A DNA stretch of 64,000 nt from an uncultured Dehalococcoidales bacterium (GTDB lineage: Bacteria > Chloroflexota > Dehalococcoidia > Lucifugimonadales > Lucifugimonadaceae), in the NCBI GenBank assembly GCA_964564575.1, contig CAZMBB010000005.1:294-64293 (forward strand). Reading direction: 5' to 3'. The translations under genes and the position numbers were made by a program. Numbering within the stretch: position 1 is the first letter of the stretch; each line of letters starts with the position of its first letter. Shown here in pieces: positions 1 to 64,000 of this stretch. The notes beneath the pieces were generated by a model that was given only the letters and a program-made list of their open reading frames with translations, searched no databases and had not been told where the DNA came from.

Positions 1-817
1 TGTCGGACCATGAGTAGTCGCCGTCTTCAACGGGTATTTGGAGGTCTCCGGCTTCAGCTTTGCAGGCTTCTAGCTGGTCGCAGATTATGCGGGCTCGTTG
101 GATGGTTGCGGTGTCTAGTTCTCGGACGCCGGGTGCGTGTGACCCGATGGCGTTGATGTGAGCTCCGGGTTTCCACCAGTCTGCGCTGACGATGGGGTTT
201 GCGGCGGTTGTTGCAAGGGCTACGATGTCGGACTCTCGGCATAGGGCTTCGCCGCTTTCGGCGAGTCGGGTATCTAGGCCGGTCTGGTCGGCTACCCATT
301 CGGCGAATTCTCGGCGTGATTCTTCGTCGTCTAGTGAGAAGGTGAGGATTGTTTGGATGTTTGATGCTTCGGCGATGGCGATGGCTTGCTGTCGGGCTTG
401 AACGCCTGCGCCGAGGACGCCGCCGACTTTGGAGTCGGGACGGGCCATGTGTCGAGTGGCGACGCCGGAGACGGCACCGGTGCGGACAGCGGTGAGGTAT
501 CCGCCGTCCATTGCGGCGACGACTTCGCCGGTCTTGTTGTCTTGTACGAGGATGGTGCCGATGGTTGTTGGGAGGTCGAATTTGGCTGGGTTGTCTTTGT
601 ATACGGTTACGGCTTTGATGCCTAGAGATCCGCTGGTCTTGATGTATGCGGGCATGTATGCGATCCATCCGCCGACTGCGGGGTCGATCATGACGGTTCG
701 GGGAGGCATCTCGGCGGTTTCGTTAGCGAGTTCGCCGAAAGCTGCCTCGACGGCGTCGATGGCTTTTGGCATTGTGAGGACTTTTTGGACGTCGGAGCGG
801 TTTAGGAGGAGGGCCAT
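1..817 (-). CDS. ornithine cyclodeaminase / mu-crystallin family protein (3' end outside window)
   Basis: My own minus-strand translation from the ATG at 817..815 gives MALLLNRSDVQKVLTMPKAIDAVEAAFGEL...GVLGAGVQARQQAIAI...WWKPGAHINAIGS. It stays open to the window edge. It is absent from the ORF track because no stop lies in the window. The family call rests on recalled motif resemblance. Confidence 0.75.
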   Translation of the reverse strand, partial: MALLLNRSDVQKVLTMPKAIDAVEAAFGELANETAEMPPRTVMIDPAVGGWIAYMPAYIKTSGSLGIKAVTVYKDNPAKFDLPTTIGTILVQDNKTGEVVAAMDGGYLTAVRTGAVSGVATRHMARPDSKVGGVLGAGVQARQQAIAIAEASNIQTILTFSLDDEESRREFAEWVADQTGLDTRLAESGEALCRESDIVALATTAANPIVSADWWKPGAHINAIGSHAPGVRELDTATIQRARIICDQLEACKAEAGDLQIPVEDGDYSWSD

Positions 818-846
818 GGGAGTGGGAGTCCTTGGTTTGATTTGAC

Positions 847-1761
847 TTATGGGCGGGTATTTGGAGAACGAGAGAAATCATACAACTGACCGGCGACCTC
901 TAAGATCATCTTCTGTCTGTAAAGAGTCAGTTCGGAGTTCCGGAGGTGTTCCAGGGCGCGGCGTTGGGTGATTAGGGGGAAGTCGCTGGCGAAGAAGATG
1001 CGGGTTCCACCGACGAGGCTTTCGATTGTGGCGTAGATGTCGTGGTCGTATAGGAATGGAGCGGCGGCGGTGTCGAAAGCGACGTTAGCGAGGGCTGGTT
1101 TGACTTCGGGCATGTGTTCGTAGATGGGTAGTCCGCCGCCGAAGTGGGAGAAGATGAAGGAGTTGTCGGGGAATCTGGCGGCGAGCTGGAGTAGGCGGTC
1201 GGGGGTCATTGTGCCTTTGCCGGGGTATGTGTGTCCGAGAGGTTCGGAGCCGTGGATCACGACGAATGCGATTTTGTTGCGGTTTTCGACGTATTGTCGG
1301 GCGACGGACATTAGGTCGTCCAAGCAGTTGTAGGGAAGATCGACCCAACCTTGAGTGTCGGCGTGTAGTTCGCCGATGCCTCGTGCGCCGAAGTTCAGGC
1401 AGCGTTCGGCTTCTCTGGGTGCGGCGTCGTTGGGCCATAGGGGATTGACGCTGCAGAGGGGAATGAGGATGTCGGGATGTTTGGATGCACATTCCAAGAG
1501 ATAGTCGTTGGAACGTCTAGCCAACTCTTGGTCGGTCCATCCGAAGCCTGCGATGACGGATCGGTCGACCTCTGAACGTTCCATCTCTTCGAGGAGGTGT
1601 TCGGCCTGGACGATGCGTGCTTTAGGGCTGGCGAAGAGTTCGGCGAAGGTTCGGTCGCTGGCGAGAGCTTCGTCGCGGTGTTCGTTGAAGTAAGGGGGGA
1701 GGATGTGGGTTAAGGCGTCGATGATCATTTCGATTGAAAATGGTAAATCGCGAGCGTCCAC
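847..1761 (-). CDS. amidohydrolase-2 (TIM-barrel metal-dependent hydrolase) family protein
   Basis: 304-aa ORF. It has an N-terminal IIDALTHILPP metal-ligand-like motif and the overall pattern of the PF04909-type family, as recalled. Confidence 0.65.
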   Translation of the reverse strand: MDARDLPFSIEMIIDALTHILPPYFNEHRDEALASDRTFAELFASPKARIVQAEHLLEEMERSEVDRSVIAGFGWTDQELARRSNDYLLECASKHPDILIPLCSVNPLWPNDAAPREAERCLNFGARGIGELHADTQGWVDLPYNCLDDLMSVARQYVENRNKIAFVVIHGSEPLGHTYPGKGTMTPDRLLQLAARFPDNSFIFSHFGGGLPIYEHMPEVKPALANVAFDTAAAPFLYDHDIYATIESLVGGTRIFFASDFPLITQRRALEHLRNSELTLYRQKMILEVAGQLYDFSRSPNTRP

Positions 1762-1776
1762 TCATCCACCCCGGGT

Positions 1777-1869
1777 CCTCATCCTAGCCCTCGCACGCTG
1801 GGCGGGAGAGGGCATCCCCTGCGATCTCGCTTCGCTTGCTCGCGTCCCCTTGCGCTAAAGCGAAGGGGA
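1777..1869. repeat. GC-rich hairpin-forming intergenic repeats
   Basis: cctcatcctagccctcgc (1777-1794) matches the reverse complement of 62584-62601 at 16/18 positions. A hairpin tcccctt(g)cgc-taaa-gcgaagggga lies at 1845-1869. Confidence 0.5.
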
Positions 1870-2131
1870 GGGGGTGCGGCGAGGTTGTATGGCAAACATA
1901 ATGGCGATGTGCGCTACCACTTCAACACATTCGCCCCCGCCGCCGCATGGTCTGACTCCAATCGCTCGGATCAACACCATACCTAGATGTTACAGAATCG
2001 AGCGGTTACGCCGTGTCCTCAAGTAACTCGATTAACTCGATTCTTTCGATAGATCCTTTGGCGTAGCTTCTCACGCCGATCTCTATATCGCGAGTTCCGC
2101 CATACCCCCAAGGCTTGGACTCGTATCAGAC

Positions 2132-2380
2132 TCACAGAAGCATGTTGCGGGGTTCGTCCGTAATGAACTCAACTGCGGCATTTTCGATGGCGCACTTCGG
2201 GCGTGCCTCGTCAAGGGCGTCGGGTAACGTTGGGCCTTCTCCCACCAACTCTTCTCCATACACAACAACCCACTGACCTAGGCGTTGATCTAGTAACTCA
2301 TCCCAATGCGATTCGATGTAGCGACGGTCTTTCTCGAATTGCTCCAACACGGCGACGACATCTTGTTGTTCAGTGGCCAT
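2132..2380 (-). CDS. small DUF5678-like protein
   Basis: 82-aa ORF with the pattern ...W.ELL....GQWVVVYGEELVGEG....ALDEA........VEFIT, typical of DUF5678 small proteins as I recall them. The gene stands alone between two repeat-rich intergenic regions. Confidence 0.45.
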   Translation of the reverse strand: MATEQQDVVAVLEQFEKDRRYIESHWDELLDQRLGQWVVVYGEELVGEGPTLPDALDEARPKCAIENAAVEFITDEPRNMLL

Positions 2381-2620
2381 TTGTCTCGTCTCACTTCGAA
2401 CTTTCGCTTAACCCTTGCTACCACATATTTTAGCTTCTGCCAAGCTATGAGAGGCAACTATCCTGACGACACACCAAGCCTTGGTATAGGCTCAGATGTG
2501 GCAGTTACATGTCGCATAACCTCGTGTACAGTTTCGTTAGCTCAAACCTCTCTGGTTGGATTCACAGGGATATAAGTTCCATAAGTATCAATGGTGGCGT
2601 GTTGAATGGGCCTCCCCCTG

Positions 2621-2696
2621 CCCCCTCCTGAAGGAGGGGGTGTGTTTTTGGTGTTCCCCCTTTGTCCTTCGGACATTTCCCCCACGAGTGGGGGAA
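2621..2696. repeat. GC-rich hairpin repeats (3' of the amidohydrolase gene)
   Basis: Hairpin ccccctcc-tgaa-ggaggggg lies at 2621-2640. A 41-nt element at 2656-2696 matches the reverse complement of 63897-63937 and contains the hairpin ttccccca-cgag-tgggggaa. Confidence 0.6.
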
Positions 2697-2708
2697 CCTT
2701 GGGTTTGT

Positions 2709-3980
2709 TCACACCAATGCGACGTTGTTGAGTTTGATGATGTTGCCGTTTTGGATTACGGTGGATGCTCGGTCCATGTCTCGGATGTTTTTGGCGGGGT
2801 TTCCGTTGAAGGCTGCGAGGTCGGCGGTTTTGCCGGGGGTTATGGAGCCGATTTCTTGGTCTAGGTCTAGGGCTTCGGCGGTGTCGATGGTTGCCATTCT
2901 GAGTGCGTCCCAATTGTCCCAACCTAGGAGTTCTACGGCGGCCCATGCGTTTGCGGCTGAGCGGTCGTGTGTTCCGTGCGCCATGCCCATGTCGAGGCCG
3001 TTGGTGAACCGTGCGCCTAGGTCTCGCATCTGGTTCAGGGTTTCGTAATGTTCCTCGTTGTCGACATCCGAACTAGCTACTGACCAATGCACCGATCGTG
3101 GAGGTGCTTCGCCTCTGGCGGTTGCTTCTTCACCGAGCATTCCATGGCCGATAGTGGGGTCTACCCATTGGCCTTGGTCCGCCATGCGCTTCGCGGTGTC
3201 TAAGTCGAACTCCAATCCCTTGGACGGGTCTTGCGAGTACCACCGGGCGTGGATGAGGTTGTGCACATTCGCCTCGACGCAGTTCTTGACTCCATCGGCA
3301 GACAGACAGTGCGCGGCGACGGTGATGCCGGATCGGGCGGCCTCCCGAACTGCAACCGCGATAGCTTCGGCGGAATATTGAGGCAACCGAGGGTTCGCAG
3401 TCGGTGTGAACATGCCTCCGGTGGACATGATCTTGATGGCGTCGGCGCCTTGTCGGACCTGGTTACGGACGGCTTTGGCGACATCATCAGCGGTATCGGC
3501 CTGTGTCCCGAAGAACCAGCAGTGGCCAGCCGTGATAGTGATGGGGGTGCCTGCGACTAGGAGTCGAGGGCCGGGGATTGCGCGGTCATTGATGGCCTGT
3601 TTAATGGCGAATGCCACCTCGTTGCGCGAGCCGATGTCGCGGATGGTGGTTGTTCCTGCGAGGACGGCTTTTCGCATTGCGGAGACGGCGCGCATGGTCA
3701 GGCGCTGGATATCGTCTTTTTCTGCGAGAGCGAGAGCTTGGGCGTCGGCAGTGGCGCTGCAGTGCATGTGGCAGTGGGCGTCGACTAGGCCGGGGATGAG
3801 GGAGACGTCGCCGAGGTGGATGATTTCTGAGTTATCGTCGGCGTCTGATGGGAGTTGGTCGATGGGGAGGGTGTCGTCGATTTTGTTTTCGACGATGCGG
3901 ACGGCGGTGTTGTGGAGCCAACCGTTCATTTGTGAGTTTGCTACTCGGTCGGCGGTGATGTATTTGGTTCGGTTGGGCAC
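2709..3980 (-). CDS. amidohydrolase family protein (metal-dependent, HxH motif)
   Basis: 423-aa ORF with PGLVDAHCHMH, later AAHC and a C-terminal GSITPGKTADL, typical of the imidazolonepropionase/dihydroorotase-like amidohydrolase superfamily. Confidence 0.8.
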   Translation of the reverse strand: MPNRTKYITADRVANSQMNGWLHNTAVRIVENKIDDTLPIDQLPSDADDNSEIIHLGDVSLIPGLVDAHCHMHCSATADAQALALAEKDDIQRLTMRAVSAMRKAVLAGTTTIRDIGSRNEVAFAIKQAINDRAIPGPRLLVAGTPITITAGHCWFFGTQADTADDVAKAVRNQVRQGADAIKIMSTGGMFTPTANPRLPQYSAEAIAVAVREAARSGITVAAHCLSADGVKNCVEANVHNLIHARWYSQDPSKGLEFDLDTAKRMADQGQWVDPTIGHGMLGEEATARGEAPPRSVHWSVASSDVDNEEHYETLNQMRDLGARFTNGLDMGMAHGTHDRSAANAWAAVELLGWDNWDALRMATIDTAEALDLDQEIGSITPGKTADLAAFNGNPAKNIRDMDRASTVIQNGNIIKLNNVALV

Positions 3981-4044
3981 GGTTGGATGGGGTTGGTAGT
4001 TAGTGAATTGCTGAAAGCAGTTTACAAAGTTTGGGTTGTGATGG

Positions 4045-5223
4045 TTATGTGAATGGGGTTACGTTTCCGTGGAGTACTCGGAAGTTTTGGGCGTTGCGTA
4101 GTCTTTGGCGTCCGACTAGGGCGTCGTCGGTGACGGTTAGGAGGGTTTGTTCGTATTGGGCGGCGCGGTCTAGGATGGTTGAGCGGCGTCGGCTGTCCAT
4201 TTCGGATAGGACGTCGTCGAATGCGATTATGGGGTCGCGTTTTGTGAATTCGGAGACTAGGGATGCTTCGGCTAGTCGTAGGGAGAGGGCTGCGGTGCGT
4301 GCTTGGCCTCGTGAGGCGTAGCGTCGGGAAGGGGCGTTGGCGATGTCGATGCGGAAGTCGTCCAAGTGGGGGCCGATGACCATGTGGTTGGCGGATTGTT
4401 CTTTGCGTTTGGATGCCATAAGAGAGGTGTAGATGTGGTTGCGGAGGTCGGTGCCGGAGAGGGAGTTGGATTCGGCGGATCGTGCGGCGGAGCCTAGATT
4501 TGGCAGGTAAGTTAGGTGTAGAGTTTCGCCTTCGCTGAGTTCGGAATGGACGGGAGCGGCTCTTGATTGGAGGAGTTCCATGACTTCTCTGCGGGTCTGG
4601 ATGATCTTTGCGCTTTCTTCGCAGAATCGGGAGTCCCAGAAGGCTATCTCTTCCTCGAAGTCTTGGACTTCGAAGGTGCCTCTAAGGAGGGCGTTCCGGC
4701 TGGATCGGACTCGGTTGAGGCGTAGGAGGGTTTGGACGTATTCGGTGTCGAATTGTCCGATGAGTATGTCGAGATAGCGACGTCGGACGGTTGCAGCGCC
4801 GAGAGCGAGTTGGAGGTCGGCGGCTTCGAAAATGACGACGTTGGCGCGTCCGACGAATTCGACGGGAGGGACTTTGATGCCGTTGATGCGCCATTCTTTG
4901 GATTTGACGTTCAGGCGGCTGAAGTTTTCGGTGGTGCTCGGGGCGATTTGGAGGTCGAATTGTGCGCGGACGGATTCGGGTCCGCTGTTGAAGACGCCGA
5001 GGGCTTGAACGTGTCCGCCGTCTCGTGCGATTCCGTGGTTGACGATTTCGCGGTCGTTGCTGGCGCGTAGGGATTTACCGACGGATAGCATGTGGACGGC
5101 TTCGAGCAGTCCGCTCTTGCCGTGTCCGTTAGCGCCAGTGAAGACGACGAGGCCGGGTGAGAGGTTGATGTCGGTATCGAGATGGTTGCGGAAACCGCTG
5201 AGTTTTATGCGTGTGAGGTGGAT
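4045..5223 (-). CDS. recF: DNA replication and repair protein RecF (start probably non-canonical ATC)
   Basis: The track ORF starts at 5091 but lacks the Walker A. Upstream and in frame lies (I)HLTRIKLSGFRNHLDTDINLSPGLVVFTGANGHGKSGLLEAVH. There is no ATG, GTG or TTG between the in-frame TAG (5280..5278) and 5091. ATC at 5223..5221 aligns with the Met of RecF N-termini and is preceded by AGAGG with a 6-nt spacer. Confidence 0.8.
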   Translation of the reverse strand: MHLTRIKLSGFRNHLDTDINLSPGLVVFTGANGHGKSGLLEAVHMLSVGKSLRASNDREIVNHGIARDGGHVQALGVFNSGPESVRAQFDLQIAPSTTENFSRLNVKSKEWRINGIKVPPVEFVGRANVVIFEAADLQLALGAATVRRRYLDILIGQFDTEYVQTLLRLNRVRSSRNALLRGTFEVQDFEEEIAFWDSRFCEESAKIIQTRREVMELLQSRAAPVHSELSEGETLHLTYLPNLGSAARSAESNSLSGTDLRNHIYTSLMASKRKEQSANHMVIGPHLDDFRIDIANAPSRRYASRGQARTAALSLRLAEASLVSEFTKRDPIIAFDDVLSEMDSRRRSTILDRAAQYEQTLLTVTDDALVGRQRLRNAQNFRVLHGNVTPFT

Positions 5224-5370
5224 GTTGCGCCTCTGGGAAGAGTTGGATGTGGTGTTGCTGCAATCCTTGAAGGGTCTCTAATGCGTATCATAATCACAGC
5301 GGCGGGACTGCAAGGTGTGTGGATGGTAGTTGTGGGAAGGCGCAGGGCGCGGCTGTGGAAATGTAGAGAA

Positions 5371-6579
5371 ATGAATGCCTTCCGCAAAGTTCAAATTGCG
5401 TTGGTCGTTGGTGTGCTTGCGGTTGTTTTAGTGGCATGTGGAAGTGATGATGCGGGGGTTGCTACTGTAGCACGGGAGATGGAGCCAACTGCCACGAGTG
5501 TCTCTCCCCCACTGGATACTCCGACATCGGAACCTGAGGTGCCAACCGCGACGAGTGCGCCTGAGCCTACGGAAGCGCCGGCGGCAACAGAAGCGCCTGT
5601 TGCGGCGGTGGCTCCTGAACGCGACTTAGACATCGTAACTTTGCTGCCATTCGATGGCATACCGGCGATAGATAATCCTGGTTTCTTCCCTGATCTTGAG
5701 AAGGCGAATATGTTTTACAAGGACCACGAGCTGGTGCTTGGCGTCGAGATAGATGGGGATGCTCGGGCGTATTCGGTGCCGTTGCTGAGCAGCCATGAGA
5801 TTGTGAATGATGTTGTGGGGGGCAAACCGATCGCGGTCACTTGGTGACCGCTCTGCTTCACTGGGATCGGGTATTCCAGAGTTGTAAACGGGCAGGAGCT
5901 AACGTTCGGGGTGTCGGGGAAGCTGACGATGAATGCGTTGATCATGTATGACCGGCAGACGCGTTCGCTGTGGAGTCATTTTCTCTCGGAGGGTATCGAT
6001 GGCGAGTTCAAGGGTGTGAAGCTGGAGAATGTGCCTTTGGTGTTGACTACCTGGGCTGAGTGGAAGGCGAGGTTCCCGGAGACTAAGGCGTTGTTGAAGG
6101 GGCAGTCGAGCGTGGATCCGTACACGACGTATTACATGCGCGGGGATGCGGGTGTGATTGGGGAGACGAACCGGGATGAGCGGTTGTATGGAAAGGAGCT
6201 GGTGCTTGGGTTGGGGTTTGATGACGGGGCGGTAGCGTTTCCGCATGTTGCGTTGCAGGAGGCGGAGGTTGTGAATACTGAGGTGAATGGGGAGCCGGTG
6301 GTGATTTACTACGACTCGCAGACGACTACGGCGTTGGCGTATTCAAGGGTTGTAGATGAGGAGGTTTTGGAGTTTTCGTTGCTGGTCGAGGATGAGGTCG
6401 ATGGTGTGGCAAAGAGATGGATGGTGGATGAGGCGTCGGGTTCGCAGTGGTTGCCGTTGAATGGTCAGGCTTGGAGCGGGGATTATCAGGGGACGCGATT
6501 GGAGCCTGTTCATGCGGTGAATGTGTTCTGGTTTGCGTGGAGCGATTTCTATCCGGGGACGGAGATTTACGGGCAGTGA
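5371..6579 (+). CDS. DUF3179 family lipoprotein with in-frame UGA (candidate selenocysteine) at 5845-5847
   Basis: Track ORFs 5182..5847 and 5911..6579 share one frame, and no other stop lies between them. The joined sequence reads ...GGKPIAVTW-U-PLCFTGIGYSRVVNGQELTFGVSGKLTMNALIMYDRQTRSLWSH, the DUF3179 core, with TGA at the first Cys of CPLC. The start was set at ATG 5371 (MNAFRKVQIALVVGVLAVVLVAC, lipobox LVAC). Confidence 0.7.
5861..5879 (+). promoter_or_regulatory. candidate bacterial SECIS-like hairpin downstream of UGA 5845
   Basis: The stem is CUGGGA/UUCCAG (6 bp including one G-U) with loop UCGGGUA. It starts 13 nt after the UGA. This was folded by hand only. Confidence 0.35.
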
Positions 6580-7112
6580 GTGAGGACTTGAGGGAATGGG
6601 TGCGGAATGTTCCGGACTATCCGCAGCCGGGGATTCAGTTCAAGGATTTGACGCCGTTGATGGCGGAGCCGAAGGCGTTTCGTGCGGCGATAGATTGGTT
6701 TGCGGCGCAGGTCGAGGAGTTGGCGCCGGATGCGGTTACGGCGATAGATGCGAGGGGGTTTATCTTCGCGTCGCCGGTGGTGGATCGGTTGGGGTTGCCG
6801 CTGGTTTTGGTGAGGAAGCGTGGGAAGTTACCGCCTCCGACTGTGCAGAAGGAGTACTCGTTGGAGTATTCGGAGGCTTCGACGGTTGAGGTTCGGTCGG
6901 ATGCGTTATCGGGAGGTCAGCGGGTGGTGATTATTGATGACTTGTTGGCGACTGGGGGGACGGCGGTTGCGGCGGCGGAGCTGGTTGAGGGTCAGGGGGC
7001 TAAGGTAGTTGGGCAGGTGTTTTTGGTGGAGTTGGGATTTCTTGACGGGCGTGAGTTGATATTGGGTAGGGACCCGGAGTGCGAGGTGGTCTCGAATATC
7101 GTTTATGACTGA
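6576..7112 (+). CDS. apt: adenine phosphoribosyltransferase
   Basis: Contains PDYPQPGIQFKDLTPL, VVIIDDLLATGGT (PRPP-binding motif) and LVELGFLDGR. The GTG start at 6576 overlaps the DUF3179 stop (GTGA). Confidence 0.9.
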   Translation: MSEDLREWVRNVPDYPQPGIQFKDLTPLMAEPKAFRAAIDWFAAQVEELAPDAVTAIDARGFIFASPVVDRLGLPLVLVRKRGKLPPPTVQKEYSLEYSEASTVEVRSDALSGGQRVVIIDDLLATGGTAVAAAELVEGQGAKVVGQVFLVELGFLDGRELILGRDPECEVVSNIVYD

Positions 7113-7831
7113 GGGTTTGAGAAGCGGATTTCCATCAATCGAGAGCCGACGTATAGGCCGATGAACTCGATGATGGTCAGGAGGGCGATGAATAGGGTGG
7201 CTTCTAGGAAGAAGCGCTCTGGGAACAGGAGGAGGAGGTAGTGGCGGAAGGGGTCTAGCTGCCAGAGGTCGTTGGCGAAGCTGAGAAGGTGGAACTGGGT
7301 GAAGATCCATGTGAAGTCGATGACGGCGATGATGATGATGGCGGCGATGGCGATGCCCCAGATGAGAGCGGTGTATCTGAGCCATCTGGAGAGGGATGCC
7401 CAGAATTGGCGGCGTCGGATTGCAAGGCCAATGGCGGTGGTTAGGGCTAGGATGATGCCGGTCCAGACCGAGGTGATGGAGACGTATTTCATCAGGTCCT
7501 TCACGTCGATCATGTGGAGGATTTCGCGCTCGTCGAAGAGGCTGGCGGTGCCGCGGGATGTGTTGACTCTGACGTCGAGTCGTTCGGCGTCGTTTTGGAA
7601 GTAGTCTTTGATCTGGTCGGCTGCGGAGTCGAGTTCGTGGATCGGCAGACCGGTGCGGTCGGGGATGCCGTTGCGCCACCAGTTGTAGGTGTATAGCCAG
7701 TCGGAGTGTGTGATGTATCCGACGTTGATGGCGATGATGAAGATGGGGAGGCAGGCGGCGAAGATGATGCCTAGGGGTAGCATCGTCCAGCGTGATACGT
7801 CGAAAATCCGCGATCTAGTTTCGCTGTCCAC
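7103..7831 (-). CDS. TIGR01906/DUF1461 family integral membrane protein
   Basis: 242-aa ORF with an N-terminal TM segment, FDEREILHMIDVKDLM and C-terminal TM helices. This pattern is recalled for TIGR01906 proteins. Confidence 0.6.
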   Translation of the reverse strand: MDSETRSRIFDVSRWTMLPLGIIFAACLPIFIIAINVGYITHSDWLYTYNWWRNGIPDRTGLPIHELDSAADQIKDYFQNDAERLDVRVNTSRGTASLFDEREILHMIDVKDLMKYVSITSVWTGIILALTTAIGLAIRRRQFWASLSRWLRYTALIWGIAIAAIIIIAVIDFTWIFTQFHLLSFANDLWQLDPFRHYLLLLFPERFFLEATLFIALLTIIEFIGLYVGSRLMEIRFSNPQS

Positions 7832-7861
7832 CGCGCGCCGCCTTGACGGATTTCGTGTCGA

Positions 7862-8230
7862 TCATTGAGCCGCTGGAGGCATTCCTGCGTTGAGGTTGGT
7901 CGCGATTTGGTGGGCGATCTTCACGTTGTATTCGCTTGCCAGTTTCTTGTGGTTCACCGCGTCTACGATCGTGCCGATGAGACAGAGGCCGGCGGTGAGC
8001 AGGTACAGGATACCCATTCCGATGTGCCCAAGAACGAAGCGCTGAATGCCTGCGATCAGGACCAGGCCGATCAGTGTGAGGATCAAGATCGTAGTCTCGT
8101 CTTTTCGCTGGCTACGGTAGGCCATTGCGAACATCTGACCAGATTCATCGGGGATGTTCTGCACTATTCCCGATATTGCGGCTTGCTCGCCGGGCGGAAT
8201 CTCAGGAAGAAGTTGCATTACGTTTGCCAT
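7862..8230 (-). CDS. TM2 domain-containing membrane protein
   Basis: Contains LTLIGLVLIAGIQRFVLGHIGMGILYLLTAGLCLIGTIVD, the two-helix TM2 pattern. Confidence 0.7.
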   Translation of the reverse strand: MANVMQLLPEIPPGEQAAISGIVQNIPDESGQMFAMAYRSQRKDETTILILTLIGLVLIAGIQRFVLGHIGMGILYLLTAGLCLIGTIVDAVNHKKLASEYNVKIAHQIATNLNAGMPPAAQ

Positions 8231-8550
8231 GATGCTTTGCTCCTATTCAGCTTGAACATCTTCGTTTGTAGAGTGGTGATTCGCCAGAGGAGAATTGCTA
8301 CTGTTGGAATGCCCAGGATGTGGGTTTCGAATGCTGAGATTACGTCGCCTCGGAAGAGATACGATATCGAGTGGCCTAGTCCGTAGCCGGGGCTTTGGAT
8401 TCCCCAGACGTAGTATGGCCAGAATATCGTGAAGTGGAAATCGGATTCGGGGTTGCCAAGTGCGAGGACGATCAGGGCAATGAGCCAGATAGCGGCTTCG
8501 CGGTCTACATAGCGGAGCAATGCAGGCGCATTCCTAATCTCCGAAATCAT
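8218..8550 (-). CDS. small membrane protein, DUF2752-like
   Basis: 110-aa hydrophobic ORF overlapping the start of the TM2 gene. TM2 and DUF2752 genes are often paired. The usual CPxCG motif is not present (SPGYGLGHS instead). Confidence 0.4.
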   Translation of the reverse strand: MISEIRNAPALLRYVDREAAIWLIALIVLALGNPESDFHFTIFWPYYVWGIQSPGYGLGHSISYLFRGDVISAFETHILGIPTVAILLWRITTLQTKMFKLNRSKASWQT

Positions 8551-8600
8551 GACTAGAGAATACTACCTGAGAGAACTGCCGACAATGGAGCAGGTGACGG

Positions 8601-9365
8601 ATGACAAGTGAAGTTCAAGATGCTGATGGTGCGTGTTGCGCGTATCGACGCCTGGTTGAGACGGTGCGAACATTGAGGGATCCGGGTGGTTGTCCTTGGG
8701 ATGCGGAGCAGACGCATCAGTCGTTGAGGTCGAACCTGTTGGAGGAGGCGTATGAGACGTTGGATGCGATAGAGAAGGGGGATGCTGAGGGTTTAGAGGA
8801 GGAGCTTGGGGATCTGTTGATACAGGTCGTATTTCATGCGGATATTGCTCGTCGAGCTGGTGATTTTGATGCGGATTCGGTGTGTCAGAGGGTTGCGGAG
8901 AAGTTGATAAGGAGGCATCCGCATGTGTTTGGGGATGCTGAGAAGCTCGATACTGGCGAGGACGTTATGGATAGGTGGGAACGGATCAAGCGTGAGGAGG
9001 CTGGCGGAGTAAGGTCGATAGTGGCGTCGATTCCCAAGTCTCTGCCGGCGTTGGCACAGTCGGCGGTTTTGCAGCGACGGGCGATGCGTGCGGGGCTGGA
9101 TGTCGGGTCGGGGTCGGATTCGGATGGTTTTGTGGGACGTACCGAGGGGGAGGCTGATCGTGACGTTGAGTTGAGAGCGGGGGAGTTTTTGGCTGCTGCG
9201 GTGCGATCGGTTCAGGCGCAGGGTGTTGATGCGGAGACGGCGTTGTTGAAGGTGAGTTCGGAGTTGCGGGAGCGTGTGTTGAGGGCAGAGGAGATGGCAG
9301 GAGGGACGGCTATTGCCGAGTTGCCGGCCGAGGAGAGGGCGCGGATCTGGGATCAGTCTCGTTAG
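8601..9365 (+). CDS. mazG: nucleoside triphosphate pyrophosphohydrolase MazG
   Basis: Contains LRDPGGCPWDAEQTHQSL...LLEEAYETLDAIE...ELGDLLIQVVFH...RRHPHVFG. Confidence 0.85.
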   Translation: MTSEVQDADGACCAYRRLVETVRTLRDPGGCPWDAEQTHQSLRSNLLEEAYETLDAIEKGDAEGLEEELGDLLIQVVFHADIARRAGDFDADSVCQRVAEKLIRRHPHVFGDAEKLDTGEDVMDRWERIKREEAGGVRSIVASIPKSLPALAQSAVLQRRAMRAGLDVGSGSDSDGFVGRTEGEADRDVELRAGEFLAAAVRSVQAQGVDAETALLKVSSELRERVLRAEEMAGGTAIAELPAEERARIWDQSR

Positions 9366-10411
9366 GGATTGGCTTCAACGGCTTTGCCATCGAACTCGGT
9401 GATTTCGCCGACTACGGTTCCAGTAACGCCTCGGGAGTTCAGTTGGGTGATGAGAAGGTCTGCTCTGTTCTCAGGTATTGAGATCAGCAGACCGCCGGAG
9501 GTTTGAGGGTCGCACATCAGGAGTTTGTCGGTTTCGGTGAGAGATTCATGCCACCTGACGCTGTCGGCACAGGATTCGATATTGCGGTGAGTACCGCCGG
9601 GGGCGATGCCGTCGTTGAGGAGTTCGGTGACACCGGGGAGTAGAGGGAGAGCGGAACGGCGGATGTGTGCGGTGGTGTTGCTGGCCTTCATCATGGTCAT
9701 TAAGTGGCCGATGATGCCGAAGCCCGTGATGTCAGTTGCGGCGTTGGCGCTCGCGATAACCATTGCTTCGGCGGCGTGTCGGTTTAGACGGAGCATTGAG
9801 TCGGTGGCGACGTCTAATGCGTCTCCGAGTTTCCTGCCGTTTTTGAGGGCGGTGGTGATGACGCCAGTGCCCAAGGGTTTGGTGAGGACTAGGGCGTCGC
9901 CGGGTTTTGCGGTTGAGTTTTGGATTTGTTTGCCGGGTTCGACGATACCAACGACGGATAGGCCGTATTTTGGTTCGGTGTCGTCTACGGTATGACCGCC
10001 GACGATGATTGCACCTGCTTCTGCGATTTTGGATGCTCCTCCGCGCAGGATTTCAGCGGGGATGTCTGACGGGAGGGTGCGAGGGAAGGCGGCGATGTTT
10101 AGCGCGGTGATGGGTCGTCCGCCGACGGCGTAGACGTCGGACATTGCGTTTGCGGCAGCGATTGCGCCGTAGGTGAATGGGTCGTCGACTATGGGTGCGA
10201 AGAAGTCGACGGTGAGGACGAGCGCGACGTGTTCGTTTAGACGGTAGACTGCGGCGTCGTCACCGTTTTCGAAGCCTACGAGCAGATCGGGGTCTGACGC
10301 GGCTCCATCGATCAGCCCGCCCAATACCTGGGCGAGTTCGCCTTGGCTAAGCTTTCCGGCTCAACCAGCGCAACTGGCGAGTTCGGTTAGCCGTGGGACT
10401 TTTTCGCTCAT
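9362..10411 (-). CDS. selD: selenide, water dikinase SelD, selenocysteine-containing (UGA at 10363..10361)
   Basis: The track ORF (9362..10324) begins mid-protein. In-frame upstream translation gives MSEKVPRLTELASCAG-U-AGKLSQGELAQVL, then GGLIDG... TGA sits in the SelD G(C/U)GxK active-site loop. Confidence 0.9.
10316..10336 (-). promoter_or_regulatory. candidate SECIS hairpin of selD
   Basis: On the minus strand, CUCGCCCA-GGUAU-UGGGCGGG forms an 8-bp stem (one G-U pair) with a GGU-containing loop. It starts 24 nt after the UGA. This was folded by hand. Confidence 0.45.
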
Positions 10412-10575
10412 GTTGAGGATGTCAGTTTCATTCGATTGACGCGATTCGGGTTCGAGTTCGCGCGCTTTAATCAATGGTAGTTTTCGGGGTTTCCTTGACG
10501 TTGCAGGTGGGTGAACTCAAAATGGATTACATGACCTGCCGTGAACCGCGTTGTCGCTAAGCCAAAACTCTCGCC

Positions 10576-11901
10576 ATGAACGATCTCCCTCTCGCCGATG
10601 TGCTCCCAATCTCCGCTTCCCTAAACAGTGATGGTCGTTTGGCGATCCAAGGTCGGGATGTGCGTGGGATCGTGGAGGAGTTTGGCAGTCCGCTTTACAT
10701 CTACGATGAGGCGACGATTCGGTGGATGTGCCGCGAGTTCGTAGAGAATTTCAGGCAGTTCTATCCAGAAACCGACATCGAGTACTCGACTAAAGCGTTC
10801 TCGAATCCGGCGGTATTGAAGGTGATCGAGGAAGAGGGGTTGCACATTGATGTAGTCACGGGCGGTGAGTTGGCATTTGCGCTGGCGGCGGATTTTCCGG
10901 TCGAGAAGATCAACTTTCACGGGAACAATAAAACTCGGCAGGAGTTGATGGAGGCGGTTGATGTCGGGATAGGACGGATCACAATCGATTCGTTCCATGA
11001 GATCGAGTTGTTGAACGAGGTCGCGGGAACGTTAGGCAAGACCCAAGCAGTGAATCTGCGTTTGTCGCCGAGCATCGATCCGCATACTCATCGCTTGACG
11101 AGCACCGGGATTCTGGATTCGAAGTTCGGGTTCTCGATAGAGACGGGTGATGCGGAGAAGGCGGTGGATGCTGCGTTGTCGCAACCGAATCTTGATGTGA
11201 AAGGTCTGCACTTCCACCTTGGTTCTCCCCTTTTCGAGTTGGAGCCGTACGACGAGGCGATCGAATACGTTTGCGCGTTCGCTGCTCGAATGAAGTATGT
11301 CCATAGGCTTGATATGCAGGAGTTCAGCCCGGGAGGCGGGATGGCGATCGGGTACCTGAGGTCGAAGTTGCCGCCGTCGATAGAGGAGTATGCGGAGACG
11401 ATCGCGAATTCGCTGAGGGCCGCGTGCACGAAGTATGGGTTGGATGAGCCACGGATGACGATTGAGCCGGGGCGTTCAATCGTGGGACGTGCTGGTGTCG
11501 CCGTGTACACCGTCGGCGGGATCAAGCGTATTCCGGGAGTCCGCACCTATGTCAGCGTTGACGGTGGGATGGGAGACAATATTCGCCCTGCGCTGTACGA
11601 GGCGGAGTACGAGGTGATGTCTGCTGATGATCCTTGTGGCGAGTTCAAGGGAACTGCGACGATCGCTGGGAAGTTCTGCGAATCTGGGGATGTGTTGGCG
11701 AAGGATGTGAAGTTGCCGGATGTGAAGCCGGGCGACTTGTTGGCGTTGCCGGCATCAGGTGCTTACTGTGTGCCGATGGCGAGCAACTATAACCTTCAGA
11801 CGCGGCCGGCGATCGTGATGGTTACCGAGCAGTCGGATGTGCGGTTGATTCGACGTAGGGAGACGTACGCGGACCTTCTGGCGACGGCGATATACGAGTG
11901 A
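10576..11901 (+). CDS. lysA: diaminopimelate decarboxylase
   Basis: 441 aa with YIYDE, YSTKAFSN, FHGNNK, HFHLGS, EPGRSIVG, GKFCESGD and SGAYC. Confidence 0.9.
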   Translation: MNDLPLADVLPISASLNSDGRLAIQGRDVRGIVEEFGSPLYIYDEATIRWMCREFVENFRQFYPETDIEYSTKAFSNPAVLKVIEEEGLHIDVVTGGELAFALAADFPVEKINFHGNNKTRQELMEAVDVGIGRITIDSFHEIELLNEVAGTLGKTQAVNLRLSPSIDPHTHRLTSTGILDSKFGFSIETGDAEKAVDAALSQPNLDVKGLHFHLGSPLFELEPYDEAIEYVCAFAARMKYVHRLDMQEFSPGGGMAIGYLRSKLPPSIEEYAETIANSLRAACTKYGLDEPRMTIEPGRSIVGRAGVAVYTVGGIKRIPGVRTYVSVDGGMGDNIRPALYEAEYEVMSADDPCGEFKGTATIAGKFCESGDVLAKDVKLPDVKPGDLLALPASGAYCVPMASNYNLQTRPAIVMVTEQSDVRLIRRRETYADLLATAIYE

Positions 11902-13004
11902 TGCTCGGGACGTCGCAGGAAGTTGGAGCGTCTGGGAAGTGGGACACGATCGGCAATTCCGCCGCGATCAAGCTGCTGAGCGGTGCAATTGATCAGGGGC
12001 GGGTTTCACACGCCTACCTGTTCGTCGGGCCAAATCGAGTTGGCAAGCGGACTCTGGCGCTTGATTTTGCTCGTGCGCTGAATTGCAACGCGGCGGATGT
12101 TGCGGCATCGGGCTGGGCGGAACTGGCGCCGGAGATCCCATGCGGCCAATGCTCGGCGTGTGATCGGATATCGCGGTCGAATTTCGCGGATGTGCAGGTG
12201 ATTACATCGGCGACGCAGACTTCGAAGGATGCGGATGCTGAGGCGGCGAAACGACGGGTGATGATCGGGATCGATCTGATAAAGGACCTTCAGTCGGACG
12301 CTTTGTTGCAGCCTTACGAGGGCAAGGTCAAGATCTTCATCATCGACGATGCGAATCGGATGTCGCCGGATGCGGCGAATGCGTTGCTGAAGACTTTGGA
12401 GGAACCGCCTGAAAATGTGCATATTTTCCTCACGTCACCTGCGGTAGAGCTGCTGCCTGAAACGATAGTGTCTCGTTGTCATTTGGTCAGGTTGCGGTCA
12501 GTGCCGCGTGAAGTGGTCGCGGATGCGTTGGCTGCTCGTTTCGGATTGGATAGTGACGAAGCGCAGGTGTTGGCGAAGATGTCGATGGGCGCGCCGGGCT
12601 GGGCGATCGCGGCGATAGATGATCCGTCGCTGTTGGATGCTCGAAGACAATCGGCGGCCCGGATACTCGACGTGTTTGGGTTCGATTTGGCGGATCGCTT
12701 CGACTATTCGGCGCAGATGGCGCGTCAGTTTAGAAGCGATCGCGGGTTGGCCTTGGATGAGTTAGCACGTTGGCTGGAGATCGTCCGGGATATTGCGATG
12801 ATCCAGAACGGTTTGCGTGAGCACGTGTTGTTCGATGACCGGGTGGAGGGGTTGGATCGGTTGTCGCAGGCGTTGACGGTAGATGATGTTGCTCGAGCTG
12901 CGTCGGTGATTGAGAAAACGCGAGACGCGTTGATGGTCAACGCGTACCCTCAGTTGGCGTTTGATGGGATGATGTTGGAGTTGCCGGGGGTTAGGATAAA
13001 GTGA
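11898..13004 (+). CDS. holB: DNA polymerase III subunit delta prime
   Basis: Contains HAYLFVGPNRVGKRTLA, a zinc-module CGQCSACDRI, and IFIIDDANRMSPDAANALLKTLEEPP. The start overlaps the lysA stop (ATGA). Confidence 0.85.
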   Translation: MMLGTSQEVGASGKWDTIGNSAAIKLLSGAIDQGRVSHAYLFVGPNRVGKRTLALDFARALNCNAADVAASGWAELAPEIPCGQCSACDRISRSNFADVQVITSATQTSKDADAEAAKRRVMIGIDLIKDLQSDALLQPYEGKVKIFIIDDANRMSPDAANALLKTLEEPPENVHIFLTSPAVELLPETIVSRCHLVRLRSVPREVVADALAARFGLDSDEAQVLAKMSMGAPGWAIAAIDDPSLLDARRQSAARILDVFGFDLADRFDYSAQMARQFRSDRGLALDELARWLEIVRDIAMIQNGLREHVLFDDRVEGLDRLSQALTVDDVARAASVIEKTRDALMVNAYPQLAFDGMMLELPGVRIK

Positions 13005-13052
13005 TAAACGCGGTGCCGATCACCGGGCCATAATTTATCAAGCAAACGGTGA

Positions 13053-13436
13053 ATGATAGGTATGTTGGCTACTGAGCACGAACTACTTGCCCAACAGTTC
13101 CTTGTCGACGCTGACAAGGAACTCACTGAGGGAGATATTTTTCAAGCCTCGGAGAAACTTTGGGGTGCGGCATCTCACGTCGTGATTGCCAAAATGCATC
13201 GCCGGGGGATCAAGCAGTCAGGCCACAAAGAGATGATCAGATCTGTCAGATCATTCGCTGAGGATTTCAACGACACTACGTTGAGAGGCCTGTTTTCCAG
13301 TGCCGAGATGTTGCACGCGAATTTCTATCACGGGTTCATGGACGAGGAAGAAGTAGAAGAGCATCGCGACATCGTCAACTCGTTCGTCAACAGGATGCTC
13401 GAGTTGACGAACCATCAAAACGGTGTGGAGAACTAA
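13053..13436 (+). CDS. PaREP1/HEPN-like protein
   Basis: Contains FLVDADKELTEGDIFQASEKLWGAASHVV and RGIKQSGH (an R-x6-H HEPN-type motif). The resemblance to the PaREP1 family is recalled. Confidence 0.5.
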   Translation: MIGMLATEHELLAQQFLVDADKELTEGDIFQASEKLWGAASHVVIAKMHRRGIKQSGHKEMIRSVRSFAEDFNDTTLRGLFSSAEMLHANFYHGFMDEEEVEEHRDIVNSFVNRMLELTNHQNGVEN

Positions 13437-13996
13437 CCCGCTGCGGTAGGCAAGGGCTGTTTTGCCAGCCAAGGCATGAATGGGAGCCATGCGGGGTCAA
13501 CGCGGTCGGCGCTGAAGCCTGCATAGGGGTTTGGTCGGGGTTCCATCGGTTCCCTTCGCAACTTCATGCCGGCTTCGCGGGGTGTGGAACCTGCTTTGCG
13601 GTGGTTGCATCGCTGGCAAGCAGTTACGACGTTTTCCCATGTGTGCTGGCCGCCCTTGCATCGAGGGATGACGTGATCGAGGGTCATGTTGGCGCTTCGA
13701 GTGCCGCAGTACTGGCATGAGTTGCCGTCGCGCAGGAAGACCTCTCGGCGCGAGAGTTTGCGGCGGTGAAGGGGTTTGCGGACCATGTAGACGAGGCGTA
13801 TGATCTCGGGGCGTTCGAACATCCTGGAAACGGAGTGGATGTATTCGACACCGCATTGAACCGTTTCGGCTTTTCCTTTGCCAAGTAGTGAAACGGCGCG
13901 GCGCACGTCGCAGATGTTGAGGGGCTGATAGTTCTGGTTGAGCACCAAAACCCTCGAACGTATCAGCACTAACGCGTAGTCACTCACAATGCCCAT
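13433..13996 (-). CDS. HNH endonuclease
   Basis: Contains CQYCG...LTLDHVIPRCKGGQHTWENVVTACQRCNHRK, preceded by VLVLNQNYQPL. Confidence 0.85.
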   Translation of the reverse strand: MGIVSDYALVLIRSRVLVLNQNYQPLNICDVRRAVSLLGKGKAETVQCGVEYIHSVSRMFERPEIIRLVYMVRKPLHRRKLSRREVFLRDGNSCQYCGTRSANMTLDHVIPRCKGGQHTWENVVTACQRCNHRKAGSTPREAGMKLRREPMEPRPNPYAGFSADRVDPAWLPFMPWLAKQPLPTAAG

Positions 13997-14067
13997 ATTT
14001 TATAGCGGTTGATGTTGGGCGTTGCCAACATTCGCGATTGGGTTGCGATATTGAATCCGAGTGGGCG

Positions 14068-14661
14068 TCACCGGACGTTGGAGAACAGCACCTCGACGGC
14101 AATGCCGATTTCGCGTGGAGCGAAGGGGAGGATGAAGGCTGGCAAGAGGGAGAATGCTTCGACGACGATGGAATGAGTGAGTTGATCGTGCAGCCATGAG
14201 CGGGGAGGGTGGCTGATGTAGATTCCCGAGTACGAGTCTGCGTATGAGACACCGCCGAATTCGAGACTGCCTTCGGGTACGACGTATGTAAATACCGCGA
14301 GTCCGGCGATCATGGCGGCGACTACCAAGAGGCCCATCACGGCACCTAGCAGTGCTCCGCCGATACCGTTGATCCACTTCAACGGCGTGAAATCGATTAC
14401 CAATCGGACGGACGTCGATATCCATCGCGCTATTGTGAAGACCGCGGCCGAAAAGAGCACGTAAGCGAATGACGTGGCAATCGAGAAGTAGTTGTTAGGG
14501 AGGCCGAGGAGCGGGATAACGCGACTTACGATCTGTGCACTGAGGAAGATCGTTCCTAAGGCCGCGACAAGCCAGATCGCGGTGCCAAATACTCCTGTGC
14601 GGAATCCCCAAAATGCCAAAAGCGCGATTGTGAGTATGAATATGCCATCTAGACTGCTCAT
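14068..14661 (-). CDS. cvpA: CvpA family membrane protein
   Basis: The protein from Met 14661 reads MSSLDGIFILTIALLAFWGFRTGVFG... and has 4 predicted TM helices. The upstream 52 codons of the track ORF look non-coding. Confidence 0.65.
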   Translation of the reverse strand: MSSLDGIFILTIALLAFWGFRTGVFGTAIWLVAALGTIFLSAQIVSRVIPLLGLPNNYFSIATSFAYVLFSAAVFTIARWISTSVRLVIDFTPLKWINGIGGALLGAVMGLLVVAAMIAGLAVFTYVVPEGSLEFGGVSYADSYSGIYISHPPRSWLHDQLTHSIVVEAFSLLPAFILPFAPREIGIAVEVLFSNVR

Positions 14662-14875
14662 CGATAGGTGGGTGTTGACCGAACGCCAAGGATCGGCGAA
14701 TCGCGTGGGGATGTTGTCAAATCTCGTCTCAAAAGCGCGCCCGACACAGTGGTAAACGCGCACTTCGTCCACGCTGTCTATAATCGAATGATAAGTTTGT
14801 CGCCTCGACCGAATCACGACGTTGCAGGGCGGTTTGGGACGGAAAGTGTGGAAGGCGAGAACATGTCCTCAGCGA

Positions 14876-15607
14876 ATGAACCTTCCAACAGAACACGCAC
14901 GAAAGCGGATCGCGTTGGACGGGCCGTCAGCTTCGGGGAAAACCACCATAGGCAAGATGATCGCCGAACGATTGGGGTTTGGATTTCTTGATACTGGTTT
15001 GATGTACCGGGCTGTGACGCTTATCGCTTTGAGGAGATCGGTCTCGCTCGATGATGTAGGCACGTTGGCTAGGATTGCCGATTCGGTGAAATTCGAGGTT
15101 ATTCACCAGGGGAAAAGAGATTGGCGGCTGGTTGTGGATGGCGAGGACTTGACCGACGTTCTACATGCTGAGCGGATTAATCAGGCTGTCTCACAAGTTT
15201 CTGCGATCCCTGAGGTCCGTAGGGCGTTGGTGCGGCAGCAACGAGCCGTTGCGGATAGCGGTCCGATTGTTATGGCTGGCCGCGACATCGGGACGGTGGT
15301 ACTCACGGACGCATCTTTGAAGATATTCCTGGTGACATCGGCGGAAGTCAGGGCCCGGCGTAGGGCTGAGGATGATGAGGGTAATATCGATCGTCAAGAA
15401 TACGAGGATGTGCTCAGGTCAATTCAAAGGCGTGACGAGATCGACTCGAACCGGACCGACTCGCCGTTGCGACCAGCGGAAGATGCAAAGATCGTCGATA
15501 ACGGTGATCTGACTGCGGCAGAGGCGGTCGAGAAGATCTTGTCGATGATTAACGATAGCGAGACTTTCTCCTCGGAAGGGAAAATCGTGGGACTGGAGGT
15601 AGGGTGA
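14876..15607 (+). CDS. cmk: cytidylate kinase
   Basis: Contains IALDGPSASGKTTIGKMIAERLGFGFLDTGLMYRA and GRDIGTVV. The start was chosen at ATG 14876; its position is uncertain. Confidence 0.9.
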   Translation: MNLPTEHARKRIALDGPSASGKTTIGKMIAERLGFGFLDTGLMYRAVTLIALRRSVSLDDVGTLARIADSVKFEVIHQGKRDWRLVVDGEDLTDVLHAERINQAVSQVSAIPEVRRALVRQQRAVADSGPIVMAGRDIGTVVLTDASLKIFLVTSAEVRARRRAEDDEGNIDRQEYEDVLRSIQRRDEIDSNRTDSPLRPAEDAKIVDNGDLTAAEAVEKILSMINDSETFSSEGKIVGLEVG

Positions 15608-16362
15608 AGGCGAACAAACAATGGTTCTTTCCGTTCTGCAACACGGCGTTCCGGGGGACGCTGGCGATGTTTGCTGATATCGAGGTGAAGAACCGCGAGC
15701 GATTGGCAGTGGGCGGTCCTGTGATTTATGTTTGCAACCACCTTGCCAATCTGGACCCGCCGATAGTGGCGTCCGTGCTTCCGCGGCGTGCCCTTTTTCT
15801 GGCAAAACGCGAACTGTTCAGCAACCCTCTGTTCACGTTCTTGCTTAAGGGCTGGGGCGCCTATCCGGTGAGTCGGTATTCGGCGGATTTACACGCGTTG
15901 CGATGGGCGCGCTCGATGCTGGAGGATGACCGAGCCGTTGTGATGTTCCCAGAAGGTACTCGCAGCCGGAACATGGAGGGCTTGAAGAAGGGGGAAGTTG
16001 GTACTGCCCTCGTTGCAGCTCATACCGGTGCGACGGTCATTCCGATCGGGTTTTATGGAACTGACAATCTGCAGAATATCCTGAAGGTATTGATGCCTAT
16101 AGCGAAGATCAAGATGTCGGTTGGTGAGCCGTTCAGAATCGACCAAGATGTGTCGGGGCGCAGTGAACTTGAAAGAGCCACACAAGAATTAATGACAAGA
16201 CTGGCTATGCAGCTGCCGGAGGAGCGTCGGGGGATATTTTCCGACAAAACTCCAGCAAACTTTGAATTTACCAGCGCGGTGGAATCTCCACTTCCGCTTG
16301 GTGTGAACGGTTCACGCACCGAGACGACATTGAGCGCGGAAACACGCAGAAAGTCGGTGTAG
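15604..16362 (+). CDS. plsC: 1-acyl-sn-glycerol-3-phosphate acyltransferase
   Basis: Contains the acyltransferase motifs CNHLANLDPP and FPEGTRS. Confidence 0.85.
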   Translation: MKANKQWFFPFCNTAFRGTLAMFADIEVKNRERLAVGGPVIYVCNHLANLDPPIVASVLPRRALFLAKRELFSNPLFTFLLKGWGAYPVSRYSADLHALRWARSMLEDDRAVVMFPEGTRSRNMEGLKKGEVGTALVAAHTGATVIPIGFYGTDNLQNILKVLMPIAKIKMSVGEPFRIDQDVSGRSELERATQELMTRLAMQLPEERRGIFSDKTPANFEFTSAVESPLPLGVNGSRTETTLSAETRRKSV

Positions 16363-16370
16363 GGGACGGT

Positions 16371-18209
16371 ATGTGTGGGATCGTAGGGTTCGCCGGTTAC
16401 GGTGATGCGAAGACGTTTCTACTGTCTGCGCTTCACGATCTGGAGTATCGCGGGTATGACAGCGCGGGCATCGCGGCAATCAATGGTAACGGGATCACGA
16501 CGATCAAGCGCGCAGGTCGAGTTTCCGCTCTAGAAGAGACGATCAACGGTCAGTTCGGGCAAGCAACGACCGGGATTGGTCATACTCGTTGGGCGACTCA
16601 TGGTGCTCCGACGGATACTAACGCGCACCCTCATCTCAGCTATGACGGGAAGGTAGCGATCGCTCACAACGGGATCATCGAAAACCACGGGAGGTTGCGT
16701 GCAAAGCTTGAGGCGGATGGGATTGAATTTACGTCCGATACCGACTCTGAAGTTGTCGCCCATCTGATTGCTCGTCATATGGAAGCGGGGGATTCGCTGC
16801 TTTCTGCGACGAAGAAGGCGAGCAGGCGGTTGAAGGGACTGTCGGTGATTTTGGCGATTTCGGCAGATGAGCCGGACGCGGTGGTGGGGATCAGGATCGG
16901 GTATGCAGGCAGCTTGATGCTAGGCGAATCTGGAGATGGTTGGATTCTCGCCAGCAACGCGGCGGCGATGCCACGAGACGTGAACGAGGTGACGCATATC
17001 GATCATTGCGAAGCGGTTCGCATCAGTCCGGATGACGCCATGATCGTAGATGTGGCTGGAAAGGTGGTCGAAAAGGAACCTGTAAGGTTACTCGCTGGAA
17101 GTCGCATCTCGGAGATCAACGAACATGCGCACTTCATGCACAAGGAGATCTCTGAGCAGGCGGCGGCTGTGCAGGGCGCGATGCGCGGGCGTGTCGACTT
17201 CAGCGACACGCGAATCGATATTCCTGAACTTGACATGTTGCCGGCCAAATTGGACCGTATCGTGCTGGCAGGGATGGGCACCTCGCATTTTGCAGCGATG
17301 GCCGGGGCACGGCGCATCGAGCGTTTGGCTAGGATACCTACATCAATCGAGTATGCGGGCGAGTTGGCGGATCGCGATCCGGTGATGGGCGAGCGGGACC
17401 TTTTGGTGGCGGTCACACAGTCGGGCGAAACGTACGACACGCTGGTCGCCATTGAGAAGGCGAAGAGTGTTGGAAGCACCGTAGCTGTCGTGACTGCCAA
17501 TGTTCACAGCGAAGCGTCCCGGGTAGCAGATGTTGCTATCGACATTGGATCGGGTGTGGAGGTTGCTGTGCCAGCTACCAAGACGTTCATCAACACGATG
17601 CTTGTGCTGTACATGATCGGACTCCAGCTCGGGCGCGATGCCGATCGGTTGAGCGATTCAGAGTTTGATCGGCATATCGAATCGATAGTCTCGCTGCCCG
17701 GTGCGATTAACCGCACTCTTGGGCAGGAGGCGGAAATCGAAGCACTTGCCCGCGAACGGTTCGATGGTGTGACGAATATGCTCATCTTGGGGCGCGGTGA
17801 TCTTTATCCTGTGGCTCTTGAGGGTGCGTTGAAGATGAAGGAGGCGGCGTACGTTCACGCGGAAGGTTGCTCGGCGTCTGAGATGAAGCATGGCATCAAC
17901 GCGTTGATCGAGCCATCGACACCGACAATCGCTCTAGTGCCGAAAAATGGCGAGTTGAGGACGAAGATGTTGACCAGCATCTACGAGGTGCAGAGTCGAA
18001 GCGGTGAGGTGATCGCTGTGGCGCATGAGGGAGATATCGAGGTGGAAGCGATAGCTGATGGACTGATACCGATCCCGTCGGAAGACGAAGAACATTCACC
18101 GTTTCTAATGACGATTCCATTGCAGCAACTTGCGTATCACACCGCTCTCGCCCGCGGAATCGACCCTGATCGTCCGAGGAATCTGGCAAAGACCGTCACG
18201 GTTGCATGA
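16371..18209 (+). CDS. glmS: glutamine--fructose-6-phosphate aminotransferase
   Basis: Has an MCGIVGF N-terminus (Cys2 nucleophile), two SIS domains and a C-terminal KTVTVA. Confidence 0.95.
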   Translation: MCGIVGFAGYGDAKTFLLSALHDLEYRGYDSAGIAAINGNGITTIKRAGRVSALEETINGQFGQATTGIGHTRWATHGAPTDTNAHPHLSYDGKVAIAHNGIIENHGRLRAKLEADGIEFTSDTDSEVVAHLIARHMEAGDSLLSATKKASRRLKGLSVILAISADEPDAVVGIRIGYAGSLMLGESGDGWILASNAAAMPRDVNEVTHIDHCEAVRISPDDAMIVDVAGKVVEKEPVRLLAGSRISEINEHAHFMHKEISEQAAAVQGAMRGRVDFSDTRIDIPELDMLPAKLDRIVLAGMGTSHFAAMAGARRIERLARIPTSIEYAGELADRDPVMGERDLLVAVTQSGETYDTLVAIEKAKSVGSTVAVVTANVHSEASRVADVAIDIGSGVEVAVPATKTFINTMLVLYMIGLQLGRDADRLSDSEFDRHIESIVSLPGAINRTLGQEAEIEALARERFDGVTNMLILGRGDLYPVALEGALKMKEAAYVHAEGCSASEMKHGINALIEPSTPTIALVPKNGELRTKMLTSIYEVQSRSGEVIAVAHEGDIEVEAIADGLIPIPSEDEEHSPFLMTIPLQQLAYHTALARGIDPDRPRNLAKTVTVA

Positions 18210-19312
18210 CTTCAAGCTCGAAAGCGATTCACTCTGGCGTTCGGGAACGAATCGAGCAACGAGAAGAGTCGCTGTCGCCATTTGCGACGAAATCGAAGGA
18301 CGCAACTCGGAGGGTTGACGAGGAGCCCTCAGCGGTACGGGCAGCGTTCCAACGTGATCGTGACCGCGTGATTCACTCAAACGCGTTTCGAAGGTTGAAG
18401 CACAAGAGCCAGGTGTTGGTGAATCCTCAAGGAGACCACTTCACTACGCGGATGACTCACGTCTTGCAGGTGGCGCAAGTCGGGAGGACTATCGCTAGGG
18501 CGCTCAACCTGAATGAAGATCTTGTCGAGGCGGCGGCATTGGCTCACGACGTCGGCCATACGCCCTTTGGCCATATCGGAGAGCGAGTGCTTGATGAGCG
18601 GCTGCCGGATGGGTTTACTCACGCTCGGCAAGGAGTTCGTACCCTGACACTGCTTGAGAAACATGGGCAGGGCTTGAATTTGACTGATCAGGTGGTCGAC
18701 GCTGTGCGCCGGCATTCGAAACCGGAAGGAAAGTTCATCGTTCCCGAGGCGGTGGCAGGTATGTCTTTGGAGGCGCAGATCGTGCGGATATCTGATGCGA
18801 TCGCGTACTTGGCTCATGATCTTGCAGACGCGGAGAGAGATGGAATTCTTGAAACCGGGGATGTGCCTATCGAGGTTCGTGATGCGTTGGGAGATGCACA
18901 CTCTTCTCGTCTGAATGCCATGGTCTGCAATGTGATCGATACATCATGGGACTGCACGGGCGAGTCGCGTGATCCGGGTATTCAGACTTGGATTCGAATG
19001 TCTGATGAGATGCGGGATGTGACTACGCAGTTGCGCAACTTCATGTTTGAACGTGTCTATCATCCGACATCGGCGTCTCCCGAAGGCATCCGGGCCCGAG
19101 ATGCCGTAGCGATGCTGCATGATTACTACACGAAGCACGGTAATGACATCCCGGAGTGGATGCGCGTGATATCGATGGAGCCGGAATACGCGGCGGCGGA
19201 TTTTGTGAGCGGGATGACTGATTCCTTTGCGGTGATGGCGCTAGAACGAATCTCGCCCGGCAGTGCCGAGGGGCTCTATCAAGGCAGGGTCACCCTCCCA
19301 CCTCCACACTGA
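18206..19312 (+). CDS. dGTPase-like HD-domain triphosphohydrolase
   Basis: Contains FQRDRDRVIHSNAFRRLKHKSQV, HDVGHTPFGH and DAIAYLAHDLADA. The start overlaps the glmS stop. Confidence 0.85.
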   Translation: MTSSSKAIHSGVRERIEQREESLSPFATKSKDATRRVDEEPSAVRAAFQRDRDRVIHSNAFRRLKHKSQVLVNPQGDHFTTRMTHVLQVAQVGRTIARALNLNEDLVEAAALAHDVGHTPFGHIGERVLDERLPDGFTHARQGVRTLTLLEKHGQGLNLTDQVVDAVRRHSKPEGKFIVPEAVAGMSLEAQIVRISDAIAYLAHDLADAERDGILETGDVPIEVRDALGDAHSSRLNAMVCNVIDTSWDCTGESRDPGIQTWIRMSDEMRDVTTQLRNFMFERVYHPTSASPEGIRARDAVAMLHDYYTKHGNDIPEWMRVISMEPEYAAADFVSGMTDSFAVMALERISPGSAEGLYQGRVTLPPPH

Positions 19313-19513
19313 AACGTCCCAAAATCACGCGAAAACTCTCTTTTTCCGCGAATACCTTGGAGGTGTTGAATCCGTCGGATTCTCGTTTATACTTCCGTAC
19401 GTCCTAGGCGTTTTCGGGCGTCGTGTCACCTTATGCAGGCCTGTGGCCAACAACTTCGGTGATAGGGCAATGGTAGGTGTCGGCAACCAGTCCAACACTG
19501 GAAGGGAGAGCAG

Positions 19514-21427
19514 ATGACCTTAGTCGACGAAGTCAAATCTCGACTGACCATTGTTGATGTCGTCTCTGACTACATTGCCCTCGACAATCCCACTTCCCGC
19601 ACGCCCAAGGCTCTCTGTCCGTTCCACGAAGAGCGCACGCCGTCATTCAGCGTATCTGTAGAGCATGGCAGTTGGCGGTGCTGGGGCGCATGCGGCGTCG
19701 GCGGTGACATGTTTGAGTTCGTCAAGCGCGCGGATGGTATCGAGTTCAAGGAAGCGCTTGAAAAACTGGCGGGTAAGGCGGGAATCGATGTCAACTTTCG
19801 CAGTCAGGAAGACGATGATCGCCGCAGGACCGAGTCTTCTGCGCTCCACGACGTCAATTTGATCGCCGAGCAATTCTTCTCCCGTCAGTTGGAAGGGGCT
19901 CAAGGCGCAGAGGCGTTGAGTTACCTAGAGTCGCGGGATATTGACGCGACGACGGCCCGACGACGCGGGATCGGATTCGCTCCGGGGGGCGTAAATTCGT
20001 TACTCGCATATCTGAGGTCGGTCGATGCGGACGCGGAGGCGGCGGTAGAAGCCGGTCTGGTGGTTAGAGGAAACGACGGCGGATGGCGGGACATGTTCGC
20101 GAACCGGATCACTATTTCGATACGCGACCAACGAGGCAACATCGTCGGGTTCGGCGCGCGGGCGATGGGAGATGCTCAGCCCAAATACCTCAATACCCAT
20201 GAGACTTCGATCTTTAACAAGTCGAAGCTGCTCTACGGTCTTCACTGGTCGGTAGATGCGATAAGGGCATCTGGCAGAGCGATCGTCGTTGAAGGTTATA
20301 TGGATGTGATTGCGGCCCAGGAACGAGGCTTCAAGAATGTTGTGGCCTGCATGGGGACGGCAGTGACGGCGGAACAGTTGCAAACCCTGTCCGTAGTGCT
20401 TCCCGACGATGCCGACAAACCGTCGTCGGTGGTCCTGTGTCTCGACGCCGATGAAGCTGGACAGGCGGCCACGTTGAGAGGTTTGAGGACAGCGATTTCG
20501 GAGTTCGGACGACATTCAGCGAGTCAAACCAACCCTCGTCGGTCTCAGATAGACATCAGGGTTGCCAGCCCAGTAGTGTCGGAGCACGGCGAACCAAAAG
20601 ACCCGGATGAGGCGATACGCAACGACAGCGCGGAGTGGGTTGCATCGATTGACCAGGCTGATGAGGTGATGGAGTTCGTGATACGCGCGAGTATCCGGAG
20701 CCACGATACTGGTAGCGATGCTGGCTTGGATGCGGCATTGAATGATATTGAGCCTTATTTCGAGAGTGTCCCACCGCGCACAATTCGAGACCAACGCCTA
20801 CTTGCCGACCTCGGGGACCGTTTGGATGTCGACATCGACCACCTGATGAACGTGCTGATCAGGAAGCGAGCGGGTCGCGTCACGCGCGACACCGGATCGC
20901 CTCAAGAAAATGATCAGCGTCGGAGGAATCAGACGCGGCGATTGAGAAACGTCAGCTCCGCCATGCCGATGGCGGCAACTCGAGCGAGTTGGGAGTTGGA
21001 CCTGCTCGCTTGCATGGTCCAGTACGAGTATGCAATCGATCACGTCGCAGAGGTAAAGCCGCAATATTTCACTGATCCTGTACGGATGCGTGTGTTCGAA
21101 GGCCTAAAGGTAGGTGGTAACGCCGATGCGTGTGTTGCCAGATTCGGCGGAGACGATGAAGTGTTGGCGCTGGTGAACCGTTTGAAAAGTGTTGCGCTTT
21201 CGCCCTCGGTCGAAGTGATTGAGGATCAGGCGGCAATAATTCAGATCGCGGAATATTGTGCGAACAGAACGCACATGGATTACCTTAAACGGACCAAGAA
21301 GAAGGAGGTGCAACTGGCTAAAGAGAACGGGAATTTGATGCGTGAAGATGACGTGAAAAGCGCGGTGAACACCAACCGCGCCATGAAAGAACTGGCGAAC
21401 CCGCGACACGCGGTGCCGAACTACTAG
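19514..21427 (+). CDS. dnaG: DNA primase
   Basis: Has the zinc ribbon CPFHEERTPSFSV...WRCWGCG and the Toprim motif VVEGYMDVIA. A GGGAG Shine-Dalgarno sequence lies upstream. Confidence 0.95.
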   Translation: MTLVDEVKSRLTIVDVVSDYIALDNPTSRTPKALCPFHEERTPSFSVSVEHGSWRCWGACGVGGDMFEFVKRADGIEFKEALEKLAGKAGIDVNFRSQEDDDRRRTESSALHDVNLIAEQFFSRQLEGAQGAEALSYLESRDIDATTARRRGIGFAPGGVNSLLAYLRSVDADAEAAVEAGLVVRGNDGGWRDMFANRITISIRDQRGNIVGFGARAMGDAQPKYLNTHETSIFNKSKLLYGLHWSVDAIRASGRAIVVEGYMDVIAAQERGFKNVVACMGTAVTAEQLQTLSVVLPDDADKPSSVVLCLDADEAGQAATLRGLRTAISEFGRHSASQTNPRRSQIDIRVASPVVSEHGEPKDPDEAIRNDSAEWVASIDQADEVMEFVIRASIRSHDTGSDAGLDAALNDIEPYFESVPPRTIRDQRLLADLGDRLDVDIDHLMNVLIRKRAGRVTRDTGSPQENDQRRRNQTRRLRNVSSAMPMAATRASWELDLLACMVQYEYAIDHVAEVKPQYFTDPVRMRVFEGLKVGGNADACVARFGGDDEVLALVNRLKSVALSPSVEVIEDQAAIIQIAEYCANRTHMDYLKRTKKKEVQLAKENGNLMREDDVKSAVNTNRAMKELANPRHAVPNY

Positions 21428-21439
21428 GAGGCGCTCAGA

Positions 21440-23779
21440 TTGTCTAACGAGAGCGACGGGCTAGAACACGTGACAAGAAATGATGCGGCGGTTGTCGAAG
21501 TGGTAAGCGAAGACGACGCCGATCTCCCATTTAGCGAAAGGTCACCAAGCACCACCCGACAAGCGGCCGTGGATCGTCACGCGCCAGAGGTCGAGGATGA
21601 ATCTGATGATGTTGAAGGTCAGGATGATTACGAGGATGTAGAGGCGGAACGCGACGAGGACGATGAGGATGACAAGGAACTGGAAGACGAGGAGGAAGGG
21701 GACACTCTTACTTTCGGCATGTTGGGTGGAGATGACGAAGAAGATGGCGACCGTCTAGGTGGCAACGACAGCCCGGCGGATGCATTGCTATCGACGTCTT
21801 CTCCGTCGAACACGATCTCGGATCTTGACAGTTGGGATGGCTCGGCGACTGGAGCAAAACAGCGCGCCGAGGTCATAGGTATCGAAAACACGATTGCCGA
21901 CGTCGATCTGACTGACGATCCGGTCCGAATGTATCTGCGCGAGATCGGTCGGGTCGAGTTGCTGACGGCGCAAGAGGAGCGCGAACTCGCCAGAAATCTG
22001 GAGCTGCGGCGCATCGTGGGGGAGATCGAGACGGATTTCCTCAACGAACATGAAACCAAGCCGTCGGCAACGGAGATCAATATCGAGGCAATGCATCGTC
22101 TGGGCAAGATGCAGAAAGCCGCCAAGGCGATGGTCATCTACTCCGGGTACTGCAACGAGGGGATGTCAGAGGTCTTCGGGGTGATCAATGAAGCGTTGAA
22201 GAACCCTTACCGGATTCCCGATGTCAGATACATCTCCGACATCTTCAACTGCTCACGAGAGGAAGCGGTCGAAGTTATCAGAGATTTGACCAGGTTACCG
22301 GAAGAGACTTTCCGGAAGATCAGTACTGTCAGGGCACGAAGAGCGTTCAAGAATCTGCCCAACGCCGGAGTTAGGGAAGCTATCCGAGGTATTCTCAATT
22401 GTGACAATTCGACTGCCGAGATCGTCCGAGGTCTGGTGAATCGAATTGACGATGCGCCAATTGCGGACGTATTGACTCAACCAAGGCTACTCGAGATCGT
22501 CGCGGACCCCTACAGAAGGACGTCCGCAACTCCGATCCGTAGGAAATTAGGAGGATCGAGGGAAAGCGCGCTCGAGATAGTCAAGGATTTGGCACCGAAC
22601 TTCGGTCACACAGAGTTCTCTCTGGATGGTCAAAAGTTATTCGGTGCTTGGCGTGAAACTTCGCAAGAAAAACGTGTGAAGACTTTGCGCGACGGTCTGA
22701 AATGCTCGGAGGAGTTCGCGGAATGGATGCTGAGTCTCGCCGATCAGTTCGCGACTACCTATCTCGCCGATATGCTGATGGATCCGATTATCCGTCAGTG
22801 TCTCGACGAACCGTACTCCGACGATCGGATCGAATATCTGGCGAACATCATGGATTGCGACGAGGATGAGTCGAAAGCCACGATCCGCAATCTGTCGCTG
22901 TTGACACTGTTGATAGCCAATGAGACGCCGGACGCGATTGAAAGCAACCCGCAGATCTTTGAGATCGAACAAGCTCTGGACAACGAGGCTGTCCAAAGGC
23001 TCTTCTACTATGGGCCGCTACTCGACGCCCATTTGACGACGATCCGGAACCGGGGCACGGCTTCCGACATCCACATCACGAAGGCGAACTTGCGATTGGT
23101 GGTGTCGGTGGCTAAGAAATACATGGGCCGTGGGATGAATCTCTTGGATCTCGTTCAAGAAGGGAACATCGGCTTGATCCGGGCGGTGGAGAAGTTCGAC
23201 TATCGGCGCGGTTACAAATTCTCGACCTACGCGACGTGGTGGATCCGCCAAGCGATAACAAGGTCGATCGCAGATCAGGCGCGAACCATCCGCATTCCTG
23301 TTCACATGGTTGAGACGATCAACAAACTCTTGCGGATCAGCCGTCGATTAGTCCAGGAATATGGTCGAGAACCGACACCTGAAGAGATCGCGGTGCACAT
23401 GGAGACGACACCACAGAAGGTGCGTGACACGCTAAAGATCTCGCTACAACCGGTATCACTCGAAACTCCTATCGGCGACGAGGAGGACTCGACACTAGGC
23501 GACTTCCTCCCCGAGACCAACACAGACGGTCCGATCGAGGAAGCTTCGTCGAACCTTATGAGGGAGTCGGTCCAGAACATACTCGAAACGCTAGATGCCC
23601 GCGAAAAGCAGGTGATTGAACATCGTTTCGGTATGAAGGACGGCAGGTCTAAGACTCTAGAGGAAGTTGGCCGTTACTTCGGTGTGACCCGCGAGAGAGT
23701 GCGACAAATCGAGGCCAAGGCACTTCGAAAACTGCGGCATCCTACGCGTAGCCAGAAGCTACGCGGATTTGTGGACTAA
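21440..23779 (+). CDS. rpoD: primary RNA polymerase sigma factor (sigma-70 family) with acidic N-terminus and long repeat-containing non-conserved region
   Basis: Region 1.2 is [17 protein letters not shown]. Region 2 is [11 protein letters not shown]...[17 protein letters not shown]. Region 4 is [19 protein letters not shown]. The TTG start at 21440 lies 8 nt after AGGAGG. Confidence 0.95.
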
Positions 23780-23802
23780 AGCGCTCGCTGCGGTTCGCGA
23801 CC

Positions 23803-24627
23803 TTAGCGATCAGTGACCGAGCCGCCGTTGATGTTGATCGCCTGACCGGTGATATAGGCGGCGCGCGGGCTGCAGAGGAATCCGATCAACTCGCCGACCT
23901 CCATGTCCTCGGCCGGACGCCCTAGCGGGACTTGTGCGGCACGGCTCAACCACTCGTCGCCTCTGCCGACCGGGTCAAGACGCGCTGTCTCCGTCATGCC
24001 AGGACAGACGCAGTTTGCGGTTATCTCATGCTCCGCAACTTCTTTCGACAGCGCCTGCGTGAAACCGTCCACCGCAAAGTTCGCCGCGTTGTAGGCGGCC
24101 ATCCGAGCGTTGCCACGTTTTCCTGCGGTCGAGGAGATGTTGATAATCCGGCCACCGCTGCCTTGTTTGATCATCTGAATCGCCGCGGCTTTGGAGCAGA
24201 GATAAGTGCCGATCACCTTCACCTCCAAGACCTTTTTGAACACGTCCTCGGCAACCTCAACGACCGGTACCCGGTCTTCCCCATAAGGCGCGGCAGCGTT
24301 ATTGATGATGATGTCGACGCTACCCAGCTCCGCCACGGTATCGTCTATAAGCGCTTGGACTTCATCAGATTTGGCGACGTCCATCACGACTGTCTTGGCT
24401 TTCACTCCGAAAGACCTAACCTCATCCGCGGTCGAATCGATATCGCGCCAACCCGCCTTCTTTTCATCAGGGGGGAAAGTCGAGGGGTCACGACCTGTTC
24501 CGGTCACGACCACATCGGCACCCATTCTTGCGAGAACGTTGGCCGTCGCCCGGCCTATCCCGCGCAGCCTTCCGGCACCGGTAACTATCGCCACTTTCCC
24601 ACTCAACTCGCGCTCTGAATCAGACAT
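23803..24627 (-). CDS. SDR family oxidoreductase (FabG-like)
   Basis: Contains VAIVTGAGRLRGIGRA, NNAA and YNAANFAV. Start ATG 24627 lies 6 nt after GGAGGG. Confidence 0.85.
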   Translation of the reverse strand: MSDSERELSGKVAIVTGAGRLRGIGRATANVLARMGADVVVTGTGRDPSTFPPDEKKAGWRDIDSTADEVRSFGVKAKTVVMDVAKSDEVQALIDDTVAELGSVDIIINNAAAPYGEDRVPVVEVAEDVFKKVLEVKVIGTYLCSKAAAIQMIKQGSGGRIINISSTAGKRGNARMAAYNAANFAVDGFTQALSKEVAEHEITANCVCPGMTETARLDPVGRGDEWLSRAAQVPLGRPAEDMEVGELIGFLCSPRAAYITGQAININGGSVTDR

Positions 24628-24711
24628 CGTCGTCCCTCCGGGGGAATTCAATTAGGTATACGAGCAACTGCTGAGCAGCAATTGTACGGAGTGGAGGACG
24701 CTGACGGGGGA

Positions 24712-25782
24712 TTACGCGTCGGGAGAGGGAGATCCGAGGGTGACCGGGATTTCCATGACGACGGCTGAATCGCCAGCCCCTCGAATGGCGGTCACCACGA
24801 TGTCGGTGCCGTGAGGGTGCGTGCGCAGAAATTCAGTGAAATCTGTGACGCCTCGGATACGAGTGTCGTCGATGCTCACAATGATGTCGTCGATCTCGAA
24901 TTCGGCCGCAGCGGGCGACTGAGGATCCACATAGCGAACGCCGAATCCCTCGTTGACTGGCAACGCTTGCTGAAATGCCAGATACGGTGTTACATCGACT
25001 CCGCCAATACCGAGGTAACCCGGTTCCTCTCTCTCCCCTAGAGCGACCAATCGGTTGGTGCCTTCTAGGATGGTATTGATGTCCAGAGCGAAGTTCGCGC
25101 CATTGCCAACGCTCAGACTACCCACATTGATCCCGATTACCTCGCCTGATGAGTTGATAAGAGCACCGCCGCTGCTGCCGAGATTGATAGCGGCGTCAGT
25201 CTGTATCAGATCCTCAAACACAGTGCCGTCCGAGTCGGCGACCGTACGGTTGACCGCGCTGACCACGCCGCGACTCACGCTCGGACCGCCGCTAAGACCG
25301 AAGGCATGACCGATCGACACAACATCCTCACCGACTCTTAAGTCGCTGGAATCGCCGAATTCTGCTGGTACCAATTCGTCTGCTTCCACCGTCAAGACGG
25401 CGAGATCGAGATCGCTGTCCTCTCGCATTAACTTAGCGGGCAGCCTGACGCCCGAAGGAAGGACTACCTCAATTTCGTTCGCGCTTTCAACGACGTGCCA
25501 GTTGGTGATGATCGTGCCTTGCCCATCGAACACGATTCCGGTGCCGGTACCCGAACCATCGGCGCGGCGGACAGAGACTTGGACGATGGATGGAGTTACT
25601 GCCTCGACAACATCGGGAATCCAAAGTCCAACAGACAATCTGTTAGATGGCGCGGTTTCACCGGTTATCGCCCCGGCCTCTTCGGTGGGAGGCGCGCCGA
25701 ATACACACGCGGTCGCAAGTAAACCGAGTAACAACACCCCGCTGATCGCCACCCTTGCATTTATGCACTGTAGAGGTCTCAC
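24712..25782 (-). CDS. trypsin-like serine protease with C-terminal PDZ domain (HtrA/DegP family), exported
   Basis: Has an N-terminal signal-like segment, then TNWHVV, DLAVL, GSSGGALIN and a PDZ-like tail. Confidence 0.85.
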   Translation of the reverse strand: MRPLQCINARVAISGVLLLGLLATACVFGAPPTEEAGAITGETAPSNRLSVGLWIPDVVEAVTPSIVQVSVRRADGSGTGTGIVFDGQGTIITNWHVVESANEIEVVLPSGVRLPAKLMREDSDLDLAVLTVEADELVPAEFGDSSDLRVGEDVVSIGHAFGLSGGPSVSRGVVSAVNRTVADSDGTVFEDLIQTDAAINLGSSGGALINSSGEVIGINVGSLSVGNGANFALDINTILEGTNRLVALGEREEPGYLGIGGVDVTPYLAFQQALPVNEGFGVRYVDPQSPAAAEFEIDDIIVSIDDTRIRGVTDFTEFLRTHPHGTDIVVTAIRGAGDSAVVMEIPVTLGSPSPDA

Positions 25783-26084
25783 GTCCTCACCCCAGATCGG
25801 TCACTTTTATGGAAGAGGAAGCTTTAACTCGATTATATCTAGCGGCGTATTTCGGCTTTGAACCGGACTAGTTCGAATCAAACTGAAACCGAAGCGCGAC
25901 GAGTTACGTATCTTAACTGTCTCTGTACGACGAAAGGGACGGGTTCTAAATCCCGCGTTAGAATGAAATGTTGCTAAACCCCCACCTCACGTCACTCCAT
26001 ACCGACGAATCCGTCCAACTTGGCGATCATATGCCGACAGCCCACCTTTTGGAATCCCTCATCAGGGATTAAAGGACCCTTACT

Positions 26085-29000
26085 CTGAATTTCATCAGGT
26101 TCACACTACGTCGAGTTTCGGGTGAAGCTACCCTCCTCATCGGCGCTTTCGTCGGTTCTCTTATCACCGCTACCGTCATTGCAGGTGCTCCTGTCTATCT
26201 ACGGACTTTGGAACGCGCTGGAGTCGCGGACACGATCGACGCCGTAATTCCGATTTATCAGCATCTCCAGGTGAACACTTCGTGGTTGCCATTGGAAGTC
26301 GGGAAGTATGAAGACGCCAACGAGGCGATAGCAGCTTCGCAAAAGGAGTACCTCGACGGCGCGATCACGGGAAGCGCAGCATTCATCAAGACACGTCGAG
26401 CCAACTGGGGGTACGAAGGAGAGGGGCTCAGGCGTCACAACGAAGCCTCACGGGCGATGTTCCTCTCAGCATCCGACATCAATGATCGTATCGTCTATAT
26501 CGTTGGCAATGCCCCATCCAATCTGGTCTCATTTGAAGACGACGTTCCTACTGTAGAAGCATCTCTCGTGTGGGACCGCGCGTCGCAGTTCGATATCCGC
26601 GTAGGCGACATCGTGGACACTGTGCCAGAAGTCCGCGGAATCGGTCTTGTCCGAGCCCGGATCACGGGAATCTACACCCTCTCCGACCCAGCAGACGACT
26701 ACTGGACTGGACTTTCAGATCCCATCATTCGACCGCGGGCGATCGTCGATGGTCGCGAGAACCCCATCGTCTTGTTGATCGAAGAGTCGGTGATGCTTGA
26801 CACCATCGCCGAAGCCAATGCTGGTCTGCCCGCCGAGTTTCGCTGGCACCTATTCGTAGACAGCGACTATTTCAAAGATTTGACGCTCAATGATTCAATA
26901 ACTCGACTAGCCGACTTCGAAGACCGGATAAGCCTTGAGGTCACAAGAGCCGACGTGCTGACTGTCCTCGAGTCTCGCTTGAACTCTTTGCAGCGACGCA
27001 TGCTCTTCGCCCGTATCCCGATGTTGCTGTTAGCGGCTCTCGCGATTACATCTATCGCTTACTACTTGTTCATGGTGGCCGGCATCATCGCACGGCGTCG
27101 CGCTTCTGAAACTTCGATGCTCCGCAGCCGGGGGATAGCAGTCGTCCAGATCTTCCGTTCCTATGCCATCGAGAGCGTCATCATCGCTGGCGTCCCTGCC
27201 ATCATCGCGCCGCTTGTAGGGATCGGTCTAGTGGCATCACTAGGCCTCCTTCCCGCCTATCGGAGCGTCTCGGAGTCGCTTTTCTTGAGCGTTGATTTCG
27301 CTTGGCAATCTTGGATCTGGTCGATTGGCGCTGGCTTGTTCGTCTTCGGGATATTGTTGCTGCCTGCGATCTTGGGGACTCGGCGCGGGATCATCGATCA
27401 GTACCAATCTGAGGCCCGGCCTGAGCAACCACCGTTCTTCCAGCGGTACTACTTAGACCTGATCTTCCTGGCCATCGGATCTCTGGTCTGGTGGGAACTG
27501 ACCACACGCGGCTCCGTAATCGCGTCGACCCGTGAGGGCGAAAACTCTGCCGACATAACGCTGCTTTTCGCTCCGGCATTGTTCCTGCTCGTGGTTGCCT
27601 TACTCTTCATGCGTCTCTTCCCGATATTGGCGCAGATAATCGCTGCTATCGGGTCTCGCTTCACGTCCGCGGAAGTCACGCTAGGCCTTTGGAGGTTGCG
27701 GAGGAGCCCGTACTGGTACGTCTGGCCCGTCCTGCTTCTCGTCCTCGTATCAGGATTGGGTGTTGTTTCTGGCACCCTCGCATCCACCTTGGCTCGAAGC
27801 ACCGAGGAGCAGATCCTTTACGAATCAGGAGCCGATTTCCGGTTCGTGCCTTCTTTTCCACCTTCGAGCGATGTAATCGAGCAAGCCCGTGAAGTCGACG
27901 GTGTCAAGAACGCAACTGAGGCGTTTCGAGCCTCAGGCCGTTTCGGAACTACATCTTTGGGTTTCGGCTTCAATATGCTCGCGGTAGATTCTCATCGCTT
28001 TGCAGAGACAGCGTGGTTCCGGGAAGACTTCTCTGAGACGGAATTCAAGGAGTTGACCTCCAAGATCGCGGTGGAAGTCAAACCGGAACCGATATTCCTG
28101 CCCAGCGACACCGTACGACTCGGAGCTTGGGCGAAGTCAGAACCGCGCGTCGAAAACCTGTTCCTGTGGCTCGTAATCAGAGACGCGAAGGGTCGGTCTC
28201 GAACTATCACACTCGGTCAGATCGAGAGCGAGTGGCAGCACCAGACAGCCGATGTCTCGAGTCCCTTCACCGAACCTGCTCAATTGGTCTCGGTGCAAAC
28301 CTTCATGCAATCCGGACCAGACGGAGCAGTGCCGACATCTGCATTCTTTGACGATGTGTACGCCGAGAACAGCCGAGGCGAGCGCACGATCCTAGTCAGT
28401 TTCGACGAGTTCAGCGAATGGACGGGGATGCCCACTTCCAATGGTCTCGATGTTATTTTCGGCATCGACGACGAACCGCCCGGCCTGACTGTCGATGTCC
28501 CTGGAGACCGAGGGTCGTCGGTAGCCCGGGTCGAGATGGATCGAGGAAACGATCAAGGCGTCCGAGGCATCTACCGAACTGCCACAGGCGAACCGTTGCC
28601 AGTAATCGCCAGCGACGCGTTCATGTTCGAGACAAACACGAACGTCGGTTCTCAGTTCATCGTCCAGATCAGCGGCGGATACGTCCCCGTAGAGATCAAA
28701 GACACCGTCACCTACTTCCCGACTCTTGACCCTGACCGAGCACCGTTCCTCGTCGCGAATGTCGATTCCACAATCGACTTCCTTGAGCTCAGAGGCCTGA
28801 CCGCCCAGCGTCCAAACGAGTTGTTCGTCGCGGTCGAACCAGATATGCACGGTCATGTCCTCATCGAGTTGCGCAAGCTTTTGGGCTTCACCACGTATAC
28901 CGACAGGGCTAGTCTGCTTCAAGATTCGACCGTCGATCCGCTGGTCGTCGCTGGATGGCGAGGCATCAGCATCGTTTCGATCCTTATGGCTGGCGTAGCC

Positions 29001-29375
29001 GCCGCATTTGGGTACTTCACATACTTAGCCGCCCATGCCTTCCGAACTCGTCGAGAGTCTGCTCTCCTTTCCAGCATGGGCATGAAGGCACGTTCCTTCG
29101 GGACCTTGGTATTGATCGAACACTTGATGGTTGCAGTCCTTGGCATCGGGATCGGCATTGCGAGTGGATGGTATGTGAGTCGCCTCGCGGTCAGCAGTTT
29201 GACGTTTACTCAAACCGGCGGCGACCTCCTTCCCCCGTTCGTGATGCAGACCAACTGGGTTCCGGTGGGCATTCTCGCCGCTGTCATCCTTGGTTCCACA
29301 CTCATTGCGGTCTTCCGCATAATGCGCCAGTACCGCACTTTGCCGATCCACGAACTTACCCGCGACGCCAACTGA
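26085..29375 (+). CDS. giant FtsX/MacB-type ABC transporter permease 1 (two FtsX modules); start uncertain, possibly CTG
   Basis: The track ORF starts at TTG 26208. The in-frame upstream sequence LNFIRFTLRRVSGEATLLIGAFVGSLITATVIAGAPVYLRT encodes the first TM helix and aligns with the N-terminus of the paralog at 29386. CTG 26085 lies 8 nt after AAGGA. Confidence 0.75.
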   Translation: MNFIRFTLRRVSGEATLLIGAFVGSLITATVIAGAPVYLRTLERAGVADTIDAVIPIYQHLQVNTSWLPLEVGKYEDANEAIAASQKEYLDGAITGSAAFIKTRRANWGYEGEGLRRHNEASRAMFLSASDINDRIVYIVGNAPSNLVSFEDDVPTVEASLVWDRASQFDIRVGDIVDTVPEVRGIGLVRARITGIYTLSDPADDYWTGLSDPIIRPRAIVDGRENPIVLLIEESVMLDTIAEANAGLPAEFRWHLFVDSDYFKDLTLNDSITRLADFEDRISLEVTRADVLTVLESRLNSLQRRMLFARIPMLLLAALAITSIAYYLFMVAGIIARRRASETSMLRSRGIAVVQIFRSYAIESVIIAGVPAIIAPLVGIGLVASLGLLPAYRSVSESLFLSVDFAWQSWIWSIGAGLFVFGILLLPAILGTRRGIIDQYQSEARPEQPPFFQRYYLDLIFLAIGSLVWWELTTRGSVIASTREGENSADITLLFAPALFLLVVALLFMRLFPILAQIIAAIGSRFTSAEVTLGLWRLRRSPYWYVWPVLLLVLVSGLGVVSGTLASTLARSTEEQILYESGADFRFVPSFPPSSDVIEQAREVDGVKNATEAFRASGRFGTTSLGFGFNMLAVDSHRFAETAWFREDFSETEFKELTSKIAVEVKPEPIFLPSDTVRLGAWAKSEPRVENLFLWLVIRDAKGRSRTITLGQIESEWQHQTADVSSPFTEPAQLVSVQTFMQSGPDGAVPTSAFFDDVYAENSRGERTILVSFDEFSEWTGMPTSNGLDVIFGIDDEPPGLTVDVPGDRGSSVARVEMDRGNDQGVRGIYRTATGEPLPVIASDAFMFETNTNVGSQFIVQISGGYVPVEIKDTVTYFPTLDPDRAPFLVANVDSTIDFLELRGLTAQRPNELFVAVEPDMHGHVLIELRKLLGFTTYTDRASLLQDSTVDPLVVAGWRGISIVSILMAGVAAAFGYFTYLAAHAFRTRRESALLSSMGMKARSFGTLVLIEHLMVAVLGIGIGIASGWYVSRLAVSSLTFTQTGGDLLPPFVMQTNWVPVGILAAVILGSTLIAVFRIMRQYRTLPIHELTRDAN

Positions 29376-29385
29376 CGTCTAAACG

Positions 29386-32300
29386 ATGCGTAGCACGATA
29401 CAGCTGATGCTCAAGCGAACGATCGCCAACTGGCGATTGCTTTCGGCTGTCATCATCGGGTCCATCCTCGCGGGGACCATCATGTCCGCGACCGTCGTTT
29501 ATTTCGAGTCGTTGCGAGACATAGCCCTGCAGAAGGAACTCGCAGACCAAAACCCGTCGGACCTCGACATGCTCATCGAGGCCGACCAGACTCCAATCAA
29601 CGTCGACACTCACGAAGAGTTGACAACGTCTATGGAAACGCTCTTGCTGAGCCGGGTCGGGAAGTTCACCACCGACTACCAGCGAGCCATGCGTAGCTGG
29701 ACGTTCTTCGTCGATGAACCGCCTGAACTTGTCCCTCTCGGTGAATGTCCCTGCCGTCCGACGGTCGCAGAACCCGATTCATTTAACGAGCGGGAAGAGC
29801 CTCTGATCGAGTGCGACTGTCGCCGCATCCAATGCATGACCGTCCCGGAAGAGGAGCACAGCATCCACTTAATTGCCGGACGGTACCCCGAAATCAATCC
29901 CGAACAGTCGGTGGGATCGGACCTGACTATAGAGGCCCTTCTCGACGCGGATGCCGCCGAGGTTTTCGAACTCGAACTTGGCGACATCATCCCGGCACGC
30001 CCCCATTGGGACGAGCAGAACATCAACGTCAACATCAGACTCACCGGGATTTACGAAAGAGCACACCCCGAAGCGCCCGAATGGCGGATCTTTGATCAGG
30101 CATTCGGTTCACGCAGCAGCACGTTGGAGTTCGCGCAGTTCGTGCTCCCTCAGCAATCGATGCTAGAGGTTTTGGGCGTCTATTTCCCGAACATGGGAGC
30201 CGAATACGCGTGGTTCCTCGATGTAGAGCCGACGACCATCCACGCAACCGATACCCAACTTATTCGTCAGACGCTCGAAATCACCGAAAACGAACTCCGT
30301 TCGCAGGTGGACGGCTTCGTTCTCGACACCGAACTCGACAAGACGCTCCTGCGTTACGAGGTTGAGCTCTTCTTCAACCGCTTGCCGATGTTCATCGTTC
30401 TCATCCTCATCGTGCTCGTGGTTGTCTACTACACGGCAACCCTGGCAGGCCTCCTCATCGAAGCTCAGTCCGCCGATGTTGCGCTCCTAAGGGGACGCGG
30501 CACCACCTCTAAGCAGCTAGTTCTGATGTTTGCCGTCGAGACTCTGATCATCGCGTCCTTCGCGATCGTGGTCGGTCCGTTCTTGGCGACCTGGGGAGTC
30601 TCTTTCCTCGGCACGTTGCCCTTCTTCGGGGAACTTAACGCCGGTGAAGCGTTGCCCACCAACCTCACGCAAAACGTCTACCTCATGGCCGGCATCGGTG
30701 CGATCCTCACGATGATCGCATTGATGATCCCTGCGCTTCGCGTCACCCAGCAAGGAGTATTGGCGGAACGTTCGGGTCGTGGTCGACCCGAACGATTGGC
30801 ATTCATCCAGCGTTACTACTTGGACCTAGGTTTTCTCGCGGTGGTTCTGTTCCTTTTTTGGCAACTGCAACGCCAAGGTTCGTTCGTGGCCACTGATCTC
30901 TTCGGCGAAAACACCGTCAACCAGGCCATATTGGCGGTTCCTGCGCTTTTCCTGGTAGCTGCAGGCATCGTCCTTCTCCGAGTATTCCCGCTGATGATGG
31001 ACGTGCTCGGACGGTTGTTAACAACAGGGCTCGCGTCGCGCGTAATCTCGCCAGCCGTCGTCCTCGGCATCTGGCAGATGGCCCGAAACCCCGCTCACTA
31101 CTCCAGGGTGTCTCTCCTATTGATCCTCACCGCCGGCCTCGGTGTCTTCGCCGCCAGCTTCGCCGCGACTTTAGAGCGTAGCGCCCATGATCAGATCCTC
31201 TACTCGACAGGAGGCGAGATCCGAGTCCCCGGCATTTCGAACCGGCCCGGCGGCAGGTCATTCAATTTGGAAGAAGACCTCCAGGACATCAAAGGCATCG
31301 AAGAAGCTACCACCATATACAGACTCCGGGGCTCGATTACCGCCGGATTCAACTTCGACCAGTTCTCTGTCCTCGCGATCGACCCTGACGAGATCGGCGA
31401 CATCGCGTGGCACCGTCGTGACTTCACGAATAACGGCTACGAGGAGACGTTCCAAGCTATCGCGTTCCACTCTGAAGAAGGTATCCCCCTGCCAGAGGAT
31501 GCTAGGTTCCTGACCGCTCGCGTCAAACCGCTATTCCCGATGCCCGAAGTGCGCTTCGTCGCGCGTTTGAGCGATGTCAACGACCGTTTCTACAGCATCG
31601 ATCTTGGCATGCTCTTGCCAGAAGCGCGTTCTCGCCAGAGATTCCCTTGTGCGCTTGAATATGCTGACCCTGAAAACGACGAGTTGCCGCTTCCGACTTG
31701 GTGCCGCATCGGAGCATCTCTCCAACCAGCACCTTTCGGGCGAGAGCGGGTCCTACTGCCATTAGGCCCCCTCAAGCTCCACTCCATCGGGGTCTCGACG
31801 TTCGACGGCTCGCTCCGCAGCGGCGCGGTGGACATCGACGATATCTCGACCATCAGCAACGATGGCACGAAGATGTACCGTATCGAGTTCTTCGACGGCG
31901 AATCCGACTACAACTGGAATCTGATGCGTCCCACTCAAGAAGCCTTTGCCGACACCTTCGACCCATCACCACTCCCTGCAGAAGAGGCCGAAAACCCCGG
32001 CATCATGCGCCTCCGCTGGGCAGCAGGACAGCTCAACGAGTTCCGCGGCATATCTTCGGGCAACACTATCGAAAACATACCCGTCCTAGCTAGCGAAACC
32101 CTTCTCGACAGGATTGGAGCCAGAGTCGGCGAGACCATCAACGTTGCCATCGACAACGAGAGGACCACGATAGATGTCGTCGGCATCGTCGATTACTTCC
32201 CGACGCTCAATCCCGAGGAAAGCAGCTTCGTCATCATGGACTTCGATGCTGCGCACAACCTCGTAAACGCACGTCGCCACAGCGGAGAACGGATCCCCAA

Positions 32301-32931
32301 CGAGGCGTGGTTGAAGACCGAAGCCGGCACCCCGTCCATCGAAGAACTCGAGATGCTCAAGGACGAAGCCGGCGGAGCCAGATTGCGTTACACAGCAACG
32401 TCGTCGGTTGAACGCAACATCGATCTCCTCCGATTGCGATCCGGTCCTATCAATGATCGCCTCAGCCTGTTGGCAAACGTCAGCGTTGATCCGTTGGTAT
32501 CGGAAGGATGGAGAGCACTCTTAGGCGTCGCGTTCGTAACCGTCCTCATCGTCAGCGCAATCGGGTTCGTCGTACATACACGAGTGGCGTTCCGACGGCG
32601 CTTGGCGGAGTTCGGCCTGCTCAGGACTATCGGACTTTCGATGCGTCAACTCCTGTTGCTAATCCTCCTTGAGCAAGTCATCGTCGTGGGCGTCGCCGTA
32701 GCCATTGGAATCTTCATGGGAACACGTCTAGGCGACACAATCATTCCCTACCTAGCACGCTCTGGGCAAGACGCCAACGTGGTGCCCCCGATGACGCTTG
32801 AAATATACTGGACTGGGTTCGCGACAACCTTCGGACTGCTCGCAATCGTCTTCGCAGTCGTCATCGCAATCAGCCTCGTTTCCGTCTACAACATGGCCAT
32901 CCACCGCGTCATGCGCATGGGAGAAGGATAA
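29386..32931 (+). CDS. giant FtsX/MacB-type ABC transporter permease 2 (paralog of permease 1)
   Basis: 1181 aa. It shares blocks with permease 1 (QRYYLD..FLA, LFAPALFLL/LAVPALFLV, ILY.SG) and has large predicted extracytoplasmic inserts. Confidence 0.8.
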   Translation: MRSTIQLMLKRTIANWRLLSAVIIGSILAGTIMSATVVYFESLRDIALQKELADQNPSDLDMLIEADQTPINVDTHEELTTSMETLLLSRVGKFTTDYQRAMRSWTFFVDEPPELVPLGECPCRPTVAEPDSFNEREEPLIECDCRRIQCMTVPEEEHSIHLIAGRYPEINPEQSVGSDLTIEALLDADAAEVFELELGDIIPARPHWDEQNINVNIRLTGIYERAHPEAPEWRIFDQAFGSRSSTLEFAQFVLPQQSMLEVLGVYFPNMGAEYAWFLDVEPTTIHATDTQLIRQTLEITENELRSQVDGFVLDTELDKTLLRYEVELFFNRLPMFIVLILIVLVVVYYTATLAGLLIEAQSADVALLRGRGTTSKQLVLMFAVETLIIASFAIVVGPFLATWGVSFLGTLPFFGELNAGEALPTNLTQNVYLMAGIGAILTMIALMIPALRVTQQGVLAERSGRGRPERLAFIQRYYLDLGFLAVVLFLFWQLQRQGSFVATDLFGENTVNQAILAVPALFLVAAGIVLLRVFPLMMDVLGRLLTTGLASRVISPAVVLGIWQMARNPAHYSRVSLLLILTAGLGVFAASFAATLERSAHDQILYSTGGEIRVPGISNRPGGRSFNLEEDLQDIKGIEEATTIYRLRGSITAGFNFDQFSVLAIDPDEIGDIAWHRRDFTNNGYEETFQAIAFHSEEGIPLPEDARFLTARVKPLFPMPEVRFVARLSDVNDRFYSIDLGMLLPEARSRQRFPCALEYADPENDELPLPTWCRIGASLQPAPFGRERVLLPLGPLKLHSIGVSTFDGSLRSGAVDIDDISTISNDGTKMYRIEFFDGESDYNWNLMRPTQEAFADTFDPSPLPAEEAENPGIMRLRWAAGQLNEFRGISSGNTIENIPVLASETLLDRIGARVGETINVAIDNERTTIDVVGIVDYFPTLNPEESSFVIMDFDAAHNLVNARRHSGERIPNEAWLKTEAGTPSIEELEMLKDEAGGARLRYTATSSVERNIDLLRLRSGPINDRLSLLANVSVDPLVSEGWRALLGVAFVTVLIVSAIGFVVHTRVAFRRRLAEFGLLRTIGLSMRQLLLLILLEQVIVVGVAVAIGIFMGTRLGDTIIPYLARSGQDANVVPPMTLEIYWTGFATTFGLLAIVFAVVIAISLVSVYNMAIHRVMRMGEG

Positions 32932-32985
32932 GCGCTCCTAAATGACCGCCAAACATAGGTCGAAACACATCTGGAGAGACACAAC

Positions 32986-33864
32986 TTGGAAGCATTAGAT
33001 CGCGAATACATCATCTGCAGCGGCCTATACAAGATCTACAAGGCCGCTGGTTTAGAAGTTGTCGCCCTGCGTGGACTGGAGCTTACCGTCTATGAAGGTG
33101 AAATCATCGCCATCGTCGGCGCATCTGGATCCGGCAAGTCGACCCTGCTAAACATCCTCGCCGGATATGACGCACCGTCCGCCGGCACCGCTCGCGTAGG
33201 GGATTACGACCTCCTCAACATGACCAATCAGGAGATCGTCGACTATCGTCGGCACGAAGTAGGCTTCATCTGGCAGGAAACTTCACGCAACCTTTTCCCC
33301 TACCTCAGCGCCGCCGAGAACGTCGAACTCCCTATGGTTCTGACCGGGGTGCAACAACAGGAACGCACCGACCGCGCTAAGGAGTTACTTGAGATTGTCG
33401 GGCTTGGACACCGTCTAGGACACAAACCAGAGCAACTCTCCGGCGGTGAGCAACAACGCGTAGCCATTGCCGTCAGCCTCGCCAATCAACCGCCATTGCT
33501 CCTCGCAGACGAGCCCACGGGCGAACTCGACGATCTCACCGGTCAAGAAATCCTTGATCTCTTCAACGAAGTCAACCAGCAACTCGGCACCACCATTGTC
33601 ATCGTCACGCACGATCCCGCAGTCGCCACCAGCGTTGGCCGCGCCATCACCATCCGCGATGGAAAGACAAGCACTGAGACCACTCGCAAAATCTCATTCC
33701 AACGCCGCGTCGGTGGATCCGCCTCCGATACTGAAGAGTTTCTCATCGTCGACTCCACTGGTGCCGTCCAGATTCCACGAGACATGCTTGACCAACTCGA
33801 CATCAATCGCCGCGTCCGAGTTGCCGTCAACGAAGGAAAGGTGACGCTTGAATCAGGAGAATGA
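32986..33864 (+). CDS. ABC transporter ATP-binding protein (MacB/LolD-like) with about 60-aa C-terminal extension
   Basis: Has Walker A GASGSGKST, signature LSGGEQQR and Walker B LLLADEPT, plus an extra tail ...[41 protein letters not shown]. Confidence 0.9.
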   Translation: MEALDREYIICSGLYKIYKAAGLEVVALRGLELTVYEGEIIAIVGASGSGKSTLLNILAGYDAPSAGTARVGDYDLLNMTNQEIVDYRRHEVGFIWQETSRNLFPYLSAAENVELPMVLTGVQQQERTDRAKELLEIVGLGHRLGHKPEQLSGGEQQRVAIAVSLANQPPLLLADEPTGELDDLTGQEILDLFNEVNQQLGTTIVIVTHDPAVATSVGRAITIRDGKTSTETTRKISFQRRVGGSASDTEEFLIVDSTGAVQIPRDMLDQLDINRRVRVAVNEGKVTLESGE

Positions 33865-34567
33865 ACAGACCAACGGCGCCCCAACCATCGAGGCCGTCGA
33901 AGTAACTCGCACCTTCCAACTCGCTGGGGAAGACGTCACCGCGGTCAAGCAACTTACCTTCAACGTTCACCATGGACAGTTCGTCGCCCTGGTAGGACGC
34001 TCTGGATCTGGCAAGACGACGCTGCTCAACCTGCTCGCTGGCCTCGATCATCCGACTACAGGCAAGGTGCTGTTTGAAGGCCGCGACATGGCGCAATTCA
34101 CCGAACGCGACTTCATCGAACTCCGTCGCAACCGCATCGGAGTCGTCTTTCAGTCATTCGCGCTTCTACCTCTTCTATCCGCTTACGAAAACGTCGAACT
34201 CCCCATGCGTATCGCCGGTCTGTCCGCACGCGAACGCTCCGAACGCACCAACGACGCCCTCGAGATGGTCGGCCTTTCCCGACGCGCCCGCCATCGCCCA
34301 TACGAACTCTCTGGCGGTGAGCAGCAGCGCGTATCCATCGCCCGAGCCGTCGCTATGCGGCCTGACATTGTCCTCGCCGACGAACCTACCGGCGAACTCG
34401 ACTCCAACAACGCCCAATCGATCTTCGGCCTCTTCAGAGAAATGGTCACTGATCAAGGCATGTCTGTAGTCGCCACAACGCATGATCACACTCTCCTAGA
34501 CATGGCCGACCGTATCTATACCATGCAGGACGGCGAAATGGAACTTACTGAGGATAGGTTGATCTAA
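33848..34567 (+). CDS. ABC transporter ATP-binding protein (MacB/LolD-like)
   Basis: Contains [17 protein letters not shown] and [11 protein letters not shown]. The TTG start overlaps the preceding gene. Confidence 0.9.
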
Positions 34568-34571
34568 TTTC

Positions 34572-36755
34572 TCACCCAACCTTCGCCCGCAACAGCGCCA
34601 TCAGCATCTCTCTCAACGAACGCGGCGACGCCACCGCAACCTTGGCCGCCGAACTGCCTGAACCGATCTTCACGGTGTGGACGTTGGGCCCGACATGCAC
34701 GAAAAGGTCTTCGTCCGTTCTGTCATCGCCCGTCGCCATCTCGAAGTCGAACGGTCCGAATTTTTCAATCACTAAGTCATAGGCTCGAGCCTTTGTAAGG
34801 CCCTGTTGTCGTATCTCTACCACCTTCGAGCCATGAAGCACCTGTACGGGCTGTCCGCGTAAGGTGTTCTCCAATACTGACACCAGCTCCAGCGCCTGCC
34901 AGTTGCCTAATGACTCCTCAGTCTGCCGATAATGCCACGCCAGCGCCGTCTCCTTTTCCTCGATGCGAGATCCAGGCGTTCGACCTACGTAGTCCTCCAA
35001 CAACGCCACCACATCAGGCTTCCAACTGGTGTCCAGCACTCCCAACAACCGCCATTCCTGTTCGCCAACAGCCTTCATCCAGGCACCATGCTCCGCAATC
35101 AAATCGATCGGGCATTCGTTGAACCATTCGCCGAGAGTCTGGTGGTCCCGGCCACTGTTGATGAATACCTTCACGTCATCCCGTTGTCCATACTCGTGAA
35201 GGATTTCCAAAATCTCGTCGGTTGGGACCGCATCCTCGTAACGGTCGCAGAACTCGCGCAACGAACCATCGTAATCAAGCATCACAAGGGAAGCGTCGGC
35301 CGTTTTGAAGTCGTTGGCAAGGGACTCGGCCAAGACCGAAGACTGCAACATCGGCGGTGAGCTAGTCTGCGCTGCTTCAGTCGCCTCGAGTGACGACATG
35401 AAATCGTTAACCCACCGATGCACATCGTTCTGCAGAATCCGACTGAACATCGGCATCATCCGCTCATTGCGCTCACCCAGACTCATCTCTAAAGCACGTT
35501 CCAACTGATCGGCCGTGCCCTCAATGTCCCAAGGATTAACCCTTAACGCTTCGCCCAACTCGCTAACCGCACCGGCAAACTCGCTGATCACCAACGCACC
35601 GCCACCATCTTCCCGACAGACCACGTACTCCTTTGCCACCAAGTTCAATCCATCACGAATCGGCGATACAAAGCAGACGTCCGCAATCCGGTACAAGGCC
35701 CCTAACTCCTCTTGAGTCACGGTTTGATATAAGTAGTTGATTGGGCTTCTCAATGGCGATCCGTGGATCCCATTGATCTCGCTGACCAGTCGCTCCACCT
35801 CATTCTTCAAGTCCTGATATGTGTCAATCCCAGACCGGGTTGGCACCGCCAACTGCATGAACAACACCCGCTCCGCCCACCGTGGCGACCGTTCCAGCAA
35901 TCGCTCGAACGCCTGAAGCTTCAGCAATAAGCCCTTCGTGTAGTCAAGACGATCGACTCCCAAGATCACCTGCCTATCTCCGATCGTCCGCTTCAACTGC
36001 GTCAAAAACCGCTCAGCGTTCTCCGAATACGCTTTTTCGCGAAACTCGTCGGTGTCGATACCCAACGGATGCACCTCGACACGCACATTATGATCCCGCA
36101 TCCTCACCGTACCAGCCTGCGACTCGATACCTAATATCCGCCTAACGCTGCGCAGGTAGTTGTATGTGTAGTCGTAGGTGTGCATCCCGATAAGATCAGC
36201 GCCTAGCAGACCGCGTAATATCTCTACTCGCTGCGGCAAGATGCGGAACGTCTCGTCTGCGGGGAATGGAATGTGAAGGAAGAAACCGATCCGGCAATCC
36301 AATCCCCGATCCCGCAGCATCCTCGGTAAAAGCATCAAATGATAGTCATGCACCCACACCGCATCGCCGGGTTCCGCGATTTCACAAACCACGTCGGCAA
36401 ACCGTTGATTGACCCGCCGATACGCCTCAAACTGTTCCGGCACGAATGAACCGAACTCTGTGAAATAGTGGAACAAGGGCCAAATCGCATCGTTCGAATA
36501 GCCTTCGTAGTAATCGTCGTAATCTTGCGGATCGAGATCTACGGGCACAAGATTGCTCTCTGCCAGCAGGCTGCGTATCTCGTCGCTCGGATCGGCGCCC
36601 GGATACCCGACCCACAAACCGCCGGAACTCTCATGCAACGGCCTCAATCCCGTCACCAATCCACCTACGCTATGCGCCAACGTCTGTTCGCCTGTTGAGG
36701 GATCGACGCCGATCGTCACAGGCAGGCGGTTCGATACCAGAATGGGGCGTCTCAT
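34572..36755 (-). CDS. bifunctional trehalose-6-phosphate synthase / trehalose-6-phosphate phosphatase (OtsA-OtsB fusion)
   Basis: The N-terminal GT20 pattern is ILVSNRLP...VWVHDYHLMLLP...VSPIRDGLNLVAKEY. The C-terminal HAD part has LVMLDYDGSL and TGDDRTDEDLF. Confidence 0.9.
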   Translation of the reverse strand: MRRPILVSNRLPVTIGVDPSTGEQTLAHSVGGLVTGLRPLHESSGGLWVGYPGADPSDEIRSLLAESNLVPVDLDPQDYDDYYEGYSNDAIWPLFHYFTEFGSFVPEQFEAYRRVNQRFADVVCEIAEPGDAVWVHDYHLMLLPRMLRDRGLDCRIGFFLHIPFPADETFRILPQRVEILRGLLGADLIGMHTYDYTYNYLRSVRRILGIESQAGTVRMRDHNVRVEVHPLGIDTDEFREKAYSENAERFLTQLKRTIGDRQVILGVDRLDYTKGLLLKLQAFERLLERSPRWAERVLFMQLAVPTRSGIDTYQDLKNEVERLVSEINGIHGSPLRSPINYLYQTVTQEELGALYRIADVCFVSPIRDGLNLVAKEYVVCREDGGGALVISEFAGAVSELGEALRVNPWDIEGTADQLERALEMSLGERNERMMPMFSRILQNDVHRWVNDFMSSLEATEAAQTSSPPMLQSSVLAESLANDFKTADASLVMLDYDGSLREFCDRYEDAVPTDEILEILHEYGQRDDVKVFINSGRDHQTLGEWFNECPIDLIAEHGAWMKAVGEQEWRLLGVLDTSWKPDVVALLEDYVGRTPGSRIEEKETALAWHYRQTEESLGNWQALELVSVLENTLRGQPVQVLHGSKVVEIRQQGLTKARAYDLVIEKFGPFDFEMATGDDRTDEDLFVHVGPNVHTVKIGSGSSAAKVAVASPRSLREMLMALLRAKVG

Positions 36756-36811
36756 CTGCTACTCTCCACTATCTCTCACCTCCATAGAGACATAGTATCG
36801 CTAATGTCCGA

Positions 36812-37075
36812 TCATCCACCTGAAATCGCCGGCACGAAATGAACCTCTGTGTCGGGCTCCAAAGGCTGCAACAATCCCTGCCGAGTCGCAGCATGACCCA
36901 CTACTGCTGCCAACCCCGGTTTCAATCTGCCATCCTGAAGCAGATGCTCCGATATACCGGGACACATCTCCTCCAAGTTCTTCACCATCTCTCCCAGCGT
37001 TGCTCCCGCAACATCCAACTCGCCCTTGCCGCCGGCGTAGCGGCGCAACTCATACGGTAAAAACACCTTCGCCAT
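36812..37075 (-). CDS. MoaD/ThiS family sulfur-carrier protein (C-terminal GG)
   Basis: 87 aa from ATG 37075, ending ...VHFVPAISGG. GGGAGG lies upstream. Confidence 0.6.
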   Translation of the reverse strand: MAKVFLPYELRRYAGGKGELDVAGATLGEMVKNLEEMCPGISEHLLQDGRLKPGLAAVVGHAATRQGLLQPLEPDTEVHFVPAISGG

Positions 37076-37360
37076 ACTGTGCAACCCTCCCGGCTTGGAC
37101 TTTTTTCAAGGTGAGCAAAGATTGAATCCACTCAGATTCATTCTGAACGCTCGTGTAACGAGGATACTACCCGCAAGTTAAGAGACTGTTTCATTAGCCG
37201 TCACGTCCAGCTAAAATGATCCTACGGGAATCGCTTGAAATTTGTTATCCGTGCCAAAATTCGGCGGAATCTTCATCGGCCAACGAACCACGCGTAAGTT
37301 AATTCAAGAACCATATCTACAAAGTATCGACATATTACATACCTAGCGTTTCCAGTTTCG

Positions 37361-37394
37361 CATACGGAATGTCACAGCATACGGAATGTCACAG
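37361..37394 (+). repeat. perfect 17-bp tandem duplication (catacggaatgtcacag x2)
   Basis: Read directly. Unit 1 is 37361-37377 and unit 2 is 37378-37394. It lies in a roughly 400-bp AT-rich divergent intergenic region. Confidence 0.9.
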
Positions 37395-37478
37395 AAAATA
37401 GACCGACATGCAACGCATGAAAAGTTATAGAGTAGAAGTCTGAAAGATCATCAAGACAATGATGAGGAGATACAACGT

Positions 37479-37874
37479 TTGAATAGAACACCAATCAACC
37501 CATGGCCCTGGTCGCTGAATCTCGGTTATAACCAAGCCGAATTACTCGACGGATCTAGTAGACAACTGTTCTGTGCAGGTCAAACCTCGGTTGATGCCGA
37601 AGGCAACCCGCAGCACGCCGGGGACATGCGGGGCCAAATAGCGCTCGCCCTCGACAACCTCGAAGCTGTCCTGAGCGCGGCTGACATGAGTCTCGCCAAT
37701 ATAATACGTCTCAACATTTATGCTACGGATGTTGACGAAGCCCTAAAGAACTTCGACCTTCTCGGCGCCCGATTTGGACCGCTTAACGTCGCCCCTCCAA
37801 TGACACTGCTCGGTGTCACTCGACTCGCCATCCCCCCACTCATGTTCGAGATCGAGGCTACCGCCGTCGCGTGA
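37479..37874 (+). CDS. RidA/YjgF family protein
   Basis: 131 aa with ...LFCAGQTSVDAEGNP...NIIRLNIYATD...TLLGVTRLA...FEIEATA. Confidence 0.8.
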   Translation: MNRTPINPWPWSLNLGYNQAELLDGSSRQLFCAGQTSVDAEGNPQHAGDMRGQIALALDNLEAVLSAADMSLANIIRLNIYATDVDEALKNFDLLGARFGPLNVAPPMTLLGVTRLAIPPLMFEIEATAVA

Positions 37875-38046
37875 ACTGAAATCCACTCAACTGGTTAGAT
37901 GCACGAGGCGAAGACCGGGCGCAGCGCGACCGGCAAGACGGTCATGGACGGGGGCGGGATGCGCGCCTCCTGTCAATTCGCGGCGAATACCTTCGCCGCG
38001 AATTGATTGGTCACCCCTGCAAACTAGTCACCAGTGAACCGGGGAA

Positions 38047-40335
38047 CTATCCCCCGTTCTTAGCCGCCAAAGCCTCCAAGATTCGACCCGGCTTCATCGG
38101 CTGCTCCTGCAACCTGACACCAATCGCGTCGTTGATGGCGTTCGGGATCGCTCCAAGCGGCGGTGCAATCGGGACTTCACCAACACCACGCACACCAAAC
38201 GGGTGCATCGGGTTCGCAACCTCGACGATGTGCGTCTCAAGCATCGGCAAGTCTAACGAAGTCGGCATTCTGTAGTCCAAGAAGCTGAAGTTGGCCATCG
38301 AGCCATCTTCATTCATGAAGTACTCCTCGTTGAGCGCCCAACCGATGCCTTGAGCGGCGCCGCCCTGCATCTGATTCTCGACGTAAGCCGGATGGATCGC
38401 CTTGCCCGCGTCTTGGAACACGCTGTAGCGGACCACGTCGGTTTTTCCGGTGTCGGGATCAATGTCAAGATCGCAGATGTGCAGGCCAAACGCGTTACCG
38501 GCAGCCGCCAGGTTGACCGAAGACGTTGTCGAAATCGGACCACCCGTGTCGCCCAATCGCGACGCCAAGTCCTTGAAGCCAAGGCTCAACTCAGGATCCG
38601 ACTTGCTGCTGAACACTCCGTCCGAGAATTGGACATCGTCTTCGTCTATGCCCCAAAGCGTAGCTGCACGGACCTTCATCTCGTCAACCATCTTCATCGC
38701 AGCTTCCCACGCCGCAAATCCTGTGGCATAGGTCACTCGGCTACCGCCGGTCGTCCCGGTGTAACCGATTTCATCCGTGTTCGGAATGCTTGGGTGAACA
38801 TCGTGAGCATCCAGACCCAAGACTTCGGCCGCCTGCATCGCGATCGATGCTCGAGACCCGCCGATGTCCTGCGAACCCTCGTTCATCGCAACCGTGCCGT
38901 CATCTTGCAGCATCAGGTCAACAGTCGACTTTCCGCCGCCATTCATCCAGAACCCAACGCCGACACCGCGACCGCGTTTCCTGCCCGGTGCAGGTTCACC
39001 CAAGGGCGAGTTCCAGTGATCAGAATCTCGCGCCTGCTCCAGCATCTCCACCAGACCGATGCGATTGAACATCACACCGTTGCCATTTCGAGTGCCTTCC
39101 TTCGACGCGTTGTCGAGCCTGAACTGCATCTTGTCCCAGCCCATCGTGTCGCAGATCTCGTCTACAACCGTCTCGACTGCGAAACAGACCTGCGGAGAGC
39201 CAGGAGCACGATATGCCGCCGATTTTGGCTTGTTGACGACCACGTCGTAAGCATCGATGCGGGAGTTCGCAACATCGTACGCTGCTCTCATGCAGTTGAT
39301 GCCCGCGGTGAACGACGAACCCGGGTAGCCGCCCGCCTCATATCGGAGCTTTCCATCGAAAGCGTGGATCTTCCCGTCTTTCGTCACGCCCATCTTCACG
39401 CGGACTTTGCCGCCGGGTGCGGGGCCACTTGCCATAAAGATCGCAGGGCGGTCCATGACCATCTTGACAGGTCGATGGTTCGACTTCTTCGACAAGATCG
39501 CCGCTACCGGCGACAAGTAGGTCTTGGTCTTGCCACCGAATCCGCCACCGATCTCGACCGACTCGGCGATGACGTTAGATTCTGGTAGCCCGACTAATGC
39601 CGCGGTCTGTTCTTTGACCGCGAACATTCCCTGTGTGCTTTCCCACACGCGAACATGGTCGTTCTCGTCCCAGACCGCCGTCGCGTTGTGCGGCTCGATA
39701 TAGCCTTGGTGAACTGACTCGAGTGAGACCTCACGTTCAACCACTAGATCGCATTCGTCAAACGCCCCGTCAGGATCGCCAAACTCGTGTCGCACTGCGA
39801 TCGCTACGTTGGTATTCGGGACTTGCTCGCCAAAGTGGTTTCCAACCAGATCTTCGAGCAAGATCGGCGCGCCGTCCGCCATCGCCTCATCCACGTTCCG
39901 CACCGGAGGAAGAGTCTCGTACTCAACCTTGATCCGCCTCACTGCCTCAGTCGCAGTATTCCTGTCGACTGCCGCAACCCCAGCAACTACGTGACCCCTG
40001 TAAAGCACCTTGTCCGAAGCCATCACATTGTCTTGCGTGCGCTTCATGTTCAGCACTTCTTCGCCAGTCTCAACCTCAACATCCGCTGCGATCGGAAAAT
40101 CCTTGTGCGTCACAACTGCGAAAACACCCGGCAGCTTTTCAGCTTCCGATGTGTCGATGCTCAAAATCCGGGCGTGAACCTGATCTGTGCGCAACACGTC
40201 TCCCCAGATCAATCCTGGCAACTTGACATCCGCGCCATAAACGGCACGCCCGGTCACCTTGTCCAAACCATCGTGCCGGATCGGACGTGTCCCGACTACC
40301 GAATAATCAGTCTTCTCTTCGAAAGTGGCTACCAT
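38047..40335 (-). CDS. xanthine dehydrogenase/aldehyde oxidase family molybdopterin-binding large subunit
   Basis: 762 aa with VVGTRPIRHDGLDKVTGRAVYGAD, GGGFGGK and later Mo-cofactor-binding blocks. No FAD or 2Fe-2S subunit genes are adjacent. Confidence 0.9.
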   Translation of the reverse strand: MVATFEEKTDYSVVGTRPIRHDGLDKVTGRAVYGADVKLPGLIWGDVLRTDQVHARILSIDTSEAEKLPGVFAVVTHKDFPIAADVEVETGEEVLNMKRTQDNVMASDKVLYRGHVVAGVAAVDRNTATEAVRRIKVEYETLPPVRNVDEAMADGAPILLEDLVGNHFGEQVPNTNVAIAVRHEFGDPDGAFDECDLVVEREVSLESVHQGYIEPHNATAVWDENDHVRVWESTQGMFAVKEQTAALVGLPESNVIAESVEIGGGFGGKTKTYLSPVAAILSKKSNHRPVKMVMDRPAIFMASGPAPGGKVRVKMGVTKDGKIHAFDGKLRYEAGGYPGSSFTAGINCMRAAYDVANSRIDAYDVVVNKPKSAAYRAPGSPQVCFAVETVVDEICDTMGWDKMQFRLDNASKEGTRNGNGVMFNRIGLVEMLEQARDSDHWNSPLGEPAPGRKRGRGVGVGFWMNGGGKSTVDLMLQDDGTVAMNEGSQDIGGSRASIAMQAAEVLGLDAHDVHPSIPNTDEIGYTGTTGGSRVTYATGFAAWEAAMKMVDEMKVRAATLWGIDEDDVQFSDGVFSSKSDPELSLGFKDLASRLGDTGGPISTTSSVNLAAAGNAFGLHICDLDIDPDTGKTDVVRYSVFQDAGKAIHPAYVENQMQGGAAQGIGWALNEEYFMNEDGSMANFSFLDYRMPTSLDLPMLETHIVEVANPMHPFGVRGVGEVPIAPPLGAIPNAINDAIGVRLQEQPMKPGRILEALAAKNGG

Positions 40336-40518
40336 TCAGATGGTCCTCCTGCTTTCATATTGATGTCGACTACGCCTATCTGACGCGACGACCCGTTCGC
40401 CATGTTTTGGATTCGTTGAACCTCCGCGCGCGACTAACCCGCGATCGTCAGGCCAACGAACAATTGAATGTTAATGCAAATACCTGCGAAGTAAACCGAC
40501 GCCAAAGTAAAGCGCCGT

Positions 40519-41496
40519 TTACGTCCGCGTCCGCGTCTCAGGTATGATCCCTGCTGGCCGGACCAGCAACACAACCACGATGATCAATCCGATCACTGCC
40601 AACCGCAGGTTGGGATCCCCCAAGAACCCGGGCAAGAACTGCGAACTCGATATCACCACCCACAAGACGAACGCACCCAAAATCGCTCCACGATGGTTTC
40701 CGCTACCCCCGAGTATCAGCATCGCCCAGATTATGAACGTCGCGAAAAACGGCTCAAACGCTTGTGGGGTGATCGAGTGTTTGGCGAATGCATACAACGC
40801 TCCACCGATACCCATCAATGCCGCACCATACGCAAACGCCTGCAACTTGAACTGAAACGCGTTCTTCCCAACCATCTCAACCGTGTCCTCATTCTCCCGT
40901 ATCGCCAATATCACCCGACCCCATGGCGATCCCGCCAACCGCTGCGACACGAAGTAGACGATCAAAAGCACGATCAGCACCAGAGGCAGAAACACGAAAT
41001 CGTACCAGTGCGGATCAACGAGACCATCTAGCACACGAGGTATACCGTTTAACCCGCGCGTACCGTCTGCCAACCATCCTTCATTAGTGAAGACCAACCG
41101 CACTGCTTCGCCCAGCCCCAATGTCGTTATCGCAAGATAGTCTCCGCGCAACCGAATCGTGATACTTCCCACCAGATAAGCCACCGCGGCACACACCGCC
41201 GCCGCGGCAATCAAGACCAGCGGGAACCACAGATCAAACCCGATCCGCTCTGCTCCGAGCGTAAATGCCAGATTCCCGCCCCACTCGTAACGCTGGTAGA
41301 GGTCTGGATTGGGTGGCGGCATCACCAAAATCGAAGCTGTATACGCCCCAAGCGCGAAAAACGCCGCAATCCCGATGTTGAACAACCCCGTGTGCCCGTA
41401 GTGCACGTTCAATCCGACGTTGATGATCGCGTAGATTCCCGCGATCACCAAGAAACTTCCGATGTGCAGGATCAGACCTTCAAACTCGCCAAACAT
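40519..41496 (-). CDS. branched-chain amino acid ABC transporter permease (LivM-like)
   Basis: Contains GHTGLFNIGIAAFFALGAYT and multiple TM helices. Confidence 0.85.
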   Translation of the reverse strand: MFGEFEGLILHIGSFLVIAGIYAIINVGLNVHYGHTGLFNIGIAAFFALGAYTASILVMPPPNPDLYQRYEWGGNLAFTLGAERIGFDLWFPLVLIAAAAVCAAVAYLVGSITIRLRGDYLAITTLGLGEAVRLVFTNEGWLADGTRGLNGIPRVLDGLVDPHWYDFVFLPLVLIVLLIVYFVSQRLAGSPWGRVILAIRENEDTVEMVGKNAFQFKLQAFAYGAALMGIGGALYAFAKHSITPQAFEPFFATFIIWAMLILGGSGNHRGAILGAFVLWVVISSSQFLPGFLGDPNLRLAVIGLIIVVVLLVRPAGIIPETRTRT

Positions 41497-41501
41497 CTCG
41501 C

Positions 41502-42605
41502 CTAACTCCGACTCTGCCCGAACAGACCGTTAGGCCGCACCAAAAGCAACACGATGATCGCCGCAAAGAAAACCGCAGGCTTATACGAAGGATCCAACCA
41601 AGCCGTCGAGACCTCCCCGACAACTCCTACAAAGATGGCCCCGGCAAACGCCCCGTAAGGATTCCCGATTCCACCAGCCACAACCGCTGCGAACAGCGGG
41701 ATCAATATCTTCCAACCCGATATCGTCAACAGCTGTCCCTGACCTGTGGCGAACAAAATTCCAGCAGCAGCAGCCATCCCACCGCCGATCACCCAAGTCA
41801 ACAGATTAGTCCGCTCCACGTCAATCCCCGTCACTCGCGCCAAATCCTCATTGTCCGCCGCCGCACGCATCGCCTTTCCCCACTTCGTCATGTTCAAGAA
41901 CAGATACGTCGCCAGTGTCAACACAATCGCCGCCACCGCCACGAAGATCATGTCCGGCGGGATCCGGACCACTACATCTTGCAGATGAAAGAGATCGACG
42001 GTCCAGATGAAAAACTTCTTCGATTCACGGGGGAAATGCTCCACCTCGGTCCCCCAGATGTATTGGATGAAACCCCGCAACGCAATCGCCACTCCCAATG
42101 ACGCCAATGCCATCACCCCCGGCAACGCGCCTCGCCTACGCATCGTCCGGTAAACCAGTTGATCAACCACCACGGCAAAGACCGCTACAAACAAAACCCC
42201 AATCGGCAAAGCGATAAACAACGTGTAACTGAATGTAAACGGGCCGACCGAATTCATGCTCCAAGCCTCGGGCAATACCGAAGTAAATACCCACAGGGCC
42301 GCAAACGCTCCCAACGTCATGTAGTCTCCGTGGGCGATATTCGGCAGATGCAAATTCCCATATACCAACGACAATCCCACAGCCCCGAGCGCATACACCG
42401 ATCCCACCAACAATCCATTCACAGTCAAATCCAACTGCCAAATCAACGCCCAAATCGCTAGACCACCCACCGCTATTAGCGCCGATCTCTCAATAACCAT
42501 CAACCCGCGTTCACCCACAACCGCAATCGCCGCGTCCCTGATCGCGTTCCGGTTAAAAATCATTGACAACCGATCTCCGACGTTAACCATCCGCGCCCTC
42601 CTCAT
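41502..42605 (-). CDS. branched-chain amino acid ABC transporter permease (LivH-like)
   Basis: Contains VYALGAVGLSLVYGNLHLPNIAHGDYMTLGAF. The N-terminal start is uncertain; alternative Met codons lie at 42590 and 42563. Confidence 0.8.
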   Translation of the reverse strand: MRRARMVNVGDRLSMIFNRNAIRDAAIAVVGERGLMVIERSALIAVGGLAIWALIWQLDLTVNGLLVGSVYALGAVGLSLVYGNLHLPNIAHGDYMTLGAFAALWVFTSVLPEAWSMNSVGPFTFSYTLFIALPIGVLFVAVFAVVVDQLVYRTMRRRGALPGVMALASLGVAIALRGFIQYIWGTEVEHFPRESKKFFIWTVDLFHLQDVVVRIPPDMIFVAVAAIVLTLATYLFLNMTKWGKAMRAAADNEDLARVTGIDVERTNLLTWVIGGGMAAAAGILFATGQGQLLTISGWKILIPLFAAVVAGGIGNPYGAFAGAIFVGVVGEVSTAWLDPSYKPAVFFAAIIVLLLVRPNGLFGQSRS

Positions 42606-43347
42606 CTGCTCCGCCTAGTCCTAAGAAGACCCGACCAATATCCGGATTGTTCAAAAGCCCGTCAGCCGTATCGTCGAAGAAGTTCCGCCCGCGAGCCAGC
42701 ACATAAGCCCGGTCGCTATGTCGCAATGCTTTGATCGCGTTCTGCTCAACTAACAAGATCGAAACTCCGCTCCGATTAATCTCCCGAATCTGCTCCAAGA
42801 CTTGATCCACAATCTGCGGCGCCAACCCCGCAGTCGGCTCATCCAGCAGCAACACGCTCGGTTCCGCCACTAAAGCCCTCGCCAACGCCAACATCTGACG
42901 TTGACCACCCGACAGGTGCCCCGCATTCTCTTTCCACCGCTCTCTCAAGAGCGGAAACAGATCCTGCACCTTTTCAATCCGTGCATCCAGATCCCCATGC
43001 AAGGTAAACGCCCCCATCTCCACATTCTCCCGAACCGACAAAGTAGGGAAGATGTTCCCCGCCTGCGGAACATACCCGATCCCCATCGCAATCAACCTGT
43101 CAGCACGCTCACCCGTTATGTCCTCACCGTGCAGCCGTATCGATCCACCTTCAACATCCGCCAGACCAAATATCGCCTTGATCGTCGTCGACTTCCCAGA
43201 TCCGTTCGGCCCAATAATCGTGACCATCTCCCCCTTATTCACGACAATCGAAATTCCCCGAGCGATCAACGTCGGACCGTACCCAGCCTCCAAATCCCCG
43301 ATCTCAAGCGCGGGAGGCACCCCATTTTCGGCGATAGCCGCGCTCAC
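42583..43347 (-). CDS. ABC transporter ATP-binding protein (LivF-like)
   Basis: Contains GPNGSGKST, LSGGQRQM and LLLDEPT. Confidence 0.9.
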   Translation of the reverse strand: MSAAIAENGVPPALEIGDLEAGYGPTLIARGISIVVNKGEMVTIIGPNGSGKSTTIKAIFGLADVEGGSIRLHGEDITGERADRLIAMGIGYVPQAGNIFPTLSVRENVEMGAFTLHGDLDARIEKVQDLFPLLRERWKENAGHLSGGQRQMLALARALVAEPSVLLLDEPTAGLAPQIVDQVLEQIREINRSGVSILLVEQNAIKALRHSDRAYVLARGRNFFDDTADGLLNNPDIGRVFLGLGGADEEGADG

Positions 43348-44117
43348 GCCTCAATCCCTCCCAAATACGCCTCTAACACCCGCGCATCGCTCCGCACCTC
43401 CTCCGGCGTCCCATGCGCGATCACCTTCCCCTCCGCCATAACGATCACCGAATCACACATCTCCATGATCAGCGGCACATCGTGCTCCACGATCACCCAC
43501 GTAATGCCCTGTTCATCCCTCAAATTCTTGATCGTTCGAACGATGTTCTGCATCAACGTGGGATTCACTCCCGCGGCGGGTTCGTCTAGCAGCACCAGCT
43601 TCGGAGAAGCCATCAATGCCCGGCCAATCTCCAGGAGCTTCTTCTGCCCAGTAGAGAGATTCGCTGCCAACTCCGTTTCAAGATGATCCAACAGCAAAAG
43701 CTTCAACACCTCCCGCGCCTGCGCCCGTATCTTCTCCTCCTGTCTCCTCACCAACATCGGCGCAAACACCGACGTGAACATCGCCTCCCCAATCTGTCCC
43801 TCCGGTACTAGCGCCAAATTCTCCAACACTGTCATCCGACCCAACTCACCCGGTATCTGAAAAGTCCTAGCCACACCCCGTCGCGCAACCGAATGCGGAG
43901 GGATCCCGTCCAATCGTCGCCCGTCAAAGAAGATCCGACCGCTCTGCAACGGCACCATATCGGTGATCAGATTGAACATCGTCGACTTCCCCGCACCATT
44001 GGGCCCGATCAATCCCGTAATCGTCCCCGCTTCGACCTCTAGTGAACAGTTGTCAACTGCGCGCAATCCCCCGAACGCGCAGACCGCGTCCTCAACCTTC
44101 AGAATCGGCTCTGTCAA
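43344..44117 (-). CDS. ABC transporter ATP-binding protein (LivG-like)
   Basis: Contains [30 protein letters not shown] and [10 protein letters not shown]. Confidence 0.9.
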
Positions 44118-44255
44118 TGCAGATCCACGCCTTCACACATCGAATATTCCGCCGCACGCACTATCTTCTATACTTTCGCCAACCAATTGTATAGCCGCAA
44201 ATCCAAACGAAACGGCATCCCTGAATCCCCAATCAACACCGCCGAGAATCCTGAT

Positions 44256-46292
44256 ATGGCAACTAAAAACGGCAGCAACGAAACCATCGAACTCACTCCC
44301 GAAGACGTTCTAGGCACCGAACAATCCCCGGAACTCCGAGAAATCCGCACCCAAGCCGACGGTCCCACCGGCGTCCTACCATTCACCGCCGATTTCCTCA
44401 CCAACAGTCCCAGCGGTGATCACTTCGGCATGACCCAAAACGCGGGAATGGGATGGAACCCTGCTGAACTCATGCGCAAGCAGTTCATCATCCTCGCCAC
44501 CGCCGGCGGCCTCCGGGAAGAAGACGGAACTCCCGTCGCCCTCGGACTGCACACCGGACACTTCGAGCTCGCCTCAATGGTCAAGGCCGCTTCCGAAGAG
44601 TTCGATCGTTTGAACGGCTTGCCGTTCGCCACTTTCTGCTCCGATCCGTGCGATGGTCGAACGCAGGGCACTACGGGGATGATGGACTCCCTGCCATACA
44701 GGAACGACGCCGCCCAAGTTTTCCGTCGACAAGCCCGATCTCTACCCACTGCCCGCGGGGTTCTAGGTATTGCCTCCTGCGATAAAGGCCTTCCCGCCAT
44801 GATGATGGCTGTCGCCGGTCTACGCGACAAACCCGTCGTTGTCGTCCCCGGTGGCGTCACTCTCGCACCCAAATCGGGCGAAGACGCCGGAATGATCCAG
44901 TCCATCGGTGCCCGATTCGCGCAAGGCGAAGTCACCCTCGAATATGCACAAGACGTCGGATGTCGCGCCTGCGCCTCCCCCGGCGGCGGATGCCAGTTCC
45001 TCGGAACCGCGGGGACATCCCAAGTCGTCTCTGAAGCCCTCGGACTAGCCATCACCCACGGCGCACTCTCACCATCCGGCACTCCCGCATGGTTCGATGT
45101 CGCCGTTCGATCCGCACGCGCACTCGTCATGGCCGAAAACCGCGGTATCAAATCTAACGACATCCTCACCGACGCCGCATTTGAAAACGCAATGGTCGTC
45201 CATGCAGCATGTGGAGGCTCCACCAATCTTCTACTCCACACCCCCGCGATCGCCCACGCCGCCGGACGAAGACGAATGAATGTCGACGACTGGCGACGGG
45301 TCAACGACGAAGTCCCCCGCATCGTAGACGTCCTACCCAACGGTCCCATCGGACACCCTACCGCGCAGCTCTACGCCGCTGGAGGCGTACCCGAGGTCAT
45401 GCTCCACCTACGCAATCTCGGCCTCCTCGACACCACAGTCCTAACTGCCACCGGGCAGACCCTCGATGAAAACTTGGATTGGTGGGAAGACTCCGAGCGC
45501 CGACAAGACATGCGCAACTACCTCAGAAATGTTGACGGTGTCGACCCCGACAACGTCATCATGTCTGCCGACCGCGCGAAATCCAAAGGCCTCACCAGCA
45601 CCGTCACATTCCCCGGCGGAAACCTCGCGCCGCAAGGCTCAGTCATCAAGTCCACTGCCATCGACCCAACAGTCGTCGATGACGATGGCGTTTACCGAAA
45701 CACCGGCAAAGCCCGCGTCTTCACATCCGAACGCGACGCCATCGCGGCTATCAAGACCCGCGACGATGACTACAAGATCAAAGCTGGCGACATCATGATC
45801 GTCAACTGCGGCGGACCCTTAGGCACAGGCATGGAAGAGCTCTACCAAATCACCGCCGCGCTGAAACACCTTTCATATGGCAAACACGTCGCCCTCATCA
45901 CCGACGCCCGCTTCTCCGGAGTCTCAACCGGCGCATGTATCGGACACGTCGGACCCGAAGCCCTCGCAGGCGGCCCCATCGGACGCGTACGAGAAGGCGA
46001 CCTTGTCGAAATCATCATCGATCGCACCAACCTCACCGGCTCCATAAATCTCGTCGGCGAAAACGACATCTACCATGGCGCCAGCTGGGGCACCCAAGAA
46101 CTCGAAAACCGACCAACCCCCGATAATCTGACTCCCCATCCACAAATCCCTGACGACTCACGACTCTGGGCCGCACTCCAATCCGCATCCGGCGGCATCT
46201 GGGGTGGCTGCGTCTTCGACACCGACTCCATCATCGAAACCCTAAACGCCGGCAAAGAGGCACTCCAAAAACAACGCGAACCCGTCACGTAG
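44256..46292 (+). CDS. IlvD/Edd family dehydratase, YjhG/YagF (sugar-acid/xylonate dehydratase)-like
   Basis: About 678 aa from ATG 44256, with [16 protein letters not shown] and [10 protein letters not shown]. The length and N-terminal region fit the YjhG/YagF subgroup as I recall it. Confidence 0.8.
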
Positions 46293-46331
46293 GGGAGACC
46301 CTCGTGGTCGCGCTAATGCAGGATGGCACTC

Positions 46332-47405
46332 TTAACCCTGAGCTTGCGTCAAAATCCCGACCGCTTCTTCAACATGCGCGGGCGCGCCCACCAAAATCAA
46401 CGCGTCGCCGCCACGTATAACAACGTCGTCGACTACGTCGATAATCCCTCCCGAATCCCCGCGCCGCACTGCGATCACATCCGCCCGGCTAGTCGTAGCG
46501 ACGCCACATTCTCCGATAGTCTTGCCATCGTACCCGCCTCCGCGCACCACAACCACCTCTTCCGTAATCACCGCCAACCGTCCGCCTTCTACTTCGATCG
46601 CCGCGTTCCCGATCTCCATCGGCGCGTCCTGATCCAATATCTCCTCCACGATGCTCCGAGCCGCAATGTGATGCATCGACACCACGTTTGAAGCGCCCGC
46701 ACGCAGTAGCTTCGATTCCGACTCCGGAAGCGTCGCTTTCGCAACTATCTCCAGCTCCGGCGCCATCACATGTGCTGTCAACACCGTCATCAACGCCGCC
46801 GAATCCGGCGACACTGTGCAGATCAAACTCGACGCACGTTCAATCCCTGCCTTCATCAACACCTCGTCCTGACCGGCATCACCATGGATACCGATGTAAC
46901 CATCCTCCGACGCGTTCCGAACCGCCTCGCTGTTGTTGTCGATAACCACCACTCGCGTTCCCGGCGTGGCATTCAACTCCGACGCCACAATCGTCCCTGT
47001 ATCGCCGTAACCCACCACGATGTGATGACCCTTCAATCGCCGCATCATCGCCTCTGTCCCGCGTTGCCGCAAGTTCGAAACTAGCTGACCTGATATCAAT
47101 TGCTCCCCCAGTGTCGCAAATGTATACGCAAACGCCCCTACTCCGGTGATGATTATCACTATCGAAAACACCCGCCCCAGCTCGCTCAGCGGCCTCACCT
47201 CCTCAAATCCCACCGTCGACATCGTGATCACCGACATATACGCCGCATCCATCCACGTCCAATCATCACCCTCGATCACCTTGAAACCAACCACACCGAT
47301 CGCCAGCACCGTCAATAGCGCCATTATCCCGCGGAACAAATTCCAACGTCGCCGACGGATCAACCGCCGCGACTCGGAAGGCGCTGAAACTACAAATGCT
47401 GGCAT
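46332..47405 (-). CDS. potassium-channel family protein with RCK (TrkA-N/TrkA-C) domains
   Basis: Has two TM helices plus a pore helix with MSTVGFEEV, then HIVVGYGDTG (Rossmann/RCK) and a TrkA-C-like tail. Confidence 0.8.
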   Translation of the reverse strand: MPAFVVSAPSESRRLIRRRRWNLFRGIMALLTVLAIGVVGFKVIEGDDWTWMDAAYMSVITMSTVGFEEVRPLSELGRVFSIVIIITGVGAFAYTFATLGEQLISGQLVSNLRQRGTEAMMRRLKGHHIVVGYGDTGTIVASELNATPGTRVVVIDNNSEAVRNASEDGYIGIHGDAGQDEVLMKAGIERASSLICTVSPDSAALMTVLTAHVMAPELEIVAKATLPESESKLLRAGASNVVSMHHIAARSIVEEILDQDAPMEIGNAAIEVEGGRLAVITEEVVVVRGGGYDGKTIGECGVATTSRADVIAVRRGDSGGIIDVVDDVVIRGGDALILVGAPAHVEEAVGILTQAQG

Positions 47406-47423
47406 GAATGCTCGCTTAAACCC

Positions 47424-48581
47424 TCAAGCACGCGCCGCCGCTTCACGCGCAGCGACCGCAACTGCTAACGCCTCTTCTGCCGTCTCACCCGTAATCGTTA
47501 TATGACCCATCTTACGACCAACCCGATAACCAGACTTCCCATAAAGATGCAGATGCGCCCTCTCCATCCCCAATACCGACGCCCAATCCGGCGACCCATC
47601 AGTCGCCTCCCAAACGTCGCCTAACAGATTCACCATCACCGTAGGCGAACGCAATCCCACATCACCCATCGGCATTCCCAACATGATTCGCGCCAACTGC
47701 TCGAACTGCGAAGTCTCGCAACCCTCAATCGTGTAATGCCCCGAATTATGCGGACGCGGCGCTAACTCATTCACCAAAACCTCGCCATCCCGCGTCACAA
47801 ACATCTCCACCGCAATCAAACCCACAACGTCCAGCCCCTCCGCGATCCGCATCGCTACTCGTTCTGCCTCAGCCTTCACCTCATCCGAACACCGCGCTGG
47901 AACAATCGACGTATCCAAAATCCCTTCCACATGCACATTCTCCGAAACCGGAAACGTCCGCATCTCCCCATCCAAATTCCGAGCACAAACCACGGAAACC
48001 TCCATCTCAAAATCCACAAACCCCTCAACAATCACCGGCGCATCCTCCGACCCTCCTAAACCATCAAACGCTGACTCAGCATCCCCATCATCCCCAACCA
48101 CGCTCTGTCCCTTACCGTCATATCCCCACCGAGTAGTCTTCATCACCACCGGCGCTCCAATCTCCCCCACAGCCTCAACCGCTTCACCCACACTCCGAAC
48201 AACCCGAAACTCCGGTACCCCGATCCCCAACTCCCTCATCGTCGATTTCTCAATCTCCCGATCCTGACAAACCCTTAGCACCGACGGCGAAGGATACACC
48301 GTCTTCAACTCCGCAATCTTCTCGATCGCCGCCGCATCCACATTCTCAAACTCATACGTCACAACATCCGACCGTTCCGCCAACTCCTCCGCAGCGCCCA
48401 AATCATCATACGCCGCCGCGATATGAAAATCCGTAACCTGTGAAGCTGGGCAATCCTCCCCAGGATCCAACGAAACCGACCGATACCCCATCACCCGAGC
48501 CGCCATAGCCAACATTCGACCCAACTGTCCACCGCCGAATATCCCGATCGTCGAACCGGGCTGCAATTCTCGTCCTGACAT
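47424..48581 (-). CDS. purK: 5-(carboxyamino)imidazole ribonucleotide synthase
   Basis: Contains IGIFGGGQLGRMLA, an ATP-grasp core and PRPHNSGH. Confidence 0.9.
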   Translation of the reverse strand: MSGRELQPGSTIGIFGGGQLGRMLAMAARVMGYRSVSLDPGEDCPASQVTDFHIAAAYDDLGAAEELAERSDVVTYEFENVDAAAIEKIAELKTVYPSPSVLRVCQDREIEKSTMRELGIGVPEFRVVRSVGEAVEAVGEIGAPVVMKTTRWGYDGKGQSVVGDDGDAESAFDGLGGSEDAPVIVEGFVDFEMEVSVVCARNLDGEMRTFPVSENVHVEGILDTSIVPARCSDEVKAEAERVAMRIAEGLDVVGLIAVEMFVTRDGEVLVNELAPRPHNSGHYTIEGCETSQFEQLARIMLGMPMGDVGLRSPTVMVNLLGDVWEATDGSPDWASVLGMERAHLHLYGKSGYRVGRKMGHITITGETAEEALAVAVAAREAAARA

Positions 48582-48594
48582 CCCTGAAACCGAT

Positions 48595-49113
48595 CTACCC
48601 GTTCAGATCTCGCTCGCTCACATAAGTCCCCGCCAAAACCTCCGCCTCCGCGTCTCTACGACGCGCCACCAACCGCCCAAAAACATCCTCGTCAAACGTC
48701 CCCACAATCTGCGCCGCCAGCAATCCTGCATTCACCGCTCCCGACCTCCCGATCGCAACCGTAGCCACCGGCACCCCCCGCGGCATCTGAACTATCGATA
48801 ACAACGAATCCAACCCGCTCAATGCCGAACTCTCCACTGGCACCCCGATCACCGGCAGATTCGTATTCGCCGCGACCATCCCCGGCAAATGCGCCGCACC
48901 ACCAGCGCCCGCCACAATCACCTTCACTCCACGCTCCTTTGCCTCCTTCGCGAACTCCGTCATCAACCCCGGCGTCCGGTGCGCCGAAACAATCCGCACC
49001 TCATGACTAACCCCCAACTCACCCAAAACCTCCGCCGCATGACGCATCGTAGGCAAGTCCGACCGGCTGCCCATTATCACTGAAACCAAAGGTCCATTCG
49101 CATTCTCACTCAT
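48595..49113 (-). CDS. purE: 5-(carboxyamino)imidazole ribonucleotide mutase
   Basis: Contains [21 protein letters not shown] and [10 protein letters not shown]. Confidence 0.95.
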
Positions 49114-49343
49114 TCCCAGAATCCTAACCGAAATCGATTAATCGTCATCCCCGCAGTTACCACAACAAAACACCCTGATATCACCTCCGCATAGTCCTCC
49201 CATCTATCAATTCGCCCATCTTTGCATTAAATCCCCGATTCTCGTAGACTTAAGGTATGCATCTCGTCCCGAATCGGCACCTTACTCTCCCATCCGCCGA
49301 TCTCTCGTGACTCCGGCAATCAAACGCCATTGAGGTAACCAAC

Positions 49344-50180
49344 TTGGTAACACAGACTGACGAACACGCAGCATCCACCGCCACCAACGGTTTAACCGTC
49401 CAAGACGCTATTACCGAGTACGTCATGTCCATCCCGGACGAGAACAAGCGCGTCATCCACCCCGAGCTCTCGAAATTCGCTCGATGGATCGGCGGCACCA
49501 ACTCGCTGGTATCGCTGCGACCTTCCGACGTTAGTCCCTATTCCGAGACCTTCGGCGCAAGCGCTTCCGAGGCGAACAAGCTGCGCATCGCCGCCGTAAA
49601 AGACTTCCTGAACTACGCCAAGAAAAAGGGCTACATCGACATCAGCCTGGCCCCGCACATCCGCGTACGAAAACCCACCATCAACGCCGCTCGCGGCGCT
49701 TCCATACGCCGCCGCACCAGCGAAGTCCAGATCACTCGCCAAGGCTACGACGAAATGGTCAACCGTCTCGAATCCCTCCGGCAAGAGACCATTCGCCTAG
49801 CCGATGAGATCGAGCGCGCCGCCGCCAGCGGTGACGTCCGCGAAAACTCTCCCCTCGAAGCCGCACGCGAGAACCAAGGAATGGTCCTCGCACAGATCAA
49901 CCGCCTCGAATCGACCCTTAAAGTCGCTACCATCATCGAAGAATCCGACCGTAGCAACGATCAAGTCCAGATCGGTTCGTGGGTGACCCTGAAAAACATC
50001 GACTCTGACAGAAACGTCGACTACCAAATCGTCGCCGCAAACGAAGCAAACCCACTCCGCAACAAGATCTCAGACATCTCGCCCCTTGGAAGCGCAATCC
50101 TAGGACGCAAAGTCGGCGATCAAGTCGCATTCAAAGCTCCTTCCGGCGAACAACAGTTCACGGTCGACAACATCTTCTGA
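49344..50180 (+). CDS. GreA/GreB family transcription elongation factor with about 130-aa N-terminal extension
   Basis: The C-terminal 145 aa resemble GreA (ITRQGYDEMVNRLESL...GDVRENSPLEAAREN...SPLGSAILGRKVGD). The N-terminal part has no Gre counterpart. The start codon is TTG. Confidence 0.75.
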   Translation: MVTQTDEHAASTATNGLTVQDAITEYVMSIPDENKRVIHPELSKFARWIGGTNSLVSLRPSDVSPYSETFGASASEANKLRIAAVKDFLNYAKKKGYIDISLAPHIRVRKPTINAARGASIRRRTSEVQITRQGYDEMVNRLESLRQETIRLADEIERAAASGDVRENSPLEAARENQGMVLAQINRLESTLKVATIIEESDRSNDQVQIGSWVTLKNIDSDRNVDYQIVAANEANPLRNKISDISPLGSAILGRKVGDQVAFKAPSGEQQFTVDNIF

Positions 50181-50244
50181 TCCCGCCGCTGCACAATCAT
50201 AGTCATAGCTAAGACGCTTCAACTGACTCGGTAAAACCTCCGGC

Positions 50245-51261
50245 GTGGCAGATTATTTCGACAGTTACACGATCCTCGTAGCATTCTCAGTCGGGGTCGT
50301 AGTCCTTCTGCTCCTGGACCTTATCCTCCTCAGCGGCAAGGACCATCACGTCGGGATGAAGGAGGCGACCCTCCTCACCATCTTCTGGACCCTCGTAGCC
50401 GCCGCCGTCGGAGTATGGGTCTTCATCGCCGGAGGAACCGAACTCGGCATCGAATACACCACCGCCTACGTTGCCGAAAGAGCTCTGAGCATCGACAACC
50501 TCTTCGTATTCCTCGTCATCTTCAACTACTTCGCGCTCCCCGACCTCTTCCGGTCCCGCGCCCTCCTGTTCGGCATCGTCGGAGCACTTATCGCCAGAGC
50601 CGTCTTCATCTTCTTCGCCATCGGCATCATCGACCTATTTGAACCCATCCTGTATCTCCTAGCCTTAATCCTCATATACACCGCATACAAACTCATTACC
50701 TCTCACGACGAAGATGTCGACCCTTCGAAGAACATCCTTCTACGTGGATTCCGCAAGCTATATCCTGTGTCGGACGAATACGACGGCCACAACTTTTTCA
50801 CCATCAAGAACGGTATTCGAATGGCCACTCCATTCGCCCTCGTCGTAATCGTCCTCGCTTCTACCGACGTCGTATTCGCAATCGACTCCATACCCACTGT
50901 CATCGGAATCTCGAAGAACCAGTTCATCATCTGGTCCTCAAACGCGATGGCCGTTCTTGGGATGAGGCCCCTTTTCTTCCTCCTTGAAGGCCTCGTCAAC
51001 CTCTTCCGTTTCCTCTCATACGGCCTAGCCGCAATCCTCGGGTTCATTGGTGTCAAGATCATCGTTGAGACCGCCATCCACGACCAGTTCCACAACTTCA
51101 TTCACAACCTCGGAGTTCCCACCAATCAGGTCTCCATCACGATCACTCTCGGATCGCTGGCGATCGTGATCGGCATCCTGATCATCAGCGTCATCGCTTC
51201 AGTGGTCTTGCCGCAGTCTGACGACGATCACCACGCTAGCATCGACGAGGCAGCGGCGTGA
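50245..51261 (+). CDS. TerC family integral membrane protein
   Basis: Contains ERALSIDNLFVFLVIF and a second half with FAIDSIPTV, the duplicated TerC motif. Confidence 0.85.
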   Translation: MADYFDSYTILVAFSVGVVVLLLLDLILLSGKDHHVGMKEATLLTIFWTLVAAAVGVWVFIAGGTELGIEYTTAYVAERALSIDNLFVFLVIFNYFALPDLFRSRALLFGIVGALIARAVFIFFAIGIIDLFEPILYLLALILIYTAYKLITSHDEDVDPSKNILLRGFRKLYPVSDEYDGHNFFTIKNGIRMATPFALVVIVLASTDVVFAIDSIPTVIGISKNQFIIWSSNAMAVLGMRPLFFLLEGLVNLFRFLSYGLAAILGFIGVKIIVETAIHDQFHNFIHNLGVPTNQVSITITLGSLAIVIGILIISVIASVVLPQSDDDHHASIDEAAA

Positions 51262-54164
51262 CTACCGCGAGCCGATCGACTCGATCGCAACTCGCTGAAG
51301 AACTCAATCGCGCGGTTGCCGGCGAAGTTAGATTCGACCGCTACTCACGCCAGCTCTACGCCACCGACGCATCCATCTACAAGATGACGCCCCTCGGCGT
51401 AATCCTCCCTCGTGACGCTGACGATGTCAGCGCAGTCATCGAGACCTGCAACAACGCCGGCATCTCCGTCCTCCCCCGCGGCGGCGGCACTGGACTCTCC
51501 GGGCAGACCGTCAACCGCGGCGTTGTAATCGACTTCTCGAAATACATGCACAACGTCCTCGAGATCAACGGCGAGGAAGGATGGGTCCATACTCAACCCG
51601 GCATCACCATCGACGAACTCAATCGTCAAGTCGCACACACCGGAAAATACTTCACCCCCGACCCCAGCACATCCTCACGCGCCAACATCGGCGGCGCAAT
51701 GGGTAACAACTCCTGTGGCTCCCACTCCATCATCTACGGCAAAACCGTCGACCAAGTACAGCAGATGTCCGTCATCCTATCTGACGGGTCGCCAGCCACC
51801 TTTCAATCGCTGACCGCCTCGCAGCTAGAAGGCAAGATGGGCCTGTCAAACCTCGAAGGCCAAATCTACCGCGGCATCCCCACCATCGCAGACACCGCAG
51901 CACCAGAAGTCGATAGACGCTTCCCAAAAATCCTCAGAAGAGTCGGAGGCTATAACATCGACCGCGTCTACTCCCCAGTCACCGACGGCCCGATCATCGA
52001 CCTCACTCAAGTCATGGTCGGCTCCGAAGGCACCCTTGCCGCCGTAACCGACGCCCGCCTCAAACTCTGGGACATCCCCAAATCAAAAGGACTCGCCGTT
52101 CTCCACTTCCACACCCTCCGCGACTCCATGGAAGCAACCGTCGCCACACTTGAGCACAACGTTAGCGCCGTCGAGCACATCGGCGAGATCATCATCAACC
52201 AAGCCCGAAAATCCCTCGGCTTCTCCCGCAACATCGGCTTCCTACAAGGCGAACCCACAGACATCCTGGTAGTCGAAATGACCGGGGAGAACACCATCGA
52301 GGTGCAGTCGAAACTCACCGCGTTCGAGCAAGCCATCAAGCGGGACACCAACACCTTCGCCGTCACCCTCCTCCTCGAACCCGCCCAACAACGCCAAGTC
52401 TGGGCCATGCGTGAAGCAGGTCTAGGCCTCATGATGAACGTCGAAGGCGACACCAAACCCCTCCCGTTCGTAGAAGACACCGCCGTCTCTCCCGAAAGAC
52501 TCCCCGAATACGTCGAACGCTTCGACGAGATCGTCAGACGCCACGGCACCGAAGCCGGATACTACGGGCATGCAAGCGTCGGTTGCCTCCACATCCGTCC
52601 CCTCGTCAACCTCAAGAAAAACACCGGCATCGACACCATGTACCAGATCGCCGACGAAATCTCCGACCTCGTCCTAGAGTTCGGCGGCTCCCTAAGCGGT
52701 GAACACGGCGACGGAATAGTCCGTGGAGCATGGGCCGAAAAGATGTTCGGCACCGAACTCGTCAACCACTTCCGCGAAGTCAAAGACCTTTTCGATCCCA
52801 ACAGCATAATGAACCCCGGCAAGGTCTTCGACACGCCCGACATGCGCGAGAACCTTCGCTACGGTTCCGACTACGAAACCGCGCCCATTCCGACCAAACT
52901 CGACTGGACCGCCGATGGCAGTTTCGCCGGCGCCATCGAACGATGCAACGGCGTAGGAGCCTGCCGAAAAGTCAACGCTGGAGCCATGTGCCCCTCCTAC
53001 ATGGCAACCCGCGAAGAAGAACACTCCACCCGAGGCCGCGCCAACGCGCTCAGGGGCGCACTCTCCGGGGCCATTCCTTTGGATGAAATCCGCTCCGACC
53101 GAATGTTTGAAGTCCTCGACCTCTGCCTCGAATGCAAGTCCTGCAAATCCGAGTGTCCGTCCAATGTCGACATGGCCAAGATCAAGTACGAGTTCCTCGA
53201 TCTCTACTACCAGACACACTCAGTCCCCCTACGCTCCCGCATCGTCGCCAACATCCACCGCCTTAACTCCCTAGCGCCTGGTCCTCTAGCGCCAATCGCT
53301 AACATCGTCAACCGTTCCGCCCCAGCCAGATGGGCTTCCGAGAAGATCCTAGGTATTGACCGACGCCGACAACTCCCCAGGATCGTCAGCCAGACCTTCG
53401 AGCAGTGGTTCAATCGCCGCCAACCCCGAACCACCGGATCGCGTGGCGACATCGTTCTCTTCCACGACACCTTCATGAACTTCAACCATCCCGAATCCGG
53501 TATCGCCGCCGTCAAACTCCTTGAATCCCTCGGCTACCGAGTCAACCTAGCCGACCGCGCATGTTGCGGACGCCCCATGGTTTCCTCAGGCCTCCTCGAT
53601 CAAGCCGTAGCAAACGCCAAGAAAAACGTCGCTGCGCTACTGCCATACATCAACGCTGGCGCCAAAATCGTCGGATGCGAAAGCAGCTGCATCCTAACCC
53701 TCAAAGACGAATACCCCGATCTCCTCGGCTCTGATACAGCGGCCAAAGCTGTCGCCAACGCATCCGTAATGCTCGAAGAGATCCTCACCGAAACCCAAAA
53801 CGACGGTCAACAACAGATCGAGTGGAACGACACCTCCGCCGAAATCCTCCTCCACGTCCACTGCCACGAGCGTGCCTTGGTTGGAACCTCCCAAGCAGTA
53901 ACCGCCCTCAACCTGCCACCCAACTACAACGCAGAACTCATCGACGCCGGTTGCTGCGGCATGGCAGGATCTTTCGGATACGCCAAGGAGCACTACGACG
54001 TCTCGTTGCAAGTCGGCGAAGACCGCCTCTTCCCCGCGTTGCGAAAAGCCAGCCCGTCTACACAGTTCGCCATCACCGGCGTCTCATGCAAACAGCAGAT
54101 CGAAGACGAGTTGGACCGTCCCGCTCAATTCCTAGCCGAACTCCTAGCCGAAGCGGTGGCCTGA
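51258..54164 (+). CDS. FAD-binding oxidase (GlcD-like) fused to 4Fe-4S and CCG (GlpC/HdrD-like) domains
   Basis: 968 aa. The FAD-binding PCMH part has PRGGGTGLSGQ. It also has CLECKSCKSECPS and two CCG motifs (CCGRPM, CCGMAGSFG). Confidence 0.85.
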   Translation: MTTASRSTRSQLAEELNRAVAGEVRFDRYSRQLYATDASIYKMTPLGVILPRDADDVSAVIETCNNAGISVLPRGGGTGLSGQTVNRGVVIDFSKYMHNVLEINGEEGWVHTQPGITIDELNRQVAHTGKYFTPDPSTSSRANIGGAMGNNSCGSHSIIYGKTVDQVQQMSVILSDGSPATFQSLTASQLEGKMGLSNLEGQIYRGIPTIADTAAPEVDRRFPKILRRVGGYNIDRVYSPVTDGPIIDLTQVMVGSEGTLAAVTDARLKLWDIPKSKGLAVLHFHTLRDSMEATVATLEHNVSAVEHIGEIIINQARKSLGFSRNIGFLQGEPTDILVVEMTGENTIEVQSKLTAFEQAIKRDTNTFAVTLLLEPAQQRQVWAMREAGLGLMMNVEGDTKPLPFVEDTAVSPERLPEYVERFDEIVRRHGTEAGYYGHASVGCLHIRPLVNLKKNTGIDTMYQIADEISDLVLEFGGSLSGEHGDGIVRGAWAEKMFGTELVNHFREVKDLFDPNSIMNPGKVFDTPDMRENLRYGSDYETAPIPTKLDWTADGSFAGAIERCNGVGACRKVNAGAMCPSYMATREEEHSTRGRANALRGALSGAIPLDEIRSDRMFEVLDLCLECKSCKSECPSNVDMAKIKYEFLDLYYQTHSVPLRSRIVANIHRLNSLAPGPLAPIANIVNRSAPARWASEKILGIDRRRQLPRIVSQTFEQWFNRRQPRTTGSRGDIVLFHDTFMNFNHPESGIAAVKLLESLGYRVNLADRACCGRPMVSSGLLDQAVANAKKNVAALLPYINAGAKIVGCESSCILTLKDEYPDLLGSDTAAKAVANASVMLEEILTETQNDGQQQIEWNDTSAEILLHVHCHERALVGTSQAVTALNLPPNYNAELIDAGCCGMAGSFGYAKEHYDVSLQVGEDRLFPALRKASPSTQFAITGVSCKQQIEDELDRPAQFLAELLAEAVA

Positions 54165-54168
54165 TCCT

Positions 54169-55149
54169 ATGCCCACCGTAGGCATCATCGCCAACCCCGC
54201 AGCCGGCAAAGACATCCGACGCCTCGTCGCCCAAGGCCGCGTCGTCTCCAACCAAGAGAAATCCAACATCCTCCGTCGAGTATTCGCCGGACTCCAAACC
54301 CACGGCGTCGAAAAAGTCATCGTCATGCCCGACATGGCAGGCCTAGCCCGCGCCGCAATGTACGACACCAAAGACACCCTGTACTCCGAGTTCATCCCGC
54401 AAACCCCAACTGGCGGCCAAAACGATTCCACAGTCGCCGCCCACATGATGCAAGGCGCCGGCGCCGATTGCATCATCACCCTTGGGGGCGACGGCACAAA
54501 CCGTCTAGTCGCCAAAGGATGCGGAAACGTCCCCATCGCCCCCATCTCCACCGGCACCAACAACGTCTTCCCAAGAGAGATCGAAGGCACCTTGGCCGGC
54601 ATCGCCGCTGCAACAGTGGCACAAGATCCCACGATCCGTGACCGCGTCTGTCGCCGCTCCAAAAAGATCAACATCTACGTAAACGACGAGTTGCGCGACA
54701 TCGCCCTCGTAGATGCAGCCGTCTCGCGCCAAACCATGGTCGGTGCCCGCGCCCTCTGGGACGTCAACACTCTTGATTCCGTCTTCCTCACTCGGGCCGA
54801 AGCATCCAGCATCGGCATCGCATCCATCGGTGCCCGCCTAGCACTAATCGCCCTTGACGATCCCCGCGGCCTCCACATCGAATTTCCTCAGCCTGGCAAA
54901 TCGGGCGCGTCTTCATCAAAGGCTCCGATAGCGCCTGGGATGGTCCGAGATGTGCCAATCGAAAGCTGGCGGATAATCCAACCCGGAGAATCCGTTCAAG
55001 TCCGAGCGAATCGAGGCACGATAGCTTTGGATGGCGAGCGGGAGGTCGAGTTGCTAGAAGGGATGGAGGCGTCAGTGAGCATTGACACCAACGGCCCTTG
55101 GGTAGTCGATTTCGACCTATCACTAAAAGCCGCGTGCGCCAGTGCCTGA
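54169..55149 (+). CDS. ATP-NAD kinase family (AcoX-like) protein
   Basis: Contains VGIIANPAAGKD and LGGDGTN. It lies 4 nt downstream of the FAD/Fe-S gene. Confidence 0.65.
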   Translation: MPTVGIIANPAAGKDIRRLVAQGRVVSNQEKSNILRRVFAGLQTHGVEKVIVMPDMAGLARAAMYDTKDTLYSEFIPQTPTGGQNDSTVAAHMMQGAGADCIITLGGDGTNRLVAKGCGNVPIAPISTGTNNVFPREIEGTLAGIAAATVAQDPTIRDRVCRRSKKINIYVNDELRDIALVDAAVSRQTMVGARALWDVNTLDSVFLTRAEASSIGIASIGARLALIALDDPRGLHIEFPQPGKSGASSSKAPIAPGMVRDVPIESWRIIQPGESVQVRANRGTIALDGEREVELLEGMEASVSIDTNGPWVVDFDLSLKAACASA

Positions 55150-55300
55150 GAGTCAGATGCAACACCGACGACGATATGCAAGAATTCAGGCTCGTTTTTG
55201 TACACGTCGGATCGAGAACGTCCAGTCTCTGTACACAACGTCGCGTTAAGTACAAATCTCTGCTAGATTTCGTACATGTCGCGTTTGGAGGGAGCATTGG

Positions 55301-55329
55301 TTGTACATATAGCGTATGATATGTATAAT
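55301..55329 (+). promoter_or_regulatory. candidate sigma-70 promoter of fic (-35 TTGTAC, 17-nt spacer, -10 TATAAT)
   Basis: Read directly. The -10 lies inside the left arm of the 13-bp inverted repeat at 55318-55353. Confidence 0.35.
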
Positions 55330-55353
55330 TAAAGGCATAAAATTATACATATC
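55318..55353. repeat. 36-bp palindromic element, left copy (13-bp perfect arms, 10-bp spacer)
   Basis: gatatgtataatt-aaaggcataa-aattatacatatc. It is 27/36 identical, by ungapped hand alignment, to 56579-56614 in direct orientation. Confidence 0.75.
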
Positions 55354-55373
55354 GTCAGAAGTTGAGAAGATCG

Positions 55374-56501
55374 ATGTCAGATTTCGACCCTCGCAACCCC
55401 TATAACTCGCTTCCCGAACTGCCACCCGCCGCTGAGGTAGAAACCCTCGGGGTGATGCGCGCGTTGAACTTGGCGAGCCGCGCACTCGCCAATCTCAACG
55501 GCACCGCCCTTAGTGTTCCGAATCCTCAGCTGCTGATCGATACGTTTGCCATCACAGAGGCAGTGGCTAGTTCGGAAATCGAAAACGTCATCACTACCAG
55601 CGACGAGCTCTTCAGGTATCTGGCCGTCGGCAACGAACGAGCATCTGACGCCACCAAGGAAGCCGCACGATATCGTCCAGCGTTATCTATGGGCATCGAG
55701 AGATTGCGAGATCATCCGCAGTTGGATGCCCAACTGTTGATGGATACATGTAGCCAGATACTCGGATCGAAGACCGATGTAAGAGATACCGCCGTCTACA
55801 TCGGCAATCCGCTGACCAGATATGTGGCTTACACACCGCCCTATGGCAAACCTACATTGCTCCGGCTTATAGACAACCTTTTGAACTTCGCGAACGAGGA
55901 CGCGTCTAACTTGGATCCCATCGTCAAGATGGCGATAATCCACTATCAGTTCGAGGCTATCCACCCGTTCCCAGACGGCAACGGGAGGACAGGACGAATC
56001 ATCAACATCCTTTATCTGTTGCTCAAAGGACTTCTCGACCAGCCCGTGCTGTACCTGAGCCGCTACTTCCTCCACCATCGCCGAGAGTACTACGCAGGGT
56101 TACGGTCCGTTACCGAATCGGGTGCGTGGGAAGCTTGGATTCGTTTCATTTTGGCCGGAGTGAAAGAAGTAGCTGAAGAAGGGCGGGACAACTTGACCAA
56201 GATCCGAGAATTGCGTAAGGAGTTCGCCGACCGGGCTAGGATCGACGCTCCTACCGCATCATCAGAGCAGCTAATGGACCTCCTATTCATACGCCCCTAT
56301 ACCACGACCAAGATGGTGCAGGAGGTCGACGGAGTGACAAGAGCGACGGCGCGTTCGCGACTTGAAGCACTCGCCAAAGCTGGCATGCTCGAACGCGTTA
56401 AATCAGGTCGCCACCAGCTCTTTCGAAACAGCCAACTGATCGAAATCCTGGTTGGTCGATCCGATGACATGGAATTCATCGTTCATTTCAGCGATGCTTG
56501 A
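55374..56501 (+). CDS. Fic family protein (class II, self-inhibited) with C-terminal winged-helix-like region
   Basis: The Fic motif HPFPDGNGRTGR is present. An N-terminal inhibitory-helix motif SSEIEN fits (S/T)xxxE(G/N). An alternative TTG start lies at 55362. Confidence 0.9.
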   Translation: MSDFDPRNPYNSLPELPPAAEVETLGVMRALNLASRALANLNGTALSVPNPQLLIDTFAITEAVASSEIENVITTSDELFRYLAVGNERASDATKEAARYRPALSMGIERLRDHPQLDAQLLMDTCSQILGSKTDVRDTAVYIGNPLTRYVAYTPPYGKPTLLRLIDNLLNFANEDASNLDPIVKMAIIHYQFEAIHPFPDGNGRTGRIINILYLLLKGLLDQPVLYLSRYFLHHRREYYAGLRSVTESGAWEAWIRFILAGVKEVAEEGRDNLTKIRELRKEFADRARIDAPTASSEQLMDLLFIRPYTTTKMVQEVDGVTRATARSRLEALAKAGMLERVKSGRHQLFRNSQLIEILVGRSDDMEFIVHFSDA

Positions 56502-56578
56502 TCACAACATGTACAAAATCCACTCGTGTTTTGCTCATGTCAAACTGCTGATGTACAACGCTTTGACACATTAAATTC

Positions 56579-56614
56579 GATATGTATTATTTGGGGCAGT
56601 AAATCGTACATTTC
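56579..56614. repeat. 36-bp element, right copy (imperfect palindrome)
   Basis: gatatgtattatttggggcagtaaatcgtacatttc. It is a direct repeat of 55318-55353. Confidence 0.65.
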
Positions 56615-56630
56615 TGGCTCCTGATGTGGA

Positions 56631-57305
56631 TCATCCGCTTCGTATCTCCTTGATCAATGCCACCACCTCTCGACTCCGCGTCTCAAGAGTCGCCCAATCC
56701 TCATCTGCCACAACGTCGCTAGACACGAGTCTCGAACCCATCCCAACCGCGCAAACCCCCGCCTCGAACCAAGGTCGCAACGACGCTTCCGTAATGTCGA
56801 CTCCTCCCGTCGGCATGATCGACGACCAAGGCATCGGCGCCAATACGTCCTTGACGAACCCGGGCCCGCCAACCGCCGAACCGGGGAAGATCTTGACGAT
56901 ATCCGCACCTAACTCTTCCGCAGCAGAAATCTCAGATGCCGTCCCGCAACCCGGAATATACGGCACTTTGCGCCGGTTGCACACCTTGGCAACGTCAGGA
57001 TTAGTAATCGGCCCAACGATAAAGCTGGCCCCATTGCTGATATAGATCGAAGCGGTACCGGCATCAAGGACCGACCCAGCGCCAAGGATCGCATCAGGAA
57101 GTTCGGCGGCGCAGAATTTGTCCAAGTTTGAGAACACCTCCCAAGCATGGTCCCCGCGGTTGGTGAACTCAAGAACGCGTATTCCTCCCGCTACACAGGC
57201 GCGGGCGATGTTTTGGGTCTTTTCAAGGTCGCCGTTGTAAAAGACGGGGACGACGCCGATTTCGTGCATCGCATTTAGGACTTCTAGCTTCGAGTGGCGT
57301 GACAT
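56631..57305 (-). CDS. eda: KDPG / 4-hydroxy-2-oxoglutarate aldolase
   Basis: 224 aa with VVPVFYNGD, IRVLEFTNR, GAGSV, FIVGP and KIFPG. Confidence 0.85.
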   Translation of the reverse strand: MSRHSKLEVLNAMHEIGVVPVFYNGDLEKTQNIARACVAGGIRVLEFTNRGDHAWEVFSNLDKFCAAELPDAILGAGSVLDAGTASIYISNGASFIVGPITNPDVAKVCNRRKVPYIPGCGTASEISAAEELGADIVKIFPGSAVGGPGFVKDVLAPMPWSSIMPTGGVDITEASLRPWFEAGVCAVGMGSRLVSSDVVADEDWATLETRSREVVALIKEIRSG

Positions 57306-57426
57306 TCCGTATCTCCTCAGGAGCTTCAGCGCTTCAACGTAAACGAGTCTACTGTTTGGATGTGAGATAGCCGAAAAGCGGGTATGTTAATCTCATTTCG
57401 CGCGCAATGTCACGAGGTTTGGAAAC

Positions 57427-58230
57427 ATGGACGTCAATCCGGTAAAGGCGAAACTCGCAGAAGGCAAACCTTCTCTCGGCACATGGTCGGCGAGCGGCGA
57501 CCCGACGGTCATCGAAACCTTGCTGCACACCACCGATCTTGACTGGGTAACCCTCGATTTCGAGCACAATCCGATCGACGTCTCAACAGCCGTCAACTGC
57601 CTGCGCGCCGGCAACGGCTCAGGCAAACCGATGTTCGCACGCATCCCGAGCAACGATCCGATATGGGTCAAACGAGTTCTCGACATCGGCTTCACCGGCA
57701 TCGTCGTCCCCGACGTAAAAGATGAGGACGAAGCCGAACGAGCTGTTGTAGCTGCCAAATATCGTCCGCGAGGGTTGCGAGGTATCGGATCGACACGTGG
57801 TCAACTCGTGTATGGTGCCGACTACTATGCGAAGGCCAATGATCTGATGATGGTCGTCTGCATGATCGAAGACTGGAAGGCCGTCGATCGGATCGACAAG
57901 ATCATGCAGGTGCCAGATCTAGACGTCTGCTTCGTCGGCCCGAACGACTTGGCAAGTTCTCTAGGCGTCCCCACCGGCCTAGACAACCAACATCCAGACC
58001 ATGTCAAAGCAGTAGAAACCGTCGTCGCCGCTGGGAAGAAACACGGTGTGGCCACAGGTATTCACTGCATCGACGGCAATGAAGCTGCACGCCGCATCGA
58101 ACAGGGCATGACTTGGTTCCCGATAGCCTCGGACGTGCGGTTGCTCAAGTCCGCAGTCGATGCTGAACTTGCGAATGCTGCCTCCAGTTCGGACGGTGAT
58201 GGCGATGAGTCCAGCGCGACGTTTTACTAG
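57427..58230 (+). CDS. HpcH/HpaI family 2-keto-3-deoxy-sugar-acid aldolase
   Basis: Contains GTWSASGDP, DFEHNPID, RIPSND, MIEDWKAV and FVGPNDLA. Confidence 0.85.
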   Translation: MDVNPVKAKLAEGKPSLGTWSASGDPTVIETLLHTTDLDWVTLDFEHNPIDVSTAVNCLRAGNGSGKPMFARIPSNDPIWVKRVLDIGFTGIVVPDVKDEDEAERAVVAAKYRPRGLRGIGSTRGQLVYGADYYAKANDLMMVVCMIEDWKAVDRIDKIMQVPDLDVCFVGPNDLASSLGVPTGLDNQHPDHVKAVETVVAAGKKHGVATGIHCIDGNEAARRIEQGMTWFPIASDVRLLKSAVDAELANAASSSDGDGDESSATFY

Positions 58231-58276
58231 ATGACAGAACAAATCACGGCGTAAATCACCAAAGGAGATTGGATAG

Positions 58277-59302
58277 ATGCCATCAGTTGTCACGTTCGGC
58301 GAGATCATGCTTCGGCTCGCTACCATGCGTCGGGAGCGCTTCACTCAGGCGCGAGAGTTCGAGGTCACTTATGGCGGCGGTGAGTGTAACGTAGCCGTCT
58401 CCCTCGCAAACTTCGGCATCGACTCGATCTATGTAAGCGCAATCCCCGACAACGACATCGGGCAAGCATGCATCAACTATGTCCGTCAGTGGGGTGTCGA
58501 TACCTCTGAGATCCTTCGCCAAGGACAACGCCTCGGCACTTACTACCTCGAAAACGGAGCGGCGATGCGCGCCTCAAAGGTAATCTACGACCGTGCCGCA
58601 TCCTCGATCGCTGAACTAGGACCGGGTGAAGTCGAATGGGAACGCATATTCGAGGGCAAGGACTGGTTCCACTTCACCGGTATTACACCTGCGGTCTCGG
58701 AATCGGCTGCCAAGGCTTGTGATGAAGCGGCAGCAGTCGCCAAGTCGATGGGTCTAAAAGTCTCCGCCGACATGAACTACCGCAAAAATCTGTGGTCCCC
58801 CGCGGAGGCCCAAGCTGTCATGCGACCCATGATGAAACACGTTGACGTCGCTATCGGCAACGAGGAGGACGCCGAAATGTCCCTCGGCGTCGCTGCCGAA
58901 GGTGTGGACGTCACCACTGGAGAGATTGACGCGACCGCGTACGAACCAGTGGTGAGCCGCCTAGTCGACGAATTTGGATTCGAGCAGGTAGGCATCACCC
59001 TTCGAGAGTCACAATCTGCGGACGACAACGACTGGTCGGCCATCTACTACGACGGCAGCGAAATCCTGATCGCGCCTAAGTACGCCGTCCGAATCGTCGA
59101 CCGCGTCGGTGGAGGTGACGCATTCTCGGCAGGGATCATATACGGAAACCTCCAAGATGGATGGACATCCGGCCAAATCCTCAGCTTTGCCGCCGCTTCG
59201 TCGGCGCTGGCTCATACCTTCCACGGCGACTTCAACCTTGTCTCAGTGAGTGAGGTGATGAGCGTGGCTGGCGGTAACGTCAGCGGTCGAGTCCAGCGAT
59301 GA
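58277..59302 (+). CDS. kdgK: 2-dehydro-3-deoxygluconokinase (PfkB family sugar kinase)
   Basis: Contains VVTFGEIMLRL, GGGECNVA and DRVGGGDAFSAG. Confidence 0.8.
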   Translation: MPSVVTFGEIMLRLATMRRERFTQAREFEVTYGGGECNVAVSLANFGIDSIYVSAIPDNDIGQACINYVRQWGVDTSEILRQGQRLGTYYLENGAAMRASKVIYDRAASSIAELGPGEVEWERIFEGKDWFHFTGITPAVSESAAKACDEAAAVAKSMGLKVSADMNYRKNLWSPAEAQAVMRPMMKHVDVAIGNEEDAEMSLGVAAEGVDVTTGEIDATAYEPVVSRLVDEFGFEQVGITLRESQSADDNDWSAIYYDGSEILIAPKYAVRIVDRVGGGDAFSAGIIYGNLQDGWTSGQILSFAAASSALAHTFHGDFNLVSVSEVMSVAGGNVSGRVQR

Positions 59303-60042
59303 GTTCGGAGTTCGCTGGCAAGGTCGCGCTAGTTACTGGCGGATCAAAAGGGATCGGCCGGGCGTGCGCGTACGCCTTTGCTGAAGAGGGCGCTAACGTC
59401 GCGGTGACGGGGCGTACCCTCGATGAATTGGAAGCGACGGCGGCACAAGTCGAAGAGATCGGGACCGAGGCGTTGGTTTGCCAGTCGGACTTCACCGATC
59501 GCGAGCAAGTAGCCGGAATAGTTCCTTCAGTCTTGGACAAATTCGGACGCATTGACGTCTTGGTAAACAACGCGGCCATCATCCACCCTCGCATCGATCT
59601 CGTTGATCTTGACGACGAGGTCTGGTACGACGTAATCGAGGTCAACCTCAATGCTGCGGCAATGTTGACAAAGGCAGCGATTCCTTCGATGGTCGAGCAG
59701 GGCGGCGGCACGATCATCAACATCTCAAGCATCGGGGGCAGAACCGGCGGGCGGGGCCGGAGCGCGTATCGCGTCACCAAGTCGGCGTTGATCAGCTTGA
59801 CGCAGTCGTTGGCCGCTGAGTTGCACGAGCACGGGATCAACGTGAATGCGATATGTCCCGGCGGCACCGACACAGAGGGTTACCGGGAAGCCTTTGGCAA
59901 TCGAGGGCGTGAGGACAACCCAGATTTGATGCTTCCTTCGGAGATCGCCAACGTTGCTGTGTTTCTGGCTTCGGAGAGATCATCCGCGGTTACTGGAACC
60001 GCGATCGACGCGTTTGGCGGCAACAACCCTCTCTTCGGGTAG
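59299..60042 (+). CDS. SDR family oxidoreductase
   Basis: Contains VALVTGGSKGIGRA, NNAA and YRVTKSA. The start overlaps the kdgK stop. Confidence 0.85.
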   Translation: MSSEFAGKVALVTGGSKGIGRACAYAFAEEGANVAVTGRTLDELEATAAQVEEIGTEALVCQSDFTDREQVAGIVPSVLDKFGRIDVLVNNAAIIHPRIDLVDLDDEVWYDVIEVNLNAAAMLTKAAIPSMVEQGGGTIINISSIGGRTGGRGRSAYRVTKSALISLTQSLAAELHEHGINVNAICPGGTDTEGYREAFGNRGREDNPDLMLPSEIANVAVFLASERSSAVTGTAIDAFGGNNPLFG

Positions 60043-61643
60043 TGATGGCGTCTGGCTCGCTGATCCTGACGATCGATCAAGGCACGACTTCGACTCGTGC
60101 CATCGTGTTTGATGAGGGCGTTCAGTCGATAGGTTCGGCCCAGCGAGAATTCACGCAGGTCTTCCCCCAACCCGGCTGGGTAGAACACGATCCAGTCGAG
60201 ATCGCGGAGACAGCGATCGGGACGGCTCGGCAGGCCCTTCAAACGGCTGGCGCATCAGCGGACGATGTTGTGGCGTTGGGGATAACTAACCAGCGAGAGA
60301 CAACCGTCATCTGGGAGAGTAGGACAGGACGCCCGCTCTCGAACGCTATTGTGTGGCAGGACCACCGGACGGCCGATATATGCAATGAGTTGAGCGATGC
60401 GGGAATTGCGGATGATATCTGGGCGCGGACGGGGTTGATTGTCGATCCGTACTTCTCGGCGACGAAGATGCGATGGATGCTGGACCATCTGCCGATCCCG
60501 AACTTGCGGGCTAGAGCCGAGAACGGGGATGTGAGATTTGGGACGGTAGATGCTTGGTTGATCGATCAGCTTGCGAGAGGTGAGAGTGGTTCGGTTGGGG
60601 ATGACGTTCCTCATCTGACAGACGTGACGAACGCGAGCCGGACAATGCTGTTGAACATCCACGATCTGACCTGGGACCCCGATTTGCTTCGGATATTCGG
60701 GATTCCAGAGGTTGCCTTGCCTACCCCTATGCCGTCCGCAGGGCCATTCACTGTTACACATCCCTCGATTTTCGGTCGGGAGATTCCGATTACTGGTGTT
60801 GCCGGTGACCAACAAGCGGCTTTATATGGACAGGCTTGTTTTGCTAGGGGAGACATGAAGTGCACATACGGGACAGGAGCGTTTTTGCTTGCCAACAGCG
60901 GTGGCGATGCTCACGCGCTGTTCACTGACGCAGCACCCGGAGAGATGGGTGCAGATGATCTTGAAGCTGCTTCCGGCGGTTTGCTGTTCACCTTGGGATG
61001 GCAGGCTGGAGGATCAAAGGCATACGCTCTGGAGGCTTCGATCTTCAACACAGGTGCCACAATGCAGTGGTTGAGAGATGGTTTAGGGATCATCAACGAT
61101 GCCGCGGAATCGTCGGACATCGCCGTGCTCCTCGGAGACAACGGCGGAGTGTATCTCGTCCCAGCATTTTCCGGTTTAGGATCACCCCACTGGGATCCTC
61201 ACGCCAGAGCCTCCATCACCGGAATCAGTCGTGGAACCACAAAAGACCATGTAATCCGGGCAGCCCTCGAGTCGACCGCCTATCAGATCAAAGAGGTCGT
61301 CGACATCATGGACTCCCAATTGCGACTCCCAAGACGCGGAAATCGACGCGAACGTGTGCTTCGTGTAGACGGCGGCCAGACGCGCAACCCCTTCTTGATG
61401 CAGTTCCAAGCGGACCTCTTGGACCGGCCGATCGAGGTCTCGGCAGTTGGTGAGACAACTGCCCTTGGCGCCGCATTCCTAGCAGGGCGGGCTGCCGGAG
61501 TGTGGCGATCCGACCGACAGTTGGCGAATCTATGGCAGTGCGCTCAGCGATACGAGCCAGACATGTCCGAGAGCCAGCGGCTCAGTTTGATGGCTGGCTG
61601 GAACGAGGCTCTTCGACGAACGAAGACGAATTTCAGAGGATGA
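60042..61643 (+). CDS. glpK: glycerol kinase (FGGY family)
   Basis: Contains ILTIDQGTTSTRAIVF, GWVEHDP, GITNQRETT, VWQD.RT and GDQQAALYGQ. Confidence 0.9.
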   Translation: MMASGSLILTIDQGTTSTRAIVFDEGVQSIGSAQREFTQVFPQPGWVEHDPVEIAETAIGTARQALQTAGASADDVVALGITNQRETTVIWESRTGRPLSNAIVWQDHRTADICNELSDAGIADDIWARTGLIVDPYFSATKMRWMLDHLPIPNLRARAENGDVRFGTVDAWLIDQLARGESGSVGDDVPHLTDVTNASRTMLLNIHDLTWDPDLLRIFGIPEVALPTPMPSAGPFTVTHPSIFGREIPITGVAGDQQAALYGQACFARGDMKCTYGTGAFLLANSGGDAHALFTDAAPGEMGADDLEAASGGLLFTLGWQAGGSKAYALEASIFNTGATMQWLRDGLGIINDAAESSDIAVLLGDNGGVYLVPAFSGLGSPHWDPHARASITGISRGTTKDHVIRAALESTAYQIKEVVDIMDSQLRLPRRGNRRERVLRVDGGQTRNPFLMQFQADLLDRPIEVSAVGETTALGAAFLAGRAAGVWRSDRQLANLWQCAQRYEPDMSESQRLSLMAGWNEALRRTKTNFRG

Positions 61644-61728
61644 AACACAGATATCAAGACGAAGCCCCGATAGATATGAACATAGATGAGGTAATGAGTT
61701 CGGCGAATCATTGATCCGCGTCGCCCCC

Positions 61729-62490
61729 TCACACCAACTCCGACCCGTACAACCTCTCATACCGCGTCGGACGATTATGGTGCAAATGACTACGCATCAA
61801 AACAATCTTTTGCACCGGCACCGCAACCTCATTCCTGCCATCCCCCGACGCCCGCGCCTCTAACCATCTCTCTCCTATCGCCGCCAAAACCCGCTTCTGC
61901 GTACCGCTCCTCACACGACCCACCGTCACATGCGGAGCGAACTCCCGACGCTCCTCCGCAAACCCCAACTTCACCATCGCACCCTCCAACCGACTCGCCA
62001 GACTCGACATCCGCCGCAGATCACCGTCCAGCCCCGTCCACAAAACCCGCGGTGTCCGCTCTCCCGGAAAACAACCATTCGCACCCAGCGTCAGCCGCAA
62101 CCTCGACGAGTCCGCCGCAACCTCATCCATCTCATCACGCAGATGCCTCACATCATCCCGATGCACATCCCCCAGAAACTTCAATGTGATATGCATATTC
62201 TCCGGCGTAGTCCAACGCACCGCATCATAAGCCACCGCACCTCGCGAAGGCCGACGACGCTGCACGCCCCCATACGACACCGCACGCATCGACCTCGCCA
62301 TCCCATCCAAAACCCTCACCGCACGTTTCGGCAACTCCACAGCCACAAACAACCGCCACCAATTCAGAGCTTCCTCCTCCGCCTCTTCCTCACTCACACC
62401 GCCCGGCAACAACACCGGCTCCACCTCGCGCCGAGTAGCACCCCGACTACGCCGAGGCCTGCCCTCCGATCTCTCATCCATGCGCTGCAT
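61729..62490 (-). CDS. thpR: RNA 2',3'-cyclic phosphodiesterase (2H phosphoesterase, ThpR/LigT)
   Basis: Has two H-x-T-x motifs, HITLKFLG and HVTVGRV. The start was trimmed to Met 62490 because the first 49 track codons read through an intergenic repeat. Confidence 0.75.
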   Translation of the reverse strand: MQRMDERSEGRPRRSRGATRREVEPVLLPGGVSEEEAEEEALNWWRLFVAVELPKRAVRVLDGMARSMRAVSYGGVQRRRPSRGAVAYDAVRWTTPENMHITLKFLGDVHRDDVRHLRDEMDEVAADSSRLRLTLGANGCFPGERTPRVLWTGLDGDLRRMSSLASRLEGAMVKLGFAEERREFAPHVTVGRVRSGTQKRVLAAIGERWLEARASGDGRNEVAVPVQKIVLMRSHLHHNRPTRYERLYGSELV

Positions 62491-62583
62491 CCCGTAATCA
62501 TAGACCGCCACCGTCACCTTCGCGGAGCGCAAGGAGATGCCCAGAGAATAGCGGTAACGGCGGCCTCCCTTCTCCATTGATGG

Positions 62584-62601
62584 GAGAGGGCTAGGGTGAG
62601 G
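62584..62601. repeat. GC-rich intergenic repeat (inverted copy of 1777-1794)
   Basis: The reverse complement, cctcaccctagccctctc, matches cctcatcctagccctcgc at 16/18 positions. Confidence 0.5.
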
Positions 62602-62650
62602 GTGAAGAGGCGGAGCAGGGCAATCTCCGCAAAACATCTAAAATCTCAAC

Positions 62651-63844
62651 ATGCTCACTACATCCCCCGACATCTGGTGGTCACCAACCACCCTCCAGTT
62701 CCAAGAAATCCACGCCCGCGGCGGAACCGACTGGACAACCATCAACCTGGTCGACGCCGCCGGCCTAGCCGGTCAAGGCGAAATAACCTCAACCCAACTC
62801 TCCGGTAGCGTCGCAGCCATAACCGCACGCCTAGCCAACCGCCTCCGAGGCCAGCGCATCACATCCGACGACCACGTCATGCAGATCCTAGGCGTAACTC
62901 CCGAAGCCTGCGAGGAAGACCAGAAACTAGCCACCGCCGTATCAGCCCTCCGTTGCGCCGTCGCAGACGCCCTCTCTCAACGCGCCCAACTCCCACTAGC
63001 CCAATACCTCCGCCTAACCCACGACCACGAAGGCGAACTCCCAGACCGCGTCCAACTCTACGGAAACATAAACCGATCCTTACTTCCCGACGACCAAGGC
63101 CCCGTAGACCGCGGCCCCGACGACTTCGCAGAAATGGCGATGGAGGCCGTAAACAACGGCTTCACAACCATCAAATGCGCTCCATTCGACGAGTGCAAAG
63201 CACCATTCGACTCCACCGGCCTCCCTCACTGCGCCGAAGCCGGACTCGAACGCGTCCAGACCATCCGAGAAACCGTCGGTCCCGACATCACCATCTTCGT
63301 CGACTGCCACTCACGCTTCGACCTCGACTCCGCACTAGCCCTGGAACCCGAACTACAAGCCGCAGGAGGGCAGTGGTTCGAAGAACCCGTAGACCCAGTC
63401 GAAAACTCCGACGACCTACGCACCATACACGAGCACGCAAACCTCCCAATCGCCGGCGGAGAGCACGCATACGGCGTCAACCTATTCAAGCGACTAGTCG
63501 AAGAAGACATCCTCGACATCGTCATGCCCGACGTCAAATTCTGCGGCGGACCCGTCGAAGCATACCGCATCGGAACCGAACTCGAACCCGCATACCCCGG
63601 CTCCGTATCCATGCACTGCCCATCCGGCCCACTATCCCTCCTAGCCAGCGCACACGCCACCATCGCCTTCGAAAACACACTCCCCCTAGAGCACGCCGTC
63701 TACGAAGTCGACTGGCGACACACCCTCTTGGAACCATACGAACGAGTAGAAAACGGTCACCTAATCATCCCCCAAGCCCCCGGCCTAGGCGCAAGAGTAG
63801 ACCCCGCAGCAATAGCCTTCCGAGGCAAAACCTGGACCGAGTGA
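62651..63844 (+). CDS. mandelate racemase/muconate lactonizing enzyme (enolase superfamily) protein, sugar-acid dehydratase-like
   Basis: 397 aa with FTTIKCAPFD, FVDCHSRFD, WFEEP, PIAGGE and MPDVKFCGG. Confidence 0.8.
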   Translation: MLTTSPDIWWSPTTLQFQEIHARGGTDWTTINLVDAAGLAGQGEITSTQLSGSVAAITARLANRLRGQRITSDDHVMQILGVTPEACEEDQKLATAVSALRCAVADALSQRAQLPLAQYLRLTHDHEGELPDRVQLYGNINRSLLPDDQGPVDRGPDDFAEMAMEAVNNGFTTIKCAPFDECKAPFDSTGLPHCAEAGLERVQTIRETVGPDITIFVDCHSRFDLDSALALEPELQAAGGQWFEEPVDPVENSDDLRTIHEHANLPIAGGEHAYGVNLFKRLVEEDILDIVMPDVKFCGGPVEAYRIGTELEPAYPGSVSMHCPSGPLSLLASAHATIAFENTLPLEHAVYEVDWRHTLLEPYERVENGHLIIPQAPGLGARVDPAAIAFRGKTWTE

Positions 63845-63854
63845 TTACATCGTC

Positions 63855-63973
63855 ATTCCGGCGAAAGCCGGAATCCAGAGGGGTTGGGTTGAGGGTTTCC
63901 CTCGCTCGCGGGGGAAATGTCCGAAGGACAAAGGGGGCGCGACGGTAGGGGCGGTTCGCGAACCGCCCCTACC
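63855..63973. repeat. cluster of three GC-rich hairpin repeats downstream of the enolase-superfamily gene
   Basis: attccggc-gaaa-gccggaat lies at 63855-63874. tttccctcgc..gcgggggaaa lies at 63896-63917, within the 41-nt repeat 63897-63937. A perfect 30-bp palindrome ggtaggggcggttcgcgaaccgcccctacc lies at 63944-63973. Confidence 0.7.
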
Positions 63974-64000
63974 AACCAACATCCAAAATCACACCCCATC

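Follow-up and report, generated by a model that had tools for sequence, protein, structure and literature searches.

An in-frame UGA in a DUF3179 gene of SAR202-type Dehalococcoidia is very probably a selenocysteine codon

Introduction

In the stretch of DNA analysed here (64 kb, hereafter the window), two open reading frames, 5182..5847 and 5911..6579, lie in the same frame and have TGA 5845-5847 as their sole separator. This raises the question of whether the TGA ends a gene, damages one, or is decoded as selenocysteine (Sec) within a single gene coding for a protein of the DUF3179 family (PF11376). Two reviews (PMC9312934, 2022; PMC13188914, 2026) include DUF3179, with the motif UxxC/T, among the selenoprotein families of prokaryotes, and both trace it to Zhang and Gladyshev 2007 (PMC1976440); the original prediction for this locus, which knew of no description of DUF3179 as a selenoprotein family, was thus mistaken on this point, the family having been catalogued since 2007. 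Among the families of the 2007 study is 'OS_HP1', which has the motif UxxC and is represented by three Sec genes from the Olavius delta-1 symbiont and a single one from GOS (PMC1976440; PMC2398784). OS_HP1 is probably DUF3179, judging from the table order and the common UxxC motif; the papers do not state this identity. Dehalococcoidia MAGs carry 46-49 selenoprotein genes, which places them within the ten richest bacteria in the BSepDB paper (PMC13326102). The window gene is a real and well-supported selenoprotein gene, but its family is already on record as one of selenoproteins, and so is the richness of its lineage in them. What is added here is formal covariation of the SECIS element, a contrast between the hairpins of Sec and Cys forms, and operons with CcdA and TlpA-like redoxins in some lineages.

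Results

A single DUF3179 gene is crossed by one in-frame TGA

The features of the locus, in positions of the window, are as follows:

5371..6579, plus strand: predicted DUF3179 selenoprotein gene, complete, of 402 codons with Sec159 counted, ending in the stop TGA 6577-6579
5371..5439, plus strand: predicted lipoprotein-type signal peptide, MNAFRKVQIALVVGVLAVVLVA-C, with Cys23 at 5437-5439
5440..5652, plus strand: Pro/Thr/Ala/Glu-rich low-complexity tether, residues 24-94, read from the translation
5653..6561, plus strand: DUF3179 (PF11376) domain, residues 95-397, crossing the UGA (Pfam match)
5845..5856, plus strand: U-P-L-C motif, with the putative Sec codon TGA at 5845-5847 (residue 159) and Cys162 at 5854-5856
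5861-5867 and 5873-5879, plus strand: two arms of a 7-bp SECIS-like hairpin with the loop CGGGU at 5868-5872 (fold and covariation)
9362..10411, minus strand: selD (selenide, water dikinase), itself a predicted selenoprotein gene, with TGA 10361-10363 as residue 17
10316-10336, minus strand: selD hairpin with the loop GGUAU (fold)

Translation from the ATG at 5371 gave 158 residues, a stop and a further 243 residues, the two parts meeting as HEIVNDVVGGKPIAVTW, the stop, and PLCFTGIGYSRVVNGQELTFGVSGKL; around the TGA, the joined product reads GGKPIAVTW-(TGA)-PLCFTGIGYSR. The gene recF lies on the opposite strand with its N-terminus, including the Walker A motif GANGHGKS, reaching to approximately position 5225, and overlaps the 5' part of the first open reading frame, of which the part from 5182 to 5370 is non-coding. 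Because recF overlaps this region on the other strand and the lipoprotein signal opens at 5371, we infer from the sequence that the start codon is the one at 5371. For the Pfam search, TGA159 was replaced by Cys in the DUF3179 product. PF11376 matched residues 95-397 of the joined product without interruption (E 4.6e-84; positions 2-292 of the 292 in the profile), scoring 282.7 bits where the gathering threshold is 27, which places the protein in the family, and DUF3179 was the only Pfam domain found. With the TGA as the only break within one frame and the domain match running unbroken through it, the locus is one gene split once, as had been proposed. Full-length Cys homologues read VTWCPLCF at the TGA column, and in a 74-sequence alignment conservation is 90% or higher at each of C159, P160, L161 and C162, and also at S140 and H142. 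The TGA therefore stands at the first Cys of the CPLC motif; the HMM match and the Cys homologues agree on the column to which the original prediction had assigned it, giving UxxC.

The TGA is conserved among relatives

When 5.8 billion proteins were searched, all close relatives (54-97% identity) were fragments of 221-231 aa that span only the C-terminal 55-57% of the DUF3179 query, and full-length matches started only at an identity of 54% or less. Such a pattern is expected of gene callers that end a gene at a conserved TGA. The DNA of 80 loci was compared, taken from species-representative genomes that all belong to Dehalococcoidia, Chloroflexota or SAR202 and include that of Candidatus Lucifugimonas marina JH545 (locus L040), which is in culture. 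A Sec copy of DUF3179 was present in each of these 80 closest genome loci, and the aligned column held TGA 83 times and TGT once, down to 45% identity (some loci hold two DUF3179 copies, hence the 83 TGA counts). Seventy-nine metagenome loci were added, filtered for true DUF3179 context, and the genomes and metagenomes together yielded 121 distinct Sec forms (TGA) and 38 distinct Cys forms (TGC/TGT) at the same column, so that the orthologues carry both kinds of codon, an outcome for which the original prediction had suggested looking. Both halves of DUF3179, on either side of the TGA, showed strong amino-acid conservation and no further lesions. As the TGA is conserved while both halves are under strong purifying selection, it is not a lesion. 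Viral contigs were also searched for DUF3179 and gave a single distant Cys-form match, which was uninformative.

A covarying hairpin follows the TGA and is lost in Cys forms

The hairpin that had been reported downstream of the UGA is present and starts 13 nt after it, as claimed, while its drawing was refined to 7 bp with the loop CGGGU; this 5-nt loop begins 20 nt after the UGA. In the single-sequence fold, the hairpin was the minimum-free-energy structure and its energy was no better than that of shuffled sequences (z -0.7 to -1.6); an Rfam scan of the whole window gave no match to it. The significance of the hairpin rests on comparative data, not on the single fold. Across 74 distinct Sec-form sequences, the interval between UGA and stem contained zero indels, 98.8% of the hairpin cells held standard pairs, and compensatory double substitutions were found at four of the seven pairs (41 cells), the changed pairs being UA to GC, GC to CG, AU/GU to CG/UA, and AU to GC. 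Covariation scored 0.313 compared with 0.088 for shuffled data, none of 500 shuffles reaching the observed value, and it was 0.085 or less when the 3' partner was slid by 1-3 columns. Conservation of the hairpin is in part confounded with that of the peptide TG(I/V)(G/V)Y(S/A)R; the compensations nonetheless include synonymous changes, several of them combining one synonymous and one amino-acid change, such as the silent GGG to GGC (Gly) together with TCC to GCC (Ser to Ala), or ATC to GTC (Ile to Val) together with the silent TAT to TAC (Tyr). In the loop, which follows the pattern N-G-K-N-U, the second base was G in all variants (CGGGU, CGUGU, AGUUU, GGUCU).

The stem separated the two forms of the gene: Sec forms retained a mean of 6.85 of the seven pairs (all seven in 108 of 121), whereas the Cys forms (n = 38) retained a mean of 3.29 and a maximum of 5. 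Even in the closest Cys/Sec pairs, which are 72-88% identical, the stem was lost in the Cys partner. The covariance comparison across orthologues that had been recommended thus came out in favour of a SECIS element. The 2005 bSECIS model of Zhang and Gladyshev reportedly places the apical loop approximately 16-37 nt from the UGA, with a G in the loop; the DUF3179 hairpin agrees with it in loop distance and loop G, shows covariation and is absent from the Cys forms.

A Sec-containing selD lies in the same window

The neighbours of DUF3179 in the clade of the window form a housekeeping synteny of recF, apt, lit, mazG, selD, lysA and holB. As had been stated before, selD itself appears to be Sec-containing: it matched TIGR00476 (E 4.6e-114), the match running through residue 17, where the TGA stands in the context SCAG-U-AGKL. 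It lies 3.5 kb from the DUF3179 gene, and both its TGA17 and its hairpin are kept in 28 related loci or genomes; in two of these (L031 and L032), a C-to-U change in the stem is compensated by a G-to-A change, so that the pair is retained. Both genes appear to use the same recoding system: in each, a hairpin whose 5-nt loop contains G comes after the UGA, and this arrangement is conserved across the clade. They differ in that the selD stem starts 24 nt after the UGA, compared with 13 nt in the DUF3179 gene, and in that SelD, unlike the DUF3179 protein, is a cytoplasmic enzyme of known function. ARAGORN and Rfam found no tRNA-Sec in the 64-kb window, and neither selA nor selB was found there among the ten large open reading frames scanned (dnaG, dGTPase, glmS, rpoD, D-xylonate dehydratase, glpK, galactonate-dehydratase-like, purK, Fic protein and otsA/B). 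The remaining in-frame TGA candidates of the window, judged by position only, were gene boundaries or GC-rich shadow open reading frames.

The product is a predicted membrane-anchored lipoprotein

The N-terminus of the DUF3179 protein reads MNAFRK, VQIALVVGVLAVVLVA and C, with the lipobox L-V-A-C at 5428-5439. The lipobox was assigned by eye against the pattern [LVI][ASTVI][GAS]C, together with a positively charged n-region and a hydrophobic h-region, and the N-terminus agrees with this lipoprotein-signal pattern. Equivalent lipoboxes were found in full-length homologues (LLAAC in P0022, LALAAC in P0027). The lipobox LVAC and the Pro/Thr-rich linker named in the original prediction are both present in the translation, and export and lipidation are predicted from them. 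Because of the lipobox and the Pro/Thr-rich tether, the DUF3179 domain is probably extracytoplasmic and membrane-anchored. In the structural model of P0022, residues 1-51, the counterpart of the tether, had a pLDDT below 50. Two genes downstream of DUF3179, a homologue of the Lit family of lipoprotein transacylases (PF07314, E 4.8e-31) was found, which suggests that the organism modifies lipoproteins. An exported Sec lipoprotein had been expected to be unusual; however, predicted extracytoplasmic selenoproteins were already on record, the GOS survey listing DsbA-, DsbG- and TlpA-like ones (PMC2398784).

Predicted fold, and an operon context that suggests a possible redox role

The AF2 model was that of P0022, the closest full-length lipoprotein-type Cys homologue, which is 47% identical to the window protein. 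The model (pLDDT 87) is predicted to be all-beta, with two similar beta-rich halves. Foldseek of this model returned no thioredoxin-fold match and no match of any kind at E of 0.001 or less; its best PDB matches were Rieske ferredoxins, at an E of 3.8e-3 and a target TM of approximately 0.55, below conventional significance. By hhalign, the probability of a relationship to Rieske ferredoxin was 0.4%, and the alignment covered the C-terminal half, not the CPLC region. A sequence-profile search of the PDB gave no meaningful solved relative of DUF3179, and an NCBIfam search gave no model for the family. The likeness to Rieske ferredoxins thus consists of a weak structural resemblance of part of the P0022 model and a weak sequence echo of '...D-x-x-T-G...G-P' in the C-terminal half of DUF3179. 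Membership of the Rieske [2Fe-2S] proteins was rejected, as the CxH and CxxH ligands are absent and the similarity is insignificant, and so was identity as a thioredoxin-fold oxidoreductase, in view of the all-beta model, the lack of such a Foldseek match and the Pfam assignment to DUF3179 only. With the TlpA/ResA-, DsbA- and DsbG-like Sec oxidoreductases, DUF3179 shares UxxC, the predicted extracytoplasmic location and the interchange of Sec and Cys, but it differs from them in its predicted all-beta, non-thioredoxin fold. We know of no DUF3179 protein with a known enzymatic activity.

In two loci (L104 and L107), DUF3179 lies within an operon of the order redoxin (AhpC-TSA/Redoxin/Thioredoxin), ccdA (DsbD_TM), DUF3179 (Sec form) and redoxin, and in one operon of this type a stop and a start overlap. 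BLAST with the genes of these operons identified redoxin homologues in 12 of the fetched loci and ccdA homologues in 6, and three loci contained Sec-containing TlpA-like neighbours (FWATW-U-PHC). The link to CcdA and TlpA is limited to a minority of loci: neither was found in the window, and the association is absent from several Cys-form contexts. Metal-related genes did not recur beside DUF3179 in the loci compared. The operons suggest an extracytoplasmic selenol/thiol redox role for DUF3179. Such a function, supplied by the CcdA/TlpA pathway where this is present, is the most likely one, although we hold it with middling confidence only; it is favoured because of the operon context and because interchange of Sec and Cys is typical of redox-active cysteines.

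Discussion

We consider it very probable that UGA159 is the selenocysteine codon of a single DUF3179 gene in a SAR202-type member of the Dehalococcoidia, within an explanation that extends to the location and chemistry of the product. In this explanation, the SECIS hairpin 13 nt downstream would recruit SelB carrying Sec-tRNA(Sec) to UGA159, with selenophosphate supplied by the neighbouring Sec-containing selD; the step involving SelB and tRNA-Sec is taken over from the established bacterial mechanism, and the cis elements are shown by the comparison. Export of the product would most likely proceed through the Sec translocon, with lipid attached at Cys23 and the domain exposed on the outside of the cytoplasmic membrane. 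There, U-P-L-C (C-P-L-C in the Cys forms) would most likely serve as a redox pair of selenol and thiol, carried by an all-beta scaffold that is not of the thioredoxin type. A CcdA/TlpA-like extracytoplasmic reducing pathway would apparently feed this pair in some lineages. The selenoprotein reading of the original prediction is thereby upheld by the 121 orthologues with TGA, the covarying hairpin, its loss in Cys forms and the nearby Sec-containing selD.

Three other accounts of the codon were weighed. Single in-frame stops often arise as artefacts in MAG-like sequences, and gene callers do split this gene, as would be expected if the TGA were a lesion of a TGC/TGT Cys codon in a pseudogene or a sequencing or assembly error; yet independent assemblies yield the same TGA in 121 distinct sequences, at identities as low as 45%, the two halves are strongly conserved and free of other lesions, and the covarying hairpin is tied to the TGA forms. 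The chance that the TGA is such an artefact is accordingly negligible, and this account is effectively refuted by the comparative data. It is very improbable that the UGA is a real stop, which would leave an N-terminal lipoprotein of 158 residues and perhaps, in addition, a C-terminal protein starting from an internal GTG or ATG. Some truncated product is to be expected, since Sec decoding is never fully efficient, and gene callers do find downstream start codons (here the GTG at 5911); however, the Pfam domain is unbroken through the stop, hardly any in-frame variation is seen in the 21 codons that separate the TGA from the first start after it (PLCFTGIGYSR...), the predicted downstream starts vary among the orthologues (MNGQ, MSGK, MLTF), and the Cys homologues are single polypeptides. 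We likewise give very little credence to readthrough without Sec, whether by near-cognate insertion of Trp, Cys or Arg or by a lineage-wide reassignment of UGA. UGA is leaky when the next base is C, which is invariant here (column 4), and the scans of the window revealed no selA, selB or selC. Against this, the UGA aligns with a catalytic-type Cys, the hairpin has the geometry of a bacterial SECIS element and is lost in the Cys forms, and selD, which is needed only for the use of selenium, is present with a UGA of its own at residue 17. Elsewhere UGA is an ordinary stop, terminating the DUF3179 gene itself and other genes of the window, and UGA has therefore not been reassigned.

The main alternative to the redox role accepts the same Sec decoding and differs in the chemistry: U/CxxC and the conserved His142 would form a metal site on a Rieske-derived beta fold, the protein being a metallochaperone or sensor. 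TlpA-type reductases serve copper chaperones, which is general knowledge that speaks for this alternative. So do the conservation of S140 and H142 together with C159 and C162, the Rieske ferredoxins as best structural matches of the predicted P0022 model (E 4e-3, TM 0.55), and the fact that several catalogued UxxC selenoproteins handle metals, namely a cation-transporting ATPase and a CobW-like protein (PMC9312934). The Foldseek matches are, however, below conventional significance; hhalign gave its 0.4% probability to the C-terminal half rather than to CPLC; the Rieske ligand motifs are absent; and there are no recurrent metal-related genes beside DUF3179. We regard a metal site as rather unlikely. 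A bolder reading, which allows for either chemistry, is possible but tentative: DUF3179 may represent a hitherto uncharacterised class of non-thioredoxin, lipid-anchored extracytoplasmic selenol/thiol oxidoreductases, or a metal handler dependent on reduced thiols on a Rieske-derived scaffold, drawing electrons from CcdA/TlpA, with the Sec form fixed in SAR202 for an oxidising extracellular milieu.

The window gene shares with the catalogued Sec-containing family its membership of PF11376, the position of Sec and the UxxC motif, as well as Cys homologues aligned at that column and a bacterial-type SECIS hairpin with G in its loop. The hosts differ: the original examples were supplied by a worm symbiont of the deltaproteobacteria and a single GOS read, and the window copy comes from SAR202/Dehalococcoidia. 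Current knowledge is not overturned by this gene: the family, its motif and the selenoprotein richness of Dehalococcoidia had already been published. It provides a covariation-supported SECIS example and a probable extracytoplasmic, lipid-anchored selenoprotein in a very abundant deep-ocean clade, and the CcdA/TlpA operons offer a testable lead on the function of DUF3179. Automated pipelines systematically split this selenoprotein in SAR202/Dehalococcoidia genomes, as is evident from the close homologues, all stored as C-terminal fragments, and from NCBIfam, which is without a model for it. If the bolder reading holds, DUF3179 would give a first biochemical handle on the extracellular redox chemistry of an abundant ocean clade, and the conserved neighbourhood recF - DUF3179 - apt - lit - mazG - selD would comprise two selenoprotein genes in one chromosomal region.

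Genes surrounding the DUF3179 selenoprotein gene

The DUF3179 selenoprotein gene lies only about 3.5 kb from selD, itself a selenoprotein gene, within the conserved gene order recF - DUF3179 - apt - lit - mazG - selD - lysA - holB.

4045 to about 5225, minus strand: recF (listed ORF with ATG at 5091)
7103 to 7831, minus strand: homologue of Lit, a lipoprotein intramolecular transacylase (PF07314, E = 4.8e-31; TIGR01906)
9362 to 10411, minus strand: selD (Sec17), TGA at 10361-10363
10316 to 10336, minus strand: selD hairpin (8 bp, loop GGUAU), beginning 24 nt past the UGA

Both the TGA and the hairpin of selD were kept in 28 related genomes, two of which (loci L031 and L032) displayed a compensated C-to-U / G-to-A stem change with the pair retained. 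The Lit homologue, the second gene downstream of the DUF3179 lipoprotein gene, showed synteny in 48 fetched loci and hints at lyso-form lipoproteins in the window's monoderm lineage. The listed ORF of recF, which is divergent to the DUF3179 gene, is N-terminally truncated: the conserved N-terminus and the Walker A motif are situated upstream of the ATG at 5091, and the true start is therefore a non-ATG codon near 5225.

Neighbours and copies of DUF3179 in related loci

Several fetched loci (L numbers; locus positions after the colon) contained redoxin genes or additional DUF3179 copies.

L104:1334-4529 and L107:1728-5901: operon redoxin - ccdA (DsbD_TM) - DUF3179 (Sec) - redoxin
L108:359, L125:2124 and L130:3519: genes of the TlpA/thioredoxin type whose active site contains an in-frame TGA, FW(A/T)TW-TGA-PHC
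L065:175 and L065:1345: tandem paralogues side by side, one Cys (TGT, hairpin lost), one Sec
L075:4352 and 5693: tandem paralogues, both Sec
L077:4199 and 5070: tandem paralogues, both Sec
L084:6001-8303: tandem paralogues, the first Cys, the second split

Both operons were flanked by an ECF sigma/anti-sigma pair. The TGA-bearing TlpA/thioredoxin-like genes adjoin DUF3179 genes and appear to encode further extracytoplasmic UxxC selenoproteins. Two Sec-form DUF3179 copies each, convergent or divergent, were found in L107, L114 and L115.

In 19 AT-rich metagenome loci of the L126-L162 group, among them L146 (positions 1080-1607), the immediate neighbour of a Cys-form DUF3179 gene of the CPLCFTNQVF type encoded a multi-pass membrane protein of 175 aa that carries the motif GCCGWW. 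This protein, which had no Pfam match, may be a lineage-specific partner; DUF7482 proteins were encoded close by in six of the 19 loci.
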